This document shows positions 1 to 64,000 of a stretch of 64,000 bases of DNA, in pieces. Source of the DNA: Hydrolagus colliei. Taxonomy: Eukaryota. Position numbers and translations under genes: made by a program. The stretch's first letter is position 1; each line of letters opens with the position of its first letter. Where the stretch lies: contig CM068752.1 in NCBI GenBank assembly GCA_035084275.1, forward strand, positions 7,936,001 through 8,000,000, written 5' to 3'. The notes under the pieces were generated by a model. The model worked only from the letters and a program-made list of their open reading frames with translations, was not told the origin of the DNA and made no database searches.

Positions 1-929
1 AACAGGGAATGTCAACCTCATACAACATTCTTGCCAACACGCCGCAACGGAGACTGCATCACAACAACGAGATTTGTTATATTTACGCGGCGAGTTTCAC
101 GTCGGGCGGACATGCTAAGGTGCTGGATAATAAGGGATTTAGATCCGAGTTGGAGGTTGGAATCAGGAGAGGTGGAGGGCAGGAGTGTGGGGTTAGGAGG
201 GTGACTGAAGGGGCGATCGAAGAGGCGAAGGAAGAGGCGAGGCGAAAGGACTTGAGTTTCAGAGGGTGGTAGGTAGAGAGGCTGGAGGGCCGACCACTGA
301 AGGTGGGGTGGGGGGCTGGGATGTGGGGAAAATATATCTGTAATAATAATAATCCTTGCATTTGAAACTTCGCCTTATCACAGGATATACTATGAAGTGG
401 ATTGACTGTGCATTTCCTGGGCGAAACGTGGCAGTCAAATGCGCATAACAATGTTGCGGACATACAGTTGTGGATTGAGTGACCGATTCTACCTTCAGTG
501 TCCGATCAGCACACAACGGTTTAAATCATTAATGCAGGTTGCTCAGTGAGTCAATGACGAGTAATGAGTGGCATTTCAGCGTAATCCATTCAATAAAGTA
601 TTGCTTGGTGGTATGACTTTGTTGAGGGATGAAGAGTGTTTGCTTAATTATTTATTTAGTTATTGATTGATTTGGACTAACACTGATGCTCGTTTGAGGT
701 CCATTTCCTGAACAAATGTGCAATGAATCAGGGTTTAGGTTTATTGTTTGTGTTAATTATCATAATGGCATTGTTATGAAAGGTCCCAGACTTTCCTTAG
801 GAACATAGGAACAGAAGGAGGCCACTCAAGCCCCATGAGCCTGTTCTGCCATTCTATTAGATCATGGCTAATCAGTACCTCCACCAAACCCCAGCCTTCA
901 TTGTGGTGGCTATGAATGACTGGGCTCAC

Positions 930-3900
930 CTCCCCCTTACACACAGTCAGTGTGGTGTCAGTCACATTCATCACAACAGGCTCCCAGTCTTGTCTCTCCA
1001 CCGTGTCCAGCAAACTACTTATCACATCATTGACCAGCTCCATTCCTGGGGAAGGCACACAGCAGAATGCAGCAAACTTTAACAACACACATACACATAC
1101 AATAAAAACAATCACACAGGCAGCAAAACATCAGGATAGAGGGTTTCACTCACCCCTGGGTTTGGAGACTGGGACATGTCCCACGTACAAGGTGTGGAAT
1201 TTCTGCACGGACTGTCTGATAGCCTCCAGAACATCAACTGCAAAAGAAGAGCAAGTGAGTGGTCCTGACATCACTTCCGTCAGCCTCACGCAAGGAAGGT
1301 CCCGTCACTCAGACGACAAAAACAAATAACATTTACACAGCCCTTTTCACGCCAGGAGGTCGGTTCCAAAGCGCTGGACAATTAGGGATTTGGACCCAAG
1401 CTGGGGTTGGGATCAGGAGGTGTGGAGGGCAGGGAGGGTTGGAGTGAGTAGGAGGAATAAAAGAAGGTTAGAGGCCCCCAGGATAGCTGCGCAAACTGAA
1501 CCCCAAATCATGTTGTGTCTTGAGGAGAGATGGGAAGTGTGGGCTGGCCCAGGGGTTGATGCTGTGGACAGTGTCTGTGGAGAGGGAATATCTGTTGGGA
1601 TGCCTGAGATTCCCAGTTTGATTTGGAGACTCTTAAATGTGGTGATGCGTTTCTGCCAGTGTCAAACACCCGGCTTTGTGGGAAAAAAAAATCCCTCCCA
1701 TCAATCATACCTTGTAAGTCCTCGGGAGAAATGTCTTCCTGGGTTCCGGGGCTCCTGGGCAACAAGGTCATCACTGCTCGCTCCGCCATGATCTGCAGGC
1801 AGTGTAACAGTGTCAGACTCGCAGTCTAACAAACAGCAACCTGCATTTACACAACGCTCCTCAGGGAGGGTAGGTCCCCAGAGTGCTTGACAGTGGCGGA
1901 GCACGATACGGAGCCGGTGGGAGGGATGGTCGAGCTGACCGTAAGCATGGTCAAATCGGGTGCTCTTCAGGGACAACCTGAAGATGGTGAAAGGAGAGGG
2001 GGAAAGGTGGAGGGATAGAGGAAGCGCGTTCCAGAATTTCGGGGCATAGAGGCTGAAAGCGTGGCCACCAATGGTGGAGTAGAGGGTATGGGTAACAGAA
2101 TCAGAGTCTCATTGCAACAGTGTCAGACTCACAGACGTTTCCAATGGACGGACTTGCCTTGGAGCACATCTGGTGCAGGGCGGTGGCGATGGCCTTTGCT
2201 GGGGTGTCGCAGTGGAAGACGTGGCACTTGAGCATGCACGTGTCCTTATCGCTCGCTACGTAGGCAAAGTCTCTGAGCAAGAGGAGAAGAAAGATTCAAG
2301 AATAATATTCACAAGTAAATGCTTCCACATGCGACATTGGTTCAATGACTCTGGGAGACATTTCTGTGGCATTTATCATTCCAACCCCACACTCATCCAC
2401 TCCCTTCACTCACTACACTATCCCCTCTCACCCCAATTCACCCCCTCACCCCCTCATCCCCAGACCCATCGACCCACCCAACTATACACCCACCCACCCA
2501 TCCATTCAATTTATCTAATAGTCCTCGCATTTGATATAACACTATTATGTCTTTGAAACATCTCAAAGTGCTTCAGAGAATATTCTGTAAAGTGAATTGA
2601 CTATATTTTGCAGGCGAAACGTGGCAGTCAATTGCACACAGCAGTGTCCCACAAGCTGTCATAAGCTGAGTGACCATTTTATTATTTTGTTAAAAAAGGG
2701 ATTATTATACCCCAAAAAATAATCCGCCAATCGACTAACAACTGGGTTCCTACTAACTGCTGGGTAAACAGAAGAGTGTGGAATAAGGAAACTTGCCCAA
2801 TGTTTCGCCCCACAATGGGAATCACACACAGACCATTTTGCTTGTGAGGCGAGTGCTCTAACCACCGAACTACAGGGCTCAACAGTGATCACAGAACCAG
2901 GTGAAGAGTAAGACAACAGATAGATCTGATTATGACAGAGCTGGAGATTGCTCTATAGTGTAAGAAGTAAAGCGGAACACTCTACCTGTCTCTGTCTCCA
3001 CGAGAGCAAGAAGGAAATGAATCCATTAATGAAGCAAAAATGTAGCAAAAAAGATTTGGCACATTGAGTAGTTAGCATGCTAACACATCAATAACAAACA
3101 GGAACCAAACAAGCATGGTTCACACAAATATCTGTTACATTGGAAATGTGCTCTGTGAATTAGGGATGAAATGTTCTGACAATCTGGCTATGGTTAAGGT
3201 GGTGTCCCACTTACTGGAAATCAAATAATGCTGGTGCTCGCTTTCCCACTGCAGCTCTCTACTCTGACCCCCATTCCTTGTTCTTTTCCCTCCAACAGGA
3301 TCCAATATTCCCCCCATCCCATACTCAACCAGTTTTCTTTTCAATGCTAAAACAAAGCACAAATTACTACAGATGCTGGGAATCTGAAACAAAAACAGAA
3401 GTTGCTTTTTGTTTCTTTTCAATGTTGTTGTGGGCTTGCCTTGGGCAGTGAGTGTTTGTGACGAGGGTGGGAGGGGGGGAATCTGTATGTCTGTGAAGAT
3501 GTCTGCTGTTCTGCCACCTCGTGTAATAAGCACGGGTAAGAGACGACGGGCGGGAGATCTGGCCTCGATCGGGTCTAACCCAGCTATAACCGAGAGAGGA
3601 CGGGGAGTGGAGGCTGGAGGCGATGTTACTGACCGGCCATTGTTACAGCCCACACCCCACACGCGGATGTTGATGATGGGCTGGGAGTGCAGGAGGCTGT
3701 GATCCACGGGGTCCAGGAGACTCAACGTGTCCTTCCTCAGGACCATCACCATTTCCTGTCCCTGAAACGAGCACATGTTCAGCCGTTACAGTGCGGGAAT
3801 TGTTCTCTCCCGCTCTTGGGAACTCTCTCCTTTGTCTCTCTCTCTCTCTGGAATTCCCTCATCTCAATCCTCCTCTCCCTGTCTTCAATACATGATTGGA

Positions 3901-6900
3901 AAGGAGATTTCTTTGATCATATCTTCAGTCAACTCCCCCCCTCCCTCATTTACATGAAGCAACTTGAGCCCCTCACCCCTGTTATGTCTGTATTTTTAAG
4001 CGCTCTGAGACTCTGTCTGATGTGGAGAGCACTATATAAATCCAAGTTGTTGTTGCTGTTGTTATGTCCATGAAGGCCTTTGAGATGTTTCTCCTCTCTG
4101 TGTGTGACGTGCTGTGTAACGCCCTCCCCACCACCCATTCTTCCTCCCCACCTCGGCACGGAGCAGGAACACAGGACAAACCTGGTGTAACACATAACGA
4201 GGCGCGCATCACTTCCAATCGGCTGTACTTTATCAAGCGCTTTGAGGTGTTTATTTCGGGTGAAGGTCCAGAGTAAACCAGGGTTTCTTACGAGGGTGTC
4301 TTTGCTACGTACCTCTCCCCAGGCGGCGCCAGTGTCCCTGCTGGAGTATTTACTGTAAGACAGCTGTTGTATACAGTTGTTCACTGCGATGCTGCTCTTC
4401 CCGGGAGTCAAGTCCTCCTCAGGTATCTCCACCCAACCCAGAGAGCGCACAGCAAAGCACTACGGGAGGAGGGCAGGCTATATCATAGACACACTTACAT
4501 ACATACACATAGTCACACACACACATGTACACAGGTAGTGAATAATACACTCACACTGACAGTAATACACACAGAGAAGCAGAGATATACACACAAATAG
4601 TCACACGCACAGATAGTAATATACACACAGATATTAATGCACACAACCAGATACACATACACAGATAATCACATACAGATATATACACATACACAGTCAC
4701 ACCTATACATATATACACACCCAGATAGTCACACCCACCTACATACACACACTCATACAGATATTAATACCCACATAGCCACACACACACATAGATATAC
4801 ATATACTGTCCACATTCACTCACACATACAGATAGTCCCACACACACTCAGTTATTTATGCACACTATATAAGCAAACAGCTAGACACACTCACACACAC
4901 ACTCTCAATGCACACACTCACACGCACACATACTCTCACACAGACTCTCATGCCCACACTCATGCACACTCTCACTCACACACACACGGCACCTTGGAGT
5001 CGGGGTCATTGCTGATGCGCAGGCTGCCGTGTTGCCAGGGTAATTGCTCTCTGTAAGACATTGGTACAATTAGCTCAAGAATAACACAATAGCCCCAATG
5101 CTGCACTAAATGACATTGTAAGCCAAAGCTGTCTCGCAGAGTAAGGCTGGGTGCAATTTCTGGCCCGAGGAGTGCTAATTGGAGCCCAGTGCCAGCCAGG
5201 CTCCAGTACTGCGTAGGTTAAAGATACTTACCCTGAAGCGATTTGGGCTGATTTAATATTAGTCTTGTAATATTTCACAGATTTGTTGAAGTCACCTTCA
5301 GCACTTTGTGTCAGATCAAATTTAAATGAAGGGCAAAGATATCCCTTGACAAAAAAAATAATAAAATTGGTCATTTCAATCCACGGCTGTTTGTGGGGAT
5401 GCTGACGTGCGCAATTGGCTGCCGTGTTTTGCCCACAAATATACAGTCAATTTACTTTGCAGTATAATTTGTCAAGCACTTTGAGATGTCTAGAAGACGT
5501 GAAAAGAGCTACACCAAATGGAAGGATTATTATTATTAAGAACCTTGTTACTGGAGTTGAACTGCTCTGAATTCGCTCAACATGGGCCTCTCAGAGCTGC
5601 TCCACCATGGGCCTCTCAGAGCTCCTCCACCATGGGCCTCTCAGAGCTGCTCCACCATGGGCCTCTCAGAGCTGCTCCACCATGGGCCTCTCACAGCTCC
5701 TCCACCATGGGCCTCTCTGTGCTGCTCCACCATGGGCCTCTCAGAGCTGCTCCACCATGGGTCACTCAGAGTGGCTCCACAAGGGGCCCCACTTCACCAG
5801 TTGCTGCTGACGATGGTTTATTTGTAAGCAGGTGAAGCTCACATTCTTACCTGAGGTCTATCGATGTAGAAGGTGGCATTGAGCTCCTGTGTTTCCCTTC
5901 TGTGCAGACATTGCTGTCCGCGGCAACTCCAGCCTAGGACACAAATGCAGAGAGTTACTCTGTTCTACTCAGTCAGCAGCTGAGATCCTAGAATAATATT
6001 AATAACAGTAATAATCATTTGATACTGCGACTTTAATGTTGACTAAATGCGGGGTGGGAAAGAGATTTTTTTTAGGAGTACGTGTGAATGACTATATCTG
6101 TGTGTCTGTGAGGAACGAGGCAAAGAGATTCGGAGAGAGACATGGAGGCCAGTGGTGTAGTGACTGATGGATAGGGGGAGAGATGTAATGTGTTGGGGTG
6201 AGGTATAGCTTCTGTAGGTTGGTGAGGGCAGTGCTGGAGAAGGTGAGCCTTGAGCTGAGGTGTGTTTGTGTATGTTTGTGTGGAGGGGGTGAGGTTTCAG
6301 CGGTAGATGGATTGCAGAACTATTACCTTAGAGTCCAGGGATGGAGACATTGCACACACCATTTTATCTGAGCCCTGGGTGTCCTCTGGGGAGCCCCCTG
6401 GGTGCTGCCATTGGGTGGTCCCGGTTGGCACGTGCCAGTAATACGTCCCACTCGTGTCTCTGATGGTCCGCCAGCCGGGGGGGAGGTGGGGGTCTGTTTC
6501 TAGGGCCTGGTCATTCCACAGGTTGTCTGATAAACAAACCAGCAACTGTTAATGGCAATGGGTCAGGAGGTGGTTAATGACATGAACAGAGCATGTTTGA
6601 CGTGATTAGACTCTTAGCCCTGACACCATTTGCCTTGCCAGTGTTAGACGGGACAGGATTTCACACTTTCCGCGAAAACAATCTGAATTGGGAGGAATTT
6701 CAGATCTCAAGTGTGGGAACCATTGACTGGACATAACAGCAATTTATCTACGACCCTAAGAACCTAAGAATTCAATACCAAGGTCCATACAGTTCACCTT
6801 CCACCATCTAGACAGTCGCTTGCATATGTCATCTCCCAAACTATAATATTGTATCCTACCATATTAATTCCCCCATACCCTACCCCCCTCACCCCTCCAC

Positions 6901-8586
6901 CTTTATTGAACTAACTTGCTTTTGAAAGAACCGACAGTTTTCTGCTTCCACTGTTTTTCTCCCAAGGGAGTCTTGTTCCACACATTTACTGCTCGTTCAC
7001 TGAAATAGTGTTTCCGCAGATTTTGTTTTGAATTTACCCCCTTCCCCCCTTCAATCGCAGGCCGTGTCCTGCACAGAGGCAGCAAATCAATGCATATGTA
7101 GCCTGAAGCAGCAGTGCATTTTCACATTGGGACAGTAATGCATTTACACACCAAGGCAGCCACGCTAATCCAGAGACGCAAATACACATCAAGGCCTCAA
7201 GGGAGCTCTTGAGGTTTTTCCAGTATGAGCATTGCTAGAGAGCACAGATTGCTAAGTAACAGCGTGAGTTCAAAGCAGCAACTTCCAGTTAATTCCCTCA
7301 CGCTGTTAGACTGATAACAATTGTTATGAATGGGACTGAGCAAGCTAGTCCCCACACACAGCCTGAGGCAGCACATGAGCTGGTTTATTCAAGGAAGCGA
7401 GAACATAAGCATGTCGCTCACACATACACACACACAGGGATTACACAGTGAACAAATACCAGGAGCTATAGCTCTCTCTCTCTCTCTCTTGTTCTCACAC
7501 ACTATCTGTGTCTCAGCTCACAGCCTGTGAGGATTGAGACAACGTCACTGGAATTAACCTTTGTCCTCGGCGCTTTGTCTCTTTCTCTGCTTTCACATTT
7601 AATACAATTACAGGAGGAGGTCACTCAGTCTGTGCTGGCGCTCGGTCCCGCACTGGAGCTCTCTACTCTAATCCCATTCCCTTGCTCTCACTATTTTACC
7701 TAGCGGCAAAAACCTTTCAGCGTTAGTCCCCGGCTCTGCAGCAGATTGCTGTTGTTGGAAGCTTATCAACAGGAAATCCCCATTAAACACTGTCCCCGAC
7801 CCCTCTCAAGCTTACAGATAAAATATCTCCCTCCCTCCATCCCTCTCTCTCCATCTTCAAAATAAGCATTATTATCCATCTTTTCGACTGCTCATTTAGA
7901 TCTTTCCTCCCCCTCATGCTTTTCATGCCCATCTGTTAAACTGCTCTGATACATCCTCCCATCATAAAAGGAGCTGTCCACATATAAATCATTGTTGCTA
8001 CATTAATACCTCTGGCACACACTTGAGTGTAATTGTGTATATAGATCGAGATATAATCTCCCAACTCGCACCCCCCACACTGTGCCACTCACTGACAGAT
8101 ATTTTTGTCCCTCTCTCCCTCTCTCTCTCTGACTGCTCTCACATCTCCGAGACAATCAAAAGAATTCCCGTCAAAACAAACATGAGTGATTGCCAGAGAG
8201 AGAGAGAGAGAGAGACACACACACACACAGCCAGACTTGCCATGATAGTCACTGTATCCTGCTGCAGTCTGGCTGGAGTAATTAACACACAGACTCGCAG
8301 TAAGATAGATAAACAACAACAGCATATCACGTTGTGAATGCGATGTGCGATGCGCCTGTACTCTGTGCTGCATTAGTGTCTAGTGCAACCAGCGATGCTC
8401 CCGCGCAAAAATGATCACATTCTGCCTCGGTCACATAGCTGTGTCTCCTAAGTGGCTGAGCGCGGTGTCAGTGAGCTGGGCAGAGAGCGAGACAGACAAG
8501 CCAAGGTTTACAGCCAAGTGATTAACAACCCTCTCACCATCGTAGTTGACAATAATAATCGCCAACATGTAGTCTTTCCCCAGCAT
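930..8586 (-). CDS. APBB3: Amyloid-beta precursor protein-binding family B member 3 (FE65L2), partial; 3' exons lie left of the window
   Basis: Exons 8586-8538, 6526-6327, 5933-5851, 5050-4993, 4459-4313, 3761-3634, [microexon 2991-2986], 2272-2158, 1792-1711, 1237-1154, 1045-930 join in frame. N-terminus [18 protein letters not shown] domain [32 protein letters not shown]1 ([33 protein letters not shown]...IRVWGVG...[19 protein letters not shown]) and the start of PTB2 match APBB3 as recalled. Confidence 0.95.
1828..2098 (-). mobile_element. L2-type LINE 3' fragment in an APBB3 intron
   Basis: Similar to the other L2 3'-end copies in the window (ccaccattggtggcc...ctctggaac...tcttcagg...agcgc..tg...aaatg tail). 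Flanked by a 15-bp direct repeat. Confidence 0.55.
2986..2991 (-). CDS. APBB3: 6-nt microexon (AGACAG) of APBB3, adding Asp-Arg in PTB1
   Basis: Minus strand reads ttcatttccttcttgctctcgtggagacag|AGACAG|gtagag. Inclusion gives G-R-D-R-D-F, the sequence recalled for mammalian APBB3, and preserves the frame. Confidence 0.8.
4488..4988. repeat. Degenerate (CA)n-rich low-complexity tract
   Basis: About 500 bp of interrupted CA/TA dinucleotides; source of the His/Thr-rich pseudo-ORFs. Confidence 0.85.
5581..5780. repeat. 25-bp minisatellite, ~8 copies (catgggcctctcagagctgctccac)
   Basis: Tandem units are directly visible; the repeat explains three overlapping repetitive ORFs. Confidence 0.9.
6900..7085 (-). 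mobile_element. CR1-type LINE 3' fragment
   Basis: Translation [16 protein letters not shown]...FKSKL resembles the C-terminus of CR1 ORF2. Confidence 0.6.
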
Positions 8587-8804
8587 GGCCTGTCCCAGAG
8601 CAGCTCCGTGCTGTTGCCATAGGATGTAGGACGTCTCTCTCTCTCTCTCTCTCTCTCTTTCTCCGCAGCCAGTCCTGAGAGCTACGACCTGCACACAGCC
8701 CTCCCGCACAGCGCTCGCTCTCAAAGTCACTCTGTCCAATGGCCTCCTCACTGCACATCAGCTGGTACCCAGCAACAGCTGCCCTCCGCATCCCTTCAAC
8801 ATCC

Positions 8805-8818
8805 GTCCCCATGGCAAC
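8805..8818. promoter_or_regulatory. Candidate RFX X-box upstream of the first coding exon of APBB3
   Basis: GTCCCCATGGCAAC is a near match to GTNRCC-N(0-3)-RGYAAC, about 220 bp upstream of the ATG. Confidence 0.35.
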
Positions 8819-11800
8819 GGCCAGCTTACCATCTTATTATGGCTCGCGTTATTTTTGGCTCTGAGAAAACTGAGAGAGAAAGAAAGGGGGAGAGAGCAAT
8901 AAGAGAGAAAGAGTGTGTGTGTAACAAAGAGAGAGCAAGAGACAGAAATAATAATACTATAAATAATCCTTGCATTTGATGCAGCGCCTGCTTACCACGT
9001 CTTCGAGATGTCTCAAAGCGCTTCACCGAATATATTGATAAATTGTGAATTGACTGTCTACTTTGTGGAGAAAGAGTGAATGCGGAACAAAGGGAGAGAG
9101 AGAGAGAGTGAGACAGAGAGAAAGCAAAATAGAGTGACAGAAAGAAAAAGCGAAGGGTGGGGAGGAGATGGTGGGTTGAGGGGGAGAAATAAATATATTA
9201 TTCTGTTTAAGAAATAACTGATTAACACTAAACAATGCCTTTTGTAACATCAATCAATGAAATCTCTGTAATGCCTTCATTTCAATCTGATAATTGGAAG
9301 ATCAGCATTAATTTATTAACCATTAATGTTGCTTCAACAGAAACAATATCTCTGCAAGTCTGCAGTGGGTCTTATACCAGGAGAGAGCAGGGAATGGGGA
9401 TTCGTGGGGGAGTGAGCACCAACAGTGACACCATGGGGAGAGAGAGAGAGAGGGAGAGAGAGTGGTGAATGGGATTAGATCCTGTGGTGCTATCCAGAAA
9501 GAGAAGGGAGTTTCTCCCTCTTCCGATGTCCGGGCCAACAATCCCCCAAATCAAATTGGTTACTCACACTACCACTGTTTGTGAATTGTTGCTGGGTGCT
9601 GTAAACTTGATGCTGTGTTTTTCCCACAGTACACACACAGGGTCACTGCGTATTCTACGCACTTTAGCGCTTTGAAACAAAATATCTCAATGACGTGATA
9701 AGGGGTTATTATATCAAACGCCAGGGTTACATTGTTGTTATTGTGATGTACAACGTTCTCTGGAGGGAAGTGTTCAGTGACCAAACAGTTTATTCAGCCG
9801 CTTTCAGTTCTCTTCACTCTCAATAACTTGGCTCTGGTTGCCCTGGGAGCCAGCTCTATCCATAGAATCCCGATCGATCCTTGGATAAAATTAGCCGAGA
9901 GGACAAAATGTTTATGATATTTATTACAGCGTTCTCCAGGAATCCAAACCTGCACACAAACAATTTTATGTAACCCTTCTCTCTATCCAATTACCCTCTA
10001 ACCCCTCATCCCCACCACCCACCTCCCTCCTCCCCACATCTTCCTCCCCTTCTCTCTTGAAGTTTCTAGGTTTGATCACGTCCCACTCCTGTTCATGGAC
10101 TCACTCATGAAGAACAGAAAAGAAAATGCACGTAATTATCACTTCATTAGTTTTCTAAAAAAAAAGAGTGACAATTATAACGGGCCAGATGTTCTGGTGG
10201 CCACGTGTTCGTAAATATTGAGCGTCAAAATCAACCGAGTGGGTATAGAGGTCGCAGTAACTTCCCATCACAGTCATTTCCTGTGTCCTCAGGCAGGTTC
10301 CCAGCTTTTCCTCTTATCGTCTGCATGCCCTAGTGCACGCCCTAGATTTGCCCGCCATCGTCTGGCTGTGGGGGGGGGTGGGGGGGGGGGTAGTCTCAAG
10401 GACGCTAACCTGCAGGTTACCAGGAAGAGTGATAGCGGCCGGGACACTGGTTAGGAGGACAGTTGAGCTGTAATTCTGGGAGAGTGAGATTGGGTGGCCG
10501 AACGATCTTCTTCACCCCCAAAACCTCTCGTGTGATCTTGTGACGGTGGGAAGGTCAGCAGCTATACCTTTGCTGTGGCTCCAGACAGAAGCGATCAATA
10601 GAAACCTGGCTCGAGACAGGACCAGCCACTGCTCACAGACAATACTCTATATTTACTGGGCACCTTTGTATATCAGTGAGAATCCACAGTCAGCCCGACT
10701 CCAACCCCAAACCATCAATTCCTCACAAGGATCTCAGCGTTTAGCGGTTTCCATCCCAGACTCTAAACCCAGACTCTACACCAATCACTCTACCAAAACT
10801 TGCATGTATACAACGTCCCTCACGCAGTATCCCCGAGCGCTTGACAGTGCGGGAACACGACGCTGAGCAATGGAGAGTGGGAGGCACGGTCAAAGAGGAA
10901 GGTCTTCAGATGCGACCTGAAGATGGGGAAGGAAGAAGCACGGCGGAGGAAGAGAGGGAAAGTGTTCCAGAGTTTCACTTTCACTGGTATATTCTGGAAG
11001 CGCTTTGAGATGATTTAACAGCGTGAATAATAATAATAATAATTCTTGCATTTGATATAATGCTTTTCAAGTCTTCTAGACGTCTCAAAGGTCTTTCACA
11101 GAATATACTGTAAAGGGAATGACTGTATATTTGTGTGAGAAACGCGGCAGCCAATTGTGCACAGCAGCATCCCCACAAACAGTCGTAGATTGAAATGACC
11201 AATTTATTAGAATAAGGCTCTGTATCAAATGCAAGTACTGTATTATTATTATTATCCTGGTTGCTCGCCTCTGGACTGGGGTGCTCATTTTGTGAGCAGA
11301 GCCAATCCCAAGGACTGTATTTACACTCGCACAAGAGCAGAGGGAATGAAACATCAGCTAAAGTAAATGCGAGATCTCGCACTCAGCAAGATCACTGCAG
11401 GCCGTGGCCAGGATTCTGAATATCGGTGAAACAACAAGTAAAAGATCCATCTTCAAAGAGAATCTGTCGGGTTTTGGTCGCCGTCTGATGTTAGTACTGT
11501 ACTGTACTTACAGTGTGTTCTTTCGCTGGGTTTAATTTACTGTAGTGCTGCCTATGGCAAAGATCAATTGGACTTTGGCCAATAGAACCATCAGGGGAGT
11601 GAGTGCACGAGGCTGAATTCCTGACACTCACATATGGTCTCGGTAACAGAGGGAGCTGATCCGAGCTGAGTGGAAGTGCGGACTCTATCATTTCTCTGCA
11701 ATGCTGGGCAGATTCCAGAGCACACACAGCACTCTTGATAGCACTCTTCTGATTGCTTTCTGATTCCCCAATCCACCGCCCGGAGCCTCCGCTCGACTGG

Positions 11801-12490
11801 CTCTGGACTCTTCTTTGTCCCTTGCAGGAGGTCATGCTTTCAGCCACTATGCCCTACTGTGGAACACTCTCACGCAATCCTTCCGCCTTGGCCCCACCCC
11901 TCTCTCCCCTTTTTCCCACCTGAAAAGCTTTCTTTTCGAGCATGCTTGCAGTTACCTCCACCCCCCCTCCCACCCCCACAACCTCACCCCGTCACGGTTA
12001 AGCGCTCTGAGATGCTACCCTGTGCGGAGGGTGCTATATGAGTTCAAGTCTTTGTTGCGATAGAAATATCATTCTGTTGTTGTTAATCCTAATCCCTGAC
12101 TGTCCAGCCTCTTGGGACATCCACCCAACCAGGAAGGCGCGGAGGGGGAAATGCAATTTGTTGTTATGGCCGTATATACAATAAAACTGCTGTGCGCAAT
12201 CGGGTGCCGCGTTTCTCCCACAACACATGCAGTCAATTCACTTTACAGTACACTCTGTGAAAACACAGTCTAGACTAGAGGACCTGAAATGGGTGTTAGC
12301 AAATGCAAAGATTATTATTATTCTATATGTATCCTCCTGGTCTATTTACCTACATATACTCCAGGTTATTCCCTTTGTATTTAGAGAAATGACCTGTGGA
12401 TTTAAATACGTTTGCTGTTGTTGTTGTTGTTGATTTAAAGAGATTCAGAGCACAGGAGAGTGAGAGCGCCCTCTGGCGGGGAGGCCTCAC

Positions 12491-12520
12491 TGCGCGTGCG
12501 CCGGTGGCTAAGATGGCGGA
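12491..12520 (+). promoter_or_regulatory. SLC35A4 proximal promoter: NRF1 site plus YY1/TISU-like start context
   Basis: TGCGCGTGCGC at 12491-12501 (reverse complement contains GCGCACGCGC) and AAGATGGCGG overlapping the uORF ATG, within a CpG-rich patch. Confidence 0.55.
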
Positions 12521-13976
12521 CGACAAGGTCGGTGGGAGTGAGAGACAGAGAGGGAGAGGCCCTGGGGGAGAGAGACAGAGAGGGAGAGGCCCTGGGGGAG
12601 AGAGACAGAGAGGGAGAGGCCCTGGGGGAGAGAGACAGAGAGGGAGAGGCCCTGGGGGAGAGAGACAGAGAGGGAGAGGCCCTGGGGGGGAGAGACAGAG
12701 AGGGAGAGGCCCTGGGGGAGAGAGACAGAGAGGGAGAGGCCCTGGGGGAGAGAGACAGAGAGGGAGAGGCCCTGGGGGAGAGAGACAGAGAGGGAGAGGC
12801 CCTGGGGGAGAGAGACAGAGAGGGAGAGGCCCTGGGGGGGAGAGACAGAGAGGGAGAGGCCCTGGGGAGGAGAGACAGAGAGGGAGAGGCCCTGGGGGAG
12901 AGAGACAGAGAGGGACAGAGCGTGAGAGGTCCCGGGGGAGGCACAGAGAGAGACAGAGAGGGAGAGGCCGTAGGTGAGAGACACAGAGAGTGGGAGAGGC
13001 CCTGTGGAGAGAGTCAGAGAGAGACAGAGTGGGAGAGGCCCTGTGGAGAGAGTCAGAGAGAGACAGAGTGGGAGAGGCCCTGGGGGGAGAGTCAGAGAGA
13101 GACAGAGTGGGAGAGGCCCTGGGGGGAGAGTCAGAGAGAGACAGAGTGGGAGAGGCCCTGGGGGGAGAGGGAGAGGGTCTGCATGGTAATTGTGTGACTG
13201 ACTGCTGTACTATGAGGATCACTGATATGAGCGCCTCGGGACGCCCTCTTGCCCTATCAGTGTAATGTCGTTGTTGTGGTTGTTGTATATTTACTGTATG
13301 TTTACTTGTTCAGGACTCGCTGGACAAACTGAAAGACTTGGCTCAGCTGAAAGGCCAACTGGAGGACATCCAGCGGCGGGTGGAGGAAGAGGTACAGGCT
13401 GGATTGCCTTCTGTGAGTCACAATATAAACCCGACACATTACCTTCAGTACTGTACAGTACTGTACCGTACACTGTGGTGGTGAGCGCTCGACACAGGGC
13501 GGGTCAGGTCAGGGCCAAGCGTGAAAAGCGGGTTATGAAATGCAAGGATTATTATTATTATTGTACCCTGTGATGCGCTTTGAGACTCTCAAAGACATGA
13601 TAAGGCGCTGTGACAAATGCAAGGATGATGTTGGTGATGATGAGCGCATTGTTTAAACGGCAGTGAGTGTGTGTGTGCGTGAGAGTGACTGTGAATGACT
13701 GAAGTGAGTGACTGTGTGAGTGGTACTCGGTGTGCGTGTGTGTGTAGTCGACCTGTTGACTTCCCTGTGGTTCCCCAGGGAGGTTCGGTCCTTGCTTCTC
13801 CGTTCCTGAAGGGATTCCTGGCGGGTTACGTAGTGGCCAAGCTCCGGTCCTCGGCTGTTCTGGGCGTGGCCATCGGCGCCTGCACAGGCATCTACGCCGC
13901 CCAGAACCTCAACATCCCCAACGTCGAGAAGACGGTGAGGGATTACTTGGAATCCATGAAGAAGAGGCCAAACTGA
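12513..13976 (+). CDS. SLC35A4: SLC35A4 upstream-ORF microprotein (SLC35A4-MP), 103 aa, 3 exons
   Basis: Exons 12513-12527, 13314-13412, 13779-13976 give MADDK|DSLDKLKDLAQLKGQLEDIQRRVEEEVQAGLPS|GGSVLASPFLKGFLAGYVVAKLRSSAVLGVAIGACTGIYAAQNLNIPNVEKTVRDYLESMKKRPN*. This closely matches the recalled human SLC35A4 uORF protein; all introns are GT-AG, phase 0. Confidence 0.93.
12541..13170. repeat. Purine-rich minisatellite (30-bp unit x ~12, then ~39-bp variants) in SLC35A4 intron 1
   Basis: agagacagagagggagaggccctgggggag is tandemly repeated. Confidence 0.92.
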
Positions 13977-14229
13977 CAGCTGGGGTCGACCGGTGGAGGC
14001 AAGGGATGGGGAGGGGTCAGGGATGGGGAGGGAGGGTGGGTGGGGAGGGAGGGAGGTGGGAGGGAGAGGTGCAATCGCAAAATCGTTCTTGCCCCTCTTG
14101 GACAATCAACAGAAAGTCGGTCGCTCTCTCGCTCTGCACTTGATGACTGTCCTGCTGGTATGGCTTTCGGAAGCTATCAATGAGCTAGGCTGAGAGATCA
14201 GCCTCCAAAACCAATTTGCTTAGTCTGTC

Positions 14230-14267
<38 letters not shown>

Positions 14268-14455
14268 GCTCATTCTCTTTCTCTCCCTTTACCCCACTCT
14301 CTCGTTTTTTTTTCGCTGCCTTAAATTTCACAGACCAACCCAACCCGCACAGAGCCTCTCCCGTTTTAATCTGTGCATCGGACGGACTGAGTTTACGGCT
14401 GTATATATAAACGGTGATATTTAGAACTGAACGGAACCGAACAGAACTTGTGAAC

Positions 14456-15430
14456 ATGAATGGACTGACTGAGCTGGGGAGTCCACTGGGCCCCCCCCAA
14501 CCTGGCCAGGGCCGAGCACGGAGCCGGGTCCGATGGGGTTTCCTGATGCTGTTGTCTGTGCTGGTGTACGGCTCTCACGCGCCCCTCATCAGCTGGTGTA
14601 AGATCAACGGGCAGATTCCTTTCAGTTCGTCTTCAGTCGTGGTTCTGATCGAGCTGGCCAAACTCCTGGTCTCCGTCGCACTGTGGGCAGCCCGGGGCCG
14701 CGGCGGGGTGGCTGGCGTTAGGCTCTCCGCCCGCGCAGTATGTCCGCTGGCCCTCCCTGCTCTCCTCTATGCCCTCAACAATAACCTAGTGGTTCACATG
14801 CAACGTCACATGGATCCCAGCACCTTCCAGGTGCTCAGTAATCTGAAGATCGCCAGCACGGCTGTGCTCTACACCGTTCTCTTCCGCAAGCGCCTCTCTC
14901 TCCTCAAGTGGCTGGCGCTGCTGCTGCTCATGGCCGCCGGCATTTGCCAAACCTACAGCGGCTTCAGCAGCCGGCAGGAGCCCGGCACGGAAACCCGCCT
15001 GTACATCACCGGGCAGGGATTGGCCATGATGCTGGTGTACTGCACCGTGTCCGGCCTATCCGCCGTCTACACCGAACACGTCCTGAAATCCCAGCAGCTT
15101 CCGCTCAACCTGCAGAACCTCTACCTGTACCTGTTCGGTTCACTGATCAACCTGGGGATTCACCTGACCAGCTCTCCAAGCGGGGGCTTCTTTAAGGGTT
15201 ACTCGGGCTGGGTGGTGCTGATAATCGGCAGCCAGGCCCTCAACGGCTTGCTCATGTCCGTGGTCATGAAGTACGACACCAACATCACCCGCCTCTTCGT
15301 CATCTCCTGCTCCATGTTGGTCAACACCACTCTCTCCATCTGCTTCTTCTCGTTACAGCTCACACCACACTTCCTGGCGGCTGTGCTGCTGGTATCTCTG
15401 GCCATTCATCTGTACTATCGGGTTAAATGA
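14456..15430 (+). CDS. SLC35A4: Probable nucleotide-sugar transporter SLC35A4, intronless, 324 aa
   Basis: First in-frame ATG is at 14456. Multi-pass hydrophobic protein with SLC35A motifs (YGSHAPL, PFSSSSVVVLIELAK, PALLYALNNNL, MDPSTFQVLSNLKI, SGLSAVYTE, LNGLLMSVVMK); position next to APBB3 matches human synteny. Confidence 0.95.
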   Translation: MNGLTELGSPLGPPQPGQGRARSRVRWGFLMLLSVLVYGSHAPLISWCKINGQIPFSSSSVVVLIELAKLLVSVALWAARGRGGVAGVRLSARAVCPLALPALLYALNNNLVVHMQRHMDPSTFQVLSNLKIASTAVLYTVLFRKRLSLLKWLALLLLMAAGICQTYSGFSSRQEPGTETRLYITGQGLAMMLVYCTVSGLSAVYTEHVLKSQQLPLNLQNLYLYLFGSLINLGIHLTSSPSGGFFKGYSGWVVLIIGSQALNGLLMSVVMKYDTNITRLFVISCSMLVNTTLSICFFSLQLTPHFLAAVLLVSLAIHLYYRVK

Positions 15431-17690
15431 CGAAGTGAGGGGAGGAGTGTAGAGTGGCTCAAACCAACAGTGACATGTCCTGGCTCATTGCGGATATGAA
15501 AACAAGGTGGATGTCAGGTCTCAAGTGCTGTGTCTCTCATTCACTCTCTGACTATCTCTGTGTGTCTGTCTCTCTCTTTTGGTCCATGTACTGACCCGGA
15601 TCGGATCTCTCCACCTCGCGCTGCCTGAGTAAAACCACTGCCCCGATTGCAGTGTGTGGTCAGTCTGATGCTGCGCTAGATCTCGCCTTCCGAGTCAGGC
15701 GGTTGTGGGTTCAAGCCGCATGTGAGGATTTGGATTTGCAGAGTCTAATGCAGCGCTGGGTGGGAAGTGTTGCGTTGTCAGAGACGCCGTCCTTCGGATG
15801 GGTCTTTGCCTGTTCAGGCAGACATTATAAAGTTCCCGCGACGCTATTGGTAAAGAGATGTGAGTTTCTCTCTCTCTTCATGTATCCTGGCCAACAACCC
15901 CACACACGCACCCCCCCCCCCGCCACCCCCAAAATTTATCTTTTAATCCACGGCTGTTTGTGTATGCAATTGGCTGTGCGCAATAGCGGCCGCGTTTCGT
16001 CCACAAAGTGTTGTCAGTCCACTTGACAATATATCCTGTGAAGGGCGTTCAGGCGTCTCAACGATGTGACAAGCCTGAGGCTCTGTATGAAACACAAAGA
16101 TTATCATTATTATCGATTATGCTTGCATCGAAAAGCTTTGCCAAATTTACTGCCATGTCTGATGGATGAGGGGACGTGCCATTATTCAGCGTGTGGTGTT
16201 TTACTGTTGTTTACGTAGACTAGCAGCCGGGTTGGCTCTCTGGGTGACAATTATCTGCCTTAACCTGACAGGGAGAAACTTGCAGGCGTTTGATTTTCCC
16301 GGTCACACCGGCTGCACGCAGGCTGGAATTTCTCATCTGTATCACTGCTAGGATCTTATTCGGTCGGTTGGCTGACCACTTAATAATAACTGGCTTGTGA
16401 CTCGATCACTGCACTTTTAGATGTACAAAACCTCGCTTGGAAAGCGTCTGAATGTCAGCCTCACCCAGGTATGGGTTACAAATTTATTTTTTACAAAGAA
16501 GATACAGTGTGTGGTTTACGTTCTCTGTCGCAGTGACGTGTGGCAGTGTTTTCATGGCGTGTTTACAGTATTTGCAGTTGGAGCTGCTTCGGGTTTACAC
16601 TCTGTTCTCTGTGACCCGTTGACGTTTCTACGCAGCACACACCATTTGGTTGCCGTTCTAATGTAAGCAATACATCCAAACTGCTGAATGAAGGCTGTGA
16701 GGGGTTGGTGGGGCAGGGGGGAGAGAAGAAGGAAGGAGCGATGGGGCCCTGGAGACTGCCTCGCAAGCTATACCCCCTCCTCTCCTCCCATGATGGTGAG
16801 TTGCAGCGATCCCCTGCGATGGGGCTGACGCCTCTGTCAGTATCATGAGGTGTTGTCCTGTGTACTACACTGGTGTTCCGTGTGTTACTTTGCACAGCTG
16901 AGGTCTATGCATTTCTGTTGTATCCCAGTATAGGAAGCTCCCCTCTGATCCTCAACAGCTGACAGTACCATTACCCACACTTGTCTTCCTACTGACATCC
17001 TAGGTTCTTGTTATGATTTGGGGTTGACGGGGGGGACGTGGACGGGTGTTACAGGGACACTGTGTAGGACCCTCATGCCATCCTCACTGCCACCCCCCCC
17101 CCCCGCACACACACACACACACCCTCCCCCCACCAGATCCAATAACCGCAAACCAATTGCAAGTGCAACGTGCAGTTGCTATAGCTGTTCAGACTCCATG
17201 CCTGATGTTTTTGGCCGGGTTAGGGAAGGGAGGCAGGGCTATTTGTGGGGACACTGCTGTGCGCTATTGGCTGCTGCATTTCGCCCCCAAAAAAATATAC
17301 AATGCAAAATTATATTTGTACAGTGCCTTTCACGTCGGAAAGGACATCCCAAGGGTCTATTTACACTCAATTCACTTTACAGTATATTCTGTGAAGTGCT
17401 TTGAGATGTCTCGAAAGATGTGACGGGGGCTGTATCAAATGCAAGGATGATGATTATTATGTGTTCCATAAGAAAAGCTCGCTGTATCCTGCTTAAATCC
17501 ACTTAAAATTCTTTATAGACTGAAGCAATTGGTAGATTTTTGCCTCTCGTTTTCCAATGGAACGTTTGTGATTCCAAACTGAAAACGAGATTATTTGAAT
17601 ACTGTAAGTATTTTGTTTTGTTTTTAAATGCAACACATTTCAGTTTACTTATCAATATGTACTTTAAGCCTCCTCTTGCTCTCCTCTCCT

Positions 17691-19071
17691 ACGCTCACCG
17701 TCCCCATTCGTACGTCAACGATGGCCACTTGGGCGAGGACCCCCCTTCCCCCCTTCCCCACTCACCCACACAAACAAAGACTCCCTCCCACAAACACACA
17801 CTCCATACCCCTCACCCACCCACACACACCCAAGTTTGTGACAGTGTCAGTGCGACAGGTGAGGAAATCCATGGAGATGTGAGGATATTTTGCATGGTTT
17901 AGTTTAGTTGTCAATATGTGCTGCGAGTCCTTTCTGTTCTGGCAATGAGGTTGCGTAGTTTTCTCTCTCCAATAGCTGACGTATATTTATTTGCTTTATC
18001 AATGCAATCCTGATGAGCTGGGCTTTCTTCAGCTCATAGCTGATTCCCTTTCCCCCAACCCCCACCCACCTTCCATACGATACTGACCGTGTAGGCTGTT
18101 TTAGTCTATCTGAAGGTTTATGTTATTTGATTGAGTGCTGTAGTTGATGGAACATCGACTTTACCAAAATAATAAGCAGCTGGAACCAAACCCTCAGCTC
18201 GCTCGCTGACTGTTGTTTATCAACCGGATAATCATGAAATATAATTTGCCAAAGGTGGGACCATTTTCCTCCCCTCGCTGTGACCAGTAGCGTGGCTGCT
18301 ATCTCAGTCCCAGTCTCGCTCTTATTCCAGTGTTTGCCGTCGGGCTCCTCGCCATATTCTCTCCCTGAGGGGAAACGGCATGAGCTGTGTTTGATATTTT
18401 TATTGTATTTCAATATTTCTAATGATACGAGGTTCTGAAATTTGTTCTTTTCTCTTGTCAAACAAACTGGCACATTGTACGGATGGGTCTCCTACGATCA
18501 GCTCAAGTGATATAAAGATATTTATAATCCTTTTCAGACTCCCAATGAGTGAAGTCATTTCTGTGGTGTAAGCAAATGCGTTGAACTCATACACACACAC
18601 TGAACCTGTTAGTGTCAATTGGTTAAGACACTGTGACAGAGTTCAGTAAACCATTGAACTCTTTTTCCCCCACAACAAGTCATGTTGATAAACTGGTCTG
18701 ACCGTTTCTCCTTCCTCTTCATCTGGTGTTGAAAGAACAACTGGATATTGTAACTCAGACATTGCCATAACTTTATTATAATGCACACATCTATACAGTA
18801 TATACTGTATAGAGATATATATGGTATATATATATATAATACCAGAGCACAGGTCCACAGCAACTCAGACTGCCCAGCCTGGAGACTATTTATTAGGTAC
18901 CATAGAGCAATTGACAGTCTCAAAAACTAGAGAGACATATACATGTGGAGGGAGCAAGTGCAATGATGGGCTCTGGGGGTTGAGATAAGAATGAGAGGCG
19001 CTCCACAGTGTAACCAAACTAGTCCTCGCCCAAGTGGCCATCGTTGACGTACGAGTGGGGATGGTGAGCGT
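17691..19071. repeat. 50-bp inverted repeat, arms 17691-17740 and 19022-19071
   Basis: Arm 1 matches the reverse complement of arm 2 at 48/50 positions. Confidence 0.85.
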
Positions 19072-19122
19072 TGGTGGGTATTTAGCCAATGGGAAGAGTT
19101 GATTGTTTGCCTCGTGGGTGGG

Positions 19123-22100
19123 TTACGTTGGCGAGGGCTCTCGCTGTTTGGCTGCTGCTGGTGGACAGCCCGCCTGCTGCTCCCTCTGCTTCACCTCTGC
19201 TGGGAATCAAAACCCACAATCGGGTGAGCGACTTGGAGCGAGATTTAACCCACAGCCCTGTACGCGTCCTGTTACCTTAAAATAACATAGTGCCACACAA
19301 CTACAACAAAATTACACTTGTAGAGCGCCTTTCACGGAGGACTTCCCAAGGTGCTGGACAGTCATTGCTTCAGCAACTAGACCTGGAGAACACCCCTTGA
19401 ATGTGACGACATCAGCGTGTTGAAACCAGCGCTACCTGGATTTTCCTGAGTTTACGATCTTTTGCTGGCCACCGGCGCTGTAGCATTCTGATCGATGTCT
19501 CGCGCGCCACCCTCCAACTCTTACCGTCTTTCAGCCGCCTGTTCTCCAGCTCCAATTGCTGTGTTTTGGCAGCGAGGTACAGGGTATCTTGTACTGACTC
19601 CGCCAGCAGCTCACGGTAACGTTGGTCTCGTTGTTCCCACTGCCTCTCAGAAGCCTCGCGGAAAGTGTGGAGCATCTATTGGGACGAGACGGGAGAGAAT
19701 GCGTCAGGAGGCTGCTGCTCGCCCGGCCAGCAAACAAACCCCAAGCATTTTCCTGCATTCTGGAATTCCATCCCACGGTCCCTTTGCTCTCTCACTCCCT
19801 CACCTCCTTTAAGGCCAATCTCAACACCCTCCTCTTCGACCATGCCTTCTGCTGCCTTCCCAATTGTCTCCCTCCCCTTGCAATTCTCTACCTCCCCTCT
19901 CAACTTTCTCCCTCCTCATCTAACTGTCCCTCCCCTGCACCCTACCCTGCGCTTCTCTGTCTTGCTCGGATCCAGACCCGACTGTTCAGCGCCCTTGGGA
20001 CGTCCTTCCGACGTGAAAGGAGCTCTATAAATGTAATTTTGTTGTAGTTGTTTTCTCACAACAAGTTGTGCTGACGCAGCGCCTTTCACGTCAGGAGGAC
20101 GTCCCTGTGACACGGATTTACGTTTGACATTTTCTGTTCCGTTAGGGATTGTTTGGGGCTGAGATTCCCTCATTAATGCTCCTGAAGAAGGGGAGAAAAT
20201 GAACAAGGGAAGGGGAGCCAAACTGGGACAGACTGACCTCCAGACTTCGGCACCTCTGCCTCTCCAGCTCCAACCTACATTGCTGGTATAGAGACCGCAT
20301 GTCCTTCTCAGCCTGGGCCTTCTCCCTGCGCAGGGTCACCAGGTACAGGACCAGTAGCTCCTGCTCCCTCTGCAGGCCTGTGCCCTCCTGGGACTTGCCC
20401 GCAGCCTCGCTCCCTCCTGCCTGACAGAAACACAACCTTGTCGACAAAACCACCATAATCCTCGCATTTCATGTCTTGCCTGTATCGTGTCGATGTACTG
20501 TATTTCACAGGCAATTGCTGTCAAGTGAAGTGCTTTCAGACGTCACAAAGACTTGTTAGGAAGCTGTATCAAATGCAAGGATTATTATTATTAGTTGTGG
20601 CCAAACTCCTGTCTCTTCTCCAAGAGCATCGCGGGATTATTAACACCCACAAAGGAGTGGTCGGGATTCTAACCGAGAAATAGATTAACAAGTGTGAACC
20701 AAAGGGACGTATTTTGCACGCATTAACAGAGATCTCTCTCTTCTCTCTCTGTATCAGTTTTACCTTTTCTGCTCCCTGTTCGATCATTCTGGACAACTCT
20801 CTCTCGATCAGGGCCATGTTTTCCTCCTCTAACCACTTCCTCTTCTCCAACGCCGTTGCGTACAGACGGTCGATTTCAGACTCAGCCGACGAGCTGTCCT
20901 TTGGGGAGCAAAGCAAGAGCTTCCACTTGTGCACCACAGAACCTTCAACACTGCAGTATTTCAACCCACCAACAGCCACAAGGCCAATCGCCAAACAATC
21001 ACCAGGATTGCTGTCTTGGAAAACGGGAGAAACTAATAAAGCAGTTTCGATTAGGTGCAGATATAATTTCCTCTGCTGGGTGGTGGGAATCCAGAACAAG
21101 GGGATACCCTCTTAAAATCAGAGCTCAGCTTTATCAGAGTGAGATCAGGCAGAACCTTCACACACACAGGGTTGTGGAAATCTGGAACTCTTTTCTCCTT
21201 TCCCCAAAAGGCTGCGAATGATGATCTCTATTGACAAGGTAGAGAGATGTTTGTTCGGTCAAGGTAGCAAGCGGCAATGGGGCAAAGGCCAGGTAATAGG
21301 AGTTGAAGTACAGATCAGCCATGATCCTATAGATTAGCAGAACAGGCTCGAGAGACTGAATGGCCTCCGTCTGTTCCTAATAAATGGGCAACGGGTCAGA
21401 TATAAATGGAGAATTGCAGGACAGAGAAAGAGTTTACAACCCGAAGGCCCTCACCTTGTTACTGGCTCCGGTCGCACTAGTCAGTTGTTCCTGTTGGTGT
21501 CTGAGCTCCTTCAGGCTGTTCTGGCTCTGCCCCAGCCTCGCCTGCAGCTGTTGGATGTTCCTGATGATGACTTGTAGCTCCTTCTCGTCCCCATGCTCGG
21601 CTTTCGCGGCAAAACCCGGACACAATATTGGAATGACTTTTGTCATTTATTTGAGAAAATATTTCCCCTTTTACGACAAGTTACATTGGCACAGCACCTT
21701 TCACGTCGGGAGGACATCCCAAGGCGCTGGACAGTCGGTTTAGCTCAACCTGAGCTGAGGATTCAGAGAGGGGTGGAAGGGAGGGTAGGGGAAGAGTTCC
21801 AGAGGGTGTGGGCAGAAAGGCTGAAGGCTTGACTGCTGATAGTGGAGTGTACAAGGCAGGGGATGTGCAGCAGGTCAGTGTCTGCGGAGCTGGGGGGAGT
21901 CGACAGCCTTAGTGAAGTTTCAATAGGCCACAGAGGCAAGGAGGAGCGAGAGATTGGTTTGATGCAGGGAGTGGGGAGGAGGTTAGCGGGGTTGGAATGG
22001 TCTGCATTATTGACTCTGGTGCTGCTCCCAATCACTTTCAAACGGAGTCTCGGGGGGCAGCGCTGACTCACCTTTCAGATACGCCTCAACCTCACTCTTA

Positions 22101-24532
22101 AGATGCTCTTTAATCTCTCGGATCTGCTGTTGTGTCCGTGTGCACTCCTCAGCCAACTGCACTCGCTGCTGCTCACTGCCCAGGGGTGTCAGCTTCAAGG
22201 CCAACTCCAGTAATCCCTGCCCATAAAAACATCTCAGCTGTGGGGAGTGTGGGTGGGGGGGAGAGGGGGGGAAGCGAGATTGGTTTGTGGAGGGAATGAG
22301 AGAAGGGTGTGGGGAGCAAGAGGGGTGCCGTGAGGGGAGCAGGGCTGTGAGGAGTGAGGGGCGTGAAGAGCCGAGGGAGTGAATGAACAGGCTGTAGGCA
22401 CAGAGTGGAGTGCAGTCTGGGATAAAGCTGGATATATGCAGTAGGACTGATGGACTTGTTAACCAAACCAGAAGAACCCACCTTAGCAACAAGGTGCTGC
22501 TTTCTCTCTGCCTGGCAATGTCGGGATTGACATCTCTTCTTCTCCCACTCTTGTTTCTTCACCACCTATCCAGGGGAATAAGATGCATGATAGGCTCATC
22601 CAAATCTCTGACTGCGTCCCAAGGCGCGGAGGCTTGAAAGTGGTGCTCCTGTAACTCAGTAGTTAGAGTACTTGCCTTACAAGCGGGTTCAATTTCAGGC
22701 AGGTCAGGGCAGGGAGAAACCTTGGGCAAGTTTCCTTACTCTACACACACACACGCCTGATAATAATCCCTCCAAAAAAATCCAATACTAATTTGGTCGC
22801 TCAATCCACGACTGTTGGTGGGGACGCTGCTGTGTGCAATATAGCGCGGAGGGCGCTATATAAATCCAAGTTGTTGTTGTATATCAAATTCAAGGATGAT
22901 TATTATTTTATTATGATCATTATTACAATAGAGGGCGGGGAGGTCCGGGGAAGTGGGGAAGCTGAAGAGTTACTCGCCTGCAGTTCCTGGACGAGCTGTG
23001 CCAAATTTGCCGCCTCCTGCCGTGGCACGTCCTTGCCGGAGCTGAGCCGTTCCCGGACCTGGCGGATGTGGAGTCGGAGCCGCTCGGTCAGCTGTGGTGG
23101 GTCCCAGAGGTCCCGCTCGACCCGGTTAGTGAGGAGAGCGGCGCTCCGAGCCAGACCCAGAGCCCAGGCAGCCTCGCCCGGCCAGGACTCTGTCAGCAAC
23201 ACACAGGTGCAAGCCGGTCAACTTCAGATACACCTCAGCCTCCAGAGGACACAGGGTGAGGAGAGGAGACTCTTATACAATAACAAAAACACGTGGCACT
23301 CACACAGTGCCTTTCACGTCGGGAGGACGCCCCGAGGTCCTGGACAGTCAGGGATTTATATCCGAGCTGAGGGTTGAGATCAGGAGCGGGTGGGGGGCAG
23401 AGAGGGAGGGTGGTGTTAGAGGAGGTGACCAAAGGCGTGGTCGAAGAGGAGGGTCTTGGAGAAGGGGAGGGAGGGAACACAGAGAGTTATCATGATGTGT
23501 TACAAATGCACTGTTAAAACAAAGTTGCTTAGAGTAGAATCCGTAATACCTGGACTGCAGTAGGTGTTCACGAGTGGTTGGCTGGTGAATCAGGGTGTAA
23601 GAACTTACTTGTGTTTCAGTCTGTAACAGAGACCTACCTGGCAGGTGCAGACAGGATATCAGCACAGAGCACCTGTTCCCTTGCAGAGCCTGGCTCAGCA
23701 GCACATCTGTGCAGCCGAGCCCTGGCTCTACGTGAATTTTCGTCCCATTCACAGCGCACTCCAGCGGAGATGGACTGCGCACAGAGAGAGAAAGAGAGAC
23801 TGATGGAAACATTTAATAACAACAACAAAATTACATTTATAGAGCGCCTTTCACATCGGGAGGACGTCCCAATAATCCTTGATAATAATAATCCTTGAAT
23901 TTAATATAGCGCTTTTCACGTCTTCTAGAATGTATCTCAAAGCACTTCACAGAATATACTTGTATATACTGTATACTTGTAGGCGGAACACGGCAGCCAA
24001 TTGAGGACAACAGTGTCCCCACAAACAGTCGTGGATTGAAATGACCAATTTTATTTTTGTGTTTTTGTTTTGGAGGATTATTAGGCGTGTGGAGTAGGGA
24101 AAGTTGCCCAAGGTTTTACCCTGACCTGCCTGGATTCGAACACAGGTCTCTCTCTCTCCCTTCTCTCGAAAGGTACTGAAAGTCTTCACAGAATTCATAG
24201 CAGCCGTTTGTAACATTAGCAAATGCTTACGTTCAACCTGGAGTTGTTAGGTTAGCCAGGTATTTAAGAGCCGCGTTTGAAAAGGAACCGTTGCTGGGAG
24301 AAGACGCTTACCTATTCCTAGAGCTCGGCCCAGCCCCGCCTGGCAGGAGGTAGACCTGGACAGCGGAGCGACGCACACCAATATTGGTCTCTCGCTGCTC
24401 GAGGGTGACTGTGAACAGTGAACCGCACCTGGAACCACCACAACAACTTACACTTCAAGGTGATTGGCAGAGTGGGGGAGAGAGAAAATTCCAAAGCTTT
24501 GGTTGCGTTGTGGCTGAAACCACAGGAGAGAA

Positions 24533-24572
<40 letters not shown>

Positions 24573-27500
24573 CATTTACAGCTCTCAAGGTTCCAGCATT
24601 GTGTCGCTGTGGCTTATAATGGTCGGATAGGAACACTGCTCCTTAACCCCCACCTGTCAGTGAGGGTTCCTGCCAGCCTCTCAGCCTCTCTGCCCTGTCG
24701 GTACAAGTTCCACGCCTCCTCAGAACTGCCCACCACAAACTCACTCAGCTCCTCCACAACTCTGAAACCAAACGAAGGGGAGAAAAAACCTTGTGAGATC
24801 CCACCTTATCCCCAACACTTATCCCCCCCTCCCCCCCCCCCCCACCACCGTGTCCTCAGCTCGGATCTGAAGCAGTGACTGTCCAGTGCCCTGGGATGTC
24901 CTCCTGACATGAAAGGCGCTATACAAATGTAATTTTGTTGTTAACACACCCCACTACCCAGTCTCCCCACACCCCCCCACCGAGAGAGAGGGTAAAATGC
25001 TGTACTCACAGACCCAGCACTGGGTGTGGGACACATTGCATCGCTCTGTCGTGTGGGTTCAGCAGATCCAGAGAGGAACCGTCTGTGTGAAGCTGTGATG
25101 GCAGAAAACAGTGCAGCAAACACAGAGACAATTGTTTAACCCAGTCAACAATCCAGCACCGACACTCACCAGAACAAAGGGCAGTATCTCCTTCAAATCA
25201 GAGCTGGGCTATTTGGAGGAGTGAAATGAGACTTTTTTTTTCCCCACACGCACAAAAGCTAGCGTACATCTGGAACTCTCTATTCCTGTTCCTATCTTCC
25301 TTCAACTTTGGGCAGAAACATGATGATAATGATGACATAATAATAATCCTTGCATTTTCACGTTGTTGTTGTTCTAGACTGTATCTCAAAGTGCTTCACA
25401 GAATATACAGTACAGTACTGTAAAGTGAATTGACTGTATATTTGTGGGTGAAACGCAGCAGCCAATTGCGCCCAGCAGCGTCCCCACAAACAGACGTGGA
25501 TTGAAATGACCAATTTTATTATTGTGGTTTTTTTTGGAAGGATTATTATTAGGCGTGTGGGTGGGGAGTAAAGAAACTTGCCCAAGGTTTCGCCCTGACC
25601 TGCCTGGATACAAACAAAAGAGGGAAGGACCAGCACACTCCATATGACCAGTGTCAAATAACAGAAACAGTCCTACGCTTTATCTCCCAATCTCTTCATC
25701 ATTTATTTACTGATTTCCCCAGCTGAATTTGCTGACCCAATCCTCCCGGAATCACCTGCCTCACTGTCCATTGTCCATCTCCACCTGCTCCCCCTGAACC
25801 TCACCGGTCAATCTTCTGACCTCTTGATGCGCAAGACTTACCTGAATGTGTGACACCGTGACGAGCGATTTCTGTTCTTCTTCGTTTAGATCCAGATCTT
25901 CGAATAAATCCTTCAACAACTGGGGGGGATGGTGGGGATAAAAAAGCCCAGGGTGCATTTACTTTTACTTCCAGTTAACAAATCGACTGTTACTCTAGTA
26001 AAGGTCAGCACTTCCGACCGTGAAAGACGCTGTCTGTATAAATGTAATCCTCAACCCCTGTGTGGGACACTGCAGTGCACAATTGACTGTTGTGTTTCAC
26101 CCACAAAATACACAGTCACTTTGCATTATATTCTGTGAAGCGCTTTGAGACATCTCTGAAATGCAACGATTATCATTCCTATTATTATGTGTCACTAATG
26201 ACATGATCAGTGGGAATGTGACTGGTTATGCAGTTCCCTCACAGGAGAAAGCCTTACCTTGTGCATGATCCCTGTCTGATGATCATCTCCCAGCAGCAAC
26301 CTGGCTTTACTGTCTGTCTGAGTCCCTGACACAACCAGAGATATGTTGTAGCCCATCCTTGCTTTACATATCAGGGGCCTCACCAACTCCAAGTATACTC
26401 TGTCCTGAAACACAGCCCTCGTTACTGGTCTTTTACACTGGGGACCAATTCGCAAGATTAACAAAAAGGTTGACTTGAAAACCAAAGTGAAATGTCTTAC
26501 CTGTTCACTGTCCGGGTCGAAGACAGCATCGAATGTGAAGCTGTGGCTCTGTAGAGATGCAAAACAATACAGAGACACAGTGGGTTGGGTTAACTTCTGT
26601 ATCTGAGGCTGGCTCTGGGATACTACCCTATTGTGTGGTGCGTTATATATAAATGCCAAGTTGTTGTGGCTCTAAAGTTGGCTATTCTTCCTTCATAAAT
26701 ATGCACCGATTATAGAAACAACGGCAACTAAATACATTTGAATACTTGGATGTCTGCTTTTTGACAGCTTGATATTGTTATTGACAGCTTGATATATTTG
26801 CAAGATTCTTTCTTTCTCTTTCTGTCTCCCAGTGAAGACTGAAATGTTAACCCATGTCTATTGTCAGTGTTTTGATCCGATCATTAACCTCCGAGTGTCA
26901 ACTGTTACCCACCTTCTCTCCGCTGCTGTCCCCATCGGCGACTGACAGACTTTTGGAATCTCTCACCACAATGAAGGCTGGGTGTCCATCTCCTTTGTCT
27001 GTGAAGTCAGAGAGCGTCAGCTGTTGATCCAGTGATAGGCAGTTTCCCCAGTACAGTATTTCCCCAACAAGACGAATCCCATTGGCTTTAAACCGGAGCA
27101 ATCCTTGATGAGGTTGTGAGCTGAGGTCAGTATTGGTGGGTCAGGGACAGATAAAAAATCCCAAGGCGCTATGCAAAAAGGAAACGGAATTTCTCTCACC
27201 CTGTACCTTGGCCGACAATCCCTCCAAATAAAATTGGTCATTCACTTCAAGGGACACTGCGCAAATGGCTGCAACGTTTCGCCCACAACACTGAAGGTCA
27301 AATACACTTTACAGTGCATCATGTGAAGCGCTTTGAGGTGTCTTGATGACATGATAAGGTGCCGTATCAAATGCAAGGTTTATTATTATTAATATTATTG
27401 GGTACAGAGGGAGCTGGACAAATTCAGTCTGTTGGTTGTTCTCCCTTAAGTGAGCACTAGAGGATGCTGTGGTCTAAGCTTTCTGCGATCTGCAGTTTGG

Positions 27501-27982
27501 GGGACATATGCCTCCCAAGCAGGTCACGCACCCCTCTAAGCTTCAATCCCTTTCCCCATAGGATAGTTTTACAGGTACCCCCGATTTACGATGTTTTTAT
27601 TTACACGGTTTCGATCTAACGAACATAATTTTCGACACCTTTTTAACCGATATACAATATTTTACCAAGAAAAAAATTTGGCGCAGTTTTTTGCGCATGC
27701 ACAGTACATAGTGTATTGCGTGGGACAGAATGGGAAACTGCTTTTCGATTTACGATGTTTCAATTTGCGTGATATTTTTCAGGAACGCAACCCTGTTGTG
27801 AATCGGGGGATACCTATACAGGTTTTGTGTATACGGGTTTTGCGTGTACTGTATTTGCAAATTTCCTCATATGTAAATTGTGAAAGTGAGGGAATTGCCA
27901 AAACGTGGCACTGTCGATGGAGAGTTTTCTGACCTAAGACCTGCTGGAGACCAACAGCCACCTGCACTGGCACCTCCTCCAT
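19123..27982 (-). CDS. Uncharacterised kinesin-like protein with degenerate motor domain and coiled-coil tail (~661 aa, 17 coding exons)
   Basis: Exons 27982-27934, 26998-26913, 26548-26501, 26404-26258, 25919-25842, 25092-25010, 24761-24654, 24428-24312, 23774-23638, 23189-22978, 22565-22482, 22216-22072, 21600-21455, 20898-20764, 20420-20238, 19675-19525, 19199-19123 splice into one stop-free 1986-nt frame with consistent phases. Kinesin landmarks occur in order: VPVQVAV, FTFDAVFD, VRPLI...GYNISL, VTVSHIQ, DLLNP, LSEFVVGSSEEA, LFTVTLEQ, LLSQALQGN. The last exon is the least certain. Confidence 0.8.
21100..21380 (+). mobile_element. CR1-type LINE 3' fragment
   Basis: ...ttcacacacagggttgtggaaatctggaactc...cagatcagccatgatc...gaatggcct...gttcct is typical of shark CR1 3' ends. 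Confidence 0.6.
23883..24150 (-). mobile_element. tRNA-derived Deu-type SINE copy, head truncated
   Basis: Reverse complement of the same body and tail as the full-length copies. Confidence 0.75.
25338..25612 (-). mobile_element. tRNA-derived Deu-type SINE copy, head truncated
   Basis: Reverse complement of the same body and tail as the full-length copies. Confidence 0.75.
27572..27816. mobile_element. Non-autonomous Tc1/mariner (pogo/Tigger-like) MITE
   Basis: Imperfect terminal inverted repeats caggtacccccgatttacga ... ttgtgaatcgggggataccta, with TA on both sides (27570-27571 and 27817-27818). Confidence 0.7.
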
Positions 27983-28460
27983 AACCTGAAACACAAAACA
28001 CACAGGTAGAGTCATATTGCCTCGTCCCAGAGAGAGCAAAGGGCAGCAGGATTCAGCCCACCACTGTCAGCCCCTGGGAAAATCAGGCTCACAGCCATTA
28101 CCTTCCACGCCCAACACACACACACATACCTGACTTGCAGCAGCCAAAAACTCCTACTAGAGAAGATTCAGAGGAAAGTCAATCAGCTCATTCACAGGGT
28201 TAGAGGGATGAGCTGTAACTAGGAATGACTAGTTAAGCCATGGTGGATCTTAAGCCTCGCAAAGAGACAACTCGAGAGAGAGAAAGATAACCTCGATGAG
28301 GTTTGTAAGCAAGTGAATGGGTTTGAAAAGCTAAAACCGGAACAATACTTTCAGCTAAGTTATGAGAACAGGACAATTGCATTATTTTTCATTCCAGGGC
28401 TGCTGAGCACCCAGTGGGATGGTATTTATTGAGCTGGGCAATTTTTAAGGCAATCCTCAC

Positions 28461-28526
28461 CTGTCTGTGCGCTTTCCCTCCTTGTCCCGTCCTGTTTGTG
28501 TTTATAGGTGAGCAGTGGCCGGTAAC
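28461..28526 (-). promoter_or_regulatory. Candidate core promoter and short non-coding first exon of the kinesin-like gene
   Basis: Minus-strand TATAAA at 28506-28501, donor CAG|GTGAGG after 28461, X-box-like GTGGCCGGTAAC at 28515-28526. The ATG-containing exon has an acceptor at 27985. Confidence 0.4.
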
Positions 28527-29358
28527 GCCGGCACTCAGATCAGGGATCCTCTCAAAGGTGCTTCAATAATTAAAGGATGGCAGCTCCTCATCAGCTAATC
28601 TCTTGTCAATTTTTTATCAGGCGAACGGCGTTGTTTTACAATACAAGGAATTAACCGTGAATTATTAATATCCAGTTTCACTTTTATTCAAGGCTCCCGC
28701 TTTCTCTCCATCGCTCAAAAGCACTCAACTCTATCTTCCCTCTACTGCCGAGTTCTATTTAAAAGCCACATATAGACACACACTCAGACACTACCTGATC
28801 GATAGGTCCTATATACAAGTTGTTCTTGTAGTATAATAATCCTTTTGAACACGTTTGAACACAGCATTTCCCTGTCTGTGACGCACTTTGAGACATTGCC
28901 TCGTAATTATCCCTCGGAACCCCCCCCCCAAACAATAAATTGGTTATTTAAATCCACAAATGTTTGTGGGGACGCTGCTGTGCGCAATTGGCTGCTGCGT
29001 TTCGCCCACAATACAGTCAATTAATTTTACAGTATATTCTGTGAAGCTTTGAGACACAGTCTGGAAGACGTGAAAAGCCCTATCAAATGCAAGGATTATT
29101 ATTATTTTATTATTATCAGGATTTTTACCGTAGTACTGTATTATTATTGTTGCTTGTCCCACCAGACTTGTCCCTGAAGCTGTCATTCCCCGCTCAGCCT
29201 GTGGGTGGCGGTGCGGAGCCGAGGCGCTGCAGTACTGGACGGTGGCCACGGGGAGGCGCTGCAACACCTCATTGATAGCTGGTGCCTCTCGGCTTCAAGG
29301 CCGGGCACAGCCAGCGAGTGGAGGCCGAGGCTCAGAGCTCCCCGGGCCAGGACCGGTT

Positions 29359-32300
29359 ATGCTGCGAGAAAGCAGAGGTCGTTACCAAGCGCACGGCATA
29401 GAGGCGTTCAAATGCCGCAGGAGGGAGCAGGAGAAGGGTGAGTGGCTCACAACTCCAGCCCCAGGCCTTAGTCTGTCACTAGGCCCCAACTCCAGGGTGG
29501 GGGGTGTCTGTCCTCAGGGGGTGGGGGGGGGGGGTGTCTGTCCCCAGGGAGGGGGGCAAGGGTGGGGTGGGGGGGGACCACAAACTATAATAATAATAAT
29601 CCTGGCGTTTGACCCAGCGTCTTATCCCGTCGTGGGGACGTCTCAAAGCGCTTCACAGGGACACACTGTAAAGTGTGGTGACTGTGTGTGTTTTATGGGG
29701 GGAACGAATCGCGGCAGCCGAATAATTGCGCCCAGCGACGTCCTCACAAACAAACAGCCAACGGTGGGTTGAAGTGACCCAATTATAATGATTGTTTTTG
29801 GAGGGATTATTACCCCCCGGAAAGCCACCCGCCAGTATCCCGCGAAGCTCTTTGAGACGTGACGAGGCGCTACGTCAAACGCAAAGGTTAATGTTATTAC
29901 TTATCATTGATTATCAGGTTTGCCATGTATAGTCTCACCCTCAACCCTCGTGAGCCAGAGCCCGAATCGCCCTCGCTCGTTTTTGAGTCGAAGTTTGCTG
30001 ACGTCAGTCCCGCCCTTTTGTTTCAAAATTGCAGCTCTCAGGAAGGCACGCAAGGAGAAACAGCTGGTTAGCAAGAGGCTGCCCAGGGGCGTGTGGGAGG
30101 ATGGAGGTGGAATGGAGACCGCAGAAAACACGCTGACCCGAGAGGAGGTCAGACACCATTGCCAGAAGCTGTCTGTGCTGTAATCCATCCTCCCTCGCCC
30201 GTCTCGTTTCTGAATCCCCCGCGAATAACATCCTCTTGTCTCTTGAATCGCTTCAGGTTTTGCAGCTACACCAGAGGATCCAGTTGGGGACCGAAGACAG
30301 ACTGGTGGCTTTGCGGCGCCTGCGCCGGGCCCTCCAGCAGAAGGAGGTACAGCAGATGTTTACCAGGTATTCCCGACGTTCTGGGCTCCTAGGTTCTCGG
30401 TCGGGTTGTCTACCAGAGAAAGGCAGATCGATGTGTAACCTTTGGCAAGTTTCCTCACTCCACACGCCTCTGTTAACCCCAGCGGTAAGCAGCAGGGATC
30501 CCGGCTGTTCGTCGATTGGTGAATTGTTTTCTGGTGGGTAAAAAATCCCTCAAGGAAAATACTAATTTGGTCATTCAATCCACAGCTGTTTGTGGGACCT
30601 CATTGTGCACAATTGGCTGCCGTGTTTCGCTCACAAAACACTTCACAATATATCCTGTGAAGTGCTTTGAGATGTGTGTCAGCGTTGTGATGAGGTGCTG
30701 TATCAGATGCCAGGATTGTTATTGTGATTAAGGCTGACAGATGGGTCTGCGCTAAAACATTTGTGCTGGTATGAAACCGATTTGCGAATGAACTGGTAAC
30801 CAGCGCCTGGGGGAGATCACCAGCTTAATGTTCTGTTCCTCTGCAGGCTGGAGAGCAGTTTGCGTGTCCTGGTGGGTCTGTTCACCAGTAACCTTGCCTC
30901 GGTACAGCTAGAGGCCGCAGGGTGTTTGCTGGAGCTCTCTCACTCAGACGACCCCAGCATCTCTCTGCTCTGTTTGCCTGCAACTCCTTATCTCTTGACT
31001 TACCTGTCGGGCCGGAGCGTGAGATTCACGGTAAGGATTTTGCCCAGGAGCCGGCGATGTTTGCCAACCACGAGTGCGCTCTGAGCTGCCTGCAATTCTC
31101 TTCTGATATAAACCTGAGCTTGTGTTACGCTGTTGCAGGAGCTGTGTTTGTACATACTGGGGAACCTGGCAGCAGAGAATGCAGCGGTCAGGAAACAGCT
31201 CATGGCACAGGGTGTGATTCACGCACTCGCTACCTGCCTACAGGTGAGACATGCCCCCACACACAGCATTGTGAACACGCAGCCCTGAATATATGGTCAT
31301 TGTCACAGCACAGACAGGGACCATTGAGTCTGGACTTGTGTTATTGCAAACAATAATAATTAATTTTTTTAATTCGTCATTTCAATCCACGACTGTTTGT
31401 GGGGACTCTGCTGTGTGCAATTGGCTGCTGCGTTTTGCCCACAAATATACAGTCAATTCACTTTACAGTATATTCTGTGAAGCGCTTTGAGATGTCGATA
31501 AAATGTGAAAAGCGCTATATCAAATCAAGGATTATTATTATTCTCTTTGTGTTCCAACTGTGTGGTGTTGCAACAGTTTTCACCTTGTCATTACCCTCTG
31601 CAGTTCAGTGCCTTCGCCTGTTACTAAGCCAACATCTGTTTTTTCACCCAATACGGTTGATGTGTGAGCCTCCACATTGATTGCTGACTGGATGGGGGAT
31701 AGCCAGTGCTATGTGCCTGTTCTAAGTTGACGTTAAGACTGTAAACCTGTGGGTTTTACTTATTCTCGTGATGTTAACAACCTTGTCTGCGTTACAGTCG
31801 CCTGAGGGAGCCGTGGTGGAGGCTGCAGCGTATTCACTCTCACAGCTCCTGCAGGGCAAGGAGTCAGCCCACAGCATCGTACCGTAAGTGGCTTACAAGT
31901 CTCGTAACCCGGGGTGTGGGGGGGTGAGGGCGCAGAACAAACTCACCGGCCACAAGACTCCAGAGTGAGTTCATCCATCCCAATCACATTGTTTAGAGAC
32001 AATAGGACTTTGTTTCACTAACAAAAAACACAGTCACTCCACTTTACAGTGTATTCTTTGAAGCGTTTTGAGACGTCTCAATTACCTGACAAGGCGCTTA
32101 TTATTCACAATGTGATATGTCAGCCCTCGCTATAGCCTCAGGCCAGCTGTCTGTTGTAGGCTGTGTCAGAGAACCTGTGGTGTGTGAGGGGACAGAGAGA
32201 GAGTGAGCGAGTGTGTTCAATGGACTGAAAGGTCTTGTCCTGTTTTACCCTGCTATGATGGAAACGTAGGAACAGAAGGAGTCGATTCAGCCCCTTGAGC

Positions 32301-35177
32301 CTGTGCTGGCATTCTATACAATCATGGCTGATGTGTAACTCAACTGTAATATTCAAGAGGAATAAGGTTTTTTCTGCCACTCCACAGCGCAGATCTGGTG
32401 GCTAAGGTGATTCCTCTGCTACTCCGGCTGTTGGTTGCGGACTCGCAGTGTGGGGTGTGGGCAGCTGTGGAGAGTGCCTGGTGTCTGCACTACATCATCA
32501 GCAGGTAAAAGTCTGTCCTGTGTGTGTCATTCTCCATCAGATTATGTCCACCAACATGCACTCCAGCCAGGAGCACTGAACAAGCCATTGTCTCTTCCCT
32601 CTCTGCAGTGGTGCGATCAGTGATCAGTCACTGGTCTCTCAGGACATTGTGAGTCGAGCTGTCACACTCCTGGTCGCTCTGGGCAAACCTGGGTCAGCGA
32701 CACCTCCAGACGCTGGACATTTGGTAAGTATGGGAGCGGAGACGTGTCATCGCCTCTCGTGGGCTATGTTGCCAGTCACCACAGATTTTGGACAAGGAAA
32801 TTCTTATTGTCTTAAGGTACTTCATAGACAGATAGGCCTCAGTGTGATTAGTGAGAGGTGGGTGAGGGGAGTAGTTAGGAATTGAGGTGTGAGTTTAATG
32901 GGAAAAGACACTCGAGAAACTGTTCCTGGGATGTACAGTGTTATTATTTTGCCTACAAAATATAGTCAATCCACTTTACACTATATCCTGCGAAATGCTT
33001 TGGGATGTCTCAACGATGTGCTTAAGGTGCGATATTGAATCCAAGGATGATGATTGTTACTATAATTTATTATTGTTTACACCTGTGCTACTCTGTGCTA
33101 ATGTCATTTGATGCCGAATAAAGAGCTCATTGAAACGCTGAGGGCAAAATAACATGTATAAGCCTCGCTCGTCCCTCCCACCAGCTGATCATTCCTGTGG
33201 TGCGCTGCTTGGGAAATCTCATCGCTGGTGAGGAGACATCTCAGTGTAAAGCTCAGATCCAGTGCAGTGAGCTGCTGCTAGCCCTCAGCTTTTTCATCAC
33301 GAGTTTCTTACACACGCAGCCCTTTGTGGCACGAGAGTGCCTCTGGCTCTTCAACAATCTCACAGGTGAGAGGTTTAAGTGCTTTCGGACGCAACCCTGC
33401 TTGACTGGCGCTATTTGATGCAAGCTGTTGTGAGCATTTCATTTCACTGAAGGAAATGCACCCCATTGATGAATCATATTCACCTCTTTCCCTCCCTCCC
33501 TCCCACTGCCTCTCTCCCTCCCTTCCTGCAGCTGGTGACGCTCTGTTCTGCTCAGCTGTGCTCGGTCTCAATCTGGTCCCAGTGTTTCTCCGCCTGATCC
33601 CATTCTCAGGAGGAATAAACACTCAGGTAAGCGGGTGCCTGGCTGTGCTCGGTGTCAGCAGAGATGGAATACGGTTAGATCGGTGCACACCGTGTTACAG
33701 TGATAGTGTTCGCTTCCCTTGTTTGAAATATCTGCCCTGGACACTGATGAAGGTGCCCAGATCACTGGTCAAACACTGTAATTCTAGTCACTAATATCGC
33801 AGCAAGGCCTCGCCCTGATAAATGTGCAACGTGTTGCCTTGTGGAGTTCCTGCAGCTCAGTGGTTGGAGCACTTGCCTTACAAGCGTGAGACCTGTGTTC
33901 GAATCCAGGCAGATCAGGATGAAACCTTGGATAAGTTTCCTTACTCCACATACACGCCTAATAATAATCCCTCCGAAAAACATAAACACAATAATTTTTT
34001 TAAATTGCTCATTTCAATCCACGACTGTTTGTGGGGACGCAGCTGTGCGCAATTGACAGCCGCGTTTCGCTCACAAATTGCCTTTACAGTATTTTGCTGT
34101 GAAACGCTTTGAGACGTTGATGAGATGTGAAAAGCGCTGTATCAAATGCGAGGATCATTATTGTTTATTATGTGCCGACAGGCAATGCTGGTGCTGGGCA
34201 ATGTGGCAGAGCTGGGCCCAGAGCCCTGCCAGCGACTGCACCAGGCGGAGGTCACCCCTGCGCTGTGCTGCGCTCTCCGGATGGCTGATGTGGAAGTGGT
34301 GCGTTTGGCGTTGGAACTGCTGAACGTGATCTTCTTACACTGCCCAGAGGTGAGTCTCTCACACACACACACAAACCAACTGCTTGCTTTGCTCATGGTA
34401 GACTTTTATTTTTCTTTGAAATGCAATCCACGACTCGCACATTTCACCCGCACAAAATGTAGTCAATTTACTTTACAGTATATTCTGTGAAGCGCTTTGA
34501 GAGGTCTTGAAGACATGATAAGACGCTACGTCAAATGCAAGGATTATTATTCACAGAATGTGCGGAGGGTTATACAGAGCTCTGCTTGATGGGCCTCACA
34601 CACCCCCCTCCCCCCCCGCCCTACTCACCTCCCTCTGTCTAATGCTCCCATTCGTGACTCTAACGTTGCTCCTCACAGGCCTGTGTAGAGTTTGTGAAAC
34701 AAGATGGGGTCCAGGCCGTGGAGGCCATTCAGTACAACGCAAACGAGGAGATTCGAGTCCGTGCCCACTTCCTGATGGACAAATACTTCACACAACAGGG
34801 CGAGGTAAGTAACACGGAGACAGCCTCGGCTGTGTCGCTTTGAAATTATTCGCTTAGAAAAGACTCTTTGCCTTGAGTCTCCTCCATTATATCTTTTAAT
34901 TGGGGTGAAATGTTAAGAACATCAAGGAACAGCTTCATTAATTTCCTCCCTGGGCCTGTTGCTTGAGTGTCCACATGTCTCACACACACAGTATAGCCAA
35001 GTGAAAAAGCTGACCGCTCTAGGCCGAACAGATGGGAAGAAGCCATAAGCCCATCTGAAATGAGCTGACTTTGGCCACCGTTAACAGTCTCATTTGGCCT
35101 CTAGTGTGTTTGATCGCAGCTGTCTGCATTACCCTGTGTTGATCAGTTTATTTCCTTTCTGTCTTCAGGGCTCATAG
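29359..35177 (+). CDS. TMCO6: Transmembrane and coiled-coil domain protein 6 (importin-alpha-like ARM-repeat protein), ~495 aa, 13 exons
   Basis: Exons 29359-29437, 30035-30147, 30257-30366, 30847-31030, 31139-31243, 31798-31883, 32388-32504, 32609-32723, 33185-33365, 33532-33626, 34182-34349, 34679-34804, 35169-35177 join in frame. Motifs ALRKARKEKQLVSKRL, LEAAGCLLELSHS, CLPATPYLLTYLS, ELCLYILGNL, ESAWCLHYII, ECLWLFNNLT match TMCO6; synteny agrees. Confidence 0.93.
33843..34162 (+). mobile_element. Full-length tRNA-derived Deu-type SINE; dozens of partial copies occur across the window
   Basis: tRNA-like head with A box (cagctcagtgg) and B box (gttcgaatcc), central ttggctgccgcgtttc-like core, and an L2-like tail ending in (att)n. 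Confidence 0.85.
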
Positions 35178-35689
35178 TTTGAAGTCTGGGAATCTTCCGC
35201 ATTTTGCCAATGGGACAGTTCGGACACACTTGGGGCATTACAAGAGTTCCGAGCCACACTTTAAGCAGCTGTGCTTTACTGACCATGAAGTGATAATAGA
35301 TGGGACACAGAATCACTCCACTGGAGGGGGGGGGGCCAGGTACCCTAAGTGTCAAATGGAGGTGCTATCAGCAGCACTTGAGAGGATATTGCAATCTTGT
35401 GGACGAACAGATCTGCAATTTATTAAGCATCTTGTTGCTGAATTAAAATAGTGTTGTATTCACTGACAACAGATTATGTGCAACCCATGATGAGCAAAGG
35501 AATAAGAAATATTAGTCTTATTAAAAATATACACTAATATAATTAAGTTTTTTTTAAACTTGTTTGTAATTAAATTACTTGAAATGAACAAATGTGTGTG
35601 CTCTCTTGCTACCACAATTACTGCAAAGTTTCAGAAGATCTGGTGAACAAAGGCATAGTGAACGAGATGGTTCTTGAAGGAGGCAAGGG

Positions 35690-36050
35690 ATGGGATGAGG
35701 TGGAGGGACTGAGGGTAGGAGTTTCAGAGAGTGGGAGCAGAATGGCTGAAGGACTGCCCACCAATGGTGGGGTGTGGGAGCGATGGTGGTGGATATGCAG
35801 CAAGCTGGAGTCTGCTGTGCAAAGTGAGTGGGCAAGTTTGTAGTGGGTTAGATGGTTGCAGAGGTAGAGAGGAGTGAGGACATGAAGGGCTGTTAAGGAT
35901 CTTGAACTGTATCCTCTGTGTGATGGGAAGCCAGTGGAGATGGGTGAGGACAGGGGTGATAGGGTTGCGGAGTCTGATGTGGGAGAGGACACAGGCTGCT
36001 GAATTCTGGATGATCTGCAGCCGGTGGAGGGAGTTTGGACTAGCAACAAT
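35690..36050 (-). mobile_element. L2 LINE ORF2 C-terminal fragment
   Basis: Translation LHRLQIIQNSAACVLSHIRLRNPITPVLTHLHWLPITQRIQFKIL is characteristic of L2-clade reverse transcriptase C-termini. Confidence 0.8.
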
Positions 36051-36212
36051 GGGGCACATAAATATTGAATTCACTTACAGTGTGCTTTATTAACAGTTTG
36101 ACTTTCGGACCAATGATATTTGAAACAAGACCAAAGTGTGTTTTAAATATGTTTATTATAATTACATTTTCATTTGAATTTACTGAAGACCTTCCACCTC
36201 AATGTCCAGGCT

Positions 36213-38189
36213 TTATTTTAAAGGCTTGATGTTAACAAGAGTTTCCAAGGCCTTTGCCACTTGCTCGGAGCTTAAATTATCCAGTGGTATGCTTCGCTCT
36301 CTCCCAAAGTCTAAACAGGAGAAGAAAAAACAAAAACCAGGTACAATCTTTCAGTCCCCTTCCAGCACACAACAACAACAACATTGATTTATATAGTGCC
36401 CTCCATGCCAGACGGCGTCTCAGAGCGCTTCACAATAGCGGATCACGGGACTGAGCCAGGGGCAGGGGCAGAAAGGTGACCAAAGGCGCGGTTGAAGAGA
36501 AAGGTCTTCAGCTGTGACCTATAACTGGGAAGAGAAAGGGTGAGGCGAGGGAGTGAGGGAGGGAGTTCCAGAGCCTTGGGGCATAGTGGCTGAAGGCACG
36601 GCCACCGAGGGTGGAGCGGAGGATTCAGGGGACATGGAGTAGGCCAGACCCAGTGGAGCGAAGGCAGCGGGTGCTGTTTGGGGAGAGAGGAGGTCAGAGA
36701 CGTAGGAGGGTGCAGAGGAGTGGAGGGACTTGAAAACAACACTAACAACACATACAACACTAAAGTCAGAAAAATATTGCATAACTGGTGTGTAATAATC
36801 TTTTTCTAATGTAGGATTATCCCACAGCAGCCTATAAATCGGTCAAATAATATCCTACTGTGCTACAGTTGACATCTCTTACCATATCGAGCCCACAGTC
36901 TAGGTTGTACTTCTGCGCACTCCCGGATTAGTATGGGGATTTCTGGATTTGCCTTCTTCAGCGTCACATAGTGCTGTTCAACGAATTCCCTTTGGGAAGA
37001 AACATTGTTGAAAATTACACGAGTACTGAGCGTTGAGCTATTTCTAACCTTAAAAGGCCAGAAACAATGCGATTATTAACACAGCACGTTAATATCCACT
37101 GATATGTTGGGCAAGTGGTTGGGTATGATAAAAATAATCCTAATAATAATCCTTGCATTTGACATAGCGACTTGTTGATACATCTCCAAGCACTTCCCAA
37201 AATACATTGTAAAGTGGGATTGACTGTGTATATTTTGTGCGCAAAACGCGGAAGCCAATTGTGCACAGCAGCGATCCCACAAATAGCCATGGACTGAGTG
37301 ACCAGGACGTTTTTATTTTGTATTTTGGGGGAACAGCATGGTATATATATCAAAACACAAAATACTACAGATGCTGGGAATCTGAAACAAAAACAGGAGT
37401 TGCTGGGGAAACTCAGCAGGTCAGGCAGCATCCATGGAGAAAGGAAGAGGAGTCAATGTTTCAGGTCTACAACCGTTGGTCAGAACTGGGGCTTGTTTGG
37501 AGGGAGAGGTTTCTTAAGGACGTTAAAGGGGGAGAGGCAGGACATGGAAGACAAAGGAGAGAAAGAAGACAAAGGAAAAGGAAAAAAAAGAGTGTGTTAA
37601 CTGATGGGTTGAATATGTGTTAACGACTTCATGGGGAGAAACAGAAGGGGGTGGGTTTAAACGAAACTGGGGAGAAGAGGTGTTTAGTGGTGATAGAACA
37701 AAACACCAGAGGCAGGGGGTGTCTGGGGTTATAATTTATATCGTCTGCCGCAATATTAATTAATTAGCCTGCAGTGGGCAGTACCACCCTCATTACCACA
37801 TTACTGTACCCGCTCCAGGTTCACACCCTCCGCCTTCCTCCTCCGGTCACTCTCTCCAGGGGTTGTTTGAACCCCAGACTTAACGTACACTTCACCCCCA
37901 TTCTCACCCTCTTGTCCTAACTCCCCCCCCCCCTCCTCGCTGGGTCCTGTCCAGAGGCTGAAGCCCCTTCACAGGGTGTCCAGCAGACTGACCTCAGGGC
38001 CTCTCCCCCTGACCCCAGACCGGGCGAGAGAGAGGGGGGGGGGGGGTGTCAGTGTCTTCCTCCTTCGGGCCCCGGCCTCACCCACCTGGCCCCCTGGCTG
38101 GGCAACGATCTCTGGCACAGGTGCAGCCTGACCTCCCGGAGGCTCCCGCTCAACCGCGACCCGATGCCTCTGACCACGGCGGCCGCCAT
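36213..38189 (-). CDS. NDUFA2: NADH:ubiquinone oxidoreductase subunit A2, 102 aa, 3 exons
   Basis: Exons 38189-38086, 36989-36883, 36310-36213 give [102 protein letters not shown]. Not in the ORF track; lies between TMCO6 and IK as in human. Confidence 0.96.
36368..36740 (-). mobile_element. L2-type LINE 3' end in NDUFA2 intron 2
   Basis: [10 protein letters not shown]...KALELPP...SQLKTFLF coding remnant followed by an agcgctctgag...ctatataaat...(gtt)n tail. Confidence 0.7.
37352..37490. mobile_element. Shark-type interspersed repeat terminus (Penelope-like); a shorter copy lies at ~3355-3400
   Basis: tactacagatgctgggaatctgaaacaaaaacag is present at both loci; this copy continues with actcagcaggtcaggcagcatc. 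The family assignment is from memory. Confidence 0.5.
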
Positions 38190-38535
38190 GTTGTTTCCCG
38201 AGCCTAAAGGGGCCGCGCTGCGCTACACCCGTCGACCAATAGAAAGCGTCGGTAAAAGGTGAGGGCGGTGGTTTGGACCCGCAGCTGTTACTTTGATTGG
38301 TCACTCACGAGCTTCGCCCAATCGAATCAATGCGATGGGTGATTGGCATGTCTGACAACCAATGACAGCGAGGCGTGTGGGCGGGGTCTAGCGCAGTCTG
38401 GAGTAGTCGGTGGATGTGCGGCGGTTGTTGACAGACGGCGGGAGCGAGGCCTAGGGCGGCCAGGAGAAGCCTGGGACTTTATTTACACTTTATATCAGAT
38501 ACTCGAGGCCGGGGCTCGAGAACAAAGGAGCGAAA
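38190..38535. promoter_or_regulatory. Bidirectional CpG-island promoter shared by NDUFA2 and IK
   Basis: 346 bp lie between the divergent ATGs. CCAAT boxes occur in both orientations (38236, 38296, 38318, 38342, 38359) and a GC box at 38379. Confidence 0.8.
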
Positions 38536-41500
38536 ATGCCGGAAAGGGACAGTAAGTATCTCCCCAAGAGACGCCCCTTCCCCTCCCATACCAGCCACCC
38601 ACAGGCCCACACAACGAGGCCTCNNNNNNNNNNNNNNNNNNNNNNNNNNNNNNNNNNNNNNNNNNNNNNNNNNNNNNNNNNNNNNNNNNNNNNNNNNNNN
38701 NNNNNNNNNNNNNNNNNNNNNNNNNNNNNNNNNNNNNNNNNNNNNNNNNNNNNNNNNNNNNNNNNNNNNNNNNNNNNNNNNNNNNNNNNNNNNNNNNNNN
38801 NNNNNNNNNNNNNNNNNNNNNNNNNNNNNNNNNNNNNNNNNNNNNNNNNNNNNNNNNNNNNNNNNNNNNNNNNNNNNNNNNNNNNNNNNNNNNNNNNNNN
38901 NNNNNNNNNNNNNNNNNNNNNNNNNNNNNNNNNNNNNNNNNNCCACCAAACACACAGTTACTACACTTTCCAGTGTATCCTGTGAAGCGCTTTGAGACGT
39001 CTCAATGACGTGATCCAGCGCTGGGTCAAAAGCAAGGGTTATTGTTAATCGTCCCCGGGACCCCGGCCTGCGTAAATGTAAGTCGCTGTTGTTGTTGTTA
39101 CGGTGGTGGTTTGCGGGGGACATTGCTGTGTATTGTTATAACTGGGTTTCTCCCGCCTCGTCTCTCCACAGATGAACCGTTTTCCAACCCGCTGGCTCCG
39201 GACTCGCACGAGGTGGAAGATCCTCGGTCGTTGAACCAGTGAGTATTAATATAATACTAATATATATATAATATTATACGTCTCAGCAAGACGTCTGAAA
39301 CAAGAGAATCATTTGGGTCTGGACATGTCACCTCAGAATGTTCTCAGAATGCAGCCTGTTCCATTCACTTTGATATGAAAGCCAAGCCAAGTGACTGCAC
39401 TAGCCTAGATGGCTGCTGCTAGCTAGTTCAGCACTCGGGCGCTGTCACTCTGCGGTTGTTTTAGCTTCTTCGGTGGTTGCCTTTTTTGGTTCAATTACAT
39501 TTTTTTCACTGATTCTCACTCTCTCTCCTCTTACGCAAAGGTCCAAACTGACCAATGAGGATTTCCGAAAGTTGTTGATGACCCCGAGGTCGACGCCATC
39601 ATCCGCTCCACCTTCAAAAACACGACAACATGAGTGAGTGCGGGGAAGGGCAAAGCTGGGTGGAGGGGGTGGGTGCTTGGATATAGGATCAAATACAATA
39701 AGCATTAAAATGAACCTCAACTATATCTGCTTAAAGCATTGAATCATGCCTTGTTTTACGTGACGTGCCCCTCAGTCGTAGCATTTTCTCTGTGCGTCCA
39801 TCTAACCCAGTGTCTTGTTTGCAGGATGCCACGGGAATACAATGAGGAGGATGATCCCGCTGCCCGCAGGAGGAAAAAGAAAAGGTACCAAATCCTCCAG
39901 TGATCAGTAACTGAACCCACGAAATGCAGTCTGTGCCATACACAGATCAGTCTGCGACATACAGTAATCTAACAATGCATTTACGTTCATTTAAGCTAAG
40001 GAAGGAACAAGATCGTAGCCAACGTCTTAACGAGAAGTGTGACTGAGTAGATGTGGGTATGTGGTGGTATCAGTGAGGACATCTCCTCTCACACGGTGTC
40101 TCTTGGCTTTCAGTTACTATGCAAAGCTGCGGCAGCAGGAGCTGGAGCGAGAGCGGGAGTTGGCGGAGAAATACCGGGACCGAGCACGGGAGAGAAGGGA
40201 TGGCGTCAACAAAGATTACGAGGAGACTGAACTTATTAGCACAACAGCAAACTACAGAGCAGTGGGACCGACAGCAGAAGCGTGAGTGGATGAGTGGGCA
40301 TTAGGGGATGTTATTTTGTTGTTATTGGTTCCACTCTCACTTTGTATATAGAGTGGGGTTGTTGGTGGTGGGGGAGAGAGGTGGAATTATGATTTGCCTA
40401 AACCGAGTTGGCTATGTTAATCAACTGCTTGGAAACCTCAGAAACGTTTGTCCTCAGTGATTTTCTTTTTGACGCAGAGATAAATCCGCAGCTGAGAAAC
40501 GGCGACAGCTGATCCAGGAGTCCAAGTTCTTGGGTGGTGATATGGAGCACACTCACTTGGTGAAAGGCTTGGATTTCGCTCTGTTACAAAAGGTTAGGAA
40601 CAGCTTATACTCTTAAAAGCGGCTTAAGATCTGATCGGCTGAGACCTGAAGAATTTCAGGCTCCGGTCTCAAAAATGGCAGCTGACATTTCAGAATCCTT
40701 CTGCCTCCTAACTTTTTCAATTCACGTCCGTCCCACAACTCTAGGTCCGTGCGGAAATCACCAGCAAAGAGAGAGAGGAAGAGGATCTGATCGAGAAAGT
40801 GCAGAAGGAAGTCAAGTACGTGATCAGTGTGTGAGGGTGGGTGGACGGGTGGTCTGGGAGGGTGGTGCGAATTTGCACAATGTCCCAATTTAAGACAGAG
40901 AGCTCTTCAATACCATGGTGCCTATTCTGGCTACCTGAGGTATAGATGTGATCAGACTCCAGAGAAACTGAGGGTTTTAAAAATCCAGCGCCTCCTGACG
41001 TGAAAGACTGTGGCTGCTGAGTTTCTCCTAACCAAAACACACAGTTCAATTCACTTTACAGGTACTCTGTGTAGCGCTTTGAGACGTCGCAAATACATGA
41101 TAAGGCACTATCAAGCACAAGGTTTATTATCGTAAATGTTGTTCAGGTGGCCTGGAATCTGGGAACAGGCTGGCTGAGAAATGATGAAGCTGCAGAAATA
41201 TTTAATGCGAATATTAACTTTTGAAAACTTTTTTTGGTTTCTCTCTCTTCCTCCCACCACCACCACCACCACCCAGAAAAGATGAAGATCCTGAAAATAA
41301 GATCGAATTTAAAACGCGTTTAGGTAAGAAAGCCAGAGCCATAGAGTCTTGAAGACGTGGCAAGGCACTATATCAAATACTACATCAATCAAATCAAGGA
41401 TTATTATTATTATCAATTGAGCCAAACCTTGTTGTACCTCTAACCTACAAACGTGGCCCTAGAAGGCACTGTTGATGTGCCAGCAATGTTTGATGTAGTG

Positions 41501-44500
41501 ACTGTTTTTCCTTGTTTAATCAGCAGGGGTTTCTGGATAAACTCACAAAGCCATGGCGGAGTTTAGGATGTCCTCCCAACGTGAAATGCTCTGTACTAAT
41601 GTAATTTGTTATTGTTGTGGATGTGGGTCACAGTGAGCTGTTTCTCAGGTTATTTCTGCTCCCTGACTCTGCAGGCCGCAATGTGTACCGTATCCTGTTC
41701 AGGATCAAATCTCACGAACGCAACGAGCTGTTCCTCCCCGGGCGTATGGCCTACGTGGTGGATCTGGACGATGAGTACGCAGACACTGACGTGCCAACCA
41801 CCCTGATTAGGAGCAAAGCCGACTGTCCCACCATGGAGGTACGCACACACACAGCGACACAGTCACATAGCACTCAGTAACGCCAACACACAGGCTCAAT
41901 TGGCTCTCGCTTGTCGCCCACAAAATATGCAGTCAACCACTTTACCCCTCTATCCTGTGAAGCGCTTTGAGACGTCTCACTGGTGTGACAAGGCGCTGTA
42001 TCAGATTCAAGTACATTATTATTACCAATTCATGACTGAAACTCATGTGCTGTTGAAGTACTCCTATTGACCACATGGTGATGCTGTAGATTTGTGGTTG
42101 TGGTGATGGTGGGCCCTAGAAGGCACTGTTGTGTTTTGTATAGTGACTTTTTTCCTAGTTTAAACATGACCGCCCCCGAGTCCTGCCGTGACATTGTGTG
42201 ACTTGTGCTGTGTCCTCACAGGCGCAGACCACCCTGACCACAAACGACATCGTGATCAACAAACTGACCCAGATCCTGTCCTACCTGCGACAGGGAACTC
42301 GTAACAAGAAGCTGAAGAAGAAGGATAAAGGTGATAAAGGAGGGGGTGTCACTGAGTGTGTGTGTGTTTGGGACAGTCACAGAGTAGCCTCTATCAGTAA
42401 AGATACTGATAGATCAGCAAGTGCTAACATCAGGAAACAACCCTCGATTGTTTCATACTATTTCACACAATCAAGACATCTTTGATAGAGCTGCGTTACT
42501 TGCGTGTCACATTCTCTGTGTGTCGTCTGCTGTCTTAGTGGCTGAGGAATTATGGTGAACTTTCGTTCCAGCAAAAGCAAGGACATTAGGGTGGTCCGTA
42601 TTTCTGTGGTGACATTCGCCTCTGCTCTCTTTCTCAGGTAAACTGGGAGCCGATGAGAAGAGGCCTCCAGAGGCTGATATAAGGTACAGTATTCGTGTCA
42701 AAAGAAAGCTTCCGACAAAACAATGTGATGAGCAATTGCTTAGGGTGAAATCCTCTCCGGAAGAGGCTCAGTAACCTGGGACCTAAGTTACTGTGAAAAT
42801 AACCTCTTGATGTCAGGTATCTGTCATGAGCACACACACACACAGCCTCTCTGTTCTGTGGTGTTGAATCACTCAGAGGCGCTACCCCGCAAGGATGGCG
42901 CTATATTAATTGAAGTTGTAGTTCACTGTCTGTCATTTGAAAGTAACTGATGATCCTAACCTCCAGCTTGGGTGCAAATCCTTGCCTTGGGATGTCCTCC
43001 TGATGTGAAAGGCGCTGTACAAATACCATTTTTGTTCTTGTTTTTGGTGGTGAGACACTGTACGAAATCAGACTTGTTTATTCTATTCCGGGCTTGGCCC
43101 CAATTTTAATTCTTGGCGTCACTTTGTACAGCATCTTTGACGACATTGGGGATTACGTGCCCACCACAGCCAAGGTGGTCCGAGAGAAGGAGCGGGAGAA
43201 ATACCGGGAGAAGGAACGGGAGAGAGAGCGCGAACGGGAGAGAGAGCGAGAGAGGGAGAGAGAGCGGGAGAGGGAGAGAGACGAGGAGAAAAAATCCAGA
43301 CATAACTATTTTGAGAAGCCACGGGTGGACGATGAGGTATGTAGATAATGATGACTCAGGGTGAGACCAACAGGAACGCTTGGGGACTTTCCAGTGACTC
43401 AATGTCAGTGGTTGGGAAACACTGAGCTGTGGGTAGACAACCCTTATGGAAGTCCAGAGAATTCGTTAACAAGAGAAGAGGCATCAGGGGGAAATCGTTC
43501 TGTCTTAATGTTAAATATTTGAAGACATTTTAGATTTACATTTACATGTATTTATTATTTATTAATTTACATTTACATTTTGCCTACAAATATACAGTCA
43601 ATTCACTTTCCAGTATATTCTGTGAAATGCTTTGAGACATCTAGAAGATGTATAAAGTGTATACCAAATACAAGGATTATTTTTATTATCCCATCGTTAA
43701 AAAGTTTTAAACGTAAGAAAGCTCCCGTGTTCTTTTGGGTGGGGGGGATGTTGGGGAGGTAGAAGTGGGGGATTTTGCTGTAATGTGTCCTTGAATACTG
43801 TGGTTTCTGCTCTCATCAGAGATTGATCTGTATTTGCTCTGTCCATGCTTCACACCATAACCTGTGTTTTTTTTCTGTTTTTAATAGCCGCTGGATTTAG
43901 AGAGCGGTAAGTACATTCACTGAATCAGTGCTTTCTGTTAACTCTCTCTCGCGATGTTTGCTCGTTGGAATTGTTCTTTACACAAAGGGGAAAGGGTGAT
44001 TGAGGCTAAAAGACGGGAACTTATCTCAGAAACAGTGAGTGGAAGGCTGGAAGGTGGGGAATTCTGAAATTAGTTGAAATGGGCTGAAGGAGCTTTCTTC
44101 CTCTGATCGATCAGTTTGTGCCTCTTGATGAGATGTTGGGTCAGTGATTTAAACCACACAGCATGGTTTGAGACACGCCTGATACACAGCCACTTCTTCA
44201 TTACTGCCCAAGTTTTGCATGTTGAGTGGTGCTGTTATTTGGTGCGTGTGATGCCCAATTAGCATAATTTGCTGATGTGCTTGTCTTTATTCAGGTCCCG
44301 GAACAGCCAAAGATCTGATCAAATCCATCAACGAGAAGTTTGCAGGGACGGCAGGGTGGCAGGGAGCAGAGTCATATCCTTCCTATGATACAACGGCCAT
44401 GTGTCCTCACTCACCAGCCCGTACACTGCCACACTCCACTCCTCCTTCCCCCAGCTCGGCGTCAGACGCCGCGACTTGTCAAGCGCTAAGACCCTATCCT

Positions 44501-47094
44501 GATTGAAGAGCGCTATATGCAAGTTGTTCCCCCTACTTTCAGCCACTAAGCTACACATTTCCCCAAACCCACGATACTCCTGTTTCTTTTCTCTTTGCCT
44601 TCGAAAATCCCTTTTAGAAACATATTGCTTTTAGTCAACATCCGAAACTAATCCCTATTCCCTGCTCGGTGGCTTGTAGATGATTCCAGACGTTTGTCCT
44701 GTGGAGGGGAATAAATATGTTTGCTGTACGAGTGTAAGTTGATGCTTTTGGTATATTGATGTGCTAAATTTGCTGGGAGCAAGTCACCTTAACTCGTATC
44801 TTAAGGTTAAGAGACCGGATGACAAGAAGCGCCTGGGAGATTTCTTTGGGACATCGGATAGTTACGCAGAGTGCTACCCTGCCACGTAGGTATTGGGGCC
44901 GCTACCAGACAGGAGTGGGACTGATTGACCAGCCTGTTTAAGGCCAGTGCTGGCATTCGCTCCTTGCCCCTGGTGTGACCCAGGCTCTCCTTCCTTGTGT
45001 TCGCAGGCTGGACGACATGGCAGTGGACAGTGACGAGGAGGTGGACTACAGTAAAATGGATCAGGTATCATTCACAGAACTTCTCCGTCTGACAAGTGGG
45101 ATGTGCCTTTTAGCTGCTCGAGTTTCTCTGCAAACGAATCCCCCTCAGTGTATTCTGCTGTAGTGAGATAATGCGATTTAAAAATAAAATAAAATGAGCG
45201 GGCCAGCCCTGTGGGAGGGATGGTGAGAATATTGCTGTGGTTTGTGGCTGGAAACTCCTTGTCTTTACTGTGCTGCAGGGCAATAAGAAAGGGCCACTAG
45301 GACGCTGGGACTTTGACACACAGGAGGAATACAGCGAATACATGAACAACAAGGAGGCATTGCCCAAGTGAGTCCTCACCCCTCACCCACCCCACGGACC
45401 CGTGCCCCTCACCCCACCAGACCCGACCTCTCGAGACCCCGTCCTGACCATATTGGCCTCTGCCCGCCCCGCAGCCCACGAGAGATCAATGTCGAGTGTT
45501 TTTTGAGTTGACCCGTGGATTATTCTTCTCTCTCCAGAGCCGCTTTCCAGTATGGTATCAAGATGTCCGAGGGGCGTAAGACCCGGAGGTTTAAGGAAAC
45601 GAACGAGAAAGCGGAACTGGATCGACAATGGAAGAAAATCAGCGCGGTGCGTATCATCCCTATAACACATAGGGATATAACATCCCTCTATCATCCCTGT
45701 AACTCATTGGTTAGAGCCCCTGCCTTACAAGCGTAAGACCTGTATTCAAATCCAGGCAGATCAGGGCGAAACTTTGGGCAAGTTTCCTTACTTCACACAC
45801 ATGCCTAATACTAATCACTCCCAAAAAATAATAATAAAAATTGGTCATTTCAATTCACGACTCTTTGTGGGGACGCTGCTGTGTGCAATTGACTGCTGCG
45901 TTTCGCCCATAAATATACAGTCAATTCACTTTACAGTATATTCTGTGAATCGATAAGATGTGAAAAGCACTATCAAATGCAAGGATTGTTAACACTGACC
46001 CTCACAATCCAGGCCACTGACTGTCCCCATTAACAGCATTCATTGCAACCCTCTGATTGCAGACTGTAGAATTTACACCAATATCTGGACTCTCTTACTT
46101 TGCAATATGGTCAACAGGCCCACATAATAGGTCATGGTCTCATCTCTTGGGGAGAAAATCAGACCCTATTATGGTCAAATCGTTTGGTCAAACAGCATTC
46201 AATGCAAGACATTTGCACCTGGATTTAAGTGTTGGTTTATCTCTTGTGGTTTCAATCCATTTACACCCTTGCATTCAGTCATAGATTATACACTCACACA
46301 CAAATACATATGAAAATGTGACAGACAGATTTGATTGTTATCCGTCATGTGATGTTCTCCTGTTGTTTCCCTACAGATCATTGAAAAGAGAAAGAAGATG
46401 GAGGCTGAAGGGTGAGTGAAGAGAATCTTCCTAAATGTTTTTTCTCCTCTTGTTGAATTTTCTGCTGTCCTGAGTGTGTTTGAGATTTTCGATCAACGGG
46501 TAGAGTGCATGACTGCCTCCTGTCCCACATTGTCTGTCTGCGGGTTAGAATTATCAGTGGGAGAAGATTTAGCTAAACTCCATTATAGTATTGTGTGAAT
46601 TATGTCTTAATGGGCAGCACCCACATGCCTGGGCAGTGACCCGAGCAATACAATGGCAGTGACTTTGGAAGGGCAGCTTATGCAATGAGGTGCTTGTGCT
46701 ATGACCCTCTACCAATCTGTCCGCTCCCTCCACTCAATGGACTCTGGCCTGCTCCACGTTCCCCAACACATCCACCCCACCATTGGTGGGCGAGCCTCAG
46801 CCACTCTGCCCCCAACCTCTGGAATTCCATCCCATAGTCCCTCAGTCTCGACCCCTCCCTGGCCTCCTTCAAGTCCCGCTTCAAGAACCTCCTCTTCAAC
46901 TGTGCTATCGGTCACCTCCCCCCTTTCCCCGCGGAAGTGAAAGGTACTATACAAAATGTAATTTTGTTGTTGTAATCAGTATAGTAACGGGGCTGGGTGC
47001 TTTGTGATGGATTAATGGCTCTGTGATACAGTGTAATATAAATGCAACAATGTCTTTGTTTGACAGTGTGGAGGTAAAGAGGCCCAAGTACTGA
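38536..47094 (+). CDS. IK: Protein RED (IK), spliceosomal B-complex factor, ~552 aa, 20 exons
   Basis: Exons 38536-38551, 39172-39238, 39541-39633, 39825-39884, 40114-40281, 40478-40592, 40745-40815, 41277-41323, 41675-41838, 42222-42330, 42638-42683, 43132-43336, 43888-43906, 44295-44373, 44805-44885, 45007-45064, 45279-45367, 45538-45646, 46377-46411, 47067-47094. Motifs SKLTNEDFRKLLMTP, KYRDRARERRDG, FLGGDMEHTHLVKGLD, the RE repeat, and C-terminal EVKRPKY*. Confidence 0.96.
38624..38942. other. Assembly gap (319 N) in IK intron 1
   Basis: Run of N characters. Confidence 1.
44374..44804 (+). other. IK: U12-type (minor spliceosome) intron of IK with AT-AA termini
   Basis: 5' site TC|ATATCCTT, branch point CCTTAAC at 44787-44793; only a 3' end at ...TTAA| (44804) keeps the frame. 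Confidence 0.8.
45694..45990 (+). mobile_element. Near full-length tRNA-derived Deu-type SINE
   Basis: Same head, core and tail as the copy at 33843. Confidence 0.8.
46700..46972 (+). mobile_element. L2-type LINE 3' fragment
   Basis: caccccaccattggtgggcgagcc...ctctggaattcc...aacctcctcttcaac...tatacaaaatgtaattttgttgttg tail. Confidence 0.65.
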
Positions 47095-47752
47095 GAGCCG
47101 CTCCGTGTTTTCCACCTGGTGTGTCACGTTCCTGCATCCAGTGCCTCATCCACGTCATGTCCAGTAACACCATCGCTGACATCTCTCCCGCTCCTTAACG
47201 TGAAAAGCTCGGAGAGTTTCATTCCAGCCTTTCTGAGGATTCGATTCGTCTAAACGGGGAGTAAACAAACCCATGTGGTTACCGGGAGCCACGGATCGAC
47301 TGAGTATCTGTGTAGTTTGAAGCAAATACGTATTTTAAATATACCGTAAATTGATTTTCTGTGTAGAATTAACCCTTTTTTTGCCATTTGTGTTCTCTTT
47401 GTATTATTCTGTAAATGCAGTAAACACGAAATCGCTAGTTAAATGGGTCTTACGTGTTTTTATCGCTGTATAAACTTGACTCGAGTTTTCAATGCCCCTT
47501 CTCTTTCCATTTTATTATCTCCCCTTCACAGAATACAACAATGTCCCAAGGTTGGGACCAGAGCAGGGAGGGAGGGGTCGTAGTTGGGGGAAGCAAGTAG
47601 GAAAATTGACTGTATATACCTTTAAACTCCTACTGAATATTTATCAATCCAAGTCTGGATTTGATATGAAATATTCAGCAGCTCGTTGTTACAGCTGGGG
47701 AGATACATACAGAACAATCATTGATAACAGAACCACAAACAGTTTGTGCACC

Positions 47753-47758
47753 AATAAA
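47753..47758 (+). terminator. Candidate IK polyadenylation signal
   Basis: AATAAA about 660 nt after the stop codon. Confidence 0.4.
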
Positions 47759-49380
47759 ATACTGTTCATTATTTTACTGACAAACACAAGCACAGTTGAC
47801 AACAGCTGTACAGTGGTGGGGCTGCCTGACCAGCCTCGCTATTAAAAGTAGAACTGAGGAAAGTCATCCTCTGAGACATCCACACCTTCATTTGTAATGA
47901 TCACAGAGTATTTATCCCAAGTCTTGGAATCCCTTCCCCCACCACCCTTTCCCCTTCCCCCCCCCCCCCACCCCGCCCCACCACTCACTCCCTCTCCCTT
48001 GGGTTCGAGTTGCCGAGAACCCACCCAATAAAGCATGATTCACAGGAAAGCTTAACATCTGGGATTAGTTTATGGACCAAACAGTCTGGATGAGGAGGGA
48101 GGAGGAGCAGCCGATAGCTGGCTGTAAGATAACGTGACATTTAACAGGGTTCTGTGTCAGGCTCTGGCTGTGAGCTGAACTCATTATCTCAGCTCTGAGC
48201 CTTCAATGATTGAGTCACATCTTTTTATTACTCAATAATTATGTCTGGGAAAACTCAGATGGTTCTTTGAGAAACGTATTTGCATGTGCAGTATAGTCAT
48301 CTATTCCCAGAATCTCTGCCTGATTTACCTGGAAGAGAATAATAATGTGTTTGATACAGCGTCTTATCTCTTCGAGGCTCCTCAAAAAGCCTTGCTCAGG
48401 ATATACTGTAAAGCAAATAGATTTTTTTTTAGTGGTTGAAATGATCTGTCCTGATCCATCAAAGCTGATATCTCTCTCACGCCTGAACCTCTTGGCTTGC
48501 TGCTTTGTTGGGAGTTTACTTGCTCAATCCTATTGCTTGGGGCAGCATCCTATTGTTACAGCGCCTTGGGACGTCCTCCTGACATGAAAGGCGCTATACA
48601 AATACAATTTGTTGTTGTTATTGCGAACCTTGTACAACTCGATAATGTTCTCTCTCGTGAGTCATCTCCTTTCATGGCTGAAAAGCTTTAGCTGATAATA
48701 GTAACTTCCTCAGAGCTCATCCATCACCGGGATCAGCCTTGTTGCTCTCCCGTGAGCTCTCTCCGGGCTCTGAGAAGTCCCTTGTGTTGAAAACAGAATG
48801 ATAGTGTATGCAGTATTCCATTCAGCTGATAAGATTATTATTCATGCGTTTCAGACCATTTTCTGGGATCTGAGTTCAATTAATTTGGCAATGCAGCACG
48901 GCATTCAATTAGCAATGCAGAGAGAGTCGGATGGGGGGGGAAGAGCATTGTGAAATGCCTCATCCCCTCCTCATCTCTCCTCTCTCTCTCTCCCCCCCCA
49001 CCCACACCCCCCACACCCCACCCACCAGGAGTAGTAGTGCAGTTGTAGTTTATTGTTAATGCTGATGATTTCTCGCTCTTGCGAACAGAGAACACAAGGC
49101 TAATTAAAAGAATATTTGGAAACCTTTTCACAGCACGATTCAAACCAGGAGCGCCTTAGCCAGACCTCCAGGGTTCAAATAACATGTGTAACATGAGCCT
49201 TCAGCCTCTCCTCTCCCAAGGAGGCCTCAAAGGTTGGATGGAGTCCACTTTTGAATGAGGTCCAGCAGAATTGCCAAGCTTATTACACCTCAGTGAGTTC
49301 CAATCAGCTGAGATAATATCTTCACATACTGTACGTTGGTTGTTATTCGTGTGCACCCTCAATCAGTTGTCTCCAACTTA

Positions 49381-49710
49381 TAAAATCCTTCCATTTTGAT
49401 ATAACGCTTTTCACGTCTTCTGGACATCTCAAAGCGCTTCACTGAATATACTGTAAATGAACTGACTGTACAGTATAATTTGTGGGCGAAACATGACAGC
49501 CAGTTGAGCGCAGCCGCGTCCCCACAAACAGTTGTGGATTGAAATTATTAATTTTAGTATCGTATTTTTTCTTGGAGGGATTATTATTAGGCATATGTGT
49601 GGGTGTGGAGTCAGGAAACTTGCCCAAGGTTTTGCCCTGATCTGCCTGGATTCGAACACAGTTTTCACGCTTGTAAGGCGAGTGCTCTAATCACTGAGCT
49701 GCAGGACTCC
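49381..49710 (-). mobile_element. Full-length tRNA-derived Deu-type SINE
   Basis: Reverse complement has the A box, B box, core and tail. Confidence 0.85.
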
Positions 49711-50174
49711 CACACAAACGCAAGTCGTTCTTGTTCCATGTGACCTCTGACCTCCTGACACGTGGCCCTGAAAAAGAGCAAACAGACAAATCTCAAGACA
49801 AGAGTACAAATCCCATCCTTCTATATCGCACAGGCTCAGATGCTTGCATATTACGGCTGTAATTCATTGTTGATGCTGATAAGAAAATAGACTGATTAAT
49901 TCAGGTAGAGATTAATGATCCTGTGTCGTGAACACCCATTGTAGGAGGATTATTGTCCTGGAGTAACCGCTCTTGTTTCTATCATGCCGTGGGACCCTCA
50001 GCATTTGGCCCGCAAAATGCACAGACACTACACTTTACAGTATATCTTCTGTAACGCATAGAGATTAAGGATTATTATTATTCACCTAAACAGACCAAAA
50101 CACAACCACTACACCAGCCGCGTTCCAAGATGTTTCGATGTCATAAGCGAAGGTGTTAAATGCGAAGGATATTA

Positions 50175-50490
50175 GCTCCTGTAGCTCAGTGGTTAGACCA
50201 CTCGCCCTACAAGCGTGAGACCTATGTTTGAATCCAAGCAGATCAGGGCGAAACCTTGGGCAAGTTTTCTTATTTCAAACACACGCTTAATAATAATCCC
50301 TAGAAAAAAACACACTATAATAAAAGTTGGTCATTTCAATCCACGACTATTTGTGGGGACACGGCTGTGCGCAATTGGCTACCACGTTTTGCCTACAACT
50401 ATACAGTCAATTCACTTTACAATATATTCTGTGAAGTGCTTTGAGACGTCAATAAGATTTGAAAAATGCTATATCAAATACAAGGATTGT
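50175..50490 (+). mobile_element. Full-length tRNA-derived Deu-type SINE
   Basis: tagctcagtggttag head, gtttgaatcc B box, core and tail. Confidence 0.85.
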
Positions 50491-53400
50491 ATTGTATATT
50501 TCACTTGATCTGGACTCAGTATCTGAGGGGAGTTTGACTGTTTGTTTGCTTTCTCTGTTTGACAGCTTTCTTCAGCAGCCTGTGGAATGGATCTGAATTG
50601 GCACAGTATAGAAAGCTGGTCTGTGCTGCAGAGAGAGAGACTGTTGCCTGCATATGTATTTGTTTTGGCTTTCAGGCCCCGGTCTGTGGGTATAAGTGCA
50701 GACTGACTGCGAGAATGTCCAGTTAAAGCAAGGGTGAGATTAGATTACACTGCGTTTGTCTGAGTAAAGTCTCTCTCTCCCTTTCTGTAGCTTGTGCTGT
50801 TCTAGATTAAAGGTTTCCAACACAATTGTTTGGGGGTCAGCTGGGCGTTGTCTGACACGTGTGGAAACCCGACACACTGTGTTTAAAGAGTCTCCAAACC
50901 AAACTGAGGATAGATACTATGCATCCCAACTAGACATGGAAATTGCAGAGATAGATTCTCTCTCCCTAGAGCGATGCGCTCTGTTTACATAATTCCAGAA
51001 AGTATTAGTTGCTTCAGCAATTCCAACGTTTAACATACAAATATGTAAAATAAAATCTGCACTGAGGCTGCCTCCAATAGTTCAGTGAGTTTGTCGATTG
51101 AGCAACAGAGCCTCAGAGAGGCCTGAGTTTAATTCTGGCTTGCACTCAGGCTGATCTCAATTAAGAGCGGCACTTCCAGTGATCTCCGTGATCCTAGCTG
51201 TGGGAGAGAACATCAACCAAGTTTCCTGAGCCAGACACGTATTAAAGAAGGATGGATTTCTGATTATTGTACAATAATCTAATAATTTTTTCATTGGATG
51301 GAGTGCTTTATTACGGTGTTGTGACGTCTCACAATACTGCACAGAATATAAAGTGGCTGGACTGTATATTTTGTGGGCAAAACACGCCAGTCAATTACAC
51401 ATAGCGGTGTCCCAGAAAACATCATGGAGTTGAATCATCTAATCACATCGAAAATGCCCATGGAAAGGAACCCAGGTCAGAGAAGGAAATATGGGATTAA
51501 AAGCATTCAGGAGATAATCATGAGGTGGGGTGTGGGGAGGAGTTGGGCGGGGTGGGTAAAGGAATATTAAAAAAATCCACATATTAAATCATTCATGGAT
51601 AATTTCTCCTCCGAAACATACGAAGGCTTCAGTAATCTTTAACAGAAGCAGTGTTGAAGCAGAGTGCCTGGTTTGGGTTATTATATTAAAAGTCACCACC
51701 CCTTGCTGTGCTGCTAAAGAGTGCTCTCTCTGTATTCCAGATGTCAATCACTGCACACATACAGTCAGAGCCAGAGTCTTGGCCATCTCTCTCTGCTGGG
51801 AAAGTGACTTGAATAGGCGCCGTCTGTTAGAAGGGACTGAGAGGCTGTTCACTAAATGAATCCAGATTTGTGAACCTTGTGTATGTCGATGAACCAAATC
51901 TGGAGACACATTGGGTTATGGTGTTTCCAAAGGTGCAAACGTCATGTTTTTTTTTAAATTCTCCTGTTCGCAACTCGTACTGAATTGTTTGCTTGTTCAG
52001 GTTTGATTTGTTTTGCTTTCTGGGGGTAATAACAACCACAACAATAATCCCTCGCGGAAAAATAAGTGGTCACTCACTCCACGACTGTTTGTGTGCAATT
52101 AGCTGCCACGTTTTTCCCACAGATAGACAGTAAATCAACTTTGTAACATATTCTATGAAGCGTTTGAGATGCTTCAATCATCTGATTCGGTACTATATTA
52201 AATACACAGATTATTATTGGTAGTAGTATTATTATTTGGAAGCCGTTTCAAGAGCTATGGAAAACCGCCTTTGACGTTACAAGTAGATTGAAGGATTTTC
52301 CACAAACTGGCACAGTTTTAAAACTAGGTGGAATTTGCGCCTTGGGTCATCAAAGCATGTATATTCGTGTCAAATATCCCAAGCATTCTCAGATTGCACA
52401 ATGAGATCAAAACCCAAACCCTGAAAGCTTATTAGTCAGTGTGAATTCCCAACCTCAAAAGGACAAAGGTGTGAATTTATGGTCGCTCCTTAAACAGCAG
52501 AACCAGAGACAGACTGTCTCCAAGTTTTGGATTGTCTCTTTCACACGTAGACATCAAAGGGAAGGGAAGTCACTTTCAATTTTGTTAACCCTCATCAAAC
52601 AGAATAGCAAAAGGAACAGGCTCCCTAGGGAGAAGGTGCAAGCAAAAAGTCTTGATCCCTTTTCAAGAACAAATTAGATACATTTCTGTATGGAAATGAT
52701 AATAATAAAATAGTATATATTGTAATTGGGTACATGGCATGTGCAAGGATAGTGGAAGGCAAACTGGATGAACCTTGGTCTTCTTTCGTCCAGCATTGTT
52801 CCTATAAGGTTGAAAATTGCAGGGCTGAAAACCCCCAAATTTAGGGAGAGTGTGGAGAGGGAGCTTTACTCTGTACAAGAACAACATTAAACTTGTATAG
52901 CGTCTTCCATGTCAGGAGGATGTCCCAAGGCGCAGGACATTCACTGCTTCACTGTACAGTATGAATTGGGCAGTTTAATGAGAGATTATTGGCCACAACA
53001 GCTAATAATTTTACCTGCCACTGGCTCCTGATACCAACCAACCCACAGCAAACATCAATAACTGTTACAAAAATTTCAGATTTTGATACTCCATGATAAT
53101 GTTACAAATATTCTTCCACCCACTGTATACTTTTGTTACCTCCTCAACTGAAATCTACAACAGGTTTATTCACCTGTTAAACTATATAATCTTTTGACCT
53201 TAGTTTAGCATGTTACATATTGGAAGTTTTTAATGAAATACATGTAATACTCTCATAGATACTTTAGGAATCAATCTCAATCACAGATTCTTCCCAATAA
53301 AATTATTGCTTTGAAATGATCTGACAGTGTTAGGTTGAAACCATTGGAAATGATGACAGGTATTCTGTTTCTAATAATAATCCTTGCATTTGACATAGCA

Positions 53401-53563
53401 CCTTATCACGTCTTCCGTGTTTCGTGTTTCGCCCCAAAAATATAGTCACTAAGCTTTATAGTTTCACTTCCTGCGACATGCTCTGAGACGTCTCAGGAGA
53501 CATAAACAAGGTGCTATTATCAAATGTAAAGATTATTATTGTGAACATTGAGGTGGAAAGAGT

Positions 53564-53890
53564 GGAGTCCTGTAGGTAGCTCAGTAGTTAGAGGACTCGC
53601 CTTGCAAGCAAGAGACCTGGGTTTGATTCCCGGCAGGTCAGGGCGAAACCTCGGGCAATTTTCCTTACTACACACACACACACACATACGCCTGATAATA
53701 ATCCTGCACAAAACCAATGATAATGTGGTTATTTCAATCCTTGACCATTTGTGGGACGCTGCTGTGCGCAATTGGCTGCCGCATTTCGCCCGCAAATATA
53801 CAGTCGCTTCATTTTACAGTATATTCTGTGAAGCGCTTTGAGACACAGTCCAGAAGACGCGGAGAGCTCTGCATCAAATGGAAAGGTTTT
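53564..53890 (+). mobile_element. Full-length tRNA-derived Deu-type SINE
   Basis: Head, core and tail as in the other copies. Confidence 0.8.
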
Positions 53891-54069
53891 TACGACTGTA
53901 ATTATGACTGTTATGCTTCTCAGTCCTGGCTGGACAAGGTGATGGGATGATGTAGGAAAGCGATGGACAGGACTGAGGGTCCAGTGATCACAGGGACCAG
54001 CCCACAGCAACGTGACGCTGGCAGGATAATCTGCGCCTGCGTGGGGAAGGACTTAGAGGAGAAGCTGAG

Positions 54070-54245
54070 AGAGAAGCACAGATAGAGAAGGGGGAGACAG
54101 AGATAGAGAAGGGGGGACAGAGATAGAGAAGGGGGAGAGAGATAGAGAAGGGGGGGACAGAGATAGAGAAGGGGGAGAGAGATAGAGAAGGGGGGACAGA
54201 GATATAGAAGGGGGAGAGAGATTCAAAGAGAGAGAGAGAGAGAAG
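54070..54245. repeat. Purine-rich tandem repeat (acagagatagagaagggggg-like units)
   Basis: Visible tandem units of about 20 bp. Confidence 0.8.
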
Positions 54246-54647
54246 TGGGCACAAGAGAGGGAGAGGCAGAAAGAGAGAGACTAGGTCTTGGTATAGGGAG
54301 AAAGAGGGGAGAGAAAGAAAGGCTCAGGCAGACAGACGGAAAGAGAGAGAGAGAGAGCAAGGCTTAGAGAGAGGGACTGGGGTCTTGAGATAGAGAGAAG
54401 GAGCGAGGCAGAGAGGAGCGAGAGAGTGGGGAAGAGAACATAAGAGAGAGAGAGAGAGAGAACTGGATCTGAGATACGAGAGAGGCTGAGAGGAAAGGGG
54501 GAGGGGGGGTGTGAGAGACAGAGTGTGACAGTCTGAATTACAGAAATTGACATCCACTATCTGCCCAGTGGCAGCTTCTCTCCGGGGATTACAGCGGACT
54601 TTACTTCTGTCTGTCCTGTGTTTAAGGTAAGAATTAGCTGAGCAGTT

Positions 54648-55512
54648 TTGGGAGCTGGGCTGTGTGTGCGTTGGGCTGTGTGTGTGTGTTGGGAGCTGGG
54701 CTGTGTGTGTGTGTGTGTTGGGAGCTGGGCTGTGTGTGTTGGGAGCTGGGCTGTGTGTGTGTGTGTGTTGGGAGCTGGGCTGTGTGTGTGTGTTGGGAGC
54801 TGGGCTGTGTGTGTGTGTGTTGGGAGCTGGGCTGTGTGTGTGTGTGTTGGGAGCTGGGCTGTGTGTGTTGGGAGCTGGGCTGTGTGTGTGTTGGGAGCTG
54901 GGCTGTGTGTGTGTGTTGGGAGCTGGGCTGTGTGTGTGTTGGGAGCTGGGCTGTGTGTGTGTGTTGGGAGCTGGGCTGTGTGTGTGTTGGGAGCTGGGCT
55001 GTGTGTGTGTTGGGAGCTGGGCTGTGTGTTGGGAGCTGGGCTGTGTGTGTGTTGGGAGCTGGGCTGTGTGTGTTGGGAGCTGAGCTGTGTGTGTGTGTGT
55101 TGGGAGCTGGGCTGTGTGTGTGTGTGTGTTGGGAGCTGGGCTGTGTGTGTGTGTGTTGGGAGCTGGGCTGTGTGTGTGTTGGGAGCTGAGCTGTGTGTGT
55201 GTGTTGGGAGCTGGGCTGTGTGTGTGTTGGGAGCTGGGCTGTGTGTGTGTTGGGAGCTGGGCTGTGTGTGTGTGTTGGGAGCTGGGCTGTGTGTGTGTTG
55301 GGAGCTGGGCTGTGTGTGTGTGTTGGGAGCTGGGCTGTGTGTGTGTGTTGGGAGCTGGGCTGTGTGTGTGTTGGGAGCTGGGCTGTGTGTGTGTGTGTGT
55401 TGGGAGCTGGGCTGTGTGTGTGTTGGGAGCTGGGCTGTGTGTGTGTGTTGGGAGCTGGGCTGTGTGTGTGTTGGGAGCTGGGCTGTGTGTGTTGGGAGCT
55501 GGGCTGTGTGTT
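54648..55512. repeat. Compound minisatellite [ttgggagctgggc(tg)n] in probable intron 1 of the UGDH-like gene
   Basis: More than 30 tandem units with a variable TG spacer, starting about 20 nt after the donor AAG|GTAAGA at 54626. Confidence 0.92.
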
Positions 55513-57485
55513 GTGTTGGCTGGTGGGGGTGCAGCAGATCATTGTATTTAATATGATTTTAAAACCAAACCCGGGGAGATCTTTTTAACCGGCTGATGAC
55601 CCACAGCTCCCCAAGGTCGGGCCTCATTGCTCAACTTGTCTTTCATCCCGAGCCCTGGCTCCTTCCTCACAGATTGGTGGGGGGTGGGGGTGGGGGTAAC
55701 GTTGAGGCTCCTCATCCCTGGGGAGGTGGGGGAAGGGTTCACACTCTTTGGGGTTTGGAGAAAACTTTTCATCCAAGTGTCATGTCAACTTTGGGTTGAA
55801 AATTTGGATTTCCTCACGTTTTATGCATAGTTTACATATTATTATGAATTTCATAATAATTTGATCACTTCAATCCAGGACTATTTGTGGTTCGTACACT
55901 GCTGTGAGCAATCGCCCACAAACTATATGGTCAATTCACTTTCCGGTATATTCTGTCAAATGCTTTTGAGACATCTCGAAGACGCTGTATCACTCGAAAG
56001 TATTATTATAGCTTGGATAGGACTGGGGCTCAACTAGAGAGAGACATTGTGAGTTACACAAAGTTTCTAAAGTTACTGATGGTGTAAGCTCCAAAATGGG
56101 ACGTGTGGCACTAAGCATTAGGTGTGTCTGGTCAGTTGTCTCTCTAGATATCTCCCCAAATTTTTCCTAAATAGCAAAACAATTATCGTAAACATGTAAT
56201 TAAAACTCTTATCAACAAAAACAAAATTCAGTCAATCCACTTTACAGTACAATTTGAGAAGCGCTCTGAGACGCCTCAACCTTGTGATGTATTAATTGCA
56301 AGGATTATTATTATAATTATTCCAGCATCCTAAAATGACTGCAGATGTGGAGATCTGGCTAGTTTACATTGGTTATTAGAGTTGGGTGACTGGAGTTTTC
56401 GCTGGGTTTGAGGGAACTTCCTAATAACAATGATCAACTAAACAAGGAATGTTTTTTTGGGGAAAGGAAGGGCTAATATCTTCTATTGCTTTGCAAGGAA
56501 CTGTAGGTACTGTTACTGTTAATTACCCAATGAAATAACTGAAGTTGCATGGAATCCTTTGCCCTGAATGTTCTTTATTGCCATCTGCTGGGTTTAACTA
56601 TTTTTAACTATTTTTTGTCTTTATTGCCCCCTTCCCCCACCAAAAAAGTTCATTTGCGTTGATCTGGAACATGACGTGTGCAAGCTACTGCCAGGATGGT
56701 GGAAGGCAAACTGGATGGAGGCATCTAGCATTCCTTATGTGTTTTGGATTTGATGTGTGAAGAGAGATGAGAAGGGACATTCATTAATGCATGGTTGTAA
56801 GGAGGGGGGTAGGTTGCTGGATGTTGCTAACACACCGTGTTGCAATGCTGCGATGAGGGCCTCGGTTGACTTCACAAACACAAGCTGCTTTGCGTAGATT
56901 GAGAGAATGTTGCTACTGTTGCTGAGAGGTGGATTGTGGAGGTCTGAGATACGCAGCAACTGCTCCATTGAATGGGGAAAGATGACCGACCGACTCAGCT
57001 TTGAGCAGCGGCAGTTCCGCTAATGGCTGTCTGGGTAGGTTTATCACAGTGTTGCGTTACAGAGACAGCGAGGTTACTGGCTCTCACCCACACCTGTGCT
57101 GATCCTAATTAATTTATTATTCAAGCGTTTCACCCACAAAAGCCACAAAATATTCTGTGAGGCTCTTGTGAGATGTCTCGGAAGATGTGATGAGGCACTG
57201 TTTCAAATGCAATAGTCATTATTATTATGAATTGGGTCAGTGCTCAGGTTTGCATTTGGTTACCATGAGTGTGTATGTGTATGAGTACATGTGAAATCAG
57301 CCAGGATTCTTATTTCTGATCACTTTCCCAGGCTTACTCCCTGGAAATGCAAAACGCTACACTTACTGTATGTTGAGTCTCAAATCGCTGTATCCTTCCA
57401 AATATTATTTTCTAAAAGGGAATCTATCCTAATATGTCTATGAGTGAATCGGTCAATGTTTTCCTCTCACGGACAGGCTGCTCCC

Positions 57486-64000
<6,515 letters not shown>

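Follow-up and report, generated by a model that had tools for sequence, protein, structure and literature searches.

Kinesins that have lost catalysis are few, and most are confined to single lineages. The window, a stretch of 64,000 nucleotides from the chimaera Hydrolagus colliei, holds a minus-strand gene (19123..27982) that the original prediction described as an intact kinesin pseudo-motor. This raises the question of what kind of kinesin it is, and what its fold may do once the motor motifs are gone. The family spans the jawed vertebrates and is mis-named in databases, where the automatic names of orthologues range over KIF4-like, KIF3A, KIF15, klp-20, golgin and trichohyalin.

An intact gene and its chromosomal neighbourhood

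Assembled by coordinates from the ATG at 27982 to the stop at 19123, the 17 exons give 1983 nt and 660 aa, with the terminal stop as the only one. All 16 acceptors are AG and 15 of the 16 donors are GT; the other is the GC donor of intron 10 (22977), at which exon 10 (22978..23189) terminates. Tandem CAGCAG acceptors at exon 17 (19123..19199; starts 19199 or 19196), which carries the stop codon, allow a 661-aa form besides the 660-aa one, and both forms occur in the C. milii orthologue (P0001/P0011). The ATG lies 3 nt after an acceptor-like AG, so an upstream exon is likely, probably untranslated. The two AATAAA signals nearest past the stop (18772..18894, minus strand) are candidates only.

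Exon-skipping isoforms from three other species have breaks that coincide with these exon boundaries. Exon 15 (61 aa) is the exact gap in the C. milii P0010 and Cetorhinus P0017 isoforms and, for 60 of its 61 aa, in the tortoise (Chelonoidis) isoform P0021, while exon 11 (28 aa) is the exact gap in Cetorhinus P0004. The H. colliei protein is 77.9% identical to C. milii P0001 (XP_007900147, automatically named 'KIF4-like') over 647 columns. The length, splice sites, isoform gaps and this identity bear out the predicted 17 exons and stop-free frame of about 661 aa; judged by its sequence, the gene is intact.

Identity falls to 42-48% against three sharks, and to 27% between seal and chimaera. 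Orthologues are found in sharks, a ray, eel, cod, frog, turtles, seal and fishing cat. In the ESM Atlas the matches are a 51-member chordate cluster called 'KIF4-like' and clusters without a name.

The order of genes in the window is a PID gene (minus), an SLC35A4-like nucleotide-sugar transporter (14411..15430, plus; its name inferred from gene order), the pseudo-motor gene (minus), a TMCO6-like exon (29900..30200, plus), an NDUFA2-like gene (minus) and IK (plus). The pseudo-motor gene thus stands tail to tail with the transporter and head to head with the TMCO6-like exon, beside which lies a CpG-rich stretch (29.6-30.0 kb). That exon has no Pfam match and takes its tentative name from a motif and from gene order. 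Mouse E230025N22Rik (MGI:3687212) has the same syntenic position and strand, lying on the minus strand inside the APBB3-SLC35A4-CD14-TMCO6-NDUFA2-IK block, and its position makes it the likely orthologue. We take its protein to carry a kinesin domain annotation. We also assume the exact position of human SLC35A4, about 1 kb behind which the human pseudogene would begin.

The original prediction held that there was no counterpart at the human locus. This does not stand, since the human orthologue of E230025N22Rik is a listed unitary pseudogene (chr5 minus strand, 139,929,821-139,951,871, hg18; PMC2864566 Table S2), by synteny likely the same gene. A human remnant at 5q31 therefore exists, cat and seal orthologues are present, and what humans retain is likely a broken copy only. 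Together with a dN/dS above 1 in hares (PMC6065068), the human loss shows that some mammals can do without the gene. The family gives a protein identity to a human gene loss already on record, and the gene can be studied in mouse. Six papers name the mouse gene, none with a functional study of it, and the mostly open-access main texts searched have only incidental mentions of the gene or its family.

The human pseudogene, the hare values and the fast divergence between seal and chimaera could all be read as relaxed selection on a gene heading towards pseudogene status. We consider this very unlikely, in view of open frames in 13 named vertebrates (chondrichthyans, teleosts and tetrapods), invariant core, neck and tail residues, and the shared skipping of exon 15. 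Run X1, which covers introns and so behaves as DNA, differs from the gene at 35 sites, two of them coding (one silent, one Ser>Ala); within the listed contigs the differences affect 2/1226 coding and 21/4297 non-coding bases (p 0.09, not significant).

Motor motifs and position among the kinesins

The Pfam Kinesin profile (PF00225) scores the C. milii orthologue at 82.1 bits against a cut-off of 29.3, and reaches 20 bits on H. colliei exons 3 (26501..26548, aa 46-61) and 4 alone. In the H. colliei protein the motor motifs have changed much as first described. RxRP in strand 1 is GLQQ (exon 1, 27934..27982, aa 1-16). Beyond exon 2 (26913..26998, aa 17-45), the degenerate Walker A, G88-A95, reads GTQTDSKA, keeping Lys94 and losing the Gly and Thr/Ser (exon 4, 26258..26404, aa 62-110). 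Exons 5 (25842..25919, aa 111-136) and 6 (25010..25092, aa 137-164) lead to helix 3 and a lost switch I, with no SSR, where we read the stretch as TDRCG with its Arg kept (exon 7, 24654..24761, aa 164-200). Switch II is LLPGGA and loop 11 is shortened (exon 8, 24312..24428, aa 200-239); exon 9 (23638..23774, aa 239-285) encodes helix 4 with a Pro and has lost the loop-12 motif, HIPYR being absent from the protein. About 15-20 aa are missing from loop 11 and the beginning of helix 4. The Walker A, NxxSSRSH switch I and DLAGSE switch II of an active motor are therefore all missing. A P-loop flagged by regular expression is a chance match inside the tail.

Motif survival was counted over the 37 vertebrate-like rows of alignment A4, using at each site only the rows that cover it; 13 of the 37 carry a species name and the remainder were classed by similarity. 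Switch I is intact in 0/34 rows, switch II in 0/35 and the loop-12 microtubule motif in 0/35. Walker A (GxxxxGK[ST]) survives in 4/30, from three sharks and one cod, so the claim that every motif is replaced holds for chimaeras and not for these four. With their Walker A and the Lys94 of H. colliei, nucleotide binding is conceivable. Mammalian members have most of the P-loop region deleted.

The family reaches beyond vertebrates. Homologues from a crinoid and from protists align over their full length with the vertebrate protein and share its neck and tail. The vertebrate protein of the original prediction is indeed maintained and of kinesin fold, without being confined to vertebrates; the family is, as these alignments indicate, older than they are. 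Trimastix and Pygsuia members retain complete motor motifs. In crinoid P0035 switch I is the only motif lost, with Walker A, DLAGSE and HVPYRDSK all in place, a motif state that a Nematostella relative resembles. The tree of the post-motor part agrees with the species phylogeny of the vertebrates (12 rows, 99, starred).

Could the protein still bind microtubules and hold nucleotide, its two heads cross-linking or capping microtubules in the manner of Costal2/KIF7 or KIF26? The four intact Walker A motifs, crinoid P0035 and its Nematostella counterpart speak for this, and the invertebrate members are likely to be such nucleotide-holding, non-motile binders, to judge from their motifs. The vertebrate head, however, has a shortened loop 11/helix 4 with a conserved Pro (P239, 87%), no loop-12 motif and an acidic character, and mammals lack most of the P-loop region; for vertebrates we think this reading improbable. 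The net charge of the H. colliei head is -17, whereas 58 intact motors range from -12 to +16 over spans that are not identical; in its switch II-to-helix 6 half the loss of basic character is only mild (-1, compared with mostly +1 to +11).

As originally stated, the protein belongs to no named KIF. In a motor tree of 31 rows, with reference labels assigned from Pfam, the pseudo-motor family (11 rows; 95/97, starred) is sister to kinesin-3 (99/96, starred) and lies outside, not nested within, the kinesin-3 clade (6 rows; 100/99, starred); the branch to the chondrichthyans measures 3.42 changes per column. Behind the motor it has the neck coil and CC1 that mark kinesin-3, and the 16 best matches of the family profile in the PDB are all kinesin-3, with alignments extending through CC1. 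No FHA domain was found in P0001 and 20 further rows scanned, and the model is all-helical there. By these trees and profiles the family is a separate clade, sister of kinesin-3, and not KIF4 or kinesin-17; kinesin-17-type rows group apart (98/95, starred), among them P0118, which has the DEP-ankyrin architecture of Monbr_28628.

A divergent yet active chromokinesin, as the RefSeq name 'KIF4-like' of several orthologues would have it, deserves almost no credence. The motifs are lost, the KIF21A_4th domain is absent from Pfam scans of P0001 and further rows, and the names vary at random. Forcing chimaera and shark together with kinesin-4 gives an AU p of 0.030, with a long branch in play. Constraining the family with kinesin-2 is rejected at p 0.017 in a comparison that includes only 3 kinesin-2 rows, and a published tree of 1263 sequences differs. 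There, Wickstead et al. (2010) file as 'Kinesin-2' without subfamily two sequences, Nemve_167011 and Physo_158637, that by eye resemble P0058/P0064 and P0075, whereas our tree places the family as sister to kinesin-3; our neck and tail profiles have no match to two KIF3-like rows. Their cut-off of 100 would probably drop the vertebrate members (82 and 98 bits in today's Pfam).

In the motor tree 19 degenerate rows come together with a support of 93, under a warning of long branches. The post-motor tree groups six dead rows (100, starred) with intact protist rows, apart from the animals (91/93, unstarred), and we favour two origins of the dead members rather than one, as this topology suggests.

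Two further candidates were set aside. The motor row of Chlamydomonas FAP125 (group X5) is unlike the family by eye, so its central-pair link (PMC7596323) does not transfer, and the rows scanned have no Pfam match to CCDC78/DUF4472.

A predicted latch and a predicted dimer

What has been conserved lies behind the motor. Exon 10 (aa 285-355) encodes helix 6, the neck linker (W313), the neck coil and the first half of CC1; exon 11 (22482..22565, aa 356-383) continues CC1 with K358 and W362, a kinesin-3 TWEEK-type latch. The four invariant columns in 28 deep rows, R320, R327, L351 and K355, all fall in neck coil and CC1, and the CC1 K..W pair is present in 28/35 vertebrate-like rows.

Structure models were built on the C. 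milii orthologue. A first model from 9 rows was poor (pLDDT 64.7, pTM 0.46); AlphaFold2 with 64 rows gave pLDDT 90.2 and pTM 0.73, from an alignment that includes active relatives, which may impose their own latch on the model. Foldseek (prob 1.00, TM to target up to 0.85) agrees with the Pfam match on the predicted kinesin fold. The best match is auto-inhibited KIF13B (6A20; VIA Z 36.0, rmsd 3.5 over 370 residues, model 2-393), followed by KLP-6 (7WRG; Z 34.2, rmsd 3.8 over 365 residues, model 4-388); with dimeric KIF13B (6A1Z) the rmsd rises to 7.4 over 321 residues. A plain KIF15 motor reaches Z 35.1, within 1 of 6A20, so the argument for a latch depends on the rmsd and on the greater length of the alignment. 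The head is thus predicted to adopt the kinesin-3 auto-inhibited fold-back, its neck coil latched by CC1. The CC1 Trp aligns with the TWEEK motif and, from its spacing, would be the counterpart of KLP-6 W421, which plugs a motor pocket (PMC9314371). KLP-6 CC1a residues E409/N410 have no counterpart in the family, and profile searches of the PDB found no solved member.

Exons 12 (22072..22216, aa 384-432), 13 (21455..21600, aa 432-480) and 14 (20764..20898, aa 481-525) encode a stalk helix, and exons 15 (20238..20420, aa 526-586) and 16 (19525..19675, aa 587-637) the first and second halves of a predicted dimer coil, the latter with the family tail signature. Two copies of residues 306-645 gave a complex score of 0.54 (best of three controls 0.00), with an in-register interface mainly at 536-636 (contact agreement at least 48%, pLDDT at least 58) that contains the conserved positions A557, L561, L615 and L622. 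The score mark is reached by 21/30 microbial homodimers and 0/23 single chains, and by 17/29 eukaryotic ones (animals 7/16; 1/7 without an older solved relative), and the predictor tends to pass long parallel coiled coils in general. The tail is predicted to homodimerise.

These models bear on the possibility that the protein is a non-catalytic partner of an active kinesin, forming a heterodimer through neck coil or stalk and tuning or inhibiting the motor, as in Vik1/Cik1-Kar3 or TbPH1-KifX2A. Conservation of the neck-coil residues R320, I323 and R327 extends from protists to mammals, active paralogues sharing this neck and tail exist in protists, and there are precedents (PMC4338441; bioRxiv 2021.09.29.462327). 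The predicted dimer, however, forms through the tail and not the neck coil, the loop-12 motif is gone where Vik1/Cik1 keep their microtubule site, and an exon-wise search of the H. colliei genome, a lower bound, found no second gene with this tail, active or otherwise. The pseudo-motor gene is single copy, and we regard such a partner as unlikely.

Proposed function and comparison with known systems

For the vertebrate protein we prefer a static scaffold over a motor: it is about an even call that this is a locked, two-headed kinesin fold. Lacking switch I, switch II, the loop-12 motif and a complete Walker A, the head would lead into a neck of kinesin-3 type and an extended helical stalk, with dimerisation through the C-terminal coiled coil and each head held in the auto-inhibited fold-back. 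ATP turnover is very probably absent, and canonical microtubule binding is probably weak or lacking. Locked head and conserved tail may, with roughly equal chances either way, serve as binding surfaces through which other proteins are bridged. A site of action in motile cilia or sperm is conceivable, if somewhat doubtful: the named species that carry the family are, we presume, flagellated, mouse mentions touching a ciliary link are incidental, and the tail profile has no match among solved axonemal chains. Mouse sperm central-apparatus chains 9IJJ c/d (Foldseek/VIA) share 17-21% identity at rmsd 24-33, which indicates the common motor fold only.

Historically, an active, FHA-less sister group of kinesin-3 would be the ancestor; switch I would have disappeared at an early stage of animal history, at which P-loop and microtubule motif were still kept, the remaining motifs would have gone in a burst on the vertebrate stem, and decay would have followed in some mammals, to completion in humans. 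The full account is one we offer tentatively: this would be an unnamed kinesin subfamily, sister to kinesin-3 and dating back to the major eukaryote groups; its motor would have decayed step by step in animals and, separately, in one protist clade, with the latch preserved; and its vertebrate head, permanently off and no longer binding microtubules, would have been reused as a structural component of motile cilia or sperm, be absent from the mammalian KIF list and have been lost in humans. The putatively active Trimastix and Pygsuia members, the switch-I-dead crinoid, the Walker-A-only sharks and the fully stripped chimaeras and mammals form a natural series in which the role of a kinesin fold without ATP is directly testable.

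Among known systems, Costal2/KIF7 and KIF26 are likewise animal kinesins serving as scaffolds rather than motors, but they belong to other families, have other tails and keep most nucleotide and microtubule motifs. Yeast Vik1/Cik1, trypanosome TbPH1 and diplonemid KinesinWW share the kinesin fold without ATPase motifs, in unrelated lineages and architectures (a kinesin-14 partner; PH or WW domains). Vik1/Cik1 are obligate partners of an active motor and keep their own microtubule site (PMC4338441), and Cos2 is also described as a non-motile kinesin (PMC2867816). The analogy first drawn with Vik1 and Costal2 holds for an ATPase-dead kinesin fold and is imperfect otherwise, since both bind microtubules and the vertebrate pseudo-motor has lost the loop-12 motif. 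Closest is kinesin-3 (KIF13B, KIF1A, KLP-6/KIF28), sister in the motor tree, with a homologous neck coil and CC1 bearing the TWEEK-type Trp and an auto-inhibited motor-neck coil-CC1 module that the model overlays. The pseudo-motor differs in lacking FHA, MBS and MATH/PH domains, in its plain helical stalk and predicted dimer tail, and in the catalytic motifs lost by its animal members. What it conserves best is the auto-inhibitory latch, which would make it a case in which the off-state has become the functional one.

Gene model and genomic setting

Translating each candidate exon on the minus strand and joining them at splice sites gave a pseudo-motor gene (window 19123..27982, minus strand) of 17 exons, in which 1983 nt encode 660 amino acids. 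All 16 acceptors are AG; of the donors, 15 are GT and the other is GC. A tandem acceptor at exon 17 supplies one extra residue. Database isoforms of Callorhinchus milii and Cetorhinus lack exactly exon 15 (60/61 columns in Chelonoidis) and one Cetorhinus isoform lacks exactly exon 11, so the exon boundaries are independently checked. The splice sites and these gaps bear out the predicted stop-free frame of about 661 residues (660, or 661 via the tandem acceptor). An in-frame query of exons 3-4 returned one protein among 56 candidates, the C. milii protein XP_007900147 (P0001), to which the model is 77.9% identical over 647 columns; identity with three sharks is 42-48%. Searches of the genome with P0001 and with one invertebrate tail found only this locus, plus motor-only matches to ordinary kinesins. 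One sequencing run, DNA-like in behaviour, differed from the window gene at 35 sites, two of them coding, a deficit that is not significant.

The GC-AG intron (22,976-22,977, minus strand) falls in the middle of CC1, the first coiled coil after the neck coil. The exon following it holds the latch tryptophan and is skipped in one Cetorhinus isoform; a ray model, P0006, also diverges there. Numerous short interspersed repeat copies, evident from very high contig depth, lie in the introns (19,300-26,200).

The window gene order is a PID-domain gene (-), an SLC35A4-like nucleotide-sugar transporter (+), the pseudo-motor gene (-), presumed TMCO6-like (+) and NDUFA2-like (-) genes, named from characteristic motifs, and RED/IK (+). 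Two papers give the human order as Apbb3(-), Slc35a4(+), Cd14(-), Tmco6(+), Ndufa2(-), Ik(+) (PMC2764143; PMC7026056). A motif scan and a reading of three frames saw no CD14-like LRR frame at 28,000-29,900, between the pseudo-motor and TMCO6-like genes. These two genes stand head to head across a CpG-rich stretch, possibly a common promoter. The human pseudogene of mouse E230025N22Rik presumably starts just behind SLC35A4. It is listed by Zhang et al. (2010, PMC2864566) as a unitary pseudogene on chr5 minus, 139,929,821-139,951,871. Synteny makes the window gene very probably the E230025N22Rik orthologue, and the supposed absence of a human counterpart probably does not hold. One study reports dN/dS above 1 for E230025N22Rik in hares (PMC6065068); the chimaera frame is intact, and decay of the gene is a very doubtful reading. 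The available portions of the literature naming E230025N22Rik yielded no study of the gene itself, and place it in three expression lists, one also containing Dnah11. A ciliary role is plausible, albeit weakly supported.

The SLC35A4-like gene has an intact upstream ORF (12,510-12,530 and 13,716-13,960, plus strand), whose microprotein matches Pfam DUF4535 at 32.2 bits, above cut-off. The SLC35A4 mRNA of mammals encodes two proteins, and the intact ORF in a chimaera therefore makes such an mRNA likely as old as jawed vertebrates. Low-complexity tandem repeats at 12,540-13,200, within the first intron of this gene, and at 54,300-55,550 give long spurious open frames. UDP-glucose dehydrogenase-like exons follow IK (60,000-63,300, plus strand); they may be a paralogue or rearrangement, because human UGDH is not known to lie at 5q31.

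Range and placement of the family

A word search found nine proteins and a full HMMER search 2768 at E 0.001, from the best 150 of which the range was drawn. The 19 clusters looked up held five chondrichthyan members besides C. milii, other vertebrates (eel, cod, tree frog, two turtles, grey seal, fishing cat), the crinoid Antedon and the protists Hemimastix, Pygsuia and Trimastix. The alignment of the C. milii protein with that of Trimastix runs their whole length (24% over 675 columns, E 2e-40), and the family is not restricted to vertebrates, as had been supposed. A tail profile from eight non-vertebrate-like rows scored the window protein at 28.5 bits and matched 3/63 other intact-motif kinesins, a result not fully independent because its columns came from a joint alignment.

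In a 31-row motor tree the family (eight intact protist-like rows, Antedon, shark and window) groups together (95/97), FHA-bearing kinesin-3 being its sister (99/96), and a branch of 3.42 leads to the chondrichthyans. AU tests reject a union of the family with kinesin-4 (p 0.030) or kinesin-2 (p 0.017), modestly and with few reference rows, labelled from Pfam and characteristic motifs. An active KIF4, as the automatic name of P0001 would have it, is highly improbable. Against the kinesin-3 placement stand Wickstead et al. (2010, PMC2867816), who file two sequences, from Nematostella and Phytophthora and by eye apparent relatives, as Kinesin-2 without subfamily.

The post-motor tree agrees with the vertebrate species tree and sets a second dead clade of six rows apart from animals; a 67-row motor tree, in contrast, united the 19 degenerate rows without exception, although it carried a warning of long branches. 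The second clade (P0086, P0095, P0112, P0127, P0138, P0147; 100 in the post-motor tree) comprises proteins of about 650-700 aa with degenerate switches, probably from protists and possibly an independent motor death.

A probably inactive head and its predicted fold

Counted over the vertebrate-like rows that span a given site, switch I is kept in 0/34, and switch II and the loop-12 microtubule motif each in 0/35. The loss of all ATPase motifs noted at the outset stands for chimaeras; across these rows Walker A survives in 4/30 (three sharks, one cod). Antedon has lost only switch I, and Pygsuia and Trimastix have the full set. Loop 11 is shortened, and there is a conserved proline in helix 4. 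By established kinesin enzymology, the loss of the switch II Glu, switch I Ser-Ser and Mg-binding Thr/Ser from the window protein would very probably preclude coupled hydrolysis; residual nucleotide binding is possible, most of all in sharks. The acidic head has a net charge of -17 (58 intact motors: -12 to +16), with the half from switch II to helix 6 little different from intact motors. Static microtubule binding of the Costal2/KIF26 kind is unlikely for the protein itself, and the likely state of invertebrate members.

AlphaFold2 models of the C. milii protein reached pLDDT 64.7 with 9 rows and 90.2 (pTM 0.73) with 64. The latter supports the expected likeness to kinesin motors: its residues 2-393 match KIF13B in the auto-inhibited form (6A20; Z 36.0, rmsd 3.5, 370 aligned), and residues 4-388 match self-folded KLP-6; dimeric KIF13B fits more poorly (rmsd 7.4 over 321). 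As Wang et al. (2022, PMC9314371) describe the auto-inhibited state, CC1 is folded back onto the neck coil and the motor, with W421 filling a pocket of the latter. The family's deepest invariant positions lie in neck coil and CC1, with the CC1 Trp in register with the kinesin-3 TWEEK motif. A two-copy prediction of residues 306-645 pairs in register over about 536-636, leaving the neck coil unused (score 0.54, best control 0.00); exon-15 skipping, common to several species, removes half of this predicted coil. That the protein partners an active motor in the manner of Vik1 or TbPH1 (PMC4338441; bioRxiv 2021.09.29.462327) is a doubtful reading.

Proposed role and known pseudo-kinesins

The gene is real, conserved and mis-annotated, and the literature searched held no prior study of it. 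The most likely reading, to which we give about an even chance, is that the protein would be a non-motile scaffold, dimerised through its tail, with both heads latched. It would share the lack of catalysis with known pseudo-kinesins but belongs to none of their families; KinesinWW (bioRxiv 2026.03.30.714256) and the fungal 'pseudoKinesin-21' (PMC5076506) are published dead kinesins unrelated to it.
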